DNA of 64,000 nucleotides from NCBI GenBank assembly GCA_964390725.1, contig CAYMIW010000005.1, positions 29,709 through 93,708 of the forward strand, read 5' to 3'. The stretch comes from an uncultured Syntrophomonadaceae bacterium. Lineage in GTDB: Bacteria; Bacillota; Dethiobacteria; DTU022. Shown here in pieces: positions 1-64,000 of this stretch (positions are counted from its first letter, which is position 1; each line of letters opens with the position of its first letter). The position numbers were made by a program, and so were the translations under genes. The notes under the pieces were generated by a model, which had not been told where the DNA came from, ran no database searches, and saw only the letters and a program-made list of their open reading frames with translations.

Positions 1-1
1 A

Positions 2-130
2 CCATTCGTTGTCGCAACCGGGGGCTTTGCAGGAATGATTGCCCGTGAATCAGAAACTATCCAGGAGGTTAATCCGCTTCTGACCCTGGAAGGATTGCGC
101 ATTATCAACCAGATGAACCAGAAAAGTTAA
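2..130 (+). CDS. coaX: Type III pantothenate kinase, C-terminal fragment (runs off the left edge)
   Basis: Frame 2 reads [47 protein letters not shown] and P.LTLEGL are typical of the CoaX C-terminus. Confidence 0.85.
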
Positions 131-139
131 GGAGAGGAT

Positions 140-346
140 ATGATGTTTGGTTTTGCTAATGTTTTAATGATTCCCCTTATCGTAGCGATTGTTGTTTTGT
201 TCATGTCATTTTTACTCCAATGGTTGTGGAATATAACCATACCTGAATTGTTCAGCGTAAAAGAGTTATCTTACTGGCAAGCATTTCGATTGATTATAAT
301 AGCATCCATTTTGTTTGGTGGAGCAGGCTTTCGTTTAATAAGCTAG
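140..346 (+). CDS. Small hydrophobic membrane protein of unknown function (68 aa)
   Basis: AGGAGAGG RBS directly after the coaX stop; two hydrophobic segments around LQWLWN...YWQAFRL. Confidence 0.75.
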   Translation: MMFGFANVLMIPLIVAIVVLFMSFLLQWLWNITIPELFSVKELSYWQAFRLIIIASILFGGAGFRLIS

Positions 347-487
347 TTATATGGCTTGTTTCTCATTTTGGCATTATTGCTGTTTTTGCTTTTGCACTGG
401 GAATTCCTGATTTTTCAAGGCAGATTATAAACCTGTATATTCAATAACAGTTTATATTGTTCTATTGGTAGAACAGGAGGGTTATTT

Positions 488-1303
488 TTGAAAATAGGGT
501 TGGCTTTGGGTGGTGGAGCGGCAAGGGGAATTGCTCATATCGGTGTGTTAAAATATCTCGAAGATCGGGGCGTTGTTCCCTGTTGTGTGGCCGGGACAAG
601 CGCAGGCAGTATTGTCGGGTCACTCTATTGTTCTGGTAAAACTCCTGATGAATTAATCAAAATTGCCAAATCTATATCCTGGAAAGATCTTGTGAAAATA
701 ACTATTCCCAAGAAAGGGTTGATCAATTCCAGTTTAATTCTAGATATAGTCAGTGAATATCTTGGCGAAATCGATTTTAAAGATCTGAAGATTCCCCTTA
801 AAGTAAATGCGGTAGACCTGCTCAGCGGCGATGAAATAGTTATTACCGAGGGGTCGGTCGCAGAATCAGTTCAGGCAAGCTGTGCCATTCCCGGAATTTT
901 TACACCGGTAAAAAAAGATAAGTATTTCTTTGTGGACGGCGGGTTACTGGACAATGTCCCGGTAACTACCATGTTGGATGAAGATTTGGATTACATCATA
1001 GCAGTAGACGTAGGTTCACAGAAACCCTTTGAAAAGGAACCATCAAGTATATTTGAAATACTCATGCAGTCATTTGACATTGTCAGGCGGCATAGGGATA
1101 TACCGGCTCATAAGCATGCAGATGTAATGATTGCCCCTGACCTTGGGGATATCAGTTTGTGGGATGTAACTAAAACAGATATCCTGGTTAACAAAGGTTA
1201 TAAAGAGGCAGAAGAAAAGTTAAGCGGGGTGGACCTGGGGAAAAAGCAGGGTAAATTCCAGAAATGGTTAAGAAACCGTAAAAAAAATAAAAAGGAACAA
1301 TAA
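488..1303 (+). CDS. Patatin-like phospholipase/esterase (RssA/NTE family)
   Basis: GGGAARG oxyanion loop, GTSAG nucleophile and DGG catalytic Asp motifs; GGAGG RBS, TTG start. Confidence 0.92.
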   Translation: MKIGLALGGGAARGIAHIGVLKYLEDRGVVPCCVAGTSAGSIVGSLYCSGKTPDELIKIAKSISWKDLVKITIPKKGLINSSLILDIVSEYLGEIDFKDLKIPLKVNAVDLLSGDEIVITEGSVAESVQASCAIPGIFTPVKKDKYFFVDGGLLDNVPVTTMLDEDLDYIIAVDVGSQKPFEKEPSSIFEILMQSFDIVRRHRDIPAHKHADVMIAPDLGDISLWDVTKTDILVNKGYKEAEEKLSGVDLGKKQGKFQKWLRNRKKNKKEQ

Positions 1304-1310
1304 AGATTAT

Positions 1311-1931
1311 ATGCTTAATTGCCACGATACAATTTTACAGAGGCGCAGCATTAGGAAGTTTAAAGAACGGCCTGTACCGGAAGAATACATTGAAATAATG
1401 CTTGAAGCAGCCAGGCAGGCTCCTTCGGGTACTAATCGTCAACCCTGGCGATTTGTTATAATCCGGGAAGAAGAAAAAGAAGCTATTGCCCCGGCTGTAG
1501 TGCAACCTTTTGTTCTCCAGGCCCCGGTTGTATTTATATGTTGTCTGGACCACAAAGCGTATATCCGTGAACTAACCGAGCAGAGACTGCTTGAATTGGT
1601 TGAAGCCAGGGTGGTAGACAAAAAAGCTGCTGAGGTAATCTACAATAGAAAAATACCCGCTGCTGTTGATGATGTAATTTTACCGCCTTCGGCTTTTATC
1701 GATCTTGGTATTGCGGTTGAACATATGGTTCTTACCGCTACTGCTTTGGGGTTGGGAAGTTGCTGGGTTCGCCTTGTTGATACAACAATGCTGCACCGGT
1801 TGCTTTCTCTGCCGGATAATATAGAAGTAGTTGCGCTTCTGCCGGTTGGATTTCCCGACCAATCACCCCGGCCCCGCCCGCGTTTAAATCGCAATGATAT
1901 TATTATTCAGGCTAAGATTAACAACCAATAA
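1311..1931 (+). CDS. Nitroreductase family protein
   Basis: RRSIRKF, APSGTNRQPWRF and LGLGSCW motifs. Confidence 0.92.
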   Translation: MLNCHDTILQRRSIRKFKERPVPEEYIEIMLEAARQAPSGTNRQPWRFVIIREEEKEAIAPAVVQPFVLQAPVVFICCLDHKAYIRELTEQRLLELVEARVVDKKAAEVIYNRKIPAAVDDVILPPSAFIDLGIAVEHMVLTATALGLGSCWVRLVDTTMLHRLLSLPDNIEVVALLPVGFPDQSPRPRPRLNRNDIIIQAKINNQ

Positions 1932-1958
1932 AGTCAGATACATTGCCCGGAGTATAAC

Positions 1959-1999
1959 AAAAAAAGGCAGGGAGTTAAAACAACACTCCCTGCCTTTTA
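1959..1999. terminator. Bidirectional rho-independent terminator
   Basis: AAAAGGCAGGGAGT / ACTCCCTGCCTTTT inverted repeat with A/T tails between convergent genes. Confidence 0.85.
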
Positions 2000-2031
2000 T
2001 AATTAGCTGAATAAGTATCTGGCGTTACGTG

Positions 2032-5619
<3,588 letters not shown>

Positions 5620-5635
5620 TTATAATTGCTTTCTA

Positions 5636-5664
5636 ATATTATCACTTTGACTGATTTGTGACAA
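5636..5664 (-). promoter_or_regulatory. Putative sigma-A promoter for PFOR
   Basis: Minus strand TTGTCA-N17-TAATAT with an upstream TG, about 75 nt before the start codon. Confidence 0.45.
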
Positions 5665-5826
5665 GCTTGCCGGCCGGTATCAAGTCAACAGGGTAAAGTT
5701 GACTGTTCCCCCTCCAGAATTATTAATAGCACCCCCGGATTATTGAACCGGCTGAAGATTAACCTGTTCCAGAACTTGTTCCGGACAAAACAATATGATA
5801 TATCTGATCTGAGGTGATTATCAGGT

Positions 5827-7023
5827 ATGACAAACAAAAATAAGATAGAACGGGTAAGCAGTTATAAGGATTTCAGTATTAACCTGCCCACAAAAATTGA
5901 GATGGGAAATGGAATCCTGAACAAAGTTGGGGAACTGTGCCGGGAAATATGCAGCGGCAATAAAGTTTTTATAATCAGTGACCCTGTGCTTGAAGAAACA
6001 GGTATTCCTGGCAGGGTAAAAAAAATACTGGAGGAAAACCATTTTTACTGTACTCAATATACACAGGTAGAACCGAACCCCAAGGATGTTGATTGTGAAG
6101 CAGGAGGAGAAGCAATACAGTCCTTCGGTGCAGATATTATTTTGGCGGTAGGTGGAGGGTCAGTGATTGATTCTGCAAAAGCGATTGCCCTTTTACAGGC
6201 CCATGGAGGGATTTTAAAGGATTACGAGGGGAAAGGAAAGGTTACCAGGCCGCTTATTCCTATCGTAGCGATTCCAACTACAGCAGGAACCGGATCGGAA
6301 GTAACAAGATCAGCAGTGATAACAGATAAAGCAAGATCTTTCAAGATGACTGTAAAAGATCTTATGCTGGCCCCGGCGTTGGCCATTATCGATCCGGAAA
6401 CCACCTATTCTCTCCCCCCTGGCTTAACTGCTTCAACAGGAATGGATGCCCTGGTTCATGCCCTGGAAGCATACACCTGCCGCCTGTCTAACCCATTTGT
6501 TGAAATGCTGGCTGAAAAAGCGATGAAATTAATTTTCCCGGCACTTCCCCGGGTAGTAAAGAACGGTAATGATCGTGAAGGACGTTATCAGATGATGCAT
6601 GGTTCTCTCCTGGCAGGGCTGGCTTTTTCACATGCTGATGTTGCAGCAATTCACTGTATGGCAGAAGCACTGGGGGGGTTATACGATATACCGCATGGAG
6701 TGGCTAATTCAATTTTTTTACCGATTGTTTCTGATTATAATGCGCGGGAATGCCCTGAAAAATATGCCTTGGCTGCCGGAATTTGTGGATTACCGGTAAA
6801 AGGCCTTAATAACACAAAGGCGGCAGAGTTATTTGTAAACGTACTGACCGGAATGGCTAAAGATATTGGCATCCCCCGCCTGGCTGATTTTCAGCAGGTT
6901 AATCCGGATCATTTTCCCCGCCTGGCGGCAGCTGCCCTGGCTAATGGCTCAACTCCCAGCAATTGCCGTGTTATCGGTAAAAGTGATTATCTTGACTTGT
7001 TCGAAGCGGCATACGCCCTTTAA
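5827..7023 (+). CDS. Iron-containing alcohol dehydrogenase
   Basis: GGGSVID, PTTAGTGSE, DALVHALE, H...AEALGG and HGVAN motifs. Confidence 0.93.
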   Translation: MTNKNKIERVSSYKDFSINLPTKIEMGNGILNKVGELCREICSGNKVFIISDPVLEETGIPGRVKKILEENHFYCTQYTQVEPNPKDVDCEAGGEAIQSFGADIILAVGGGSVIDSAKAIALLQAHGGILKDYEGKGKVTRPLIPIVAIPTTAGTGSEVTRSAVITDKARSFKMTVKDLMLAPALAIIDPETTYSLPPGLTASTGMDALVHALEAYTCRLSNPFVEMLAEKAMKLIFPALPRVVKNGNDREGRYQMMHGSLLAGLAFSHADVAAIHCMAEALGGLYDIPHGVANSIFLPIVSDYNARECPEKYALAAGICGLPVKGLNNTKAAELFVNVLTGMAKDIGIPRLADFQQVNPDHFPRLAAAALANGSTPSNCRVIGKSDYLDLFEAAYAL

Positions 7024-7111
7024 AATCTATTAATGTTCCCAAAGATAAAAGAAACTCCTGAGAATCTTTATATCGGGGAAGTTGCTAATTTTAATATGTT
7101 AAAATAGGAAT

Positions 7112-7852
7112 ATGATGAAAGAATCTGAAAGCTTCAGACAGCGTGTTATCCTTGTTGTTGAGGATGAAGAAGACATTGTCAGGCTGCTGACTTTTCACCT
7201 GGAGAAAGAAGGATACAGGGTTATAAGTGCTGCCAGCGGGGCAGAGGCTATAAACACTGCTTTCAATGATGTACCCGACCTGGTTATCCTTGATATTATG
7301 CTTCCTGAGATGGACGGACTGGAAGTCTGCCGCAGGTTGCGAGGCAGTTCGACCACTGCCTCCGTGCCGGTAATGTTCTTATCTGCCCGTAAGGAAGAGT
7401 TTGACAAGGTACTGGGTCTTGAGCTCGGTGCCGACGACTACATGGTGAAACCTTTCAGTGTGCGTGAACTGGTGGCCAGGGTCAGGGCAATAATCAGGCG
7501 CCTTGATTATAGTGCTCCGGCACGATCGAACGATCAAACGAAAACGGAAGAAGTTTTAGTAAGAGGTAATGTTGAGTTGTATCCTGAAAGGCACCTGGTG
7601 ACAGTTGGTGGTACAGAAAAAGTGTTGACCCATAAAGAGTTTCTTCTTTTGCAGCTTTTGATGACTAATGCAGGTAAAGTACTAACCCGCGAGCTGCTGC
7701 TCGACAGGGTGTGGGGGTATGAGGTTGAAATAGATACCCGTACTGTAGATGTTCATATGCGTTATTTGCGTCAAAAGATTGAGGAAAATCCTGCCAGGCC
7801 GCGTTACCTGGAAACAGTTCGCGGAGTTGGATATCGTTTTGCAGATAACTAA
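7112..7852 (+). CDS. phoP: OmpR-family phosphate-regulon response regulator PhoP/PhoB
   Basis: REC domain (LDIMLP) plus winged-helix domain (TRTVDVH...ETVRGVGY); lies upstream of phoR and pst. Confidence 0.88.
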   Translation: MMKESESFRQRVILVVEDEEDIVRLLTFHLEKEGYRVISAASGAEAINTAFNDVPDLVILDIMLPEMDGLEVCRRLRGSSTTASVPVMFLSARKEEFDKVLGLELGADDYMVKPFSVRELVARVRAIIRRLDYSAPARSNDQTKTEEVLVRGNVELYPERHLVTVGGTEKVLTHKEFLLLQLLMTNAGKVLTRELLLDRVWGYEVEIDTRTVDVHMRYLRQKIEENPARPRYLETVRGVGYRFADN

Positions 7853-7919
7853 TTAATTTAACTCATTGCCGGGTGTCAGTCAGCAATTTCAATTAATATG
7901 CAGGGTTGGAGGATTACTT

Positions 7920-9701
7920 TTGGTCAGGGGTATACGAAAACGGGTAGTAGCTAATTATCTGCTGGTTATAGCCGTTACAGTATTGCTGATGGGGGCTTTA
8001 TTTATATGGTTTTTAAACTATTCTTACATGAATACTTTACGGGATAATCTTTTCATCCAGGCCAGGCTGACTGTTGCCCTGGTTGAGGAAATGAATGAAC
8101 GAGGGGCTTCCCTGGATGAAATTGACCGGGTCTGTAAAAGCCTTGGTGAAGAGATCGGGGTGAGAATAACTTATATTGATGTTGATGGTACTGTTCTTGC
8201 CGATTCTGCCGAAAGCCCGGCCCTGATGGAAAATCACGGCTCCCGGCCTGAGGTTGTTGAGGCCCTGTCAGGTTTTAGGGGTTTTAAAGTGCGTTATAGC
8301 GCAACTTTGGATGAGCATATGCTATACCTGGCGGTTCCAGTAAAGGAAAACAATCTTGATCAAGGGTTGGATGAAAGTGGAGTTATTCGCCTTTCCCTGC
8401 CCCTGGTCGCTATCAATAAAGCAGTTTCCGATCTTGTTCTATACATTATTGCCGCTCTGCTTCTCTCTTCACTGGCAGCGTTAATCGCTTCCTATTTTAT
8501 ATCTTCAGGTATAACCGGACCAATTCTAAAGATCAGCAAAGCATCAAAAGCAATAGCTAAAGGCGATTATTACCCTTCCCTGGAAGTTAAGGGAAATGAT
8601 GAACTCGTCGATCTTGCATTAAATATCAGGGAAATGGGAAAAGCACTTGATCAAAAAATCGAGCAAGTGATCAGGGAAAAGAATAAGTTGGAATCCGTGG
8701 TATCTTCCATGGACAGTGGAATAATTTTTTTGGACAGCAAGCTCAGGGTTGAGCTGATTAATCCAGCAGCGGAAAACCTGTTTGAAGTAGAACGTAACAA
8801 GGTTATTGGCAGCCCCGTGCGGAATATTATCCGTTATTATGCCCTTTATGAAAACCTTAAAGCAGCCTGTGCGGATGGTAAACCGCGGGTATTGGAAATG
8901 AATCTTTATTATCCAAGAAATGCTTTTATTGAGACTTACATAAGGCCTATTCCCGAGAACAGTGTCCCGGCAATAAGTATTCTCCTTTTATTTCACGAGG
9001 TCAGTCACTTGCGTTCAGTGGAAAAGATGCGCAGTGATTTTGTAGCTAATGTTTCCCATGAATTGCGCACACCCCTGACCACTGTTCGTGGCTATACGGA
9101 AACCATATTGAATGAGAAGCTTTCCGGGGAGCAGCTTGAAGAATTCTTAGTAATTATTGAGCGCGAAACAAAAAGATTATCCAGCCTTATTGATGACTTG
9201 CTTGATCTGTCTAAAATTGAAAATGAAAAAGCATATGTAAAGAAATATAAAATTAAACTTACTGATGTAATCTCCGCAGCTATAGGGAGAGTCAATAGTT
9301 TGGAAGAAGGAAAAAAGATTGTTATTGAGGGTAATTTCAGCGATTCTTCCCTCCAGGTAATGGGCAACAGGGAATGGCTTTGCCAGGCCGTGGTAAATAT
9401 CCTTGAAAACAGCATTAAATATGGATCTAAAGAAGGACGAATCACGATCAATATTTACCCTGAAAAAAGTATGGCTGTTACTGAAATTATTGATAACGGA
9501 CCGGGCATTCCCGAAGCGGATCTGCCTTATGTATTTGAGCGTTTTTACAGGGTTGACAAGGGTCGCTCGCGAAAAAGCGGAGGAACCGGTCTGGGCCTTT
9601 CGATAGTTAAACATATCATGGAAGCCCATGAAGCTGATTATACCCTGGAAAGTAATGAAGAAACAGGCACAAGATTTTGTTTTAAACTTCCCCGCATTTG
9701 A
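7920..9701 (+). CDS. phoR: Phosphate-regulon sensor histidine kinase (HAMP-PAS-HisKA-HATPase); likely TTG start at 7920 rather than 7866
   Basis: MENH..RPEV extracellular motif, FVANVSHELRTPLT H-box, FERFYRVDKGRSR..GGTGLGL; GGAGG RBS before the TTG at 7920. Confidence 0.9.
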   Translation: MVRGIRKRVVANYLLVIAVTVLLMGALFIWFLNYSYMNTLRDNLFIQARLTVALVEEMNERGASLDEIDRVCKSLGEEIGVRITYIDVDGTVLADSAESPALMENHGSRPEVVEALSGFRGFKVRYSATLDEHMLYLAVPVKENNLDQGLDESGVIRLSLPLVAINKAVSDLVLYIIAALLLSSLAALIASYFISSGITGPILKISKASKAIAKGDYYPSLEVKGNDELVDLALNIREMGKALDQKIEQVIREKNKLESVVSSMDSGIIFLDSKLRVELINPAAENLFEVERNKVIGSPVRNIIRYYALYENLKAACADGKPRVLEMNLYYPRNAFIETYIRPIPENSVPAISILLLFHEVSHLRSVEKMRSDFVANVSHELRTPLTTVRGYTETILNEKLSGEQLEEFLVIIERETKRLSSLIDDLLDLSKIENEKAYVKKYKIKLTDVISAAIGRVNSLEEGKKIVIEGNFSDSSLQVMGNREWLCQAVVNILENSIKYGSKEGRITINIYPEKSMAVTEIIDNGPGIPEADLPYVFERFYRVDKGRSRKSGGTGLGLSIVKHIMEAHEADYTLESNEETGTRFCFKLPRI

Positions 9702-9735
9702 TTTTATCCATCAGAAATAATCCTTTTTATCACCC

Positions 9736-9803
9736 ATTTAACAATAATTCATATTTAACCTGGATTTAACCTGGATTTAACTTCACTTTCCTTTTGATTT
9801 AAC
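9736..9803 (+). promoter_or_regulatory. Pho box: ATTTAAC direct repeats with 11-bp periodicity
   Basis: ATTTAAC at 9753, 9764, 9775 and 9797 (spacings 11, 11, 22), plus one off-phase copy at 9736, directly upstream of pstS. Confidence 0.85.
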
Positions 9804-9851
9804 CTCAATCATTTATTCTGAACCTGCTTAACAAATTATTTTAGGAGGAAA

Positions 9852-10814
9852 ATGATGAAACAGGTCAAGCAGTTAACTCTATTTGGATTGGTATTGCTGG
9901 TTTTTATTATGCTTGTAACTGGTTGCGGTGGTCAGCAGGCAGTTGAAACTCCTGACAGTGGTGACAGCAGCCAGACGGATAATGTGAATAATGAAACAGA
10001 AGCAATTGAGGGAACAATTATGATTGCCGGCTCAGATTCCGAGGTTAATCTGGTTACAAGGCTGGCAGAAGAATATATGAATGCCAACCCCAATGTGTCA
10101 ATTGCAGTTACCGGGGGAGGTTCCGGAGTTGGAATTTCTTCATTAATTGATGGTGATATTGATATAGCGAACTCGTCACGCCCGATGAAAGATGAAGAAA
10201 TTGAAGCACTTAAGGCAAACCAGGGTCAAGACGTATACGCGGTTCGTTTTGCAGTAGACGGGGTTGCCGTGGTGGTTAATGGCAATAACCCTGTCGCTGA
10301 ACTTACTGTTGATCAGGTCGGTGCTATTTACCGCGGAGAAATTACTAACTGGACTGAAGTAGGTGGAGATAATTTGCCTATAACCCTTTATGGCCGTCAG
10401 AGTACCTCCGGAACCTATGTTTTCTTTATGGAACTGGTTGTGCAAGCTGACTACTCTCCGGAAATGCGTAACCTGGCCGGTACATCTGATATTGTTGAAG
10501 CCGTAGCCGGTGATGCCGGGGGTATTGGATATGCTGCCATAGGCTATGCCGATCGTGATGGAATAAAAGCCTTAAACATTGCAGGATCCGAAGGTGCCGA
10601 AGCTTATAATCCAACAGTTCTTGAGAATGTAACAAGCGGGAACTACCCATTAACCCGACCTCTATACCAGTTTGTAGCGGGTAAACCATCGGGAGCAATT
10701 CTTGATTTTTTCCTTTTTGAAACCGGTGCAGCAGGCGAGACAATTGTTCTGGAAGAAGGGTTTTATCCGATTACAGCTGCTGATATTGATTTTAACAAGG
10801 CTGCCCTGGAGTAG
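9852..10814 (+). CDS. pstS: Phosphate ABC transporter substrate-binding lipoprotein
   Basis: Lipobox LVTGC; GSD, GGGSGVG, SSR, R...SGT and YPLTRPLY motifs. Confidence 0.95.
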   Translation: MMKQVKQLTLFGLVLLVFIMLVTGCGGQQAVETPDSGDSSQTDNVNNETEAIEGTIMIAGSDSEVNLVTRLAEEYMNANPNVSIAVTGGGSGVGISSLIDGDIDIANSSRPMKDEEIEALKANQGQDVYAVRFAVDGVAVVVNGNNPVAELTVDQVGAIYRGEITNWTEVGGDNLPITLYGRQSTSGTYVFFMELVVQADYSPEMRNLAGTSDIVEAVAGDAGGIGYAAIGYADRDGIKALNIAGSEGAEAYNPTVLENVTSGNYPLTRPLYQFVAGKPSGAILDFFLFETGAAGETIVLEEGFYPITAADIDFNKAALE

Positions 10815-10949
10815 AAAAACTTCCTGTATAAGGGAGTCCTTTATTATATGGCAAACCCTGTGCCCTGCATTTATGAATAATGACGGGGCGCAGGGTGCAT
10901 TAATTACCGGTGCTCGGGCAAATCGGGACCTTCAGAAAGGAGAATTGCT

Positions 10950-11828
10950 TTGCATTCCCGGACCGAAACAATAATGAGAGTAATATTTTGGGCAAGTGGT
11001 ATTGCGATAATTGTTTTTTTAATTGGCATTCTATTTACACTGCTTTCAAATAGTATCCCCGCTTTGGGTGAAATCGGGATCAAACCTTTCTTTGCCCCGG
11101 GTTTGTGGAGACCAGGTGCCTATGGTGAACCAACTTATAGCATTAATAATTTTATTATGGGGACTTTCATGGTTACTGCCGGTGCTCTTGTCTTTGCAGT
11201 TCCGTTAGGGGTTGCAGCAGCGGCTTATCTGGCCGAGATAGCATCTCCCTGGGAAAGGGAATTTTTTAAGCCGATAGTGGAAGTGCTGGCCGGTATCCCC
11301 TCTGTTGTTCTCGGTTTTATCGGGCTGGTTGTTCTTGCTCCGCTGATTGCCAGGGTGTTTGGTGTACCGAGCGGTATAAATGCTTTAAACGGGGCGATAT
11401 TAGTCGGAATTATGGCTTTGCCTACTATTATAACCCTGGCAGAGGATGCGATAACAGCAGTTCCCAGGGAGTACAGGCACGCTTCTCTGGCTTTGGGAGG
11501 GACCCGCTGGCAAACAATCTGGAAAGTAACAATTCCCGCAGCTTTCTCCGGTATTATTGCCGCCGCAATGCTGGGTATGGGCAGGGCTATAGGTGAGACG
11601 ATGACAGTATTGATGGTAACCGGTAATATGATTGCCCGGCCTTCATCATTTCTAGATTCAGTAAGGACATTAAGTGCTGCGGTAGCAATAGATATTGGCG
11701 ATGTTGTTTTTGGATCGGTTCATTTTCATGCCCTTTTTGTCGTCGGGCTGGTACTGTTTATAATTACATTTATCGTTAATCTGTTGGCCGATATTTTGAT
11801 CCATCGCAAGCCGGAGGTGAACAAATGA
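10950..11828 (+). CDS. pstC: Phosphate ABC transporter permease PstC
   Basis: LAGIPSVV and GRAIGETM motifs; position in the operon. Confidence 0.95.
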   Translation: MHSRTETIMRVIFWASGIAIIVFLIGILFTLLSNSIPALGEIGIKPFFAPGLWRPGAYGEPTYSINNFIMGTFMVTAGALVFAVPLGVAAAAYLAEIASPWEREFFKPIVEVLAGIPSVVLGFIGLVVLAPLIARVFGVPSGINALNGAILVGIMALPTIITLAEDAITAVPREYRHASLALGGTRWQTIWKVTIPAAFSGIIAAAMLGMGRAIGETMTVLMVTGNMIARPSSFLDSVRTLSAAVAIDIGDVVFGSVHFHALFVVGLVLFIITFIVNLLADILIHRKPEVNK

Positions 11829-12712
11829 AAAATATCACTTCAAAAAGCAGGGTCCGGGAATGGCGCGGTTCCGAGGTTATTGGTTACTGGTTGCTCAGGC
11901 TTTCTCTTCTCCTGGTATTGATCATTCTCGGCTTGATATTATTTGATATCGTGATCAAGGGGGCAGGGGTTATTAATTGGGAATTTATAACATCTTCCCC
12001 GAGAAGCGGTATGACCGAGGGTGGAATTTTCCCGGCCCTGGTGGGTACTGTTTATGTGACTATTATTACTATTGCTTTTGCCGTGCCACTGGGAGTAGCA
12101 GCAGCAATTTATCTCAATGAGTATGCTCTCCAGGGGCGTTTTACCAGGTTGATCAGATTGTCCCTGCGCAACCTGGCCGGGGTGCCGTCGATAGTATTTG
12201 GTTTATTCGGTATGGCCGTTTTTGTAAAAATGTTTGGTTTTGGTCCTTCCCTGATAGCTGCAGGTTTTACACTGGGCTTACTGACACTGCCGGTTACGGT
12301 AACTGCTGCAGAAGAAGCGCTGATTACGGTTCCCCGTGCTTATCGGGCCGGAGCGTTCGCCCTGGGGGCAACAAGGTGGCAGGTGGTTCGTTCAGTAGTG
12401 CTGCCAAGGGCAATTCCCGGTATACTGACCGGGACGATACTCGGTCTAGCCAGGGCTGCCGGGGAAACAGCACCCATATTGGCAACAGGGGCAGCATTCT
12501 TTTTGCCTTTCCTGCCCGATTCGGTAAAAAGCCAGTTTATGGCCCTGCCCTACCATCTCTTTATCATGTCAACCCAGCATCATAATTTAGCAGTAGTGCG
12601 CCCGATAGCATATGGAACTGCCCTGGTGCTTGTAGTTCTCGTTTGCATGCTCAACCTGGTCGCTGTTCTGTTGAGAAAGAGATACCGGGGTAGAGTTGAA
12701 AAAGGGTTGTAG
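11825..12712 (+). CDS. pstA: Phosphate ABC transporter permease PstA
   Basis: LAGVPSIVFG and ARAAGETAP motifs; ATGA overlap with pstC. Confidence 0.95.
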   Translation: MKNITSKSRVREWRGSEVIGYWLLRLSLLLVLIILGLILFDIVIKGAGVINWEFITSSPRSGMTEGGIFPALVGTVYVTIITIAFAVPLGVAAAIYLNEYALQGRFTRLIRLSLRNLAGVPSIVFGLFGMAVFVKMFGFGPSLIAAGFTLGLLTLPVTVTAAEEALITVPRAYRAGAFALGATRWQVVRSVVLPRAIPGILTGTILGLARAAGETAPILATGAAFFLPFLPDSVKSQFMALPYHLFIMSTQHHNLAVVRPIAYGTALVLVVLVCMLNLVAVLLRKRYRGRVEKGL

Positions 12713-12768
12713 GGTAGAAAGTGTAACGGATATACATATATAAGAAATAAGGCGTAAGGAGACATAAT

Positions 12769-13617
12769 ATGCAAATATTTAATATGGGAATCAGCAGTGC
12801 AAGTAGCTTGGGAAAAGATGCGGTCCTCCAGTCGAAGGTTTTAATGGATGAAAGCGTCAGCGCTAATTGCGAGGTAAGGGTTGAACATCTGAATTTCTTT
12901 TATGGATCTAAACAGGCCCTTTTTGATGTCAGCATTGAAATTAAAGAAAAAGGGGTTGCTGCCCTGATTGGGCCTTCCGGTTGCGGCAAGTCAACTTTCC
13001 TCCGGGTTTTAAACCGTATGAACGATTTAATATCAGGAACAAGGATGGAAGGCAGTATAACAATTCATAACCAGGATATTTATTCTCCCGGTGTGGATGT
13101 GGTGGAGCTGCGTAAAAAAGTAGGTATGGTTTTTCAACAACCAAATCCTTTTCCCAAAAGTATTTACGATAATATAGCCTATGGTCCTAGAATCCATGGA
13201 GTTAAAAATAGGAGACAGCTCGATCAGGTCGTTGAGGAAAGTCTCAGGGGAGGTGCTCTATGGGATGAAGTAAAAGACAGGCTTTACGAGCCGGCTTTGG
13301 CTTTATCCGGTGGACAGCAGCAGCGGCTTTGCATTGCCCGGGCCCTGGCGGTCCAGCCAAGAGTTCTCCTGATGGACGAACCAACATCAGCTGTGGATCC
13401 AATTGCTACCCAGAGAATTGAGGATTTGATCAGGGATCTCTGTCAGGACTATACAATTATAATTGTTACTCATAACATGCAGCAGGCAGCCCGTATATCA
13501 GATAACACGGGATTTTTTCTACAGGGCGAAATGGTTGAATGGGCAAAAACATCAAAAATATTTACCAAGCCCGAAGATCAACGGACTGAAGACTATATCA
13601 CCGGGCGTTTCGGATAA
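12769..13617 (+). CDS. pstB: Phosphate ABC transporter ATP-binding protein
   Basis: [32 protein letters not shown] and the C-terminal YITGRFG. Confidence 0.97.
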
Positions 13618-13643
13618 ACCCGGCAAAAGGAGATAGGCTAAAT

Positions 13644-14321
13644 ATGGATAGAAGTGAATATACAGAAAAAAAGGTTGTTTTTGAAGAAAAAATGGCCTGG
13701 TTGCAGGAAAAATTGCAGCAAATGGGCAGCCTGGTGGAAGAAGCGATCGCCCGGTCTATTGAGGCCTTGAAAAGCCAGGATCTTGACCTGGCCCGGGATG
13801 TAATCGATGGAGATGATATTATAGACGATCTTGAACACGAGATTGAGGAAAAAGTGCTTGAAGTTATAGCAACGCAACAGCCCATGGCCAGGGATTTGCG
13901 ACGAGTGGCTACTTTATTTAAGATGATTAACGATCTTGAAAGAATGGCAGATTATGCGACTGGCATAGCCAAAACCACCCTGCGAATTGGCCATCAGCCC
14001 CTGATAAAGCCCCTGGTAGATATTCCGCGGATGGCCGGCCTAAGTCAGAAGATGGTTAAACAAGCTCTTGATGCCTATGTTCGTGAAGATATACAGTTGG
14101 CAGAAGATGTTGGTAAAGATGATGATCAGGTAGATAAACTGTTCGGGCAGATCTTTCGTGAACTGCTAACCATTATGATGGAAAATCCCAGGACCATAAC
14201 CCAGGCTACGCAGCTTTTATTTGTTGGCCGCTGGCTTGAAAGGATTTCTGATCATGCCACGAATATTGCTGAAGAGGTAATATTCCTGGTAACAGGTGAA
14301 AAAAGAAATCTGAATGAATAG
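13644..14321 (+). CDS. phoU: Phosphate signalling protein PhoU
   Basis: QQPMARDLR, LERMADY and LERISDHATNIAE motifs. Confidence 0.96.
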   Translation: MDRSEYTEKKVVFEEKMAWLQEKLQQMGSLVEEAIARSIEALKSQDLDLARDVIDGDDIIDDLEHEIEEKVLEVIATQQPMARDLRRVATLFKMINDLERMADYATGIAKTTLRIGHQPLIKPLVDIPRMAGLSQKMVKQALDAYVREDIQLAEDVGKDDDQVDKLFGQIFRELLTIMMENPRTITQATQLLFVGRWLERISDHATNIAEEVIFLVTGEKRNLNE

Positions 14322-14489
14322 TTACAGAAACAGTTTCCCGGGCCGGTGCATTTAAACAATGCCCTTTTTGCTGGAATTGATCTGGGCCGCCTGTTCGAAA
14401 ATGGCCCTTTTTTTCTTCAAGGGGAGGAGCCGTTAATAGTTTTTGAAATGCAATCCTGAAGTGCCGGGTTTATACTAACAAATAATAAG

Positions 14490-14520
14490 GCCTGCAGCCA
14501 GGTTAACTGCAGGCATTTTT
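14490..14520. terminator. Rho-independent terminator between convergent phoU and hydrolase genes
   Basis: GCCTGCAG / CTGCAGGC stem followed by a T-run. Confidence 0.7.
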
Positions 14521-14542
14521 AAATTCTGGTGAGGGATAGTAG

Positions 14543-15388
14543 CTAAACTTCTTCTTTACGGGCGTGACCATCGAGCCATTTTCTTAAATAGTTAAATACT
14601 TCATCTTGTTCCGGCTCATTGTGTAGTTCATGGTTGAAGCCATCCCACACTTTGAAAGCGCATTCGCAGGATACAGTTTTAGCAATCTTTTCAGTTCCGC
14701 TGAGATAAGTGATCCTGTCATCGCTGCCGTGCATCAACAGCAGGGGGATCGCTATCGATGAAGCATTTTCATAAACATATTCTGCAGCTGCAAACATATC
14801 CTTGCCCATACCCAGGGAGATCTGGTTGTGAACCAGGGGATCATTCAGGTAAGCTTTGATTACGGCAGGGTTGCAGGATAACCCATCAAGTTCAAGCCCG
14901 TTGGCGATACATGTTCCAGGAGCAAGAGAACCGAGAATTTTTGCTGCCGCTACCTTGGCCTTCTGGCTGCTGGCCATTGTTTGCAGCCCCGGGCTGGTTA
15001 CAATGGCACCGTTTAACTCTGGCTGCCTCTGAATCAGAAAAAATAATACCAGCAGTCCTCCCAGGCTGTGTCCGTAAATAAATAGCGGCTTTTCAGAATC
15101 AAGCGCTCTTCCTTTTTCAACCAGGATATTAATATCATCTGCATGGTGGTCGAACGATGGTGAGTGGCCGCGCTTTCCATCAGATTTACCATGGCCACGC
15201 AGGTCATATGCCAGCATCGTATAACCTGCTGCAGTCAGTTTTTCAGCCCAGTGCCTGTAGCGACTACTGTGTTCGCCGAGTCCGTGCACCAGGCAGATTG
15301 TACCCCTTGTAGTGGATTCCGGTTCCCATTTTTGGGCATAAAGTTTTAATGCGTCATTGGTTGTCCACTGCATTTCTACATGTTTCAT
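14543..15388 (-). CDS. Alpha/beta hydrolase (lysophospholipase/monoacylglycerol lipase family)
   Basis: HGLGEH, DLRGHGKS, GHSLGG nucleophile elbow and HELHNE. Confidence 0.92.
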   Translation of the reverse strand: MKHVEMQWTTNDALKLYAQKWEPESTTRGTICLVHGLGEHSSRYRHWAEKLTAAGYTMLAYDLRGHGKSDGKRGHSPSFDHHADDINILVEKGRALDSEKPLFIYGHSLGGLLVLFFLIQRQPELNGAIVTSPGLQTMASSQKAKVAAAKILGSLAPGTCIANGLELDGLSCNPAVIKAYLNDPLVHNQISLGMGKDMFAAAEYVYENASSIAIPLLLMHGSDDRITYLSGTEKIAKTVSCECAFKVWDGFNHELHNEPEQDEVFNYLRKWLDGHARKEEV

Positions 15389-15435
15389 CTTTTTTACACC
15401 TCCTGAAAAATAATATTCTTGGGCATAATAATGCT

Positions 15436-17301
15436 TTAACGCTGTGGTTTTTTTTGGGTTGCCTCAGTTTTATTTTTCCTCCTTGTTCTGCGAGCGGTTT
15501 TCTTCCTTGAGGGAGGGGGGATCAGGCAGCGTCGGCCATAGCCGATTAAGTCTGTCCTCCCTGTCTGGCGCAGGGCATCGAGTACCAGCTGGTAGTTGCT
15601 ACTGTAGCGGAATTGAATCAGGGCGCGCTGCATTGCTTTTTCATGGGCAGTTTTGGCAACGTACACAGGCTGCATTGTCCGGGGATCGAGGTTAGTATAA
15701 AACATACAAGTGGATAGTGTCCCCGGGGTTGGATAAAAGTCCTGAACCTGTTCCGGGTTATGCTCATGCCTGCGGATAAAAACAGCCAGGTCAACTGCTG
15801 CATCAAGATCTGAACCGGGGTGGCTCGACATAAAATAAGGTACTAAAAATTGTTCTTTGCCCAGGGTTTTATTATAATCATTAAACTTCTTTTTAAAATC
15901 GAGATATACTTTTATAGCCGATTTGCCCATTTTGCCGAGAACAACCGGTGAAGCATGTTCCGGGGCTACTTTAAGCTGGCCGCTGATATGGTGTTCACAT
16001 AACTCTTTGAAAAAGGTTTGATCATTGTCATAAAGCAGGTAATCGTGACGAATCCCCGACCTGATGAATACTTTTTTTACTCCTTCAAGATTCCGCAGTT
16101 CTCTTAATAGATCCAGGTAACTGGAGTGGTTAATGTTCAGGTTTTTGCAGGGTTCCGGATACAGGCATTCCCGTTCTGTGCAGGAACCGTATTTGCCTTG
16201 CCGGCTACAGGCCGGCTGTCTGAAGTTGGCTGTTGGTCCACCCACATCATGAATAAATCCTTTAAAGTCAGCGTCTTGAATTAGCAACCGGGTCTCTTCA
16301 ATAATTGCTTCTTTACTCCGGGCCTGAACATGCTTGCCCTGGTGAAAGTGTAATGAGCAGAAGCTGCATCCGCCAAAACATCCCCTGCTGCTGACCAGGC
16401 TGAATTTAATTTCGCTTATTGCCGGAACACCACCTGCTTTTTTATATACAGGATGATAATTCTTTGAAAAAGGAAGACGGTAGATCATGTCTATTTCTTC
16501 AGTTGTAAGTGGCAGGGCAGGCGGGTTTTGGATGACATAACCCTGTGGATAAGGTTCGGCCAGTGGCTTGCCCCGAACTGGGTCACTATTGTTGTATTGC
16601 AGCATAAAGCTTTTTGCATAGCTCTGTCGGTCAGTTTTTACCTCTTCGAAAGACGGCAGTAATATGGTGTCTTCAGGTTGGTTAATCAATGTTGAAAAGT
16701 ATACTGTACCCCTGATATATGTAAGATCCCTGATTGCTAAACCACTCTGCAGAGCTTCCGCAATTTCCAGGATTGTTTTTTCAGCCATACCATAAACCAG
16801 CAGGTCGGCTCCGGCATCGAGCAGCAGGGAAGGCTGAACACGGTTATTCCAGTAATCGAAATGAGCCATTCGCCGCAAACTGGCCTCGATTCCGCCAATA
16901 ATAATTGGTGTGTCAGGCCAGTTTTCATGTATTTTTCGACAGTAAACGGTTACCGCCCGATCAGGCCGAAGACCGGGTTTTCCTCCGGGACTATAGGCAT
17001 CAGTTTTACGTCTCTTTTTTGCCACGGTATAATGGGCGACCATTGAATCGAGGTTTCCTGCGGTAATCAGAAAGGCAATTTTCGGCCGTCCCAGTTTTTT
17101 AAACTCGGCGCTGTTTTTCCAGTCGGGTTGAGCAATAATTGCCACCTTGAAGCCGTAAGCTTCAAGCTGACGGCTGATTATGGCAGAGCCGAAAGAAGGA
17201 TGATCCACGTAAGCATCGCCAGTGACAATAATAAAATCAGGTGCTTCCCACCCGAGCTGTTTTATTTCTTCGCTGCTAACCGGCATAAAATCAAGAGCCA
17301 T
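15436..17301 (-). CDS. YgiQ family radical SAM protein (likely start at 17301)
   Basis: GDAYVDHPSFG, GGIEASLRR, RGCFGGCSFC and EQVQDFYPTP motifs; AGGAG RBS before MALDF. Confidence 0.93.
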   Translation of the reverse strand: MALDFMPVSSEEIKQLGWEAPDFIIVTGDAYVDHPSFGSAIISRQLEAYGFKVAIIAQPDWKNSAEFKKLGRPKIAFLITAGNLDSMVAHYTVAKKRRKTDAYSPGGKPGLRPDRAVTVYCRKIHENWPDTPIIIGGIEASLRRMAHFDYWNNRVQPSLLLDAGADLLVYGMAEKTILEIAEALQSGLAIRDLTYIRGTVYFSTLINQPEDTILLPSFEEVKTDRQSYAKSFMLQYNNSDPVRGKPLAEPYPQGYVIQNPPALPLTTEEIDMIYRLPFSKNYHPVYKKAGGVPAISEIKFSLVSSRGCFGGCSFCSLHFHQGKHVQARSKEAIIEETRLLIQDADFKGFIHDVGGPTANFRQPACSRQGKYGSCTERECLYPEPCKNLNINHSSYLDLLRELRNLEGVKKVFIRSGIRHDYLLYDNDQTFFKELCEHHISGQLKVAPEHASPVVLGKMGKSAIKVYLDFKKKFNDYNKTLGKEQFLVPYFMSSHPGSDLDAAVDLAVFIRRHEHNPEQVQDFYPTPGTLSTCMFYTNLDPRTMQPVYVAKTAHEKAMQRALIQFRYSSNYQLVLDALRQTGRTDLIGYGRRCLIPPPSRKKTARRTRRKNKTEATQKKPQR

Positions 17302-17458
17302 GTGTTCTCCTTTGACAGGCTGAATAAAAATAAATATCATTGTTATAACACGCATATTTATTTATCTTTATATTACACCATTGAGAAAAAAATACCCATA
17401 CTGGTTCAATACTGGTTTGTAACAGAATATCTGCCGGGAAAGGAAGAGGGTTATAAAA

Positions 17459-18343
17459 ATGATGCCGTTTAAGTATGAAGGAGATCTTTACAGGCCGCCA
17501 AGTGAAGCAAAAAGTCTGATACTGCAGGCAACAATTGGTTGTTCTCACAACCGCTGTACATTTTGTTCCATGTACAAGCGGAAGCAGTTTCGCCTGAAAG
17601 CGGTCGAAGAAATAAAAGGTGAGATTAAAGCTGCTGCGGCTTACTATCCCCGGACCAAGAGGGTGTTTCTAGCTGACGGCAATGCCCTTGTTATTCCCAC
17701 CGAGGCTTTGCTTGAAATTCTTGAAACCCTTGATAGCGCGTTTCCTGCCCTCGAAAGGGTATCACTTTACGGGAACACCCAGGATCTTATCGAAAAAAAT
17801 GTTGGTGATTTGATTGAACTTAAAAATAATAAACTTGGCATAATCTATCTCGGCCTGGAAAGCGGAAGCAGCAGTGTTTTGAAAGAGATCCAGAAAGGGG
17901 TTACGCCCGATCAGATGATTGAGGGGTCGAATAAAGCCAAAGCAGCTGGCATCCCCCTTTCTGTAACTATTTTAAATGGCATTGCCGGGGTGGAAGGTTC
18001 TGAAGAACATGCTGAAGCAACAGCAGGGATGTTAAATCGAATTGATCCTGAATATCTGGGTTTGTTGAGCCTGATTACAGTTCCCGGGACACCTATTCAT
18101 CGTTCTTTCGAGGATGGTTTGCTGACGGAACTAAACCCCTGGCAGCTTCTGGAAGAGATCAGGATAATGATTCTCAATCTATCTCTTTCTGATTGTATTT
18201 TCCGGGCTAATCATGCCTCGAATTATCTTCCGCTCAAGGCTGTTTTATCAAGGGACAAGCAAGCGGTGCTTTCTGCCCTGGATACAGTTCTGGAGGGTAA
18301 AGCGCCTCATTCAATAAAGAGTGAATTCATGCGCGGTATATAG
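17459..18343 (+). CDS. Uncharacterised radical SAM protein
   Basis: YRPPSEA, GCSHNRCTFC (CX4CX2C spacing), FLADGNAL and FRANHASNY. Confidence 0.88.
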   Translation: MMPFKYEGDLYRPPSEAKSLILQATIGCSHNRCTFCSMYKRKQFRLKAVEEIKGEIKAAAAYYPRTKRVFLADGNALVIPTEALLEILETLDSAFPALERVSLYGNTQDLIEKNVGDLIELKNNKLGIIYLGLESGSSSVLKEIQKGVTPDQMIEGSNKAKAAGIPLSVTILNGIAGVEGSEEHAEATAGMLNRIDPEYLGLLSLITVPGTPIHRSFEDGLLTELNPWQLLEEIRIMILNLSLSDCIFRANHASNYLPLKAVLSRDKQAVLSALDTVLEGKAPHSIKSEFMRGI

Positions 18344-18352
18344 GAGTTATCT

Positions 18353-21187
18353 TTAATTACCAATCTCTTTATATTTGCACTCTGTTTTAAGGATTAAAGT
18401 GGGTCTTTTGTCAATTAAATCAAGAAAATGTTTAACAATTTCCGGGTCAAAATGGGTTCCACTCTCTTCTCTTATATACTGCAGGGCCTGTTCCTTTTCC
18501 CAGGCCGTCCTGTAAGGTCTGTCGCTGGTCAGCGCATCGAAAACATCAACAACAGCAAATATTCTTGCAGCAAGAGGAATTTCCTTCCCTTTTAAATTGC
18601 GCGGGTACCCGCTGCCGTCCCATTTTTCATGGTGGCAGTAAGGTATGTCCAGGGCGGGTTGAAGGTATTGAATCGGGGAGAGCAATTCGTAGGCGAGCTG
18701 GGGGTGCTGTTGCATAATTTCCCATTCTTCGGGGGTTAATTTCCCTGGCTTCAGTAATATTGAATCAGGAATACCAACTTTACCGATATCGTGCAGCAGG
18801 CAGCCGCGGCGGATATGCACAAGGTTGTTATCAGCAACACCCAGGAAACGGGCTAACTCAATAGTTATATCGGTTACCCGGTTGCAATGGCCTTCTGTTT
18901 CATGATCTCGCAGGTCCAGAGCCCGGGACCAACCTTCAATCGTTTCGTCATAAGCCATAGACAGTTCAAGGTTGGCTTTTTGCAGTTCCTCAAAAAGCTG
19001 GCCACTTTCAATGGCGATTGCCGCCTGACCGGACATTGTTTCCAGGTAATTGAACCAGTCCTTGTCAGGGGCGATAAGATCGTATAAAAATAGCAATATA
19101 ACCCCTTTTAATTCACTCTTGGCAATTAAAGGTAATGCGATATATGCTTGGAAGCCATTTTCCCTTAAAATAATACTGAGTTGGTCGTTTGATCTGTTCT
19201 TTTCATCGGAAGATATTATCATTTTTCTTTCCAAGGCGGCTTTGCCAACAGCGGATTCCCCGAGAGCAATAGTATTTTCAAAAAGATTATCTTCTGCGAA
19301 GCCTTTTCCGATATAATAATGTAAGTTTTTCAGGTGCTTGTTGAAAAGAAACACTGCAGTAGCATCAATGTTAAGCTGTTTATTCAGATGTTCCAGCAAT
19401 ATGTTAAGGATATACCGCATGTCTTTATTGGATGAGATAGCAATATCAACAGTTCTGAGGCTTTGAAGCTGGTTCAATCTTTTACCAGTTTCTTCATGTA
19501 AAGAAATGCGGTGAACCGCGGTACCGACCATTTCACTAAGTGAAACAAGCAGGCTTAAATCCTCGCTGCTTAGATTAAGAGGTTGAGTCCGGTAAACAGC
19601 CAGAACGCCAATAGTTAAGTTTCCTGCTTTTATTGGCAGGTAAGCCCCTCCCCAACCTTTAGGGGTTATGTTGAGAATGTTTTTTTTACTCAGGCGGTCC
19701 GAGACAATCTCGTCTGAAACATATGTTTCTCCTGAAGTAAAAACATAGCCGGCTATTCCTTCTCCCGGTTCCCAGGCGGAATCGCGAATATCTTCAAGCC
19801 AGCCTCTCGCTTCTGAAAATACGAGCATGTCGGATTCCTGGTTATAGAGCCAGATCGCCCCGGAATCCGTGTTGAATATAGTAAGAATATGGTCAAGGAA
19901 AGTGGGGAGCATTTTACCCAGTGTTTCTGTCGTTCTTAATGCTGAAGAGACTTCCTGGAGAGTCTCCAGTTCCCTGTTGCGTCTTTTTCTCGATTCTTCA
20001 ACCAGCTTCCTGTCTGTAATATCACGGGCAATGCCTTCGAAAGCGACTAGCCTGTTATGGCTGTCGTAAATTGGAACATTACGCTGTTCAATCCAGATTA
20101 TCTCGCCATCTTTTTTAATGAAGCGAATAGTAAGTTCTTCTTTAAAACTATCTTTCCCTTCTGTTAAAGATTTCATCAGGGAGCGATCGTCAGGATGAAC
20201 CAGGTCATAGAATAGTCCGGGGTTGGCATAGAATTCTTCGGGGTCGTAACCGGTTATTCCTGTTGCTGCGGGACTGACGTATCTGAAACCAATCTCCGGT
20301 TGAAGATATACTGAATAAATAATGTCCTGCGCGTTCTCTGCCAGGCGCCTGTATCTCTCTTCGCTTTCTTTCAGAGCTACTTTTTCACGGGCCAGGCTGT
20401 ATCGATTATAGGCATTTTCCAGTGCCGTTGGAAGTTGAAAAAGGTAACCCGGTTGCTTGACCAGGTAATCTGCGGCACCCAGGCGGATTGCCTGGACTGC
20501 GGTCTCTTCATTTCCATGGCCGGTAACAAGAACGATCGGTATATCTATTCTACTGTCAACAAGCGTTTTCTGCAGCTCCAGGGCGCTAAGCCCGGGCAGA
20601 CGATAATCAACAAGGAATACATCATAGCTGCCGGCCGGAAGCTCACCCCTGCTGATTTTTCCCAGGACAATATCTGCGGAATGGATTACTTCAAGTTTGA
20701 TATGCGGAGCATGAAGAGCCAGGTGACGCTTTGTCAGGTCGATGTCGCTTTCGTTATGTTCAATATATAATACTTTCATCTGTGACCTGAAACGGTCTTC
20801 CTGGGCTTTGAATCTATGCAGGGCATTTAGCATGACCCCGGTAAAACGTTCCAGGTAACCGTCATTTTTAATCAGATAATCATCAGCCCCGGCTTTAAGG
20901 GCTTTGATCGCCGATTCTTCATCACCCTGGCCGGTTAAAATAATCACGGCCATCGGTAGTTTCATCTGTCGTATTTCTGTGAGTAATTCCAGCCCGCTGC
21001 CGTCTGGTAAATGCAAATCAATTATCCCCAGGTCAAACCGATCAGCATTACTGAGCAGTGTTCTTGCTTCTGCCAGGGTAGAGGTGACAACAGCATTAGC
21101 AGATACAGGGCTTTTTTTCAGGGCTAAGGTAAACAGTTCAGCATCAGCAGCATTATCCTCAACATATAAAATATTCATGACCTGCAC
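18353..21187 (-). CDS. REC-REC-PAS-GAF-GAF-HD-GYP cyclic dinucleotide phosphodiesterase response regulator
   Basis: Two receiver domains (IIDLHLPD, LVDYRLPG), PAS (VSPAAT.ITGY...HPDD), two GAF-like segments, HDIGK and HHEKWDGSGYP. Confidence 0.9.
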   Translation of the reverse strand: MQVMNILYVEDNAADAELFTLALKKSPVSANAVVTSTLAEARTLLSNADRFDLGIIDLHLPDGSGLELLTEIRQMKLPMAVIILTGQGDEESAIKALKAGADDYLIKNDGYLERFTGVMLNALHRFKAQEDRFRSQMKVLYIEHNESDIDLTKRHLALHAPHIKLEVIHSADIVLGKISRGELPAGSYDVFLVDYRLPGLSALELQKTLVDSRIDIPIVLVTGHGNEETAVQAIRLGAADYLVKQPGYLFQLPTALENAYNRYSLAREKVALKESEERYRRLAENAQDIIYSVYLQPEIGFRYVSPAATGITGYDPEEFYANPGLFYDLVHPDDRSLMKSLTEGKDSFKEELTIRFIKKDGEIIWIEQRNVPIYDSHNRLVAFEGIARDITDRKLVEESRKRRNRELETLQEVSSALRTTETLGKMLPTFLDHILTIFNTDSGAIWLYNQESDMLVFSEARGWLEDIRDSAWEPGEGIAGYVFTSGETYVSDEIVSDRLSKKNILNITPKGWGGAYLPIKAGNLTIGVLAVYRTQPLNLSSEDLSLLVSLSEMVGTAVHRISLHEETGKRLNQLQSLRTVDIAISSNKDMRYILNILLEHLNKQLNIDATAVFLFNKHLKNLHYYIGKGFAEDNLFENTIALGESAVGKAALERKMIISSDEKNRSNDQLSIILRENGFQAYIALPLIAKSELKGVILLFLYDLIAPDKDWFNYLETMSGQAAIAIESGQLFEELQKANLELSMAYDETIEGWSRALDLRDHETEGHCNRVTDITIELARFLGVADNNLVHIRRGCLLHDIGKVGIPDSILLKPGKLTPEEWEIMQQHPQLAYELLSPIQYLQPALDIPYCHHEKWDGSGYPRNLKGKEIPLAARIFAVVDVFDALTSDRPYRTAWEKEQALQYIREESGTHFDPEIVKHFLDLIDKRPTLILKTECKYKEIGN

Positions 21188-21198
21188 TCCTTTACAGA

Positions 21199-21639
21199 CT
21201 AGCTGGTTGGGTTGGCTGGTTCATTCAGGACACGCCAGTACAGCTCGATCTGTCCTGCAACTTCAACAAATTTTTCAAAATCGACTGGTTTTACAATATA
21301 GGAATTTGCTCCATACAGGTAAGCCTGCTTTATGTCACTGTTTTCATGTGAGGTGGTCAGAACAACAATCGGTATAGTGCGATAACGAGGGTGGCCTTTA
21401 ATTATCCTGAGCACTTCGAGACCATCAATTTTGGGAAGCTTGAGATCGAGCAGAATGATAACCGGTATGTTTTCACCCCGGTCCCATTGGCTGATCCAGT
21501 CTAAAGCTTCTTCACCATCTGTGGCAATAATCAGGGGATTTGAAAGCCTGTTACGGTTAAAGGCCCGCCTGGTAAGATCAATGTCAACCGGGTTATCTTC
21601 AACAAGCATAATCGGACTAGTGTACTGACTGGTTTTCAT
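21199..21639 (-). CDS. Single-domain response regulator (Rcp1-like)
   Basis: LVEDNP.D, LLDLKLPKIDGLEVL, VVLTTS and GANSYIVKPVDF. Confidence 0.92.
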   Translation of the reverse strand: MKTSQYTSPIMLVEDNPVDIDLTRRAFNRNRLSNPLIIATDGEEALDWISQWDRGENIPVIILLDLKLPKIDGLEVLRIIKGHPRYRTIPIVVLTTSHENSDIKQAYLYGANSYIVKPVDFEKFVEVAGQIELYWRVLNEPANPTS

Positions 21640-23167
21640 CAGGAGTTACCTCACTTCGCTGCGGAATTTCCAGGTAAAAAACAGTTCCCTCTCCGGGGGT
21701 GCTTTCGGCCCGAATCGAACCTTTCATCCTGGTAACTGCTTTTTTGACCATGGTCAGGCCAATTCCCGTCCCGGGGTAGTCTTCCTGGCGGTGCAGACGG
21801 TCAAAGATGCCGAATATACGGTCATAGTATTTCATTTCAAAGCCGATACCGTTATCACTGATCCAAAAGAGAAGGCTCTCACCACTTATCCTGGCCCCGA
21901 TTGAAACCCGGGGCTGATCTGATTTTGCACTAAACTTACAGGCATTGTCAATCAAGTTTCTTATAATCAGGGCCAGACCATCCCGATCGGAATTGATAAT
22001 AAGGTTAGGCACTTCGATGATAAATTTGCCACCCAGGGCTGCGTATTCATCCCTGTAATCAAAAAGCAGTTCTTCAATAAAATCTCCCAGTCTTATCTCC
22101 TTGCTGGTCCATACTTTTTGGTCAAGCCGTGAATAGGTTAAAAGGTCGTCAATTAGCTGGTTCATGTTTGAGGCCGCTTTCTTAATTGATTGCAGGAAAT
22201 GCTGCCCTTCTTCATTTAGGTTATCCTTGTGGTCTTCCAGCAGCAGCCGGCTGTAACCGTCAATACCGCGAAGTGGTGCCTTTAGATCGTGTGAAACAGA
22301 GTATGTGAAGGTTTTCAGTTCGTTGTTAATGTTTTCCAGTTGATTGGTTCGTTCAGCAATTCTATCTTCAAGAGTCTGATTGATTTCAATAAGTTCCTTT
22401 TCGGCTAATCTCCTGCGTTCAATTTCCATATTTAAAAAATCATAGGTTTTATCCAGCTCTTTAACCATTTTGTTATAGGTGTCTGCTACCAGGCCGATTT
22501 CATCCTTTGAATGAATATCTACCAGCCCTTCTTTCAGGTTGCCGGTGGCGCTGATAGCGGCGGCGTTGTTTATTTTGTTTAACGAGTATACCATTCTACG
22601 GTAAAGATAAAAAAGAATAACCAGGGTTAACAGGAACATAACTATTAAAATACTGAAGGCAAGTAAATCTTTAGTTTTCTGGGCCTGTACCAGGTCCTCC
22701 CTGATATGCTCACTCAGGGAAAGCATTTTGTTAATCATATCCTGCGAGTTAATCATTAGCTGTCCGGCAAGCATCTCCTGCCAGAGCAGCTGCTCTGCTT
22801 CCGGAAGAGCTGATCGAGCGGTAGCTTCGATCAGCTCTTCATAGATGGTTTTCAGATTATCCCTTTGCAGGGTCAGCTGCTCATACATAGTTTTACAATT
22901 TGGGCATGATTCATAGTCAGCAAAGATTTCGTCAAGCTGTTTTAGCTTAGCCATTATTTGGGTTTCCACCCTGGGTTGAGGATTTTGAGTGTACTCAAAG
23001 GTAAGATAGCGCAATTCATTGCTGCTTTCAAATAATTTGGTAATGGCCTGGTCCTTACGGAGCAGCCGGTTCGTATTACTGTAAGTAAAGTAGAGGCTTA
23101 ATGCGTTTACCAGGAAAACGATCACCAACATTACTGCTATTAGTGTAAATGTTTTTTTAAAGTCCAT
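21617..23167 (-). CDS. Membrane sensor histidine kinase (2 TM, HAMP, HisKA, HATPase)
   Basis: FTYSVSHDLKAPLR H-box, NLIDNACKF, DNGIGF and YPGTGIGL; overlaps the downstream regulator. Confidence 0.92.
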   Translation of the reverse strand: MDFKKTFTLIAVMLVIVFLVNALSLYFTYSNTNRLLRKDQAITKLFESSNELRYLTFEYTQNPQPRVETQIMAKLKQLDEIFADYESCPNCKTMYEQLTLQRDNLKTIYEELIEATARSALPEAEQLLWQEMLAGQLMINSQDMINKMLSLSEHIREDLVQAQKTKDLLAFSILIVMFLLTLVILFYLYRRMVYSLNKINNAAAISATGNLKEGLVDIHSKDEIGLVADTYNKMVKELDKTYDFLNMEIERRRLAEKELIEINQTLEDRIAERTNQLENINNELKTFTYSVSHDLKAPLRGIDGYSRLLLEDHKDNLNEEGQHFLQSIKKAASNMNQLIDDLLTYSRLDQKVWTSKEIRLGDFIEELLFDYRDEYAALGGKFIIEVPNLIINSDRDGLALIIRNLIDNACKFSAKSDQPRVSIGARISGESLLFWISDNGIGFEMKYYDRIFGIFDRLHRQEDYPGTGIGLTMVKKAVTRMKGSIRAESTPGEGTVFYLEIPQRSEVTPDENQSVH

Positions 23168-23243
23168 TATTGTGCCTCCCGCACGATTAAAATTGATGTG
23201 ATTTATTCAGCAGTCCTGGTGAAATGTTATGTTGTCAACATTA

Positions 23244-24254
23244 TTAATGGATTACCGTTACCCTGTTTTTATCTAATTCAGAGAGGGTTTCAAAATAAAA
23301 TAAGCTATAAAAGTCTGGCAACTCATCCTGGTTGCGCCAGCCAATCCAAACCATCCACTGTGCTTCAGTCTCATAAGCCATTAGTAGTGATTGATCAAGC
23401 GCTACGCGGAATTCGTAGTGTTCCCATACTTCCTGAACTTCGGTAAGCTCGAGACCAAGGTGATCAGCAGTTGTTTTCATCGATTCTTCCGGAAAAGCAG
23501 AAATATATTCTTCGGCCTTAATAATTGCGGCAAGCATTCTTTCGATCGCAATACTATTACCGGTTATATAACTTTCTGTACTGATAAAGCTGAATATTTT
23601 TCTATATAATCCCGGGTTGCTAAATAAAACAGCATCATCACCAAGGGTTTTTCTGGCTAACGGCAGATATGTGCCAAAAAGGCTTACAGCATCAAGCCTG
23701 CCGCTGGCAAGCATATCTATAAGTTCGTCCGGCTGACTGAAATAAAGATCAATATCATTTATGGTCATACCGTTTTTCAGCATGAAAAGGTATAGATAAT
23801 AATGAGTAGAGTTTTCGGCTATAGCGCCGATCTTTTTATTTATTAAATCGTCCGGTTTACTAATACCGCTGCTGCGGCGGGCAATAACCATTGCATCATT
23901 GTCCGAAATGGATGTAGTGGCAACAATTCTCAGCGTGTCATCAGCAAAAGCAGCAGAGACCAAGGTAACTTCGACAACAATTGCAGTATCAATTGCTCCC
24001 GAGGCTAAATTCTCCATTACGGCAGGGCTGTCGCTGGAAAGCTTAAGGTCCACTGTTAGCCCTTCATCAGCGAAAAAGCCTTTTTCCAGGGCAATAATTA
24101 CAGGCGCTCCGCTGACTGAGCTTGTGCTGCCAAGGGATACAGCAATCGTTTCATCAAAAGTAGCAGTCTCATTACCACACCCCGGGATGAGAAAGAGAAG
24201 GAACATCGATACAATCACCAGGAATCTTTTTACGCCTGAAACCGAAGCAGGCAT
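23244..24254 (-). CDS. SsuA/TauA/NMT1-like solute-binding lipoprotein with no adjacent permease or ATPase
   Basis: Lipobox IPGC; IALEKGFFADEGL.V, I.KP.DL.NKKIG and G.LDA motifs. Confidence 0.85.
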   Translation of the reverse strand: MPASVSGVKRFLVIVSMFLLFLIPGCGNETATFDETIAVSLGSTSSVSGAPVIIALEKGFFADEGLTVDLKLSSDSPAVMENLASGAIDTAIVVEVTLVSAAFADDTLRIVATTSISDNDAMVIARRSSGISKPDDLINKKIGAIAENSTHYYLYLFMLKNGMTINDIDLYFSQPDELIDMLASGRLDAVSLFGTYLPLARKTLGDDAVLFSNPGLYRKIFSFISTESYITGNSIAIERMLAAIIKAEEYISAFPEESMKTTADHLGLELTEVQEVWEHYEFRVALDQSLLMAYETEAQWMVWIGWRNQDELPDFYSLFYFETLSELDKNRVTVIH

Positions 24255-24439
24255 AATCCCGCCACCTTTATAATTTCATTATTGAGACTATTATAAACGA
24301 ATATATGTTACTTGAAAATAGCGAATATAGGTACTGTTTGTAAACAAGTATTCCAGTTTTCAGCATCCGGGGAAATGTTCTCTTTAAAAGTTGGCTTCAG
24401 ATAATCAGTTATACGATTTTTGGATATACATTTTATTGA

Positions 24440-24471
24440 AAATGCAGCCGGTTTGAGGACCGGCTGCATTT
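24440..24471 (-). terminator. Terminator downstream of the DEAD-box helicase gene
   Basis: AAATGCAGCCGGT / ACCGGCTGCATTT perfect stem. Confidence 0.8.
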
Positions 24472-24481
24472 AAGAAGAAGC

Positions 24482-25924
24482 TTATTTATTGTAAGTTTTT
24501 TTATTTTTATGGTACTTTTTATACCCGCTTCTGGTTCTGCTTGATGTCTGTCTCGGTTTATAACTGTTACCCTGATTGCGCCTTTGCGGCTGTTTCTTTT
24601 TCGGCTGCCAGTTTTGGTCTGCAGTTATGCTGACCGGGGTTGAATCGGGCTCCTTAACTAACATTTTTAATGCAGCCGCCAGCAAAGAAGTAGCAGAATT
24701 GCTTTCAAGCAGCTCTCTGGCGGTTTCTTTGTAAAGCCGGTAATCTTCTTTTTCAACAATTTGAAGTATTTTTTCAGCGGCCAGTCTTTGCTGACCTTTT
24801 ATGGCTTCGTCCAGGGTTGGTACTGACTGGTGAATAATCTTGCGCTTAATAATTCTTTCAATCAGCTCTAAATGATTAAGTTCACGAGGCTGAACCAGGG
24901 TTGCTGCCACACCGGATCGCCCTATTCGTCCTGTACGTCCAATCCTGTGCACATAGCTTTCAGGATCCTGTGGAATATCAAAGTTATATATATGGGTTAC
25001 CGAACCAATGTCGAGACCACGGGCGGCAACATCGGTAGCCACCAGAATTTCTACGAGGCGTTTCTTGAACTTCCTCATAACGCTATCCCGTTTTGACTGG
25101 GTCAGATCACCATGAATGGCTTCAGCAGAATATCCCCGCTTACTCAGCGCTTCAAAAATTTCATCGACCCTGCGCTTGGTCCGGGCAAAAACAATGGCGG
25201 CATCCGGAGAGTGCAGATCCAGAAGGCGGCACAGGGTATCAAACTTATCTTTTTCATGAACCTTGTAATAATACTGTTCTGTATTCGGTACTGTTATCCC
25301 CGTGGCTTTAATAGTAATAAACTCCGGATCATGCATGTAGCGAAGGGCAAGTTCGCGAATCGGAGGCGGCATTGTTGCTGAAAAAAGCAAGGTCTGCCTT
25401 TCATCCGGCACTCCTGAAAGGATTTCTTCAATATCTTCCCTGAAACCCATATTCAACATTTCGTCAGCTTCATCAAGGACTACGGTGGAGATGTTATTGA
25501 GACGGATTAACTTTCTGCGAATGTGATCCATCAAACGTCCCGGAGTGGCCACAATTATTTGCGGTCGGTTTTTTAAGGCCTTAATCTGTCTTTCCATATT
25601 CTGCCCACCATAAATTGGCAGAGCCTTAATTCTTTTATAATGTCCCAGGGAGTTAAGTTCTTCGGCCACCTGGACCGCCAGTTCTCTTGTTGGTGTTATG
25701 ATTAATCCCTGGATAGCTTTATCATCAGCGCGGCACTTTTCAAGCAGTGGAATGCCGAAAGCGGCTGTTTTCCCTGTTCCTGTCTGGGCCTGTCCGATGA
25801 TATCCCTCCCGTTTAAGGCAACAGGAATAGCCTCTTTCTGGATCGCAGTTGGTTCTTCAAAACTCATATCAGCAATTGCTTTACGTAAATTGTCACTGAT
25901 ATTAAAATCATTAAATGCATTCAT
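24482..25924 (-). CDS. cshA: DEAD-box ATP-dependent RNA helicase (CshA/DeaD-like)
   Basis: Q motif, [30 protein letters not shown] and HRIGRTGR motifs; basic C-terminal tail. Confidence 0.9.
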
Positions 25925-26073
25925 GGGTATAAACCTTTCTTTTCTGCCCCTTCTGTGTAAAAAAAGTAAGGTCAGGGGCTGTATTATATTTTCTGATAAA
26001 TAAGGGGCGTTTCCATAACGAAAGGAAATGCCCCGGTATTATTGTAAATAGTTTTCCTTTGCTTTGCTTAAGA

Positions 26074-26102
26074 AATATATCATGTATTTCCAACAAATGC
26101 AA
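26074..26102 (-). promoter_or_regulatory. Putative sigma-A promoter for the helicase, implying a ~140-nt 5' UTR
   Basis: Minus strand TTGCAT-N17-TATATT with extended -10 TG. Confidence 0.55.
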
Positions 26103-26179
26103 GAGGGTACGGAATACAGCTATTATTATAGTTTTTCGGGCGGATGCTGGCTGAAAAAGCAATATTTCGTCACCCCAGC

Positions 26180-27520
26180 CTATTCTGTTGTTTTCCCCAA
26201 GCGCAGGGCCTTCTCTGCCTGCTGCTCAGCTATCTCTTTCTGGGGGTAGCGGGAAAAGACGATCACCCCGACCAGCAGGAACACGGCAGCAACTGGACCG
26301 GTCAGGCGCACACCCAGCGGCTCGGCCGGCGTGCTGCCGAACCACTCCAGCAAAAAACCGGTAATCAGGGTGGACAGGCCCATGGCCAGTTTTAGAATAA
26401 AGTTTTGCGCCCCGTAATACATCGCTTCCCGGCGCTGGCCGGAAAGGGTTACCTCCAGGTCTGACACCTCGGCGACAATGGCGTCTGGTACCATGAAAAT
26501 AGCAGCTACCGGAACGCCGGAAAGAGCCATCAAGAGATAGGCAAAAGCATTTGGCGAGAGGAAACCGATCGACTGCCCCATAAAATATGCCAAGGGTAAA
26601 ATGGTCATAAAGCCAGCCAGGGACGTCATCATAACCGCTTTTAAACCATATTTTTTGGCGCAGAGATTAAGCGGCATAAAAGACAGCAGGGCCACTACCA
26701 TGACAATGCCGAGAAAAATAACCGTGTCACCTTCCGTTCCTCCCAGCAGGATGGTTACATAGAGGGGAATGCAGAGGGTGATAATATTAAAACCGAGCCA
26801 GAAGGTAACATTGCCGACTAGGTAGATTATAAAGGGACGATTTTTAAAAGTAGTCCTGATTGCCTCGAAAAGTCCCAGTGTAGCCGGCTCGGCGACTGCA
26901 TAATCCTTTTCTTTAATTAAAAGGGGGAAATAAAGCATTACCAGGCTGATCAAGCCCATAGTCCAGACCATACCGTGCGGGCTGAAAAGTTCGATGATCA
27001 CCCCGCCGAGTCCGAAGGCGATGACCATGGCTATCAAGCCGAAGAAACCCTTGATCGTGGATAGATCGACCCGTTCGCGATTGGTGCGGGCCAGCTCCGG
27101 CAGCAGAGCAACATAGGGACAAACATAGGCAGTATAGAAAATAAAGTACAGGCCGAGCATAGCGATCAGATAAATACTGTTGATCGGAGCCTGTCCCGCC
27201 ACGGGAGGGTAGAAAAGGGCAATAAAAACGGCTACGTAAGCCACTCCGCTGAAGAGCATGAAGGGCATTCGCCGACCCAATTTCCCTCCGTGGTTATCGG
27301 ACCAGCGGGCGATGAGCGGGTCGGTCACCGCATCAACAACCCGGCCAAAAAACATAATAATTCCGAAAGTTGCCGGCGAGACAAGTGGTTCATAACCCCG
27401 GATCGGACTGACCACATAATAGAAAAGCAGCCAGGTTAGCAGGATACGATCAATGAGGGCAAAGCCGCCCGCACCGACACCATAAACCCATTTTGCCCAG
27501 GTGGGCAGATGTTTTTTCAT
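26180..27520 (-). CDS. MFS glycoside-pentoside-hexuronide (MelB/GPH-like) cation symporter
   Basis: DAVTDPLIARWSD, GRRMPF, PYVALLPEL and G.RREAMYYG motifs; ~12 hydrophobic segments. Confidence 0.88.
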   Translation of the reverse strand: MKKHLPTWAKWVYGVGAGGFALIDRILLTWLLFYYVVSPIRGYEPLVSPATFGIIMFFGRVVDAVTDPLIARWSDNHGGKLGRRMPFMLFSGVAYVAVFIALFYPPVAGQAPINSIYLIAMLGLYFIFYTAYVCPYVALLPELARTNRERVDLSTIKGFFGLIAMVIAFGLGGVIIELFSPHGMVWTMGLISLVMLYFPLLIKEKDYAVAEPATLGLFEAIRTTFKNRPFIIYLVGNVTFWLGFNIITLCIPLYVTILLGGTEGDTVIFLGIVMVVALLSFMPLNLCAKKYGLKAVMMTSLAGFMTILPLAYFMGQSIGFLSPNAFAYLLMALSGVPVAAIFMVPDAIVAEVSDLEVTLSGQRREAMYYGAQNFILKLAMGLSTLITGFLLEWFGSTPAEPLGVRLTGPVAAVFLLVGVIVFSRYPQKEIAEQQAEKALRLGKTTE

Positions 27521-27558
27521 TTCTCAATTCCTCCCCCATGGCTGAAATACAGATCTGA

Positions 27559-28896
27559 TTAAAGAGAAAAGCTGACTCCACGCAAAACAGCGCTGAATAA
27601 CAAAATAATAAAGAATACAAAGAAAAGGGCTGAAAAATAGGTCATTGCTATTGAGAACCGACCGGGCCTATATTCCTGTGGAAGATAATATTTGCAGATA
27701 TAGACAGCAAGGCAGGCTACAACAGGAAGCAACAGGGTGTCGATCACCGCGGTTAGCTGAAGCAGAATTACCGGCGAAGGAAGAATTGTTGCAAATAAAA
27801 CAGCAAGAACTACATAGACGGCGACAAAAATACGGTAGCTGCTTAACTTTACCTCCCTTTTACCGGATCTATCTTTCAGGGCACCGGCGGCGACCCGGCA
27901 TAAACCGTCAATGTTGGCAACCAGGGTGCTGTAAAGAGTGCCAAAAATGCCCACCAGGAAAATAGCCTCGCCATTTCTCCCGAAAAAATTTCCGGCGATG
28001 CCTGCCAGGACGAGCCCCAGTTCATCGCCTTCAGGAACCAGCCCTGCAGGCTTGAGAATTGCTGCGCCGGCAATTAAAAAACCAACTGTCAGCAATGCAG
28101 TGAGAACAGTATTGATACATAGATCGAGTTGGTGAACCCTGATCCAGCCTTTGATCCTTTCGTGGTCCCCGGGCAGGGGAGCTGCGGTGGATCTGGCCGC
28201 TCCCCTGCCACTTCCCTGTGTCCACATAGAAAACCAGATTGTACCGATGGCACCTGCTCCGGCCCAACCCAACAGGGGTACCAATTCCTGGAGAGAATCG
28301 TGAGGAAAAGTGATCATCAGGCCGGCCAACAGTTCGCCGGAAGAAGGCGGCACTCTGACTACGGCATAGACAATAAAATAAACAATTACAGCTACTAGCA
28401 GGCGTGAGACAGTTTGCAGGCTTTTATAGCTGCCGCAGTAAAGAATCAGGCCGGCTCCCAACAGGGCGATCAGAGCCCACGTAATATAGGATAAGCTGGG
28501 GAATAGCCCTTGCAGAGTGCTACCGACTGTTAAAGCAATTCCGCTCATGCCGACAACACTGACAATAAAAAAGAGCCAGAATATCCAGAGGATCCAGCCA
28601 GCCGGCAGTCGCAGGGGACCGATTTTCACTTTGATCCGGCCAAAAGCAGAAACGGCATTTTCACCGGTTATTACAGTATACCTGCCGATCAGTTCGGTCA
28701 TGAAAAACTTGATGAAGATGGTCAGAATTGGCGCCCACAGCAGAGCCAGGCCGTAAATAGCCCCGGCCCGGGTGGCAAAAACCAGGGATCCCACTCCCAC
28801 CGCACTGGCTGACCAGACCAGGCCCGGCCCGAGAAAAAGCAACCTGCGCCAGCCTTTTGGCGGCTCACTGACATTGAAAGGTGTTTTCCCCTCCAC
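27559..28896 (-). CDS. Nramp/YcsG-like APC-superfamily transporter lacking the DPGN metal motif
   Basis: LGPGLVWSASAVGVGSL...AGAIYG..LLW and E.IGRYT..TGE; ~11 TM segments. Confidence 0.8.
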   Translation of the reverse strand: MEGKTPFNVSEPPKGWRRLLFLGPGLVWSASAVGVGSLVFATRAGAIYGLALLWAPILTIFIKFFMTELIGRYTVITGENAVSAFGRIKVKIGPLRLPAGWILWIFWLFFIVSVVGMSGIALTVGSTLQGLFPSLSYITWALIALLGAGLILYCGSYKSLQTVSRLLVAVIVYFIVYAVVRVPPSSGELLAGLMITFPHDSLQELVPLLGWAGAGAIGTIWFSMWTQGSGRGAARSTAAPLPGDHERIKGWIRVHQLDLCINTVLTALLTVGFLIAGAAILKPAGLVPEGDELGLVLAGIAGNFFGRNGEAIFLVGIFGTLYSTLVANIDGLCRVAAGALKDRSGKREVKLSSYRIFVAVYVVLAVLFATILPSPVILLQLTAVIDTLLLPVVACLAVYICKYYLPQEYRPGRFSIAMTYFSALFFVFFIILLFSAVLRGVSFSL

Positions 28897-28918
28897 AATA
28901 TATTCCTCCCTTACTTGC

Positions 28919-29674
28919 TTAAATTTCCATGGTTTCTCCTGGATGAAGAATCCGGCAGGCAGTACCAGTTACGTGGAACTCCTTTTTCCGAACGGAGAGG
29001 AATGCTTCTACCTGGCTGGTATATTTTATTTTCAGGTTATTGCCCAGATCCAGATATTTGCCCCGGCAGGAATAATGCATTGGTATAAAAAGGCGCGGCT
29101 TGATCCTGGCAGCCAACGCTGCAGCGGCGGGCCAGTCCATTCCGTCTGCTCCCACCAGGGGATAGCGGGCACAGGAAACCTGTAAGAAAGCAAGATCAAG
29201 AGAGGTTACGGCCAGCTCATCAAGGCTGGGATGATCCCGTGTATCTCCGCTGAAATAAAGCTTCTTTGCCGACGGGCTGCTCATGACCAGGCCAATCGCC
29301 TGCGGGCTCAGCGGATGAACTGCTTTCACCGCCCGAACTGTAACACCTTTTCCCGACCAACTTTCGCCAGGATGCAGGCCGACAGCATCTAAACCTTTTT
29401 TCCTGAGTTTGCGAGCTGCATCTACAGCGGTGACTACCGTACTGCCGCAGCAACGGGCCAGAGCAGCAGCAGATTCATCCCAGTGATCCAGGTGAATATG
29501 GGAAAGAAGGATCAGGGTGCAGGAATTAATCTGGTCCGCTCCGAGAGCTGGCGGTTCGAGACGGGGAGCAAGAAGGGCACTTAATTTTCCGGTTGAAAAC
29601 CAGGGATCGGTCAGCACCGTCAGCGAACCGTCTTCAATATAAAAAGTAGCTTGCCCGATCGAGGTGATTTTCAT
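28919..29674 (-). CDS. MBL-fold metallo-hydrolase (UlaG-like, possible lactonase)
   Basis: TDPWF, SHIHLDH (HxHxDH), SGDT and PMHY motifs. Confidence 0.88.
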   Translation of the reverse strand: MKITSIGQATFYIEDGSLTVLTDPWFSTGKLSALLAPRLEPPALGADQINSCTLILLSHIHLDHWDESAAALARCCGSTVVTAVDAARKLRKKGLDAVGLHPGESWSGKGVTVRAVKAVHPLSPQAIGLVMSSPSAKKLYFSGDTRDHPSLDELAVTSLDLAFLQVSCARYPLVGADGMDWPAAAALAARIKPRLFIPMHYSCRGKYLDLGNNLKIKYTSQVEAFLSVRKKEFHVTGTACRILHPGETMEI

Positions 29675-29681
29675 TTATCTT

Positions 29682-30671
29682 TCACCTCCCGTCGATATTT
29701 TCTTTTCTAAGATACCAGTCAAGGGTTTCAAGATGTGATTCCAGATCTGTACGGGTCGGTTCCCAGCCGAGAATTAGAGCAGCTTTCTGAATATCAAATA
29801 GTGAATCGTGAAAAGCCAATTCCAGGTGTTGTGGGCTGATCGGCGGGGTGCCAAACTTTGCCCACAGTTTGATCACTGCCCTGACCGGCTTTTCTGGAAT
29901 ACAGAGCATCCGTGGTTTCTGGCCGGTCTTGCGGTAGAGGGCTTCGATCGTCTCACGCAGGGTGGGAACATTTTTTGAGCCAAGGTTAAAAATCTCTCCG
30001 TCGCCGCGGCTGCTACATAAGGCAAGGCGTACAGCTTCTGCTGCATCCCAGGCATCGACCATCTGCAGTTTTACTCTTCCACTGCCGGGAATGATCACCC
30101 GGCTACCTGTGGCAACAGCTTTAAACTGGTCTAACAGGAAGGGTTCATTTTGACCAGGGCCGGCGATCGTCGGAGGCCGAAAAATTACTGCCGGCAGCCC
30201 GCGGTGATGGATAGACAATACAAGTTTTTCACTCTCCACCTTGTTGCGTCCGTATTCACAAATGGGTTTAAGGGGGGCATCCTCAGGACAGGGGATGGTC
30301 GGTGGTGGCCCATACACCTCAACGCTGGAAATAAAAACACATTTTTTCAGATCGTGATCCAGAGATGCGGCAATAACATTTTCGGTGCCCCCGACATTGA
30401 TCTCGCGCATTATTTTTTCGTCGGGCTGAAACTGAGCCAGGGCGGCCGCGGAGTGAACCACGGCATCCATGCCGGCCACCGCCCTGTCCACAGTATTTTT
30501 GTCCCGGATATCGCCGCGGGTAAAAGGGCTAACCGCATTTTTTTCCTGATTGTTCGGTTCCCGGCAATCAAAACGGTATACGCGGAACCCGGCATCAACC
30601 AGGGTGTCCACCAGGTAATGGCCCAGGAATCCCTCGCTGCCGGTCACTAAAACTTTCCAGTTACTGTTCAT
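29682..30671 (-). CDS. Extended SDR NAD-dependent epimerase/dehydratase/dehydrogenase (likely start 30671 or 30677)
   Basis: [16 protein letters not shown] and YGRNK (YxxxK); GGAGGAGG RBS inside the 3' end of the dehydratase gene. Confidence 0.88.
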
Positions 30672-32289
30672 GATCATCCCTCCTCCATCCGGCTGCTCCG
30701 GTGTGAGCAGAACCGACCAGCGCCGCATAACGGGCTAGCATGCCGGTTAATTGCCGCTGTGGCGGGCGCCACTCTTTTCGGCGCCGCTGTAGCTCTTCTG
30801 GGGGCACTTCCAGATCAAGACGTCGTCCAGCCAGATCAATGACAATCATGTCGCCATCACGCACCAGGGCCAGGGGCCCCCCTTCCCGGGCTTCCGGAGC
30901 AACATGTCCCACTGCAAGGCCACGGGTAAAACCGGAAAAACGCCCATCGGTAACCAGGGCTATGGACTCGTCCATAGACTGCTGAAAAAGATATTCAGTA
31001 AGTGTAAGCAACTCCCGCATGCCCGGCCCGCCGCGCGGCCCCTCATAGCGGACAACCACCGTATCTCCTTCTTTAAATGCACCGGTCAGGGCTGCCTCGA
31101 TTGCTGCTTCTTCGCTGTCGAAAACTCTGGCCGGGCCGCGATGAATCACCTTTTCACTTTTTATTCCGCTCACTTTAAGAACAGCCGAATCAGGAGCGAG
31201 CGTACCGCGAAGTATGTTGATGCCGCCGAATGGCGCAAAGGGATCGGCGGGGTCCCTGAGCACAGGGTGCGAGGCAGTTTCAGCGCTGTCAATGTTTGCC
31301 CCTACGGAGCTGTTATTAACCGTAAGAGCTTCCCTGTGAATTAAATGGCCTACTTTCCTCATCACTGCCGGGATGCCTCCTGCCCGGTGCAGATCGAGAA
31401 CAGTGTATTCACCGTTTGGGAAGACAGCCGCAATACGGGGAACCCGGTTGGCGAAATCATTAAATTCGTTAATATCCAGCCTTACTCCCAGCTCATAGGC
31501 CAGGGCCAGTAAATGGAGAACGGCGTTGGTAGAGCCCCCGGTGGCCATCAATACGGTGATGGCATTTTCCAGTGCTAAACGGGTCATAATCCGTTTGGGG
31601 GTCAGTTCATTTTTCAGCAGGGCGAGAATGGAGGCGCCGCTTCTCTTGGACGAAAGGATTTTTTCATTGTGAACGGCATGAATTGTTGCGCTACCGGGCA
31701 AACTCATACCGAGAGCTTCGACCAAAAACTGCATAGTGTTGGCCGTTCCCATGCCTGAGCAAGCTCCTGCACCAGGGCAGTGGAGGGCAGCCATGAAAGG
31801 ATTGTTGTCTGGGACAAAAAGATTGTAAGGGAGCATGGCTCCGCCAGTGACAAAAATGGAAGGTAGATCAAGGCGAGCGGAGGCGATTAGCTGGGCGGGA
31901 ACGATTTTATCACAACCCGAGATGAAGACAAGGGCATCCAGATAATGAGCACGGGCCATCCCCTCAATACCGTCGGCGATGGTTTCTCGCTGTGGAAGGA
32001 TATATTTCATACCGGTCAGGCCGTTACTGTAACCGTCGCAGGGGGCAACGGTGTTGAATTCAAGGGGAGTTCCTCCCGCAGCCAGGATCCCATCTTTGAC
32101 TGCCCGGGCCAGATCGCGAAAATGGATATGACCGGGAACCAGCTCATTCCATGAATTGACCACCCCCACCAGGGGGCGGTCAATTTCCTCATCGGTCAAT
32201 CCCGCCCCGTGTAGCAGTTCTTTCCTGAGCATGGCTGTAAACAGCCGATCACTATTCTTCTGCAGGTTAGCACTTTTCGATTTCAGCAC
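30661..32289 (-). CDS. IlvD/EDD family Fe-S dihydroxy-acid/sugar-acid dehydratase (likely GTG start at 32289)
   Basis: [50 protein letters not shown] and TDGRFSG. Confidence 0.92.
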
Positions 32290-32303
32290 TGCAGAGCCTC
32301 CTT

Positions 32304-33578
32304 TCAAATTTGCTCGTAGGTTAAAATTTTCGCATTGTTACCATGCCGCTCCCTTGTTTTAGACAGCGCTGTAGAAAGATCGTCGCAATAATCCAGACCC
32401 AGGCGTTCTGCTTCAGGGGCTTTAATACCATCAGAAATCAGGATGACTTTAAACTTTTTGCGGGCGATAATATCTCCGATCAGGGCCAGATGGGAAGCTG
32501 CAGTAAGATCGTCAACTTTACCCTGCTTAACCAGAGCGGCCACCTCATTATATGGCCGGTAGCCCCACTCCAGCACGGCCGAATGCTCTTTTGCTACCCC
32601 GTCAGGGCAGGCTGCAACCAGAACTAGGGTGCCCTCTTCCCGTAGAAGGATATTGGCCACGTAGAGACCGGCCATTGCTTCCCACAGCTCCGGGCGGTCT
32701 GTTCCACCACCAACAATCATTACATCGGGTTGTTCCAGGGGCAGGTCAAGCAGGGGAACAGAACGGGATTTTTCGATAAGAAATCGGTGAGCCTGTACGA
32801 AGTCACCGGCGGCCAACCCGCAGATCTGCCCCAGTTTATTCTCAATAACGTTAATAATTAGGTGCAGGCCGACCATGCTAACCGCTTTTTCGATTTCTAA
32901 GCGCATCGGGTTGTTTTCCTGGCCGAATATATTTTCTACGGGATAGCTCGCTGCCGTCCAGTGAAAATAGTCAGTGGAATCTTTTCCGGCCAGTCCCGGC
33001 AGAATGATTTTTGCTCCACCTGACCAGCCAGCCACGGGATGTGGTTTTACTGTTCCCAGGCCAATGTGCAGCTTATCCTCGAAAAGGGCACGGTTAAACT
33101 GTAGCGGTATGCCGAGGGGTGAACAACCTTGCATGATCAGCTCGTCTGGTTCATTCCAGTTATGCCGCAGGAAGCGATAGTGTTCGGTAATATATGGGCC
33201 CCACTGTTTTTTCAAATCGGCGTCACTCATCGGTTTATGGGTTCCACCGGCAACAGCGATGATGACCCGATCGGGTCCGAACCCTAGCTTGAACAGTTCA
33301 TCCAGGAGAACAGTAAGAACCGGGGTCAGGTCGGTGCGCCGAGTATGATCGGGCACGGCAATGAGGACCTCCTCTCTGCCCCGCAGCAGCTCAACTAACG
33401 GCGGGCTGCCGATTGGACTGGAAAGGGCCTTTAGTAGATCACCTTTCAGATCACTCAGCGGTTTGGCAGGAGGTATGGAGGCGGTCTTGACCAGGTTATT
33501 CTCCTCAATTTCCGCGGTTAGATACTGATCGTAATAGCAAAAACGGACTTCCTTCTTAGAGCCGTCCATATTTTTCAT
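32304..33578 (-). CDS. LarA-family nickel-pincer-dependent 2-hydroxyacid racemase/epimerase
   Basis: [38 protein letters not shown] and ACPDG motifs. Confidence 0.9.
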
Positions 33579-34269
33579 ACACTTCCTTCAGGGAACGTCC
33601 TTCCCGGAGCTCCTGACGGGAGCGCCGTTCATCGTGAACCCTTTCTTCAGATAGCTTCAGAACCTGCCTGAGATCGACTTCACTGATTGGGATAACTACT
33701 ACCCCATCTCGATCGGCAAAGATTATATCACCCGGGTTAACTTTGACACCGCCACAGGTGATGGGCAGGTTCACTCCGCTTAGCTGAGCCCGGCCAACCG
33801 AATCGGTGGGAATGCTGCCCCGGGCCCAGACCGGAAAATCGATCTCCAGCAGGCGGGGGATGTCGCGAATCGGTCCGTCAACTACTGCACCAACGGAGCT
33901 GCAGTAGTAACGGGCTGTAGTTCCCATCAGTTCGCCGAAAGCTCCGGAACCGTAGAAACCGTTGGTGGTAATAACCATCATTGCTCCCCGGGGGACATTT
34001 TCAAAGACAGCTTCTAAAATTCCCTTCACAAATGATGGGTCCATGTCGGAAAGATGTCGCGGCATTGATGAATCGGCCATGTCTTCTTCCATTGTGAAAG
34101 CGGGCCCGGCAGCTGTCCGGTTGGAAATGATCGGGCTGAAACCCGCCGCCAGGGATGCTTCGAAAAATCCGAGTTCATCAAGAGAATCGGACACGGCTGG
34201 CGTATAGAGCTTTTCCAACCGTCGGCAAATCTGAAATATTTCTTCCTCTGAGAAGTTCATGCTGATCAC
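33556..34269 (-). CDS. RraA-family HMG/CHA-type class II pyruvate aldolase
   Basis: AVSDSLD, FGELM, VVDGPIRD and V.PGDIIFADRDGVVVIP. Confidence 0.88.
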   Translation of the reverse strand: MISMNFSEEEIFQICRRLEKLYTPAVSDSLDELGFFEASLAAGFSPIISNRTAAGPAFTMEEDMADSSMPRHLSDMDPSFVKGILEAVFENVPRGAMMVITTNGFYGSGAFGELMGTTARYYCSSVGAVVDGPIRDIPRLLEIDFPVWARGSIPTDSVGRAQLSGVNLPITCGGVKVNPGDIIFADRDGVVVIPISEVDLRQVLKLSEERVHDERRSRQELREGRSLKEVYEKYGRL

Positions 34270-37061
34270 TCCTTCATTAAAATTTGCGCTGTCTGAATCT
34301 TTCCCGGGGCGAGAATCAGCTTGGTCCGGGAATCACCTTCTGCTTTCAGTTCCATACTGACCGGACGTATTGGTTGATTGTCCAGCAAGTAAAACTCTTT
34401 TGCAATTGAGGAATAGTTGCAAAGACGTATATAAATTCTATCTTCTTCCCGGAACAGGGCAGTGATATTGAGACCGGGGGGTAAAACTGGCAGAAAATTA
34501 TAAATGGCAGACGCTTTTCGAGGTTCGTCCTGATCAATAGTCCCAACCAAAAAAGGTCTGGCAAAGGATGTTGAAGTGCTAATTAGTTCTTCGGGTGTGA
34601 TAGCACCATAATGCAGGGCAGAACGGTAGGTAAGTCTACCCTTCAGCCTGGCATAGAGGGAGCCGCCGGCGCGTAGAGAATCGTCACTGGCATAAAGCCA
34701 TTCACGGGGAGCCCAGGCAAGGACTGTCTGCAGGAGGCCCTGCTCTGCCTCCCAGCGGCAGCCGAAAGTGCCCTTCCTGAGAAGTGACCATCCCGGATTG
34801 CTGCCGCTAGCAGGAGCAGCAAATCCATCGGCATTAAAATTAGTTGCTTTTCGACTCTCGACCAGGAATGCGCCGCCTGTGAGAATTTCAGAAGCTGGAT
34901 TAAAATGAAAATTCAGGTTCAGTTTCTTCTCATTCTGCATATAATAAGCGCGGCCTGGGCTTGATTCTTTTTTCTCAGGTCCGAAATAAAGGCCCTCTCC
35001 GCAATCTAAGGTCACATTGATTTCAATGCGGGGCAGGGTTCGGTAAAAGACGAACTCCTCCTCAAAAAGTATTTTACCGATGCTGCCCTGGAGAAGATAA
35101 ATATCAGCTATCGGACCACAGGACAGCCTCTGAAGAGTTGATTTTTGCAGGCGGGAATCATAGATCTGTCCTTCTCCGATAACTGTCAGGTAGCCACCTC
35201 TGATAAACTGCTTTGTTTCTAATGCTCTCAGCTCCAGTTCTCCCTCCATGGTAAGCCGGGCCTGGTAGCACTCGCCTGTGAAAAGAACTTCTTCTTCCAC
35301 CTGTAGCGGCTTACAGTTTTTATCGGGGAGACTTTCTTCAATAGTAAAGATAGCCGTTTCTCCTTTAAATGGCGGCAGCTCGAGGGTGTAAAGCAAATAG
35401 CTTCCATTTGTTCCTGTCACAGACTGGGTTGCCCCGATGACCCCATCGGCGCAGATTAACTGCTGTCGCTGATCTGAATCTTTATCGAGGGGGATGATCA
35501 CGGTCTCACGACGCCGAAAGGGAAGGGAGTTGAAGGTAGTAATGCTTGTACTTTTTTGCCTGGGTAGAACCTCATCTTTTTCCAGCAGCCTGGCCCCGGT
35601 AAGAGCAGCAAAAGAACCTGAAACAACCTCCCGGGCTTTACTGGTAGCAGCGGTTGCAAGTTGAACAGCAATTTCTCCCATCGGCAGGCTGTGCAGGCGA
35701 GAATGCCAGGGGCTGCAGAGGTGTAGATCGTGATGCTGGGATTGAAGGGCGCTTTTCCAGGCCTCCCTCAGAGCATCCAGGTTGCCTGGTTCTCCACTGC
35801 CGCTGATAAAAACAAGCGTGTCCAGTTGCTCTGCTTCCAGAATTTGATAGGTCGCTTCTTGGGCTGCCTTTAGGGGAGCATCGCCCATTAATCCATAGGG
35901 ATAATAACAGGGAAAGTCATCACTGCTAAAGTAAGTTTCAATCGGAGAAGGGAACTTTTTGCGGGCATTAGAAAGCAACTTCAGATATTTTGTAGGGGTG
36001 ATAAAACGAGCCACACCGGACGCTGCCAGGCTGCAAGCCTCCTTCAGGGGCGCTCCGGAAAGAATATTAAAATCCTCGAAGCGGGAGAGCAGTGGGTAAT
36101 CAAGGTCATGGTCGCTGGCAAGATTTCTAAAATGCTCTAATCCCTCGCTGTTATAATTGGTTAATCCCTCAGGGAGCAAATGCGCACCCATAAAGTGAAC
36201 GGGATCATCCGGCCCGTAATGCATGGATATTTCCCGGGGAATACTTTGCTCATCAAGAGCTTCCCTGTCAAAAGCACTGCCATAATGCATAAAGGGATAA
36301 CGTGGAATCGTTTTGATTCGGCTGCCGTCGGGAGCTTGCCAGTAGAAGAGGGGGAAAGACAAGGATGGATCACTGCCGAAAGGAGCCCAGTGTGTTCTTA
36401 AGATTGCCAGTTGATATCTGAAAGAGTTAAGAATCTGGGGTAGCTGGGGAAAGAAAGAGGGTTCCTGGGCGGCAAAGGTTTGCACTTCAGCAGCAAGGGC
36501 TTCCCTGATCATAAGTCGGCCATAGTAGAAATGGCGGATATATGATTCGCCGTCTAGTAATCCAGCCAGAGGTTGGGCAAAGGTGCCATTTACCAGTTCC
36601 AGTCGACCATTGTCAAGAGCCTTCCGGAGGTCCGCGATTGCTTCAGGCATCTCTGCAGTCATTACCGAAAAGGTGTGGCCATCTATTTCAAATGCGCTGG
36701 AGAGAGAATGACACTTTTCGAGCCTCTTTAGAATCGGTTTGGCCACCACCGGCCAATTATATATTTTCCAGGTTTCACCACCGGGAATAACAATCCAGTC
36801 CCAGAATGTTGCTCCGCCGTGATAACCATCAATAAAATAGACAGTCTGATTCGGTTCGGCAGATGTCGCTTCAGGTTTCCCTGAAGAACGACGGTAGTCA
36901 CAGTAAAATTCCAAAGCAACCCAGCTTTTTAAAGCCGCCGCCACCGCTCGGGCTAACCACTTAAATAGTATTGTCCCAATTTTCATTTGCACCATCTTTC
37001 TAAGCCGTGTTGAATTCGACAGGGAAAAATCACTGGCCGACGAAAGATATTGTTTATCCAT
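34266..37061 (-). CDS. Divergent GH38 (alpha-mannosidase)-like glycoside hydrolase, 931 aa
   Basis: GRLELVNG..AQP...LDGESYIRH, QLPQIL, FYWQAPDGSRI, QHHD (middle domain) and FNSLPFRR motifs. Confidence 0.72.
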   Translation of the reverse strand: MDKQYLSSASDFSLSNSTRLRKMVQMKIGTILFKWLARAVAAALKSWVALEFYCDYRRSSGKPEATSAEPNQTVYFIDGYHGGATFWDWIVIPGGETWKIYNWPVVAKPILKRLEKCHSLSSAFEIDGHTFSVMTAEMPEAIADLRKALDNGRLELVNGTFAQPLAGLLDGESYIRHFYYGRLMIREALAAEVQTFAAQEPSFFPQLPQILNSFRYQLAILRTHWAPFGSDPSLSFPLFYWQAPDGSRIKTIPRYPFMHYGSAFDREALDEQSIPREISMHYGPDDPVHFMGAHLLPEGLTNYNSEGLEHFRNLASDHDLDYPLLSRFEDFNILSGAPLKEACSLAASGVARFITPTKYLKLLSNARKKFPSPIETYFSSDDFPCYYPYGLMGDAPLKAAQEATYQILEAEQLDTLVFISGSGEPGNLDALREAWKSALQSQHHDLHLCSPWHSRLHSLPMGEIAVQLATAATSKAREVVSGSFAALTGARLLEKDEVLPRQKSTSITTFNSLPFRRRETVIIPLDKDSDQRQQLICADGVIGATQSVTGTNGSYLLYTLELPPFKGETAIFTIEESLPDKNCKPLQVEEEVLFTGECYQARLTMEGELELRALETKQFIRGGYLTVIGEGQIYDSRLQKSTLQRLSCGPIADIYLLQGSIGKILFEEEFVFYRTLPRIEINVTLDCGEGLYFGPEKKESSPGRAYYMQNEKKLNLNFHFNPASEILTGGAFLVESRKATNFNADGFAAPASGSNPGWSLLRKGTFGCRWEAEQGLLQTVLAWAPREWLYASDDSLRAGGSLYARLKGRLTYRSALHYGAITPEELISTSTSFARPFLVGTIDQDEPRKASAIYNFLPVLPPGLNITALFREEDRIYIRLCNYSSIAKEFYLLDNQPIRPVSMELKAEGDSRTKLILAPGKIQTAQILMKE

Positions 37062-37088
37062 CTGCTCTGCATTAATCCATAATAATTA

Positions 37089-37811
37089 TCAGTTTACCTC
37101 GACCAGCACTTTAAGAGCTGTTCCATCCCGGAGAGCATTAAACCCCCTTTTAATCTCAGATAAAGGAACACAGTGGGAAATATTTTTTTCCAAAGGAAGC
37201 AGGCCACTTTCCAGCAACCTGACAGCAGTTGGAAATGTATGACAGGCGATGTAACTTCCGAAGATTTTTAGTTCCCGATGGGTGATATCATTTTGAACAA
37301 TTGCTTTACAGGCGGTGTTATCCTGACCGACAAGAAGGATACTGCCTCCGGATCGACAGATCCGCACAGCTTCTTCAAAGAGACAGCCAGCTGCATCAAC
37401 TACCACTTCCGCGCCGGACATCTCGTTGTCTGTGGTTAAGGTCTCAGCCGGATCGATGCTAATTGGATCAAGGGCTTCTGCTGCCGGGCAGATCCGGCGG
37501 GCTGTTTCCCGGCGTTGGGGGGATGTATCAGTTAGGACAATCTTTCCTGCACCACCGGCGCCGAATAAGAGCGCAAATATTACACCGATCGGTCCGGCGC
37601 CCAGGATTGCCTGCTCTACAGAAGCATGAGTAGAGATGATATAAAGAGAAGATAGCGGTACAACAGCATAAGATACAAACCCGCCATCAAGAAAAATACC
37701 CAGGGTAGTCATCGCCGAACAGGAGTTGGGCATGCCTTTTCGGCAGGCCAGGCGGACCAGGTCCAACTGTCCTGGGGCTTTAAACTGTGCAGCCAGCATT
37801 AACTGTTTCAA
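37089..37811 (-). pseudogene. Zn-dependent (sorbitol/threonine dehydrogenase-like) MDR gene with two in-frame internal deletions; probably non-catalytic
   Basis: Keeps CRKG.PN.C...LGI..DGGF, GAGPIG and the ALKVLV C-terminus. Lacks the C.G.D.H, GHE, GDRV and EP segments; 240 aa against ~340 typical. Confidence 0.7.
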
Positions 37812-37926
37812 GGATGTTCAGCTCCTTGACTACATATTAAGAAAGCTTTTTTACTGCAAAGCATTTATTTCGCCAACTATTTGGAAATCGTTGTAAAAAA
37901 TATCTTCTGGCCCGCCGACCCGCGCT

Positions 37927-39012
37927 TTAGCTACAACCGCAGCTACGGCGGATAAGTAGCTCGGGGGCAAGAACTATTTTACTGAATTCTTTTTTCTGGC
38001 CTTCTTTCAGTTCAGTCAGGATTAGTTCAGCGGCGACTTGCCCCAGTTTATTCTTCGGCTGGGCAATGGTCGTCAGGCAAACCCGTGGATAAGAGGCAAA
38101 ACTTATATCGTCAAAGCCGATGACAGCCAGATCACCGGGGATGTTCAGGCCCAGTTCATCGGCCGCCTGCATAACTCCCATGGCCAGGAGGTCATTGGCA
38201 GCAAAAATAGCGTCGGGTCGGCCGGCCATATTCAGCAGTTTCAGAGTGTTGTGGTATCCTGACTTCCAGGTAAAAGATCCGTAGCGGCACAGTTCAGGAT
38301 CAATTTCTATTCCAGCCTCGGCAAGGGACTTCAAAAAACCGGAAAATCGTTCCTTGGTTGCTTGCGTTCCCTCCAGCCCACCGATAAAAGCTATCCGCTT
38401 GTAGCCATGCTCTAAAAGGTGGCAGCCGGCCAGGTACCCCCCACGGACATCATCGATAATGACCTGGTTGCATTGAATATCCCGCGCAAAGCTGCTTATG
38501 GCCACCAGGGGAAGGCAGGTTTGGGCGAACTTTTCGGCAATCGTACCGTTGTCATTAGAAGAAGCCAGAATCAACCCGTCAATCCGTCGGCTTTCGAAGA
38601 GAGACAAAAAAGACAGCTCTTTTTTGCCATTCCAGTTTGTATTGCAAAGAAAAACAGAATACCCTGCCCTGGCTGCGGCTTCCTCAACCCCGCGGGCAAC
38701 TTCCGGGAAAAAGGGGTTGGTGATATCTGGAATAACCAGCGCCAGAGCGCAGGCTTGCCGTGTTACCAGGCTGCGTGCAGCGGCATTGGGAGAATAGCCA
38801 AGGCGCTCTGCTGCTTCCTGCACCCTAAACTTGGTGTCCTTATTTACTCCGGGGCGGTTGTTTAATGCCCTGGAAACAGTTGCGTAGGATATTCCAGCTT
38901 CTGCGGCGATATCTTTTATGGTCACGCTGTTTTTTCTTCTTTTGTGTTGCAATAAAATCCGCCTTTCTGCTTCAGGATTACTGATCTTCCCAATCCATTG
39001 ATATTTAGCCAT
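37927..39012 (-). CDS. LacI family transcriptional regulator
   Basis: TIKDIAAEAGISYATVSRALN HTH, YSPNAAARSL, IPGDLAVIGFDD and LTTIAQP. Confidence 0.95.
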   Translation of the reverse strand: MAKYQWIGKISNPEAERRILLQHKRRKNSVTIKDIAAEAGISYATVSRALNNRPGVNKDTKFRVQEAAERLGYSPNAAARSLVTRQACALALVIPDITNPFFPEVARGVEEAAARAGYSVFLCNTNWNGKKELSFLSLFESRRIDGLILASSNDNGTIAEKFAQTCLPLVAISSFARDIQCNQVIIDDVRGGYLAGCHLLEHGYKRIAFIGGLEGTQATKERFSGFLKSLAEAGIEIDPELCRYGSFTWKSGYHNTLKLLNMAGRPDAIFAANDLLAMGVMQAADELGLNIPGDLAVIGFDDISFASYPRVCLTTIAQPKNKLGQVAAELILTELKEGQKKEFSKIVLAPELLIRRSCGCS

Positions 39013-39043
39013 TCCTGGTCGGGAAAACAGGCGTTATATGAGC

Positions 39044-39061
39044 ATTGTAAACGTTTACAAT
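39044..39061. promoter_or_regulatory. LacI-family operator (perfect 18-bp palindrome)
   Basis: ATTGTAAAC-GTTTACAAT with the central CG typical of LacI/CcpA sites, ~30 nt upstream of the LacI ORF. Confidence 0.8.
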
Positions 39062-39158
39062 AGCTGGTCGAAAAAATGGCCGAATAGGTCGGCACACATC
39101 ATACTTCGTCATTAAATTAAAATACCCTCTATTCTGACATTTTTTTTTGAAATCTAAA

Positions 39159-39211
39159 AATTGTCAGGGAATTGTCAGGGGGACGAATTGTCAGGGGGAC
39201 GGGGTTGTTGA
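39159..39211 (+). repeat. Three nested, progressively longer copies of AATTGTCAGGG(GGACG)(GGGTTGTTGA)
   Basis: Copies start at 39159, 39170 and 39186; a further AATTGTCAGG lies at 39645. Confidence 0.8.
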
Positions 39212-39531
39212 GCTGTTTGCGCTGCAGGCCGAGGAAGTCGGCACCTCGCCATTTTTTAAAATCCACATATTCTTCTTAGCAGGTGGTTTCGCGACAGCTT
39301 TCTGAGCAGGCTTTCCATGCCAGGATGCTGGTAGATGACTCCCGCTAAGCTTAAGTTCCACATCACCCTGACCGAATAATCATTGCGGCTATTTTAACTC
39401 ACTCTTTCTAAATGCTGTGTCAGCCATTCATCAGGCATATACTCAAGCACCAGCTTAAGTCTTTCCAGATTACCTAATTTTTCAACCTCAGCCCAGTTAA
39501 AAATCTGTTGCTGTCGAATTATAATAGCCAT
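39212..39531 (-). mobile_element. Degenerate DDE transposase N-terminal remnant (IS1182/IS5-like, DUF772-type domain)
   Basis: Reads MAIIIRQQQIFNWAEVEKLGNLERLKLVLEYMPDEWL...*NSRNDYSVRVMWN..LAGVIYQHPGMESLLRKLSRN..LRRICGF*, with in-frame stops and no catalytic domain. Family assignment is from recollection. Confidence 0.72.
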
Positions 39532-39872
39532 CAGGGAAGTCCTTCTTTGTTGTGGTTTTGCCTAAAGACTATTCCGACAAAGTTGAGGATTTCTTTTTTT
39601 ATTACCTTCTACACCATGATCATGTAAATAGATCTAATCTAGATAATTGTCAGGATATATATAGGGTCAATTCTGCCACCACCAGCTAATCAAACTGACA
39701 TAATCTAGATCCTAAAGACTCACTTTGGGGGAAAATGTCTTTGTATCTTCTTATAATGTCTTAACTCTCAGGCCTTGCCGAAGATCGCAAATGGTTCGAA
39801 TAAAAATGCTTGCCATACAGGTAAATCGTGATAGACCGGCGAATAACTAATTATCAATAAGCAGGAGGGAAA

Positions 39873-41096
39873 ATGGTGAAAAAGGCAATGCAGGTATGGT
39901 CGGAAGTGGGACCGTTAAAAAAAGTGCTGCTGCACAGGCCGGGTTTGGAGTTAAAAAATCTAACACCCCGCTACTTGGAAGATTTGCTTTTTGATGAGAT
40001 CCCCTGGCTGGCGAAAGCACAGGTTGAACATGATGGTTTTGCCAGGGCCTTAAAAGAGAGTGGAGTAGAGGTATTTTATGTGAGCAGTATGCTTTTGGAT
40101 ATTGTCGGTGATCTTGAGGTAAAAAGTGAGTTGATCAAACGGCACCTCAAAGCCAGCCCGCTTATTGAACCGGATGTTCTTGATACAATTTATCAATACC
40201 TTTATGAGCTGCCTCCGGAAGAGCTGGTTTCCACCATTATAGCCGGGTTGTCAAAACAGGATATCAGGCACTTAAAGAAGTATGTCTCACTGAGCGATTT
40301 GACCATCGACAGCTACCCATTTTACCTGGCGCCTCTGCCAAACATGTATTTCACCAGGGATCACGGAGCAATGATTGGGAGTCGGATCCAGATCAGCACC
40401 ATGTTTTTAACCGCCCGCAGGCTGGAAACGATTTTTCTTCGTATTCTTCAGAAATATCATCCTCTGTTTAAGAATATGGAACTGTCTTTCCATGAGGAAA
40501 TTCCTTACGGCATTGAAGGAGGAGATATTTTTATTCTGAATCGCGATACACTGATGATCGGTTTAAGCGAAAGAACTACTGAAGAGGCTATTGAATGGGT
40601 TGCTCATAAGTATATTGTGGAAAAAGAAATGGTTAAACAAATCATTGTGGTGCAAATTCCTTCAAGGAGAACCTACATGCACCTCGATACTGTATTTACA
40701 ATGGTGGATATCGACAAGTTTCTAATGTATCCAGGGGTCAGGAACCAGGTTAACATATACTGGCTGGAAAAGGGTAATGATAACAGGGTGAACGCCAGTA
40801 ATGGCTATAGTCTGCAGGGTGCTTTAAGGAAAGCTTTAAGTTTAAAAAGTGTCGATATTATTTATTCAGGGGCTAATGATGAAATAACTGCCGCCCGGGA
40901 GCAGTGGGGCGACAGCACCAATACCCTGGCGGTTAAGCCGGGAACGGTGATATGCTATGATCGTAATGAAGCAACAAACGATACCCTGCGTAAGCATGGG
41001 GTAGATGTTATTGAAATTGATGGTTCGGAATTGGTTCGTGGCCGCGGTGGTCCGCGGTGCATGAGCATGCCGCTCGACCGTTCAAATCTTGAGTAG
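39873..41096 (+). CDS. arcA: Arginine deiminase
   Basis: SEVGPLKKVLLHRPG, LLFDE, YFTRD, IEGGD, MHLDTV and RGRGGPRCMS (catalytic Cys). Confidence 0.95.
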   Translation: MVKKAMQVWSEVGPLKKVLLHRPGLELKNLTPRYLEDLLFDEIPWLAKAQVEHDGFARALKESGVEVFYVSSMLLDIVGDLEVKSELIKRHLKASPLIEPDVLDTIYQYLYELPPEELVSTIIAGLSKQDIRHLKKYVSLSDLTIDSYPFYLAPLPNMYFTRDHGAMIGSRIQISTMFLTARRLETIFLRILQKYHPLFKNMELSFHEEIPYGIEGGDIFILNRDTLMIGLSERTTEEAIEWVAHKYIVEKEMVKQIIVVQIPSRRTYMHLDTVFTMVDIDKFLMYPGVRNQVNIYWLEKGNDNRVNASNGYSLQGALRKALSLKSVDIIYSGANDEITAAREQWGDSTNTLAVKPGTVICYDRNEATNDTLRKHGVDVIEIDGSELVRGRGGPRCMSMPLDRSNLE

Positions 41097-41139
41097 GCAG
41101 GCCAGGTTCATTATATAAAAGATCTAGGAGGCAGATATT

Positions 41140-42120
41140 ATGGAAAGGGAATTATCACTTGAATTTGTCCGGGTAACTGAAGCTGCAGCAATTGCTTCCG
41201 GACGTCTGATGGGTAGAGGTGATAAAGAGGCTGCCGATCAGGCTGCAGTTGATGCTATGCGTGCAGTATTTGACACTGTTCACATAAATGGAACTGTAGT
41301 AATCGGGGAAGGAGAAAAGGATGAGGCGCCGATGCTCTATATCGGTGAAAAGGTTGGCGTCGCCGATAAACCCTGTGTTGATGTTGCTGTTGATCCTCTT
41401 GAAGGAACAAATCTTGTAGCCAGGGGTTTACCAAATGCCCTTTCTGTGATGGCTGTTGCTCCGGAAGGAGACCTGCTCCAGGCTCCCGATGTGTTTTATA
41501 TGGACAAAATTGCTGTTGGACCGAAGGCAAAAGGTTGTATTAACCTGGATGCGCCGGTTAAAGAAAACCTTAATGCGGTGGCTAAAGCACTGGATCGCGA
41601 TGTTAGCGAAGTTACTGCTATTATTCTTGATCGGCCCAGGCATAAACAATTAATTGCAGAAATCCGTGAAGCTGGCGCCAGGGTTAAGCTAATTTCTGAT
41701 GGCGATGTTTCCGCAGCGATATCAACCGCAATTGATAATACGGGTGTTGATATTTTGTTTGGTATCGGAGGGGCTCCGGAAGGGGTAATATCGGCAGTGG
41801 CGATGAAAATACTCGATGGTGAAATCCAGGGACGTTTGATTCCCAAGGGAGAGGACCTTAACTGTATACATGATCAGGATCATGAGGCGTGTGGAAAACT
41901 GCTAATGCTTGATGATTTGGTAAAGGGAGATGACATTTTCTTTGCTGCAACAGGGATTACTGATGGCGATATGCTCAGCGGTGTTCGCTACCGCGGCAAT
42001 GTTGCCGAAACTCACTCCCTGGTTATGAGAGGTATAACCAAAACAATCCGAAATATTTACGCAACGCATACCCTGAAAATGAAACCTCGTTTTGTTTCCA
42101 AAGAGTCATTATGCCGCTGA
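41140..42120 (+). CDS. glpX: Class II fructose-1,6-bisphosphatase
   Basis: [42 protein letters not shown] and ATGITDG. Confidence 0.96.
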
Positions 42121-42586
42121 CAGAGTAAACCTGCTCTTATAATTAGCCCGCCCGCCGGTATTCTAAACGGAGGCGGGTCCTGCCATTATATGCTTCACAG
42201 TAAAGCTTATTATTGCTACTTAACTATTAAAAAATTCGTTTTTACAGGTTGCAGAACTATGCTGCTTGCAATGCCCATGAATAAATATTTTACACCGCCG
42301 TTTTCTCTCTGTCTGATAACAACAATATCATAGGCTCCACTCTCGGCTTCTCCGGTAATTATTTCTGTTCTTCAATAATGCAGTTTTTACTTTCTGAAAC
42401 ATACCTTAATGAAAAAATGAAGACCAGGAAAATTAAAGATTACATTTTTAGAAGCGAAAGTTAAAAAGCACTTGGAGGATAAGAAACCACTGAATAGAAA
42501 TTTACTGTATAGCCAATTGATTTGGTGCAGAATTTTGTCAGATGGTTGTAAATAATTATTTAGACGGGAAAGGCGGGCTGGTTTAA

Positions 42587-43528
42587 ATGGTTCCGACATT
42601 AGAGTCAATCAGAAACGCTGCCGGCAGGATCAGGGAATACGTTCATCATACCCCGATTTATACATCTGCTGCCCTGGATAAGATTTGCGGGGCAAAAATA
42701 TACTTAAAAGCTGAGAATATGCAGAAAGCTGGTGCATTTAAAGCACGGGGTGCTGTAAATGCAGTTATGTGTCTGACAGAAAAGGAAGCCTGTAACGGTG
42801 TAGCAACTCATTCATCCGGGAATCATGCTGCGGCTCTCGCTTATGCTGCTCGCTGCAGGGGTATCAAGGCTTATGTTGTAATGCCTGAAAATGCCCCTGC
42901 AGTTAAAAAGGCAGCGGTTAAGAGTTATGGTGCGGATATTTTTTATTGTGAAGCCAACGAACAAGCCAGGGAGGCGGCACTCAAAAATGTAGTTAAACAG
43001 ACAGGAGCTACTTTTATACACCCGTTCAACAACTACCGGGTTATTGAGGGGCAGGCAACTGCGGCGCTGGAAATGTTGCATGATGTAAGTTCGCTTGAAG
43101 CAATCATTGCACCTGTGGGAGGAGGAGGCCTTCTGAGTGGCACTGCACTGGCAGCTTCCTATGCCGCGACCGGTATAAAGGTCTTCGGTGCCGAACCACA
43201 AGCGGCAGATGATGCCTGGCAATCTTTACAGGAAGGCAGAATCATCCCTGCCAATAATCCTGAAACCATTGCTGACGGGTTGAGAACGTCGCTGGGAGAG
43301 CTTACATTTGCCATCATAGCAAAATCGGTAGAAACGATTATAACTGTGTCCGAAGAAGAAATCATCCAGGCGATGCGTCTGATTTGGGAGAGGGCAAAGC
43401 TTGTGGTTGAACCTTCTGCTGCTGTTGCCCTGGCAGCTGTTACCAGCAGTCGTCATAAAATCGATGCCGGCAGTATCGGGTTGATTATTTCCGGCGGCAA
43501 TGTTGATCTGGATAATCTACCCTGGTGA
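42587..43528 (+). CDS. PLP-dependent serine racemase / threonine-serine dehydratase family protein (no ACT domain)
   Basis: KAENMQKAGAFKARGA (PLP Lys), HSSGNHA, VGGGGL, TIADGL and ISGGNVD. Confidence 0.9.
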   Translation: MVPTLESIRNAAGRIREYVHHTPIYTSAALDKICGAKIYLKAENMQKAGAFKARGAVNAVMCLTEKEACNGVATHSSGNHAAALAYAARCRGIKAYVVMPENAPAVKKAAVKSYGADIFYCEANEQAREAALKNVVKQTGATFIHPFNNYRVIEGQATAALEMLHDVSSLEAIIAPVGGGGLLSGTALAASYAATGIKVFGAEPQAADDAWQSLQEGRIIPANNPETIADGLRTSLGELTFAIIAKSVETIITVSEEEIIQAMRLIWERAKLVVEPSAAVALAAVTSSRHKIDAGSIGLIISGGNVDLDNLPW

Positions 43529-43546
43529 AAAAGAGACTGTGCTTAG

Positions 43547-43753
43547 TCATGATATTTTTATGGCCTGCCCAGGACAAGACTGGACACATTTGGCACAGTT
43601 TTTACATGGAGACGGGCTGAAGAAGGGATAAGAAAACTGCTCTTCCTGTCCGATTTTTTTAACCGGGCAGGCTGCAACAGCCAGGCATACTCCACCGCTG
43701 CATTGTTCCGGGTGGCATTTACTATAATCCAGGCTTAGAATAGCTGTAGTCAT
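43547..43753 (-). CDS. Small 4Fe-4S dicluster ferredoxin-like protein (68 aa; likely start at 43753)
   Basis: DYSKCHPEQC.GG.C.....CP and CKNCAKCVQSCP cysteine motifs. Confidence 0.8.
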   Translation of the reverse strand: MTTAILSLDYSKCHPEQCSGGVCLAVAACPVKKIGQEEQFSYPFFSPSPCKNCAKCVQSCPGQAIKIS

Positions 43754-43874
43754 AAAAAACTCCGTTTCAAACCTTGCAAGTATATATATTCTAGAGTATA
43801 ATACTACACTGTTGCATGGAAGGAAGTCAATTCCCAGCCACCAAAATAGTAACAATAATAAGTTATGCAAATAG

Positions 43875-43903
43875 TTGACATCATTTCAACCATATAGTAT
43901 TAT
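43875..43903 (+). promoter_or_regulatory. Sigma-A promoter for the lipoprotein-apbE unit
   Basis: TTGACA-N17-TATTAT. Confidence 0.65.
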
Positions 43904-44010
43904 GGATATACTATAAAATAGGTAGATTTAATCTCCTTACTTTCATTGTTTGTAGATTGTAGAAAGACGGGGAAGCAAAATCTGACTGTTATTTTTTTTG
44001 AGGAGGTAGT

Positions 44011-45111
44011 TTGATGAAAAAAGTATTATGGTTAACCCTGGTGCTTGTCTTAGCGCTGGTTATGATAGCCGGTTGCGGGGATACCCCAGCAGAAGAAGCA
44101 CCCATTGATGAAGCCCCGGATGAAACTCCGGATGACGAGGTTGTTGAAACAGGTACCTCAAGACTGGGTCTCGGTGTTGTGACATCGATTGCGAAGTCAC
44201 GCGATGCAGGCGATGATATTACTGCACAGGCTCAGACCGACGTGGTAATGGCTGCTGTGTTGTTTGATGGCGAAGGGCGTGTTGTTAGTGTTTCAATCGA
44301 TAATGCCCAGAACCGGGTGGCTTTTGATGAAGAAATGCAGCTTGCTACCGACATTAGTGTGCCCGGAACCACCAAGGTTGGTTTGGGCGATGATTACGGC
44401 ATGAAGCGGGTTTCCGAAATTGAAAAAGAATGGTACGAGCAAATGGCAGAATTTGAAGCCTGGATGCTGGGCCAGACTGTTGATGAAATCAAGAGCCTGC
44501 AGGTTAAGGTTGTTGACGATGCACATCAGAACGTTCCCGATGTTCCAGAACTGACTTCTGTCGTTACAATTACTGTTGAAGATTATATTGCTGCGGTTGA
44601 AAATGCTTATAACAATTCAATCGAAGTGGAAAATGCAGTTACTGCAGGGCTGGGAGCAGACATTTCGATAGCAAAATCCAGAGGACTTGATGAAGCAAAC
44701 GAGCTTATGCCCATGGCCCAGGTGGATAATACCATGGCCGCCGTTGCCTTTGATGCTGAGGGTGTAATTGTCGGTGCTTTAATTGACAATGCCCAGATCA
44801 GGGTTAACTTTGATGAAGAAGGCCAGGTAACTTCCGATCGCTCCGAAGCTCCGAAGACAAAAACCCAGCTTGGTGACGATTATGGCATGAAACGGGTTTC
44901 TGAAATTGAAAAAGAATGGTTCGAGCAGATTGCCTCCTTTAGCGAGTGGATGGTTGGCAAAACAGTAGACGAGGTGCTGGGCCTCCAGGTTAAGGTTGTT
45001 GATGATGCTCATCAGCATGTTCCAGATGTTCCTGAACTTACCTCGACCGTTACGATTACTGTAGAAAGCTATCAGGCTGCTGTTGCCACAGCTTATGAGA
45101 ATGCTAAATAA
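44011..45111 (+). CDS. Acidic lipoprotein with two tandem ~162-aa repeats; putative FMN-binding (flavinylated) protein
   Basis: Lipobox IAGC; duplicated K..LGDDYGMKRVSEIEKEW.EQ...F..WM.G.TVDE...VPELTS.VTITVE.Y; next to apbE. Confidence 0.7.
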   Translation: MMKKVLWLTLVLVLALVMIAGCGDTPAEEAPIDEAPDETPDDEVVETGTSRLGLGVVTSIAKSRDAGDDITAQAQTDVVMAAVLFDGEGRVVSVSIDNAQNRVAFDEEMQLATDISVPGTTKVGLGDDYGMKRVSEIEKEWYEQMAEFEAWMLGQTVDEIKSLQVKVVDDAHQNVPDVPELTSVVTITVEDYIAAVENAYNNSIEVENAVTAGLGADISIAKSRGLDEANELMPMAQVDNTMAAVAFDAEGVIVGALIDNAQIRVNFDEEGQVTSDRSEAPKTKTQLGDDYGMKRVSEIEKEWFEQIASFSEWMVGKTVDEVLGLQVKVVDDAHQHVPDVPELTSTVTITVESYQAAVATAYENAK

Positions 45112-45135
45112 GCTTAGCTGAATAAACAGAGCTTT

Positions 45136-45171
45136 TGAAACGCTCCTCCATTTACTGTGGGGAGCGTTTCA
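45136..45171 (+). terminator. Stem-loop between the lipoprotein gene and apbE (terminator or mRNA stabiliser)
   Basis: TGAAACGCTCC / GGAGCGTTTCA inverted repeat. Confidence 0.7.
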
Positions 45172-45211
45172 TATATTATTAATGTTGTGAAGCAGTGGGA
45201 AGGATAGGATA

Positions 45212-46294
45212 ATGAAGCTCAGGTTGTTTATTTCAGGATTTGTTATTTTTTTACTAACTGGTTGTTCTACCGAACAGGTAAATGAGAAGAACAGGTACAC
45301 CGGTTCATTTTTTGATACCTTCGATACCCTGGTCCAGGTTGTAGCTTATACGGATAACGAAGATGAATTCGATGGCTATATGACTATGATTCACGACCGC
45401 TTTGTGGAGTTGCATAAACTGTATAATATTTATCTAGACTACGAAGGGGTTAACAACATCAAAACCATCAATGACAACGCCGGGATAAAGCCGGTTGTTG
45501 TGGAGCAGGAAATCATAGATCTAATCATTTATTCCAGGGAAATGTATGAGCGAACCGGTTATACAACAAACATTGCCCTGGGACCAGTGCTGGAGATTTG
45601 GCGTTACTATCGTGAAGAAGCAGAATTTGATCCCGAAAGCGCAAGAATACCTCCCCTGGATGAGCTAAGAGAAGCAGCTGCTTTTACAGATCTTGACCAG
45701 GTTGTAGTTGATCCTGATGCCGGGACGGTTTACCTCCCGGACTCCCGGATGAGCCTTGATGTCGGGGCAGTTGCTAAAGGGTTTGCTACCGAAATTGTTG
45801 CTCGCGAACTGGAAGATGCCGGGTTGCAATCTGCTGTTTTAAGCCCCGGGGGTAATATTCGCACCATAGGCAGGCCGCTTGATGGTATACGCGAAAAGTG
45901 GGGGGTAGGCATCCAAAATCCGGAAGCCTCTGTTGTTGCAGAAGATGAAAGGTTACTTGATGTAATTTTTGTTCAGGATGCAGCAGTAGTCAGCAGCGGC
46001 GATTATCAACGTTATTATATAGTTGACGGCCAGGTAATGCATCATATAATAGATGTTAAAACATTGATGCCGGGCAGGTACTACCGGGCCTTGACTGTAG
46101 TATGTTCTGATGCTGCCCTGGCCGATTTTCTTTCAACGGCTCTGTTCCTGTTGCCTTTCGAAGAAAGCATAGCTATGGCAGAAAGCTTCGAAGGGGTTGA
46201 AGTTTACTGGGTATTTCATGATGGCCGTGTTGAAGTTACAGATGGGCTAAAAAGCATGCTGCGCAGCTATGGTGCGACTAATGAACTGCAATGA
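45212..46294 (+). CDS. apbE: FAD:protein FMN transferase (flavin transferase) lipoprotein
   Basis: Lipobox LTGC; LDVGAVAKG, GGN, SGDYQRY, HHIID and AD.LSTALF motifs. Confidence 0.93.
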   Translation: MKLRLFISGFVIFLLTGCSTEQVNEKNRYTGSFFDTFDTLVQVVAYTDNEDEFDGYMTMIHDRFVELHKLYNIYLDYEGVNNIKTINDNAGIKPVVVEQEIIDLIIYSREMYERTGYTTNIALGPVLEIWRYYREEAEFDPESARIPPLDELREAAAFTDLDQVVVDPDAGTVYLPDSRMSLDVGAVAKGFATEIVARELEDAGLQSAVLSPGGNIRTIGRPLDGIREKWGVGIQNPEASVVAEDERLLDVIFVQDAAVVSSGDYQRYYIVDGQVMHHIIDVKTLMPGRYYRALTVVCSDAALADFLSTALFLLPFEESIAMAESFEGVEVYWVFHDGRVEVTDGLKSMLRSYGATNELQ

Positions 46295-46327
46295 AATTGC
46301 CGCCTTAAAAAAGGCGGCAACTTCATT
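46291..46327 (+). terminator. Terminator after apbE
   Basis: TTGCCGCCTT / AAGGCGGCAA stem overlapping the stop codon region. Confidence 0.7.
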
Positions 46328-46738
46328 AATTGAGAAAAATGTATAACAAACCTGGTGTTTTCAGCCATCATAACAGCTTAAATTATTTGCTAACTTGAGG
46401 ATATAAAAAGTGTTATATTTATTAATTGTTCTTTAACAGGCCCTGTTTTTATCATTCAGCTGTGGATTAATTGTTGAGACTGTAGTAGAAATTAATCATT
46501 GAGTTTTGCAAGCGAAAAACTATCAAATAAACCTGTTTTTCAAAGAATAGCTTAATAACAGCATGCTAATTATAGCTTAGCAGTTTGTATCACAATTTCA
46601 CAAGCATATTTAACCTTTGCCTAACTACTACTAATCATATAATATATAATATGTATTTAAACAGCTTAAATATTCTGGTTTGCAACTATTTCCGGCAATC
46701 ACCGGTTGCACTACATAAATTAAGATGAGAAGGGATGG

Positions 46739-46903
46739 ATGGTTATTTTCGGTATAAAATTGCTTCCACTGATTATAGTAATAATTGGTTTCACTGTATT
46801 TCCCCTGCTTGGTGTTTTACTATATCACACTAATGGTTTAATTGGCGGATTTGCCATCGGTTTGGTTATTGCGCTGGTTGTCAGCATGTTTAAAAAAAAT
46901 TGA
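46739..46903 (+). CDS. Small two-helix membrane protein (54 aa), below the ORF-track cutoff
   Basis: MVIFGIKLLPLIIVIIGFTVFPLLGVLLYHTNGLIGGFAIGLVIALVVSMFKKN*; purine-rich GAGAAGGGA RBS upstream. Confidence 0.6.
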   Translation: MVIFGIKLLPLIIVIIGFTVFPLLGVLLYHTNGLIGGFAIGLVIALVVSMFKKN

Positions 46904-47047
46904 TTCCACCCCATATCAGGCAGCAGTTGAATATTAAATTAAAAACAAAGATCGTCCATGGCAGCAGTTTACTGCCGCTTAGTAAAAGTGTACAGCAAGT
47001 CTAAGGCTTTGATCGATGAAGTGACGGCAAATTGGTTAGTTGTACAA

Positions 47048-47554
47048 TTACCGGGTAGCGCCGGGCGGCCTAATGCCGGACAAAAGGCTGCTCCACTCTG
47101 CGGTTTTCCACTTTCTCTCCTGGTCAATTTTAACTGATATAGGACGGGGTGAATCTGCTCCCGATGATTTTATAAAAAGTTTAATAAAGCCATCGTCGGC
47201 CCTACCACTGTGTGGATTAGTAGTAAACTCGAGAGTGTAAGGAGCGGTGACAAGGGTATAGCCTTTCTCGGGTGAAGTGTTTTTAAAGTAGGATTGCATA
47301 TGGTATTTTTTATCTTTGATCTGATTTTTGATCAAATTCAGTGAGCGCTGGCTTAATTTGTTTCCGCCAGTCAGCTGGTCCGGATGCACTGCCAGGCCCA
47401 GGGCGGTTTCGCCATCCTGGCTATTCTCAGTATAAAGCAGCAGTGCAAGGATCATAACCGCTGCCGCTCCTTCCGGTGCATTGGGAAACTCTGAACATAT
47501 TTGTTCAAAACTTGCCAGATCTTTGGGGATATGCCTTAGTACAATACTGCACAT
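47048..47554 (-). CDS. Conserved hypothetical protein (DUF6935-like)
   Basis: SYF....PE.GY, SSGADSPRPI and WK..EWSSL motifs; GGAGG RBS. Confidence 0.65.
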   Translation of the reverse strand: MCSIVLRHIPKDLASFEQICSEFPNAPEGAAAVMILALLLYTENSQDGETALGLAVHPDQLTGGNKLSQRSLNLIKNQIKDKKYHMQSYFKNTSPEKGYTLVTAPYTLEFTTNPHSGRADDGFIKLFIKSSGADSPRPISVKIDQERKWKTAEWSSLLSGIRPPGATR

Positions 47555-47798
47555 TTCTTTCTTACCTCCCGCTCAACTTTGAATAATTATTCCGAGATTT
47601 ATTGTAACACAGTTAAAGTATTTTTAGTAAAAATGCATAGTAGTAATACGCTAAATTAGGTTTATTGCAATGATTATTCCTGATGAAATACAGTAATAAA
47701 AACAATGGTGACGGGATATTGCTGCTTGTTGACGATTGTGGCTGAAAATTGTTATAATTAAAAACGAGAACAAAATAATTGCTTCTGCGGGAGAAAAA

Positions 47799-48641
47799 AT
47801 GACAAAACTAACGCTGGAAAATATTGTGACTCAAGTTGACGAGCTCCCTGCACTTCCCCAGATTGTTACCAGGGTTATGGAGCTCACTGAAGACCCTGAT
47901 TCTACTGCTTTTGATATACAGGCAGTGCTCAACCAGGATCAGGCGATGACTGCCCAGGTTTTACGCTTGGCGAACTCAGTTTACTACGGCTATTCAAGGC
48001 GCATAGCTACTGTTACAGATGCTATAATTCTGATTGGCTTTAATGCGGTCCGCAGTATTGTTCTTGCTGCATCAGTCAGTAAAATATTAAAAAAGGAGCT
48101 TAAGGGTTATGCTATGGATGAGGGTGAACTGTGGAAGCATTCACAGTGTTCAGCAGTATTTGCTCGAATTCTGGCAAAAAAAATTCGATTCAGGTCAGTT
48201 GAGCTTGCTTATACAGCCGCCCTGTTGCATGATATTGGAAAGCTGATATTAAACAGTTTTATGTGCGATATGTACCAACAGGTTATAGATATAGTTGCAG
48301 AAGAGAAAATTCCTTTTAATGAAGTTGAAGATAATATCTTTGGGTATAATCATGCAATTCTTGGTGGTAAAGTAGCTGAAAAGTGGAAGCTGCCCGTAGA
48401 TCTTACAGAAGCGATAACCTGCCACCACGAGCCTGGTAAAGCAGAGATAAACCCGCAGCTTACGGCAATTGTACATGTTGCTGACGCAGCTACAATGCAG
48501 ATGGGACTGGGGCTCGGTATTGACGGATTACTTTACCCGCTAGACCAGGAAGCAATGAACCTGCTGGAAATAAATGATTCAGATCTTGAAGAGATAATGG
48601 CAGAGTTAGTTGATATTTTAATTGACAGCGACACCTTTTAA
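47799..48641 (+). CDS. HDOD domain protein (likely start at 47799)
   Basis: LPALP, D..MTA.VLRLANS.YYG, LWKHS, LLHDIGK and W.LP..L..AI..HH. Confidence 0.9.
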   Translation: MTKLTLENIVTQVDELPALPQIVTRVMELTEDPDSTAFDIQAVLNQDQAMTAQVLRLANSVYYGYSRRIATVTDAIILIGFNAVRSIVLAASVSKILKKELKGYAMDEGELWKHSQCSAVFARILAKKIRFRSVELAYTAALLHDIGKLILNSFMCDMYQQVIDIVAEEKIPFNEVEDNIFGYNHAILGGKVAEKWKLPVDLTEAITCHHEPGKAEINPQLTAIVHVADAATMQMGLGLGIDGLLYPLDQEAMNLLEINDSDLEEIMAELVDILIDSDTF

Positions 48642-48746
48642 GGATAGCAGCTAAAACGGGTTTGCTCCTCTATTGGGGTGGGCCTTTTTTTAAACCAAAA
48701 ACCCCTCGATCATTTTATTAATTTTCCCTTGCGGAGGAATATTGAT

Positions 48747-49307
48747 TTGAAGCTAACTACCCGTCTTTTTCTTTATTTTGAAGAAATAGTAAATGCCGGG
48801 CTTTTAGTTGTTACCGTAGTTGTGTTTCTGCTTTTTACTGTTTTTATACTTCCATATATGTCCGAACGCCTAGCTGAAATGACAGGTGTAACAATATCAC
48901 CGGATACTTCTTTTTTATATTCTGCAGGAGATTTATATGCAATGGCCGAGTCATACGGCGATACGGGACGGGCTTACTACATAATGCAGAAATATACTTT
49001 TGATATACTCTGGCCGGTTGTTTATCTTTTATTTTTTTTGGTCGTGTTAACTTATATCTTCCGGTATACAGGTATGAGTCGCTTTGCTCATACTGTTAAA
49101 TTACTGCCTGTTTATGCTTTTTTATTTGATCTTCTTGAAAATTTAGCTGCCGCTGTTGTGATGTACAGGTACCCCCGGCCTACTGCTGTTTTGGCACATG
49201 TAACTTCCCTGTTTTCCATCGCAAAATGGCTGTTGATTGTGTTGAGTGTTGCAGTAGTAGCAGCAGGTTTAGTCCTATGTTTAAAAAAAAGGATCGGCAG
49301 AGCATGA
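48747..49307 (+). CDS. Hypothetical integral membrane protein (likely TTG start at 48747)
   Basis: GGAGG RBS; four hydrophobic segments; PD..F.YS...YG..GR..Y and FDLLEN motifs. Confidence 0.7.
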   Translation: MKLTTRLFLYFEEIVNAGLLVVTVVVFLLFTVFILPYMSERLAEMTGVTISPDTSFLYSAGDLYAMAESYGDTGRAYYIMQKYTFDILWPVVYLLFFLVVLTYIFRYTGMSRFAHTVKLLPVYAFLFDLLENLAAAVVMYRYPRPTAVLAHVTSLFSIAKWLLIVLSVAVVAAGLVLCLKKRIGRA

Positions 49308-49462
49308 CAAGATAGCCCTCTGCCGATTTTAAATAACTATAATAAACAGGATTAATAGAAAACCGCTTCCGATAATTAACCATGCGGTTTATATGCTCAC
49401 CGGGTGTGGTAAAGGTTTTTTGCCGGGAGAACAGGCAATTATTTAAAGAGCGGAGGTAGATC

Positions 49463-51211
49463 ATGAGTTTACAGAAAACAAACATTTCAAAAGAAACACT
49501 AACTGGTCGGCTGGCAGTTTGCAACGGTGAAAAACCGGCGCAATTGTTGATAGTAAATGCCCGCCTGGTTGATTTATTCAACAAGAAAGTAACCTTGACA
49601 AACCTGGCCATTGAAGAAGGTTATGTTGCCGCTATCGGAGATTGCTACAAAGAAGGAGAAGAGGTTATTGATATAAACGGTTGTTACTTAACCCCCGGTT
49701 TAATTGATGCTCACCTGCACATAGAAAGCACCCTCCTTTTTCCACCAGAGCTGGCCGGGGTTATAGCTGCTCGCGGTACTACAACAGTTATCAATGATCC
49801 ACACGAGATAGCCAATGTGTTAGGAATTGAAGGGGTCAAAATGATGATCGAGGCTGCCGATGATCTTCCCTGTGATTTTTTTATGACTGTACCTTCGTGT
49901 GTTCCGGCAACAGAAATGGAAAGCTCCGGGGGAGAAATTAATGTTAATCAGATCAGGGAATTGATTGGACATCCTCGCGTAGTCGGGCTTGGGGAAATGA
50001 TGAATTACCCGGGGGTTATTAACGCAGACCAGGTTGTGCTGGCTAAAATAGCTGCCGCCCTGGAAGCGGGGAAAATAGTTGATGGTCATGCCCCTGGCTT
50101 AAGGGGAAAGGAACTTCAGGCATATCTTTCTGCCGGCATCAGCACCGATCATGAATGTGTAAACAGGGAAGAGGCAGCGGAAAAAATCAGGAATGGTATG
50201 AGAGTAATAATACGTCACGGTTCGGCATCTTCAAGCCTTAAAGAGATACTGCCCCTTGTTAATGATAATAATGTTGAATTTTTCATGTTCGGCAGTGATG
50301 ATCGCGAAGCTGCTGAATTAATTGCAAAAGGTCACCTCGACGATTTATTGCATACAGCTGTTTCAATGGGTTTAGATCCCTGCCTGGCTTTAAAAATGGC
50401 CACATTTAACCCTGCCCGTCATTACCGGTTGTTCGATCGGGGTTTGTTAGCCCCGGGATACAGGGCTGACCTGGTTGCATTTAAAGATCTAAAAAACTTT
50501 AATGTGGATATGGTTATAAAAGATGGGAAGCTAGTTGCCAGCAAGGGCAGGTTGGTTAGTCCGGTTAAGCGCGGTATACTGCCGGAACATGCCCTGCAAA
50601 CAGTAAAAACAGGGAAAATATATAATGCAAATGATTTTCGCATCAAGGCCGATTTAGCTAAAAAACAGGTTATAGGCTTAATTCCAGGTCAGTTATTAAC
50701 GGAAAAAATGCAAATTGATATTCCCCTGGACAGTAATGGGGAAGTAACAGGAATTACTGCTTTAGGCGTGAATAGAATTGCTGTAATAGAGAGACACCGG
50801 GCCAGCGGCAGTTATGGTCTTGCTCTTGTCAAGGGTATGAATATTAAGGAGGGAGCCCTGGCTTCAACTGTTGCCCATGATTCACATAATATTATAGTTG
50901 CCGGTGCAGATGAGGAAGCCATGGCAGTTGCTGTGAACCGCTTAACGGAAACAGGGGGTGGTTTTATTGTGGTAGATGGCAGCAATAGGGTAAAGGCCCA
51001 GCTGCCCCTGCAGATTGGTGGACTTATGTCGGTTAAGACCGCGGGGGAGGTTGCAACGGAAATGGAATTATTGTTAAAAGAGGCCGCATTACTGGGTACT
51101 GACCTGCCCCAACCTTTTCTAACTTTATCCTTTTTAGCTCTTCCGGTTATCCCTTCATTGAAAATAACTGATCGCGGGCTTTTTGATGTGGATAATTTCT
51201 GTATTTTGTAA
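49463..51211 (+). CDS. ade: Adenine deaminase
   Basis: DAHLHIES, DPHEIANV, EMMNYPG, DGHAP, TDHE, STVAHDSHN and LSFLALPVIP. Confidence 0.95.
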   Translation: MSLQKTNISKETLTGRLAVCNGEKPAQLLIVNARLVDLFNKKVTLTNLAIEEGYVAAIGDCYKEGEEVIDINGCYLTPGLIDAHLHIESTLLFPPELAGVIAARGTTTVINDPHEIANVLGIEGVKMMIEAADDLPCDFFMTVPSCVPATEMESSGGEINVNQIRELIGHPRVVGLGEMMNYPGVINADQVVLAKIAAALEAGKIVDGHAPGLRGKELQAYLSAGISTDHECVNREEAAEKIRNGMRVIIRHGSASSSLKEILPLVNDNNVEFFMFGSDDREAAELIAKGHLDDLLHTAVSMGLDPCLALKMATFNPARHYRLFDRGLLAPGYRADLVAFKDLKNFNVDMVIKDGKLVASKGRLVSPVKRGILPEHALQTVKTGKIYNANDFRIKADLAKKQVIGLIPGQLLTEKMQIDIPLDSNGEVTGITALGVNRIAVIERHRASGSYGLALVKGMNIKEGALASTVAHDSHNIIVAGADEEAMAVAVNRLTETGGGFIVVDGSNRVKAQLPLQIGGLMSVKTAGEVATEMELLLKEAALLGTDLPQPFLTLSFLALPVIPSLKITDRGLFDVDNFCIL

Positions 51212-51293
51212 GATCAGATCATTTTAAGCCCGGCATGGATTAAACATTATTTTTATGATAAGATAAGCCAACTAAACTGAAGGAGGGAAATAT

Positions 51294-51854
51294 TTGGCGA
51301 TATACTTGACAATACCCAATTTGTTATCAGCCTCAAGAATTGTTTTTTTACCACTCCTGTTTATATTGCTGTACAACGGATATTATTACCCGTTTCTGGT
51401 TGGTTATATATTGTTGGGATCTACAGATTTTTTTGATGGTCTCATTGCCCGCAGATTTAAAATGGTGTCACATTTTGGGAAGGAACTGGATTCTCTTGCC
51501 GATCTGTTTTTTTATATAGCATCTGCATTTTTCCTCTATCGGTTGCAGCCTGAAGCTGTTGCGGCAAATAGTATTTACCTGACCATATTCTTTATTCTTC
51601 TTGGTTTATCGTTTATTCTTTCAGCTATATTATTTCGGCGTCCTGTAATGATGCACACGGTTATCTTGCGTTTTAATGCTGTTATGGTGTTTTTTGTAAT
51701 AATATCATCATTCTTTTTTGATGTAACCTGGTTTGTCAGGTTGGTTGTATCATTATACATACTTGGTTTTCTTGAAGAAATCGCTATATTTTTGATATTT
51801 GGCGATGTTGACCCCGACAGCAAATCAATTATTCACTTAATCAGAAAAGTATAA
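51294..51854 (+). CDS. CDP-alcohol phosphatidyltransferase family protein
   Basis: TIPNLLS..R and the signature TDFFDGLIARR...S.FG..LDSLAD. Confidence 0.88.
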   Translation: MAIYLTIPNLLSASRIVFLPLLFILLYNGYYYPFLVGYILLGSTDFFDGLIARRFKMVSHFGKELDSLADLFFYIASAFFLYRLQPEAVAANSIYLTIFFILLGLSFILSAILFRRPVMMHTVILRFNAVMVFFVIISSFFFDVTWFVRLVVSLYILGFLEEIAIFLIFGDVDPDSKSIIHLIRKV

Positions 51855-51870
51855 TAAGCAATGGGTTATT

Positions 51871-53325
51871 TTAAAAGGGACCATAGCCGATTGCTACCGC
51901 GATCAGCAGAAAAGCTGACGTAACGGTAAGGACCAGTAGCTGCAGGCCGATGACCCAGCGGAACCATTTGATGTAGCTGATTCCGGCCAGTCCAAGGGCG
52001 ATAAGCAGAACGGCATTGGTTGGATACAAAACATTGCTGAAACCATCGCCAAAAGCAAACGCCAGAACGGCGGTCTGCCTTGTTACGCCAACAAGGTCTA
52101 CCAGCGGAGCGATAATAGGAATAACCAGGAAAGCTTTTGCTGATGCTGACCCAATGAAAAAATTAAGAAGCAGAACCAGGGCATAAACAAGAAGAGCTGC
52201 AATAAATGGTGAAGCGCCACCAATGGCCCGCGCAGCGTAATCGAGGATGGTATCCATTACCCGGGCATTGGTCATAATATGTTTTACACTGACGGCCATT
52301 AATATTAAAATGATGGCCGGGGATATGGCGCTAACACTGTTGGCAAAGATTTTCAGAGTTTTTCCAGGGGTTATCCCGGCAAGTAGTGCGGAACCTAGTC
52401 CTCCCATTAGAAAGAGCAACCCGACAAGTGGCAGGGTAATGGTTGAAATAGCGCTGACAAACGAAGCGCTGATGCTTACAGCAACGATTAGTGCCAGTGA
52501 AATGATGAATAAGGTCACAGATTTTTTTAGACGCGGATCAGCCTGGGTTTCCAGTTCCTCACGGGTAAGGGTGAACTTTGCCCGCAGATTTTCGTCTTCT
52601 CTGAAAGTCGGTGAAAGAGAAGGATCTTTTTCAATCTTTCTGGCATAACGCACTAAAAAGAATGTGAGCATAAAATAGATGACCAGAAAAACACCAGCTC
52701 TTAAACCCATCCCTGAAAAAACCGGCAGCCCGGATAATCTTTGTGCTATTCCAATAGTAAAGGGGTTAGCCAGCGCAGCTGAGAACCCAAAGGCAATAGC
52801 CAGTATGCTCATTCCCAGACCGGTCATAACGTCCCAGCCCAACAGGTAAGCCAGGGCAATCATCACCGGGACCAAAATTACTACTTCTTCAAATATTCCA
52901 GGCAAAGCGCCAAAAAGCATAAAACAAAGAATAATGATGGCGAGAAGCAAATATTTGCGGTTTCCCATTCTTAGTACAACCCGGGCAATAACAGCCTTGA
53001 GAACCCCAGCCTGGTCAAGTAGAGCAAACGACCCACCGATAAAAAGCACTATCAATATGATTGTAATAATAGTTGGAGCATCAGGGCCCCAGAGGACTTC
53101 AACAGGAGCAGTTAACCAGCGCCAGAAGGGATAATCGGGGGTGTCAACGAAGCTGAAAGAACCCGGGGTGATTATTTCACGCCCGTCAATTTCCGTTCTT
53201 TCATAACTGCCGCTTGGAATAGCCGTGCTAAGCAACCCGGCCGAGATTATTAAGATGAGAAGAATGATAAAGGATTGAATGAATGCTTTTTTGCTGATTC
53301 TGAGTACGGACTGGCCTTTATTCAT
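51871..53325 (-). CDS. YfcC family (ion transporter superfamily) membrane transporter
   Basis: IPSGSY.R, NPFTIGIAQ..SGLP.FSG, YA.KIEKDP and FGDGFSN..YPTN. Confidence 0.85.
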   Translation of the reverse strand: MNKGQSVLRISKKAFIQSFIILLILIISAGLLSTAIPSGSYERTEIDGREIITPGSFSFVDTPDYPFWRWLTAPVEVLWGPDAPTIITIILIVLFIGGSFALLDQAGVLKAVIARVVLRMGNRKYLLLAIIILCFMLFGALPGIFEEVVILVPVMIALAYLLGWDVMTGLGMSILAIAFGFSAALANPFTIGIAQRLSGLPVFSGMGLRAGVFLVIYFMLTFFLVRYARKIEKDPSLSPTFREDENLRAKFTLTREELETQADPRLKKSVTLFIISLALIVAVSISASFVSAISTITLPLVGLLFLMGGLGSALLAGITPGKTLKIFANSVSAISPAIILILMAVSVKHIMTNARVMDTILDYAARAIGGASPFIAALLVYALVLLLNFFIGSASAKAFLVIPIIAPLVDLVGVTRQTAVLAFAFGDGFSNVLYPTNAVLLIALGLAGISYIKWFRWVIGLQLLVLTVTSAFLLIAVAIGYGPF

Positions 53326-53528
53326 CCACTGCCCCCCCCTGGTAGTTGTGTAAACCGGGCTTGATCCTTCTAACAGGACCGTATACAGCCCGGCCCCGGA
53401 CGCTTATTCCCTGGACCATAAAGCCCGCTGCTAAGGTTTATTTCAACATTACTGAATAATATCCTGTCAGGTTCCGTGAATGCTGTCTAAAAAAGTTGTC
53501 TAAGTATACTTCCCACCCATTTATAATA

Positions 53529-54101
53529 TCAGATGCTGGTTACCAGGGCTGTTACATATTTTCTGCGAATGGTATCTTCGGTTATATCAATTCCGGATGC
53601 TTCGTTATCACTGGATATAATCAGGGCAGGATACACTATACCGGAGATTAATTGTAAAACCTTATACTTAACCTCTTCGTCGTTCCTGAGACCGGTTAAT
53701 TCCCTGACAAGTGGCGTGATGTCGGTTTCGAGAAGACCGAGGTAGAAATTAAGGCTGGTGTTTTCACGTTCTAAGACTCTGGTACCGATCAGATAAATGA
53801 TGCCAGGGTAATCAATCAGGTTTTTTATCAGTTTATCAGCCCAATTTATCAGCCTTTCCTTGATCGGTAATGACTTGTTTTCAAGATTGGTGTAGATCTG
53901 GCGTATGTTTTCCATTAACTGCATCTCAACCTCTTCAAGCAGCTTTTCCTTGGATCCGAAATAATAATTTACCGAAGCCAGGTTAACTCCGGCCCTTCCG
54001 GCTATTTCCCTGATGGTCAGATTAAGGTTTTTTTCCCTGCCAATAATTTCAGCGGCAGTATCCAGTATTTTATTTCTTGTATCGCTTTTTTCAAGAGCCA
54101 T
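53529..54101 (-). CDS. TetR/AcrR family transcriptional regulator
   Basis: TIREIAGRAGVNLASVNYYFGSKEKL HTH; last gene of the MMPL unit. Confidence 0.92.
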   Translation of the reverse strand: MALEKSDTRNKILDTAAEIIGREKNLNLTIREIAGRAGVNLASVNYYFGSKEKLLEEVEMQLMENIRQIYTNLENKSLPIKERLINWADKLIKNLIDYPGIIYLIGTRVLERENTSLNFYLGLLETDITPLVRELTGLRNDEEVKYKVLQLISGIVYPALIISSDNEASGIDITEDTIRRKYVTALVTSI

Positions 54102-54114
54102 TCTATCACCTCAC

Positions 54115-56052
54115 TTATTCGAATAAATTAATTATTTTATACCATAATATTTCTGTCCACAGTTTATTTTCTTCTGTATCCTGGTCTTTGACCTGATCTT
54201 CATCAAGCTCTCTTTCAATTCTGGGAGTTTGCACGATAAAGCGTACTTCGCTGTGCCGGTTGTTCTCATTGTCGGCAAAGGAGCGATAATCATCAGCAAG
54301 CTTCTCCATCAGTTCCAGTTTTGCCTGGCCTGCTCTTGATTCATTGATGCCATCAATTAACTCACTTTTCATAGCTGTTATTCCGCCGGATCTTAATAAG
54401 TCAAGAGCATTTGTCAGTTCAGACTGTCCATCTGCAAGTTGACCCAGAGCAGCGGGCAGTTTTGAAAGGTCGCCAGACATCATCTCTGCATCAGATATAA
54501 AGGCGTCAACCTGATTCAGGTAATCTTCAAAAGAGGCAACTCCCCCGGCAATACCGGCTATTTGACTAACCAGGTTTTCTGACTCTGCCAGGTTAGAAAC
54601 TCTTTCCAGAGCTTCAATCCCTGGCAGGTATTCATTCAGCCACTGATTCTGCAGCGTATCAATACTTTTCTGCAGATCGGTAAGGTCTGTGCCGATGAGG
54701 GCACTTTCTTCAAGCATCTCCTGGAAAAGTTCTTCTCTCATTAAAATGATTAAGCCTGTTTCATAAAGAGGTGATCCTGGGTCGTTGTCCCTGACCAGTT
54801 TTTCAGCTTCTTTTTGGATGGTGGATGAATAACGGTTAAGTTCGTCAAGATCATTTTCAAGTTCGTCAAGACGGCCGCCCAATCTCTGTGATTCAGCAGA
54901 GATAGCCTCTATCTCTTCTGATATAGAATTGCTGCCTGCCATGTTGTCAATATTTTCTACGGCAGCTAAGAGGATGCCCATAGAATCAACCAGTGATTCG
55001 GAATCAATTGCATTTATTAAGTCGGATAGTTGCTCTCGTTGAGCCAGATAATTATCGATCATTAATTGATAATCATCAAAATCGGTTTTCAGTTTCTTGC
55101 TTTCATCTGTAAAGAGGATCAACCCTTTTTCAATTTCTTCTGCTCCGGTGCTTAACTCACCAAAGATTTGATCAAATGATTCGATACCTTCAAGCATTTG
55201 TATAAGAATGCTTTCAATATCTATAGTATTTATCGGCGGCATTTGAGGCATAATCATGAATGAGAAACGGTCCAATTCAATGTCTGCTCCGTTCATGCTA
55301 AACCGCAGTTCTTCTTCAGGGTAGGGGAAAACCATAAAGTTGATACTGACATTTTGCCCCATTACCATGCTTGTTCCATCTCCGGGGTCAATATCTGAAA
55401 AACGCTCCAGGTCCAGCTCAAAAGAACCCTGGACAACCATTGGAACATAGTTAATATCATTTTTATAGGTAAGATTACCGTTGTAGTCATAATAGCTTAA
55501 CGGCTGATCGTACTGGAGGTTGTTGGTAAACTTAATAGCGATTTCAAGGTTTCCTGAATTGCCGGCTAGATCTTCCGGTTCTGTTTCGATGCCGTCAAGG
55601 TAATAACTGATGGAGATTTCCACTGGAAGTTGTTTGTCAACAGTGCCCTGGTAGTAGAGGGCTCCTGTTTCAAAGATTTTGCTGTTCCAGACAACCCTGT
55701 CTTCTTCCAGAATTGGTTCCTCGGTTCCGGTCATGTTGTCTATGTGCAAATAACTACCGTAATCGACAACAAAGCCAGCATCGTGATCAACCTGATCGTA
55801 AATCCGGTTAACAATTGTCAAATCATTCACCTGACCACCATGATCGAGTATTATGTAAACTGTTTCATTCTTAATAGCTTCAGTTACGCCGTCAGGCAGG
55901 TTATCATCCTCCAGGTTACTGCTTTGGAAAGCAGGTCTGTAGGAGTCGGCATTGCTCATTTTATCTTCCGTGACAACAGAATATGCCGCTGCGCTGAGGG
56001 CTAGTAAAGCGATTAGAATTATTGCTATTGGATAGATTAGTTTATTCCTCAT
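54115..56052 (-). CDS. MMPL-associated exported coiled-coil protein (likely start at 56052)
   Basis: Signal peptide MRNKLIYPIAIILIALLALSAAA, K.ETVY..LD..G, LP..I.ISY.LDG....P..LAG.SG, then long acidic helical repeats. Confidence 0.7.
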   Translation of the reverse strand: MRNKLIYPIAIILIALLALSAAAYSVVTEDKMSNADSYRPAFQSSNLEDDNLPDGVTEAIKNETVYIILDHGGQVNDLTIVNRIYDQVDHDAGFVVDYGSYLHIDNMTGTEEPILEEDRVVWNSKIFETGALYYQGTVDKQLPVEISISYYLDGIETEPEDLAGNSGNLEIAIKFTNNLQYDQPLSYYDYNGNLTYKNDINYVPMVVQGSFELDLERFSDIDPGDGTSMVMGQNVSINFMVFPYPEEELRFSMNGADIELDRFSFMIMPQMPPINTIDIESILIQMLEGIESFDQIFGELSTGAEEIEKGLILFTDESKKLKTDFDDYQLMIDNYLAQREQLSDLINAIDSESLVDSMGILLAAVENIDNMAGSNSISEEIEAISAESQRLGGRLDELENDLDELNRYSSTIQKEAEKLVRDNDPGSPLYETGLIILMREELFQEMLEESALIGTDLTDLQKSIDTLQNQWLNEYLPGIEALERVSNLAESENLVSQIAGIAGGVASFEDYLNQVDAFISDAEMMSGDLSKLPAALGQLADGQSELTNALDLLRSGGITAMKSELIDGINESRAGQAKLELMEKLADDYRSFADNENNRHSEVRFIVQTPRIERELDEDQVKDQDTEENKLWTEILWYKIINLFE

Positions 56053-58159
56053 TGTGTGAAGCCTCCAGGTATTTTCCCTGATTTGTTCTATTTTTTGTTC
56101 CCGGCCAGTTGATGGTAAACTTGCCAATTCCATGGTTGAATACAATTAAAAGCCCGGGAAGCAGAGCAAACATGACAATCATGCTTATTAAAGCTCCCCG
56201 CCCGATTAACATGGTCATTTCCCTGGTAGTTTTAATCCCGGCAACAACTGATATGCTAAATGTTGCTGAAAAAAGAATCAACGCACTGGTTAGAATAGAC
56301 CTTCCGGTTTCCTGAAGAGTTTTTATTGCTGCGCCGCTTCGCGAAACTATTACCTCCAGGTTATCCCTATACCGCAGTGTATAGAGTATGGCGTAGTCAA
56401 CTGTGGCTCCGAGCTGTATAGCCCCGATAATTATCGGGGTAAGTGAGGAGACAACCTGATCCTGGTAATAGAGCATACTGATGTTAATCCAGATTGCCAG
56501 TTGCACGGCCAGAACGAGCAGTACCGGAAGGGCTAACGATTTTAAACTGAGTCCAACAATTAACCCGATCGCCAGTATTGATACAATGGCAACGTTACGT
56601 GCATCACCAACCGATAAAGAAGCCATATCACGGGTTACAGCGGTTGGCCCGGTAACATAGTATTCTTCATAAAGAGCAGCTGTATTTCTTCTGATCAGGT
56701 CAACGGTATTAAAAGCTTCTGTTTCGTTTAAAGATGGGGATAGAAATACCATCATGTTCCTGTATCCTCCGGAAAGGAATTCTTCGGATATTTCATCCGG
56801 AATAATAATATCGGGCAGCGCCTGGTCAACCTGTGATGTAATGGCAAGAACTGAATCAACAGTGCCAATCTGTTCCAAGGTGGTTACCAGATCGTGTTCC
56901 CTCTGCCTTCCAAGGTCTGCGGTTATTACATATAGAATATCAACTGCTCCGTACTCGTCCATTATTTCATTTGTATCGTTTACTGCTATAGAATCAAGAG
57001 GCAGATAATTTTCATTGGAATAATAGAAATCAACCTTATTCTGTCCCAGGTAAGCCGGAACTGCCAATATTAGAAATATTACCAGGAAAACCCGGTAGTG
57101 CCTGATCATAAAAGGTGCAATCTTCTTGAATGAAGGCAGTAATATTTTGTGCTTAAACCGGCTGCTAAAGGGATAAAAAGTTATAATCAAACCGGGCAAA
57201 AGGGTTAATGTTACGATAAGGCTGATTACAATTCCTTTTGCCAGCACAAATCCCATGTCGCTCCCTATGCCGTTTTTCATCACTATCAGGGCGCTAAAAC
57301 CGCCGATGGTTGTTAAAGCACTTGAGGCAACAGTAACTGCTGTTTTGTTGACGGCAGAAACCATTGCTTCCTCGATATTGCCCGATCCCTCTTTTTCTTC
57401 TTCCAGCCGGTGCATTAAAAATATGGCATAATCAAGCGAAATACCCAGCTGCATTACGGCTGCTATCGAAGCAGTTAAAAAAGATATCTCGCCCCTGAAT
57501 ATATTGCTGCCCATATTTATTACTATTGCTACTCCAACAGCAACCAAAAACAGAATTGGATCAAGATAAAGCGATGTTGATATTGTTAAAACAATTAGGA
57601 TAATAACCGCTGCCAGAACAGTATAAATCAACATTTCATCATCAACAGCCGTTTGCATTTCAGCCAGTATAGCCGGTTCGCCACCAAAATATATTTCTTC
57701 ATCATGTACGGTCAGTTCACGTATGGACATTACAGCCGCGATTGTATCCGGGCTGCGGGCATTATCGCTGAATTGGACCTGCATCAGAACGGTACTTTCA
57801 GTTCTGAAACGCTCCTGTATTTGCGGGTCGGTAAATTCCGGGGGCATATAGATATCAGTGTAGTCCCCCAGCCAGATCACATCTTCTACTCCCTCTATGT
57901 TATTTACATCTGAAATGAGGTATTCAATTTCAAAGGTTTCTTTGTCACGGGCCATCAATATGCCAAGAGCCGATAGTGAAAATTCTTGTTCGAGAATATC
58001 TTCACCCAGACGTGAATTTTGTTGCTCGGGCATATACGAAATCAGGTCGTAATTAACGCCGGTAAGCAGATACCCCAGGGCAGCAGGTATTAATAGTATT
58101 AGGTAAGCAGCTATGATCAGTTTGCGGTATTTGACAACAAATTGTCCCAATTTCAGCAT
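56042..58159 (-). CDS. MMPL/RND family transporter
   Basis: Duplicated QLGISLDYAIFL / QLGATVDYAIL motifs, SSALTT.GGF; 12 TM architecture. Confidence 0.9.
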   Translation of the reverse strand: MLKLGQFVVKYRKLIIAAYLILLIPAALGYLLTGVNYDLISYMPEQQNSRLGEDILEQEFSLSALGILMARDKETFEIEYLISDVNNIEGVEDVIWLGDYTDIYMPPEFTDPQIQERFRTESTVLMQVQFSDNARSPDTIAAVMSIRELTVHDEEIYFGGEPAILAEMQTAVDDEMLIYTVLAAVIILIVLTISTSLYLDPILFLVAVGVAIVINMGSNIFRGEISFLTASIAAVMQLGISLDYAIFLMHRLEEEKEGSGNIEEAMVSAVNKTAVTVASSALTTIGGFSALIVMKNGIGSDMGFVLAKGIVISLIVTLTLLPGLIITFYPFSSRFKHKILLPSFKKIAPFMIRHYRVFLVIFLILAVPAYLGQNKVDFYYSNENYLPLDSIAVNDTNEIMDEYGAVDILYVITADLGRQREHDLVTTLEQIGTVDSVLAITSQVDQALPDIIIPDEISEEFLSGGYRNMMVFLSPSLNETEAFNTVDLIRRNTAALYEEYYVTGPTAVTRDMASLSVGDARNVAIVSILAIGLIVGLSLKSLALPVLLVLAVQLAIWINISMLYYQDQVVSSLTPIIIGAIQLGATVDYAILYTLRYRDNLEVIVSRSGAAIKTLQETGRSILTSALILFSATFSISVVAGIKTTREMTMLIGRGALISMIVMFALLPGLLIVFNHGIGKFTINWPGTKNRTNQGKYLEASHNEE

Positions 58160-58202
58160 AAAAGTTTCCTGTTCAGTTCAGCAAACATATATTTAAAATG
58201 TT

Positions 58203-58264
58203 TGATTTAAACAATTGTTTAAATCATTTGTTTATATTATAAAGCTTCATTATCTAAAAGTCAA
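58203..58264 (-). promoter_or_regulatory. Sigma-A promoter of the MMPL operon with a 24-bp perfect palindromic operator just downstream
   Basis: Minus strand TTGACT(58264-58259)-N17-TATAAT(58241-58236); TGATTTAAACAA-TTGTTTAAATCA at 58203-58226. Confidence 0.8.
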
Positions 58265-58341
58265 TGGCAGGAATTATTCGTGTGGAGAAGGAAATACCTG
58301 AGGTATTGATTTTATCAAATAACTATTGGGGAGATGAAAAA

Positions 58342-58632
58342 ATGATTGCCATTATTGCAAAGTTAAAAATTAAAAGCGGCATGGAAGAAAAGGCAGCATA
58401 TGCCACTTTAAGAATGGCAGATCAGGTTAATAAACAGGAAAAGGAATGCTTATATTATGAACCATACATGACTGCTGAAGGAACAGGTGAAATATTTATA
58501 TTAGAAAAGTATACCGGAATGGAAGCTCTTGAAAAGCACAGGAACTCACTTCACTATAAAGAATTTGGAGAAACACTTAAGGATGCCCTGGAAGGCCCGC
58601 CTGAAGTACAGATGCTAAAAGCATTAAGTTGA
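58342..58632 (+). CDS. ABM-domain protein (putative quinol monooxygenase; likely start at 58342)
   Basis: IIAKLKIK.G.E, E..CL.YE and E.Y....AL..H..S.HY pattern; GGGGAG RBS. Confidence 0.82.
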   Translation: MIAIIAKLKIKSGMEEKAAYATLRMADQVNKQEKECLYYEPYMTAEGTGEIFILEKYTGMEALEKHRNSLHYKEFGETLKDALEGPPEVQMLKALS

Positions 58633-58670
58633 TCACTGATTAGTGTATCCCGGGTGCCTGTTGATAAACT

Positions 58671-59432
58671 CTACAGTTGGGCAGGATTTGCTGTTGAACA
58701 GGGGAGTCCTACCAGGCATTTTCCGCATACATCAGCAATCTTTTCGAGATCTTTGAAGCGAGCGGCATTAGTCAGGCACATTTCATAGCATTTATGTTTA
58801 TCCAGGGAATCTATTAATAAAGCTGTATTCACACATTTATCTACGCAGATTCCACAGGATCCATCGGCCAGGTAGAGACAATACTCAGTAGTAGGCCTGG
58901 CCGTTGGTTTCAATTCAAGATCGGTAATCAGGGATCCGATACGTCCACAGCACCCTTTTGCAGTAATCAACATATGGTTAACCCCGAAGGTTCCCAGCCC
59001 GGCGATGTAAGCAGCGCTGCGGTGCGACCAGTCGCTTAATAAAGTGGTTTCATTAAAATTATGGGTGGCCGGTATATGAACAGCATGATAACCTTTAGCG
59101 TTAATTATTGAGCAGAGATGTTCACCGGTTGCTTTAATCAAATCATTAGTTTCAATGTAGGACAAGGCCCATGATTTGGAACAGAGACGGCCCTGCTTAT
59201 TACTGTTAATAACCTGCTTATGAAAAGGGATGAAATAAGTAATTACCGATTTTGCTCCTTCTAATAAATCTTCCGGCAGGGCATGACCGGGATGAATAAT
59301 CTGTTTCAGCCGGCTAAAAAGTGGATCTCCTGCACTGGCAAAAGCTATAAGAGGTTGTTCCCACCCCCTGTTTTCCGGTTGCTGATAATCAACAACATAA
59401 GCTTCTATTGCCTCTTTAATGATTGTCTCCAT
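58671..59432 (-). CDS. QueG/reductive dehalogenase-like Fe-S protein (epoxyqueuosine reductase family; likely start at 59432)
   Basis: SDWSHR.AAYIAGLGTFG.N..LIT.KGCCGR.GS; C......CGICVDKC, C...C and CGKC....PC cysteine clusters. Confidence 0.8.
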   Translation of the reverse strand: METIIKEAIEAYVVDYQQPENRGWEQPLIAFASAGDPLFSRLKQIIHPGHALPEDLLEGAKSVITYFIPFHKQVINSNKQGRLCSKSWALSYIETNDLIKATGEHLCSIINAKGYHAVHIPATHNFNETTLLSDWSHRSAAYIAGLGTFGVNHMLITAKGCCGRIGSLITDLELKPTARPTTEYCLYLADGSCGICVDKCVNTALLIDSLDKHKCYEMCLTNAARFKDLEKIADVCGKCLVGLPCSTANPAQL

Positions 59433-59456
59433 TAGCATCCACCTCAATTATCTTTT

Positions 59457-60263
59457 TCAATCAGCAGTAAGAAAATGTCGTGTTACAATCAAAATTACCA
59501 GGGCAGCAAGCATCATCATGGCAGCCATTGTTACTGCAGTTTCCATTTCACCGGTTGAAAAGCGCAGGTAAATGGCTACCGGCATAGTTTCGCTGTAGCG
59601 GGCTATAGTTCCTGCCAGCATAATTGTTGCACCGAACTCGCCCAGGGCGCGGGCCCAGGCTAACAGCAGGCCGGATAATATACCTTTGTAGGCCAGGGGC
59701 AGGGTTATCCTGGTAAAAACACGAGCAGGGCTGTCTCCCAATGTTGTCGCAGCTTCCTCAAGACTTTGTTCTACTTTATTGAAAGAAACCTTGATTGTTC
59801 GCAGGGCATAAGGGGTCGCGATGAAAAACTGGGCCATAACCGCGCCGGCAGGAGTAAAGATAAACCTGATTCCCTGTGCTGCCAGCCAGTGACCTGCAGG
59901 CGAGCTAAACAGAACCAGCAGGGCTAAACCGCTGACCAGGGGAGGAACCAGCACTGGAAGGTAAAGGATGCCTTCTGCCAGATCCTTGCCTGGAAAGGTA
60001 TAACGTGACAGGATGTAAGCTGAAGGGATGGCAAACAGGCCGCCCAATAATGTAGCTGCAGTAGAAGAAAACAGGCTGAACAGGAGCGGACGATAAAATT
60101 CTGTCGATGTAATGATTGAAAACAGGCTGGATTTTTGGATCAGGCTGAAAAGAGAAAGGTAGGCAGAAAGAACCAGGATTAATAAAATCGTAAACAAAAA
60201 TATAAAAGTGACTTTTAACCAGTTAACTGACATAAGTATCCTCTGGCTGATTTTATGTTGCAA
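59457..60263 (-). CDS. modB: Molybdate/tungstate ABC transporter permease
   Basis: LP.LVPPLVSG.ALL, LEEAA.TLG, WARALGEFGATIMLAG and ETMPVAIY. Confidence 0.9.
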   Translation of the reverse strand: MQHKISQRILMSVNWLKVTFIFLFTILLILVLSAYLSLFSLIQKSSLFSIITSTEFYRPLLFSLFSSTAATLLGGLFAIPSAYILSRYTFPGKDLAEGILYLPVLVPPLVSGLALLVLFSSPAGHWLAAQGIRFIFTPAGAVMAQFFIATPYALRTIKVSFNKVEQSLEEAATTLGDSPARVFTRITLPLAYKGILSGLLLAWARALGEFGATIMLAGTIARYSETMPVAIYLRFSTGEMETAVTMAAMMMLAALVILIVTRHFLTAD

Positions 60264-60266
60264 GGC

Positions 60267-60902
60267 TTATCCGGCAAGGGCTCTTTTGGGTGGTATCAGG
60301 CAGAGCCTGTTATCAATCCAGTTCAGCAAATCCTGTCGGATATGAGTGGCAATAATTATTTCTGTTTGATAGGTCTCCCGGTATTCGTTGAGCAGGGATG
60401 ATACCTGGCGGCAAAGTTTCAGGTCTAACCCTGTGAACGGCTCATCGAGTAGCAATAGCGCTGGTCTGTGTAAAAGAGAACGAGCCAGCATCACCCGGCG
60501 TGCTTCACCCCCCGAGAGGCAGGCTGGGTGTTTATGTTCCAGGGTATCAAGACCCAGTTTTTTAATAACTGAATGGTAAAGATCGGGTGTTTGACTTTTC
60601 TTTTTTATCGAATAAAGAATATTTTGGCTCACGGTCAGGTGAGGGAAAAGGCTGTTTTCCTGGCTCATTAAAGTTGCCTTGCGTTTGGCAGGAGGAATGT
60701 TCAGGCTGCCCTCCCGGAAAAAAAAGCTGTCATTGAAACTAATATAGCCATGGTCAGGCTTTTCCAGGCCGGCAATACATCTCAGCAGGGTTGTTTTTCC
60801 TGATCCCGATTGGCCGCTGAGCAGGGTGGCATTTTGAGAGGTACTTAATTCTGTAGTCAGGCTAAAACCGGGATAGGATTTAGTTATGGATACTTTTAGC
60901 AA
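60267..60902 (-). CDS. modC: Molybdate ABC transporter ATP-binding protein (short, no TOBE domain)
   Basis: GQSGSGKTT..RCIAGL, LFPHLTV, LSGGE and LLLDEPF. Confidence 0.85.
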   Translation of the reverse strand: MLKVSITKSYPGFSLTTELSTSQNATLLSGQSGSGKTTLLRCIAGLEKPDHGYISFNDSFFFREGSLNIPPAKRKATLMSQENSLFPHLTVSQNILYSIKKKSQTPDLYHSVIKKLGLDTLEHKHPACLSGGEARRVMLARSLLHRPALLLLDEPFTGLDLKLCRQVSSLLNEYRETYQTEIIIATHIRQDLLNWIDNRLCLIPPKRALAG

Positions 60903-60954
60903 GGCTCATCATTCCTTTGACAGCATAATAATTGGGTTTACTTTAACTTGGTAA

Positions 60955-61797
60955 TCATTTTAAGCTTGCATCACCGTAGTTATGCTTTTCAAATATTGCA
61001 CGTCCGGCAGGTGAACAGAGAAAATCAACAAATAACTCAGCGTCAGTTCTGTTTAGGGAAGAGTTCAATACTGCTGCAGTGATTAAGGTTGGAGCATTAA
61101 TCTCCGGCGGGATCATGATAAAATCAACTTTATCTTCCAGTTCCCCACCGGAATTGCGTCCGGTGATTCCGGCGTCAGCCTGGCCAAGGGCAACATTCAG
61201 GGCAATTTGGGGAGCTGTTGCCGGCCTGTTGATTATGTTGGGAACAACCTGATCAAGTATTCCCTGTTCGCCCAGTATTCTCTCCGCTGCCTGGCCCATG
61301 GCGGCAGAGCTTTCACAGATTACTACTCTTAAACCGGGCCTGGTCAGATCAGCTATTGTTTCAATTCCAAGCGGGTTTCCGGTTTCTACAACAAGAGCTG
61401 GAACGAATAAAGCTAAATCAAACATTTCATCGGCCAGGTCGTCGGAAATAACTTTTTCCATAAATTGCAGTTCGGATGAAATAAATATGTCTCCTTCGCT
61501 GTGCAGTTTAAGCTGGGTTACAAGCCGTCCTGAATTGTTATAGACAAACCTAAAATTGATCGGGTCGTTAGTGAAATTCCGGTTATACTCTGCGGCTGCA
61601 TCTTCAACCGCTTCCCTGATGCCGGCAGCAACATATAAAAGTAGTTCGGGTTGTTCTTTTTGCATATCTTCGGCATTAATCTCCGTTTTTTTAGCCTGTA
61701 GTGTATTGCACCCTGCCATAATTGCAAGAGGAATTAAGATCGCCGGCATAAGTCTAAAAACAAGAATCGCGTGTGCAGCAGGTTTTCTAAAATACAT
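60955..61797 (-). CDS. modA: Molybdate/tungstate ABC substrate-binding lipoprotein (likely start at 61797)
   Basis: Lipobox MAGC, AAG, SG.L..Q, GNPLGI..IADL and F.DFL.S..GR.IF.K. Confidence 0.85.
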   Translation of the reverse strand: MYFRKPAAHAILVFRLMPAILIPLAIMAGCNTLQAKKTEINAEDMQKEQPELLLYVAAGIREAVEDAAAEYNRNFTNDPINFRFVYNNSGRLVTQLKLHSEGDIFISSELQFMEKVISDDLADEMFDLALFVPALVVETGNPLGIETIADLTRPGLRVVICESSAAMGQAAERILGEQGILDQVVPNIINRPATAPQIALNVALGQADAGITGRNSGGELEDKVDFIMIPPEINAPTLITAAVLNSSLNRTDAELFVDFLCSPAGRAIFEKHNYGDASLK

Positions 61798-62833
61798 CGC
61801 TATAGCCACCCTTGCCAAATGAGCAGTTTGGAAAAACACAGGTTTTGCAACGACGGCACAGACCTCCATGCCCGAGAGCGGCAATTTCACCGGCACTGAC
61901 TTTTTGGCCTGCCACTATACGTGGCAAAATAATGTCAAGAACAGTGTTTTTAAAATACATTCCGCAGGCGGGAAGGCCAATCAACGGAATATCTCCTTTG
62001 TAAGCCAGCATAAACATGGCTCCCGGAAGAGCCGGAGCGCCGTATTTGATTATTTCAGCGCCTGTATTTTTTATCCCGGTGGGGGATACATCATCCGGAT
62101 CAACAGACATACCTCCCGTTACGATAATCATTTCACAGTCCTGATGGATTAAATCAAGTATTTCGGCAGATATCTGTCCGGCATCATCATTACAATACCT
62201 GATCAGGGGTGCTTCAAGACCAAAATGGGATAATTTCTCTGCAAGAATGGGGGCGAAACCATCTTTGATGCGTCCTTCATATACTTCTCTGCCTGTTATA
62301 ACACAGCCTGCCTTAAAAGGGAGATAAGGCAGGACCCTGGCCGGAGGGTCGCCCTCCATGCAGATTTTTTCTACTTCAGACACGGTTGATTTATTAACAA
62401 CCAGGGGGATAACCTTGGCGCCGACAAGCAGGTCATCACTGCTAACCGGTGAATTGTCATGCAGGGTTGAAACAACTACATCGGTGATGCAGTTAATACG
62501 GTACAAACGGGAAACATCAATTTTAAACAGTCCCGCTTCCCGGGCTAACAAGTTGACGCGACCTTCCGAAGGCTTGCTAATGGTCAGCCCGGGGCCGGCG
62601 AGGGCAGAAGCAATACGGTGTCCGGCATCATCTTCGTGCAGGTCTTCTTTTTCCAGCTCAAGAACATATATATGATTTTTCCCCAGGTCGAGCAGTTTTT
62701 CAACATCATCACTGACGATGCGATGACCTTTTTTATACAGGGCACCTTTGTAAACACCTTTTTCAATTTTAGTAATATCATGACATAGTAACCTGCCAAC
62801 TGCTTTTTCTGTTTCCAGTTGGTGCATTTTCAA
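61787..62833 (-). CDS. Molybdopterin-binding (MoeA/MogA-like) protein
   Basis: L.HDIT.I, LHEDDA, EGRVNL, TGGMSVDPDD.SP, YGAP.LPGAMF and GGLC..C..C.FPNC.FGK. Confidence 0.85.
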   Translation of the reverse strand: MKMHQLETEKAVGRLLCHDITKIEKGVYKGALYKKGHRIVSDDVEKLLDLGKNHIYVLELEKEDLHEDDAGHRIASALAGPGLTISKPSEGRVNLLAREAGLFKIDVSRLYRINCITDVVVSTLHDNSPVSSDDLLVGAKVIPLVVNKSTVSEVEKICMEGDPPARVLPYLPFKAGCVITGREVYEGRIKDGFAPILAEKLSHFGLEAPLIRYCNDDAGQISAEILDLIHQDCEMIIVTGGMSVDPDDVSPTGIKNTGAEIIKYGAPALPGAMFMLAYKGDIPLIGLPACGMYFKNTVLDIILPRIVAGQKVSAGEIAALGHGGLCRRCKTCVFPNCSFGKGGYSDVF

Positions 62834-62876
62834 TTATAAGCACCTTCTTTTGCTATAAGTTGATCATCCTTCAGGG

Positions 62877-62900
62877 CGTTATACTTGACAAAGTATAACG
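62877..62900. promoter_or_regulatory. ModE-type operator palindrome
   Basis: CGTTATACTT-GACA-AAGTATAACG, matching the CGTTATA...TATAACG ModE-type consensus, 44 nt upstream of the Mo operon. Confidence 0.75.
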
Positions 62901-63012
62901 AAATATTAATTATTCCCTTCCCCCGGAAGCGGGAGAAGGGTTATACAGCTTGATTATAGTCAGCATCTGCCCAAACTGTCAACACATAAATAAAAAAGGA
63001 ATCAAAAAATAT

Positions 63013-63999
63013 TTACATCTTCAGGAAACTAATAGTTTTCCCAACATAGTCCAGATATTCTTGTAACTGTTTGTTTTTTTCCTGTTCGTCCCAGCTGTAA
63101 TAGGCGGTCATTATTTTCGCTACTTTTTTAGCGAGTGTTTCCTGTTTGTGATGCCAGACTGCCCACTGCGCTTCTGTTCGTCGGCACATGATATCTATCA
63201 ATCTCGGGGCGCATTCAAACTCCAGGATATGATTGATTTCGGCTTCACAATAGGGATAATCATCAAGCAGGGGGACCCCACAGGCAGGGTTGTCATTGAT
63301 CCTTTCGAAAATATCAAAAGCTCCCCGGCCGTACTGGGTATAAAAATGTTTAATCTGATCGGGGTGGGCCAGGTTCCAGTAATTGTTTTCATCAAGAATC
63401 CGATCGAACTCTTTGAGTGTTATCCCTATTTTAAAAGGCTGGCGCGAAAAACCGCGGCGGTTATATTCTTCTTCTGAAAATCTTTTTAAGTATCCAATTT
63501 TAACAAGGTAAAATAGCAAGTCTTCTGCCATTAGCCTGTGAGTGGTTGATTTTCCACCTGCAATAGCAACAATACCGTCATTGGTCTGGAAAATCTCGTG
63601 TCTACGCGATACAGCGGACTCATTTTCTGCCTTTTCCGGGCGTATCAATGGTCTGATCCCCGCATATGTGCCTATGATGTCTCGATCACCAAGCCTGGCG
63701 TGCGGGAAAAGGCGGTTAACAGTGTTCAGCAGGTAGTCACAGTCTTCTCTTGTGCACCACGGTTCATCCAGGTTGCTGGAGCTGGTGGGATAGGCAGTAT
63801 CGGTTGTGCCGATTACAGAGACCCGGTCACGATTCAGAATAAAGAAAAACCTACCGTCATCAAGTGATGTCAGGCCGAAAGCATTTCTGTTACCCAGGCG
63901 TTCGGAAGGAACAATGATGTGAACTCCTTTTGTTGGAAAAATCCTTTCATCGCAATAGCTGCCTGCTGAAAGAACCTGGTCGGTCCAGATCCCTGCAGC
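63013..63999 (-). CDS. glpD: FAD-dependent glycerol-3-phosphate dehydrogenase/oxidase, C-terminal part (runs off the right edge)
   Basis: AAGIWTD, PTKGVHI, DGRFFF, IGTTDT, YAGIRP, SRRHEI, GGKSTTHRLMAED and D...RRT. Confidence 0.88.
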   Translation of the reverse strand, partial: AAGIWTDQVLSAGSYCDERIFPTKGVHIIVPSERLGNRNAFGLTSLDDGRFFFILNRDRVSVIGTTDTAYPTSSSNLDEPWCTREDCDYLLNTVNRLFPHARLGDRDIIGTYAGIRPLIRPEKAENESAVSRRHEIFQTNDGIVAIAGGKSTTHRLMAEDLLFYLVKIGYLKRFSEEEYNRRGFSRQPFKIGITLKEFDRILDENNYWNLAHPDQIKHFYTQYGRGAFDIFERINDNPACGVPLLDDYPYCEAEINHILEFECAPRLIDIMCRRTEAQWAVWHHKQETLAKKVAKIMTAYYSWDEQEKNKQLQEYLDYVGKTISFLKM

Positions 64000-64000
64000 G

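Follow-up and report, generated by a model that had tools for sequence, protein, structure and literature searches.

Does a compact gene array in an uncultured Syntrophomonadaceae bacterium encode a route that takes a glycoside-derived sugar acid to pyruvate without a kinase, and does a nickel-pincer enzyme take part in it? The window that we analysed (64,000 nucleotides of contig CAYMIW010000005.1) carries ten co-oriented, closely packed genes on the minus strand between positions 26180 and 39012, which an initial annotation had read as such a pathway. The features of the array and of its upstream edge are as follows.

39256–39561, minus strand: N-terminal domain remnant of an IS transposase, interrupted by an in-frame stop codon and lying at the island's upstream edge
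39045–39060, no strand: perfect 16-bp palindrome, likely a LacI-type operator, overlapping the -10 hexamer upstream of lacI
37927–39012, minus strand: LacI-family repressor, first gene of the array (Pfam LacI and Peripla_BP_1/3 domains)
37089–37811, minus strand: degenerate medium-chain Zn-dehydrogenase (MDR), 240 aa (ADH_zinc_N the only domain found)
34266–37061, minus strand: GH38-fold glycosidase-like protein of a divergent family (931-aa ORF; AF2 model, Foldseek)
33556–34269, minus strand: RraA-fold C-C lyase, probably metal-dependent (Pfam RraA-like, 106 bits)
32304–33578, minus strand: LarA homolog (nickel-pincer nucleotide enzyme) of an undescribed subgroup (Lar_N and LarA_C domains)
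30661–32307, minus strand: IlvD/EDD-family Fe-S dehydratase, paralog of biosynthetic IlvD (Pfam, NCBIfam)
29682–30728, minus strand: extended SDR of the NAD-dependent epimerase/dehydratase family (Pfam Epimerase, 134 bits)
28919–29674, minus strand: metallo-beta-lactamase (MBL)-fold hydrolase, candidate lactonase (Lactamase_B_2 domain)
27559–28896, minus strand: Nramp-family membrane transporter without canonical metal-binding residues (Pfam, NCBIfam, Atlas features)
26180–27520, minus strand: GPH-family (glycoside-pentoside-hexuronide) cation symporter, last gene of the array (MFS_2, 174 bits)

The ten genes form a genuine operon. The ORF list together with Pfam and NCBIfam searches bore out both their tight spacing and the families first assigned to them. 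As listed, four junctions overlap (glycosidase/RraA by 4 bp, RraA/LarA by 23 bp, LarA/IlvD by 4 bp and IlvD/SDR by 68 bp), and the remaining intergenic gaps span 7–38 bp, apart from a 115-bp gap that separates lacI from the MDR remnant. The SDR probably starts some 16 codons further downstream than the ATG listed. The neighbouring genes are unrelated to the operon: one flank holds genes for a DEAD-box helicase, an NMT1-like binding protein and a histidine kinase, the other those for arginine deiminase and GlpX.

A five-gene core is conserved across phyla

Comparison with other loci, mostly from metagenome-assembled genomes (MAGs), indicated that the five genes for the RraA-like, LarA-like and IlvD-like proteins, the extended SDR and the MBL hydrolase are more than a chance grouping, since 11 of 79 genome loci and 2 of 80 metagenome loci share the order RraA-LarA-IlvD, two of the compared loci (L093 and L094) seeming to duplicate others (L010 and L013). 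The 13 loci with this order are precisely those in which LarA shares 40% identity or more with the copy in the window; none of 146 loci with a less similar LarA has both an RraA and an IlvD gene. Other LarA groups pair LarA with either an IlvD-like gene (L026, L031, L046, L053, L058, L065 and L097) or an RraA-like gene (L083, L101, L150 and L154). In the core loci the RraA-like gene always lies directly upstream of LarA, and among the 11 genome loci the SDR is present in 10 and the MBL gene in 9, the gaps coinciding with contig ends. The MAG labels of the core-bearing loci cover about five phyla: Syntrophomonadaceae, Bacillota, Bacteriovoracaceae, Leptospiraceae/Leptospirales, Spirochaetota, a delta-proteobacterium, Thermodesulfobacteriota, Geothermincolia and Solincola. 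The synteny for which the initial annotation proposed a search extends beyond this genome, and, as that annotation had suspected, we found no paper in the literature that describes this set of genes.

The reading of the pathway as free of a kinase or PTS holds within the window, where none of the ten operon proteins matched a kinase or PTS family in Pfam or NCBIfam, but not everywhere else. In L012 the core extends a run of genes in the same direction, namely Eda, KDG kinase, tagaturonate reductase and an altronate-dehydratase-like gene, so that the route there is not kinase-free as a whole, and in L015 a KDG-kinase-like gene lies close to the core.

The dehydratase is distinct from biosynthetic IlvD

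Had the dehydratase been a biosynthetic IlvD, it would be expected to group with such enzymes. It scores slightly below both NCBIfam cut-offs for dihydroxyacid dehydratase (DHAD; 625 against 644 and 612.4 against 618.15) and keeps the three cysteines of the CDG, CDK and C-x-GM motifs. It shares 44% identity with the biosynthetic IlvD of the same genome, as against 52–56% with cluster orthologs in other phyla, and it carries a 16-residue deletion specific to its clade. The 13 cluster copies group together with support of 100/100, and the true biosynthetic gene lies elsewhere in the genome, between ilvE and ilvB. The cluster dehydratase is therefore a separate orthologous group, and its assignment as biosynthetic IlvD is ruled out.

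The LarA clade retains its cofactor residues but has an altered substrate site

Among NCBIfam families the LarA homolog matches the malate racemase LarAH6 best, with a score of 213 bits where the cut-off is 500. The operon copy is the only LarA-family match in the genome (G000; E<=1e-20), which also encodes larB, larC and larE. Throughout the clade D77, R80, H114, H180, K190 and H206 are invariant, and the motifs for the two catalytic histidines, the lysine tether and the nickel-binding histidine are intact. In a solved LarA, Tyr294, Gln295 and Lys298 hold the carboxylate and the 2-hydroxyl of the substrate. In contrast, in 18 of 18 clade sequences W299 replaces Tyr294 and A303 replaces Lys298, while the position of Gln295 is occupied by Glu, Gly or Ala, so that cofactor and catalytic residues are kept but the carboxylate-binding Gln295/Lys298 pair is gone. 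Because this pair is absent, a free 2-hydroxy acid may not be a substrate of the enzyme at all. The proposal that it epimerises C2 of an aldonate was drawn from the behaviour of the family, and these substitutions argue against it.

Catalytic motifs are kept in the RraA-like, SDR and MBL proteins

The family assignments of the three remaining core enzymes stand, with catalytic motifs kept in each. Every NCBIfam match of the RraA-like protein falls below its cut-off, and its closest solved relatives are RraAS2 (5X15) and the HMG/CHA aldolase (3NOJ); the Arg-Asp catalytic pair is aligned and invariant in 13 sequences, from the window and 12 other loci. Aldol cleavage is one option only for the last step, since a 2-keto-3-deoxy-hexarate dehydratase/decarboxylase is among the characterised enzymes with the RraA fold. 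As a C-C lyase, the protein could be a pyruvate aldolase, an oxaloacetate-type decarboxylase or a keto-deoxy-aldarate dehydratase/decarboxylase.

The SDR orthologs conserve the motifs TGSxGxxG, SSVEVYG and Y-G-R-N/D-K, with the catalytic Ser and YxxxK intact. The nearest solved structure (about 90 bits) comes from a paper on a GDP-sugar 4-epimerase, and the nearest families are nucleotide-sugar 4-epimerases, HpnA and 3-oxo-acid reductases rather than known sugar 1-dehydrogenases or uronate dehydrogenases. The MBL orthologs conserve H-x-H-x-D-H and the later His/Asp/His; among solved structures the UPF0173 hydrolase TM_1162 comes closest (47 bits), and the characterised enzymes are all distant.

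A divergent GH38 fold and a degenerate dehydrogenase

For the glycosidase-like protein, whose database gene call begins at residue 23 of the 931-aa ORF, domain searches returned weak matches to both GH57 (34 bits) and GH38N (30 bits). Foldseek with its AF2 model (pLDDT 89.3, pTM 0.93) favoured the latter, the top matches being GH38 alpha-mannosidases (E ~1e-33, TM 0.66, 12–15% identity), and a GH57 fold was rejected, as GH57 entries reached just TM 0.26–0.31. The designation as a GH38-like hydrolase thus stands as to fold but not as to active site: GYHGG takes the place of the zinc motif H-x-H-x-D, and Q-E-P-S-F that of P-D-x-F-G, with a nearly invariant Glu at the position of the Asp nucleophile. 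Its family comprises 796 representatives at E<=1e-3, of which 30 remain at E<=1e-30.

The MDR gene had been called a remnant, and comparison with a full-length ortholog (L011; 62% identical) confirmed this, revealing that two stretches, of 78 and 25 residues, have been lost in frame and with them the GroES-like catalytic zinc domain. The identical deleted form occurs, with no differences, in contigs of two further runs (X5, record 7, and X6, record 13). Full-length MDR genes lie within or beside the core in L011, L017 and L051, and degeneration of the gene in the window means that this copy of the pathway may be incomplete.

Two candidate importers

The Nramp-family match of the first transporter is sound, but both metal-site motifs are missing: in all full-length orthologs DPGN of TM1 is replaced by V-G-V-(G/A) and MPH of TM6 by G-T-I. 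These replacements make a solute carrier more likely than a metal carrier, and the protein is a candidate importer of the monomeric substrate. Orthologs 56–66% identical accompany the core in L014, L015, L020, L051 and L094, and in L011 the copy is split (82% identical across half its length). The GPH symporter (TIGR00792, 124.6 bits, under the cut-off of 231) has orthologs 80–90% identical in L010, L093 and L011 and a 26%-identical relative in L016, and every one of these loci also contains a GH38-like gene.

A proposed route to pyruvate

What is directly established is which genes are present, that catalytic motifs are intact, that synteny is conserved and that the dehydratase has an identity of its own; the reactions, their order and the substrate we infer. 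On balance we favour a LacI-controlled accessory operon that imports a glycoside and, in the cytoplasm, breaks down the sugar-acid or lactone part of it to pyruvate without spending ATP, the five-enzyme core most likely converting a sugar-derived acid to pyruvate without a kinase. The GPH symporter would import the glycoside, and the Nramp-fold carrier, its metal site lost, the free monomer. The GH38-fold glycosidase, apparently with a Glu nucleophile, would cleave the glycoside, and the SDR and MBL hydrolase would turn the released unit, through an oxidation or reduction and the opening of a lactone, into an open-chain 2,3-dihydroxy acid. The LarA-type enzyme could then flip one carbinol centre through hydride transfer, making the acid fit the stereospecific IlvD-type dehydratase, which would yield a 2-keto-3-deoxy acid; the RraA-fold enzyme would cleave or decarboxylate this to pyruvate or a close 2-oxo acid, together with a small aldehyde or CO2. 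The substrate is most likely an acidic or easily oxidised hexose derivative of the uronate/aldarate or hexonate type. Acid-sugar chemistry is hinted at by the FCD-type GntR regulators in L014, L015 and L020 (acid-sensing regulators being the best matches in L015 and L020), by the hexuronate genes of L012, which share an operon with the core, and by the RraA-fold enzyme that acts on a keto-deoxy-hexarate.

Acquisition and regulation of the operon

The operon was probably gained by horizontal transfer, as suggested by its raised GC content (0.48–0.55, with 0.46 at the upstream edge, against 0.41–0.46 in the flanks), by the IS remnant and by the finding of orthologs in just 2 of 30 relatives. The remnant consists of two contiguous ORFs in the same frame which, read through with X at the stop, match DUF772 at 23.3 bits, just above the cut-off of 23.1.

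The LacI protein reached no NCBIfam equivalog cut-off and has an ortholog 76% identical at the same position in L011. Upstream of lacI, a promoter-like site on the minus strand (39071–39044) encloses the 16-bp palindrome, which is unique in the window even when up to 3 mismatches are tolerated. The 14-bp core of the palindrome was found in just 1 of the 228 loci fetched, L011, where it lies some 95 bp upstream of the lacI ortholog, and the palindrome is likely a LacI-type operator common to both loci.

A ten-gene cluster on a putative accessory island

The ORF list, together with Pfam and NCBIfam assignments, indicated that ten consecutive ORFs occupy the minus strand between positions 26180 and 39012 of the window. 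The cluster and the features at its upstream edge are as follows.

39256-39561, minus strand: truncated N-terminal fragment of a DUF772 transposase with an in-frame TAA, directly upstream of the cluster
39172-39211: short direct repeats of a CCCTGACAATT-like unit
39045-39060: perfect 16-bp palindrome within a promoter-like site just upstream of lacI
39012 to 26180, minus strand: genes encoding, in order, a LacI protein; a fragment of a medium-chain Zn-dehydrogenase (MDR); a 931-aa protein with a weak GH57/GH38N assignment; an RraA-like protein; a LarA homolog; an IlvD/EDD dehydratase; an extended SDR; a metallo-beta-lactamase-fold (MBL) hydrolase; an Nramp-like protein; and a GPH transporter

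Genes overlap at four of the junctions, the remaining gaps are mostly 7-38 bp, and no kinase or PTS family was matched by any of the ten proteins in Pfam or NCBIfam. On both sides the cluster is flanked by unrelated housekeeping or signalling genes. The gene content described in the initial annotation, including the spacing and the lack of a kinase or PTS, is thus correct in every item. The 14-bp core of the palindrome occurs in one of the 228 loci that we fetched (L011), where it lies about 95 bp upstream of an orthologous LacI gene, and L011 is also the sole locus among the 228 with an orthologous LacI. This arrangement fits a single, autoregulated operon with one predicted operator. The sequencing runs listed for the stretch number 19, all of them DNA labelled sludge metagenome and none RNA.

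The GC content is mostly 0.48-0.55 inside the cluster and 0.46 at its upstream edge, and 0.41-0.46 in the flanks. Contigs from four of four other sequencing runs (X4-X7) break or branch within 39172-39211, each onto the same alternative flank, and this stretch looks like a multi-copy repeat or a mobile-element end at the edge of an island. When 36500-39700 was compared, the contigs of the four other runs were identical to the cluster part up to about position 39170, the sole differences seen being single-base gaps at the flanking repeat. Of the 30 related genomes searched, 2 have an ortholog of larA (64-65% identity), and among the four of the same genus one does; all other LarA matches in these relatives are paralogs, with identities of about 30% or lower.

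These features raise the possibility that the island, once acquired, is decaying and no longer functional in this genome. Specifically, the MDR gene encodes a 240-aa protein with only an ADH_zinc_N domain, 78 and 25 residues having been lost in frame, including the catalytic zinc domain (the same deleted form is found in contigs of other runs), the cluster is flanked by an IS remnant and by a repeat where assemblies branch, and orthologs occur in few of the relatives. Nine of the ten genes are, however, full length, the catalytic motifs that we checked are intact in the five core enzymes (RraA-like, LarA, IlvD-like, SDR and MBL), the operator and promoter-like site are intact, the contigs of the four other runs carry no differences in the part of the cluster compared, and MDR does not belong to the universal core. 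We regard decay as very improbable, and it is unlikely for the core.

A LarA subgroup is locked in gene order with a dehydratase and a lyase

We aligned the LarA protein of the window with its closest relatives and scanned two public collections, one of genomes and one of metagenomes. LarA proteins at least 40% identical to that of the window (the LarA clade) were encoded in 11 of the 79 genome loci, and in all 11 an RraA-like gene lies immediately upstream and an IlvD-like gene immediately downstream. Next comes the SDR gene (10 of 11 loci) and then the MBL gene (9 of 11), and where either is absent the contig ends. By their record titles, these 11 loci come from Syntrophomonadaceae, Bacillota, Bacteriovoracaceae, Leptospiraceae/Leptospirales, Spirochaetota, delta-proteobacterium, Thermodesulfobacteriota, Geothermincolia and Solincola MAGs. 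Of the 80 metagenome loci, two fall in the clade, each with the core; they appear to be duplicates of L010 and L013 from the genome collection.

RraA and IlvD together were found beside a more distant LarA (less than 40% identity) in 0 of 146 loci. Single pairings do occur among distant LarA groups, with an IlvD-like gene at L026, L031, L046, L053, L058, L065 and L097, and with an RraA-like gene at L083, L101, L150 and L154. Because these pairings are found in several distant groups, the LarA-dehydratase and LarA-RraA links recur independently. At L046, L053, L058 and L065, which are from Synergistaceae/Synergistota MAGs, LarA (about 30% identity) stands back to back with the IlvD-like gene (39-42%), and this is a second, independent LarA-dehydratase pairing. 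At L083, L101, L150 and L154 the RraA-like gene (32-41% identity) lies 1-2 kb upstream of LarA (30-33% identity).

The accessory genes are less constant. An Nramp-like gene is present in 5 of the 11 genome clade loci (one copy being split), a GH38-like gene in 4 of the 11 by tblastn, with L016 adding a distant one, and a GPH gene in 3 of the 11. A probable further GH38-like gene at L014 matches the family profile over its C-terminal half at 93.9% probability. Full-length MDR genes are found in L011, L017 and L051, and FCD-type GntR regulators in L014, L015 and L020. The two ORFs (285 and 233 aa) of the split Nramp-like gene of L011 (14548-16033) result either from a frameshift or from misassembly of that MAG. 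At L016 (15107-17523) the core is followed by ferredoxin-domain and radical-SAM proteins. An assignment of the L013 flanks as a TRAP transporter proved wrong, these genes encoding FtsY, a PfkB kinase and YicC.

The cluster dehydratase is distinct from biosynthetic IlvD

The IlvD-like protein contains both IlvD/EDD domains (PF00920, 361.9 bits; PF24877, 237.3 bits), and the CDG, GCDK and GAC-x-GM motifs, with the Fe-S Cys residues and CDK, are found in the window copy and in 12 of 12 aligned orthologs. It just misses the cut-offs for dihydroxy-acid dehydratase (DHAD; TIGR00110, 612.4 versus 618.15; PRK00911, 625 versus 644). Its orthologs are borderline against the DHAD cut-off as well, with L010 over it (633.4) and L014 (610.4) and L020 (608.9) under it. 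The protein resembles M. tuberculosis DHAD (6OVT; 447 bits, aligned along the length in two matched stretches) in both domains, CDK and three Cys, whereas it scores far more poorly against models for L-arabinonate, D-xylonate and 6-phosphogluconate dehydratases.

The initial annotation had named grouping with biosynthetic IlvD among the results that would count against its own pathway, and we rejected this identity. The genome of the window (G000) has three IlvD-family genes, the best of which (771.9 bits) lies on another contig (C12) between ilvE and ilvB, the acetolactate synthase gene. The cluster dehydratase is 44% identical to the genome's own IlvD and 52-56% identical to cluster orthologs of other phyla, and the cluster dehydratases are marked by a 16-residue deletion specific to the clade and by a CDGYSNG motif that replaces CDGIAMN. 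All 13 cluster copies group together (100/100 support) in an unrooted maximum-likelihood tree of 21 sequences, none of them biochemically characterised, from which L093 (a duplicate) and the incomplete genes of L022 and L046 were left out. The third IlvD paralog (C17:5603-7219, L090; 634 bits, over the DHAD cut-off) stands beside a Gfo/Idh/MocA oxidoreductase gene and may be another sugar-acid dehydratase annotated as IlvD.

The LarA homolog keeps the catalytic residues and replaces those for the substrate

The LarA protein of the window contains the Lar_N and LarA_C domains (PF09861, 138.7 bits; PF21113, 27.5 bits). Its K190, H206, D77 and R80 align with those of 5HUQ and are kept in 18 of 18 clade sequences; the corresponding numbering for LarA, in the part of PMC7583248 that we used, is Lys184 for the NPN tether, His200 for the nickel ligand, and Asp72/Arg75 for the NPN-binding pair. 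The catalytic His pair (His108 and His174 of LarA) is represented by H114 and H180, again in 18 of 18. Cofactor genes that exceed their cut-offs are present in G000 (LarC, 212 bits; LarE, 287.6 bits; LarB, 299.3 bits), and the cluster copy is the sole LarA-family gene found there at E<=1e-20.

Three positions for the substrate are changed throughout the clade. Tyr294, Gln295 and Lys298 of LarA are replaced by W299 (18 of 18), by E, G or A at position 300 (12, 5 and 1 sequences, respectively) and by A303 (18 of 18), such that the Y-Q-x-x-K of lactate and malate racemases becomes W-(E/G/A)-x-x-A. In the substrate complex of Isosphaera pallida LarA, as described in the sections of PMC11851776 consulted, the carboxylate is bound by Gln295, Lys298, Arg73 and two His, and the 2-OH by Tyr294. 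All six NCBIfam LarA models score below cut-off, the best being the LarAH6 malate racemase model (213.1 bits versus 500); the hexonate model reaches 81 bits, and the match to 4NAR is 64 bits. Set against the LarA superfamily as excerpts of PMC7583248, PMC11770544 and PMC11851776 describe it (lactate, malate and 2-hydroxyglutarate racemases and D-gluconate 2-epimerase), the protein has in common both domains, the Lys tether, the Ni-His and the catalytic His, and it differs in the 294/295/298 positions and in missing the equivalog cut-offs widely. The catalytic and cofactor residues and larBCE are thus as expected for the LarA-type epimerase proposed initially, but because the substrate residues are replaced and every LarAH cut-off is missed, its assignment as an aldonate C2 epimerase is reasonable as a guess but does not follow from the family it belongs to.

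These replacements raise the possibility that the enzyme does not epimerise a 2-hydroxy acid at all and instead catalyses another nickel-pincer hydride transfer, for example at a carbinol of a neutral sugar, on a lactone or keto-sugar, or as an internal redox isomerisation. What is lost is what binds the carboxylate and 2-OH in the I. pallida enzyme, while the catalytic His, Lys tether and Ni-His are invariant, and six polar residues that are invariant specifically in this clade (H264, R265, C324, H332, S362 and H363) could form a different pocket. Desguin et al. remark in section 8 of PMC7583248 that LarA groups without K298 might have a different hydride-mediated activity. The third ligand of the carboxylate, Arg80, is nevertheless invariant; the neighbours that never vary, a 2,3-dihydroxy-acid dehydratase and a 2-oxo-acid lyase, point to acid substrates; and the parts of the LarA literature consulted contain no homolog with a non-acid substrate. 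We consider such a reaction doubtful, and a LarA-type inversion of an acid is the reading that we carry forward.

The RraA-like, SDR and MBL proteins

The RraA-like protein has the family domain (PF03737, 106.2 bits) and a length of about 235 aa, as in enzymatic members. It contains an Arg-Asp pair that aligns with that of 3NOJ, an HMG/CHA aldolase of the same RraA-like fold, is invariant in 13 of 13 sequences, and is, we assume, the catalytic pair of HMG/CHA aldolase. The protein falls below the HMG/CHA cut-offs (PRK09262, 102 versus 179; TIGR02798, 90 versus 304.5) and misses all other NCBIfam cut-offs; its named relatives, by NCBIfam and PDB names, are HMG/CHA (pyruvate) aldolases/oxaloacetate decarboxylases. 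A further enzyme with this fold, FlDet, is a keto-deoxy-hexarate dehydratase/decarboxylase that forms 2-oxoglutarate semialdehyde, according to the portion of PMC8563752 used. By these names and that portion of PMC8563752, the RraA-family enzymes met here take dicarboxylic 2-oxo acids.

The SDR retains TGxxGxxG (as TGSxGxxG) and Ser...YxxxK in 11 of 11 aligned sequences, with L018 (partial) and L093 (duplicate) left out. It is most closely related to HpnA-like proteins, 3-oxo-acid reductases and a GDP-sugar 4-epimerase, and no uronate dehydrogenase was found among 33 solved SDR relatives at E<=1e-10. In the MBL protein, H-x-H-x-D-H and the downstream His/Asp/His are kept in the window and in the 10 orthologs aligned (L093 left out), with the exception of the last His of L012, where the contig ends. 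We rejected the MBL protein as IolN, presumably the ring-opening hydrolase of the Thermotoga-type inositol route: IolN belongs to another family, and IolM and IolN are encoded elsewhere in G000. Specifically, an IolM equivalog (497.6 bits) is beside an IolN equivalog (309 bits) at C30:17160-19481, and a second IolN (516 bits) is at C37:28245-29168, both separate from the cluster (L229-L231).

The families of the three central enzymes would also suit a C4 dicarboxylate module, in which LarA would epimerise tartrate, the IlvD-like enzyme would dehydrate tartrate to oxaloacetate, the RraA-like enzyme would decarboxylate oxaloacetate to pyruvate, and the SDR and MBL proteins would produce the diacid from some precursor. 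Among LarA profiles, those of malate racemases, which have tartrate epimerase side activity, come nearest; the cluster dehydratase has DHAD, an enzyme of small 2,3-dihydroxy acids, as its closest relative; and HMG/CHA aldolases are also named oxaloacetate decarboxylases. This module would, however, leave no role for the GH38-fold glycosidase or the GPH carrier, which stand beside the core in at least 5 of the 11 genome loci, and no clear role for the SDR and MBL proteins, which are present wherever contigs allow; furthermore, the loss of Lys298 and Gln295 is unsuited to a dicarboxylate. We judge a C4 module to be highly unlikely.

A GH38-derived protein and an Nramp-like protein without metal-site motifs

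The model of the 931-aa protein (pLDDT 89.3, pTM 0.93) matches GH38 alpha-mannosidases over the whole length (Foldseek E 3.9e-33; TM 0.66-0.68 to 5KBP and 2WYI) at 12-15% identity. We aligned the family with eight GH38-like Bacillota proteins, five of which have both motifs canonical, and with 7UFR. At the position of H-x-H-x-D, which we take to be the zinc-binding motif of GH38, the family has GYHGG, and at P-D-x-F-G, the Asp of which is presumably the nucleophile, it has (Q/S/G)-E-P/G/H, so that the Asp position holds Gln, Ser or Gly and is followed by a nearly invariant Glu. The GES-x-IRQ, PQ(L/I)PQI, W-x-x-x-DGS and QHHD motifs are, by contrast, common to the family and GH38 alpha-mannosidases. 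The zinc site of GH38 binds O2 and O3 of mannose, and a Glu nucleophile is the pattern of GH57. In the comparison with GH57, the protein matches PF03065 (34 bits) over residues 109-221 only, GH57 structures give a TM of 0.26-0.31, and a conserved Glu stands in the nucleophile region. The GH38-like hydrolase of the initial annotation is accordingly upheld in its fold but not in its active site, where the zinc motif and the Asp nucleophile are absent.

Members of this family are rare: a search among 1.84 billion representatives gave 796 at E<=1e-3 and 30 at E<=1e-30. Distant GH38-like genes were matched in 52 of 401 genomes of the phylum. In 20 regions that we fetched (97 neighbouring proteins scanned), the neighbours are mostly ABC permeases, ROK kinases, PTS, GH125, GH4 and GH20 proteins, a setting typical of ordinary GH38 mannosidases; because local identity is only 23-28%, these contexts are silent on the specificity of the window protein. 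The database gene call for the protein begins at ORF residue 23 (window 36990-37061), and its N-terminus is a long helix in the model, with mixed charged and hydrophobic sequence.

The Nramp-like protein passes Nramp family profiles (PF01566, 58.6 bits; NF037982, 99.6 bits versus a cut-off of 50), and its Atlas features fall among Nramp clusters. The DPGN of TM1 and the MPH of TM6, which we assume to be the Nramp metal-binding motifs, are replaced by V-G-V-(G/A) and G-T-I, respectively, in six of six full-length copies (the window copy and five orthologs); the TM1 position reads V-G-V-G-S against the human NRAMP1/2 structures. Thus, family membership as first annotated holds, although neither metal-site motif is kept, and for that reason we disfavour a nickel or manganese importer serving the enzymes. 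Unlike the Nramp divalent-metal transporters with which it shares the family profile, the protein is linked to a catabolic module and not to metal homeostasis, and we propose with moderate confidence that it is a solute carrier of that module.

A proposed kinase-independent route to pyruvate

Taken together, these assignments suggest the following general model. A glycoside would be taken up and cleaved by the GH38-derived enzyme, the SDR and MBL hydrolase would generate an open-chain 2,3-dihydroxy acid, the LarA-type enzyme would invert a stereocentre to suit the dehydratase, dehydration would yield a 2-keto-3-deoxy acid, and the RraA-fold enzyme would release pyruvate by C-C cleavage or decarboxylation. 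We think that this sequence of uptake, hydrolysis, acid formation, inversion, dehydration and release of pyruvate is probably, though by no means securely, right.

A pathway of this type, a kinase-independent oxidative sugar-acid route, is already known. The non-phosphorylative Entner-Doudoroff (ED), Dahms, L-rhamnose LRA1-4 and sulfo-ED routes (see also PMC6336799 and PMC9795676) likewise join a dehydrogenase, a lactonase, a 2,3-dehydratase and a pyruvate-releasing lyase without a kinase, and some non-phosphorylative oxidative sugar routes also use an IlvD/EDD dehydratase. The module of the window differs from those routes in its nickel-pincer LarA, in having an RraA-fold lyase instead of a DHDPS-, HpcH- or KDPG-type aldolase, an MBL hydrolase instead of an SMP30 or amidohydrolase lactonase, and an extended instead of a classical SDR. 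Our literature search found no paper describing the combination of LarA, a dehydratase and an RraA or other aldolase; the words "dehydratase" and "aldolase" are absent from the main texts of two LarA survey papers, the supplementary context tables of which may bear on this. Nor did we find, in the literature retrieved, a description of the family set, of the LarA subgroup, of an Nramp protein lacking the metal site, or of a GH38-derived glycosidase of this kind.

Nickel-pincer enzymes of the LarA type are widespread, and few have a known physiological pathway. The conserved neighbourhood of this LarA subgroup, with a dehydratase and a lyase at fixed places in anaerobes that carry the labels of about five phyla, gives a context for finding the substrate. 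Solving the pathway would assign functions to at least five protein subfamilies at once, would test both acid epimerisation by a LarA without the carboxylate-binding Lys and Gln and the carriage of organic solutes by an Nramp-fold protein, would probably establish a new, GH38-derived family of glycoside hydrolases, and would add a kinase-independent route of sugar-acid fermentation in sludge and sediment anaerobes.

Neighbouring genes hint at hexuronate, hexonate or aldarate chemistry

The surroundings of the core in other genomes bear on the substrate. At L012, the GH38-like gene and the core follow a tagaturonate/altronate array, with which the core is co-directional and which comprises an IolG-like fragment, a 366-aa ORF, and genes for Eda (263.8 versus a cut-off of 238), a KDG kinase-like protein, tagaturonate reductase (603.9 versus 359) and an altronate-dehydratase-like protein. 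A KDG-kinase-like gene is also close to the core at L015, and an IolM equivalog (493.8 versus 450) follows the GPH gene at L011. The best matches of the FCD regulators of L015 and L020 are the acid-sensing regulators NanR, LldR, PdhR, UxuR and ExuR. Added to the precedents in the RraA family and to the GPH carrier, these neighbours point to hexuronate, hexonate or aldarate chemistry as the substrate area, and the imported glycoside is possibly a hexuronide or a glycosyl-inositol. The description of the pathway as kinase-free is accurate for the window but does not extend to L012, where KDG kinase and Eda genes run in the same direction as the core.

Within the general model, we regard two readings as about equally likely, each of them less likely than not when taken alone. 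In the first, which is the scheme of the initial annotation taken literally, a neutral glycoside (e.g. an alpha-mannoside) would be hydrolysed, the SDR would oxidise the aldose to a lactone that the MBL protein opens, LarA would epimerise C2 of the aldonate (as from mannonate to gluconate), and dehydration to a 2-keto-3-deoxy-aldonate followed by RraA-catalysed aldol cleavage would give pyruvate and glyceraldehyde, in an ED-like, non-phosphorylative manner. The GH38 alpha-mannosidase fold, the presence of D-gluconate 2-epimerases in the LarA superfamily, the presence of all four generic enzyme types with intact motifs, and the KDG-kinase-like genes of L012 and L015, which fit a KDG-type intermediate, are consistent with this scheme. 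It is also favoured by substrate configuration since, so far as is known, IlvD/EDD substrates share a 2R,3S configuration that mannonate does not have. Against it, the LarA of the window is far from the gluconate epimerase groups and has no carboxylate-binding Gln or Lys, the GH38 zinc site is missing, and the RraA-family precedents act on dicarboxylic acids. In addition, L015, L051 and L094 (the last a metagenome locus) combine an FCD-type regulator with an Nramp-like carrier, with no GH38-like gene detected in these three loci, which suggests uptake of an acid monomer.

In the second reading, a hexuronide would be imported and split, the SDR would oxidise the uronate to an aldaro-lactone that the MBL protein opens, LarA would epimerise the aldarate, and the IlvD-like enzyme would form a 2-keto-3-deoxy-aldarate, which the RraA-fold enzyme could convert either to pyruvate and tartronate semialdehyde or, by dehydration and decarboxylation, to 2-oxoglutarate semialdehyde. 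The activity of FlDet on keto-deoxy-hexarate (PMC8563752, in the portion used) argues for this reading, as do the other named RraA relatives, HMG/CHA aldolase and oxaloacetate decarboxylase. Malate racemases, which provide the best LarA profile, also epimerise tartrate, and another LarA homolog interconverts pentarates. The GPH transporter belongs to a hexuronide family, the core of L012 is joined to genes for tagaturonate reductase, an altronate-dehydratase-like protein, KDG kinase and Eda, and the FCD regulators resemble acid sensors of the UxuR/ExuR type. The absence of a uronate dehydrogenase among the solved SDR relatives counts against this reading, however, and an aldehyde dehydrogenase for the semialdehyde product is not conserved in the loci. 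LarA has lost Lys298, which speaks against its binding an anionic substrate more tightly, and an oxidative route would be awkward for a fermenting or syntrophic anaerobe.

A combined reading, in which the module would be a new catabolic route and which we put forward as speculative and on balance improbable, would have a LarA without the Gln and Lys carry out a non-canonical hydride transfer on a lactone, a keto-sugar acid or another compound and feed a DHAD-derived dehydratase and an RraA lyase, with an Nramp fold repurposed for organic solutes and a new GH38-derived family of glycosidases with a Glu nucleophile supplying the substrate. Hexuronides and glycosyl-inositols would be the leads for the glycoside, as tagaturonate-pathway genes (L012) and an IolM gene (L011) adjoin the cluster. 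As a separate observation, an anaerobic sulfatase maturase is encoded near the core at L015 (3232-4518), which may be a hint of sulfated glycans.
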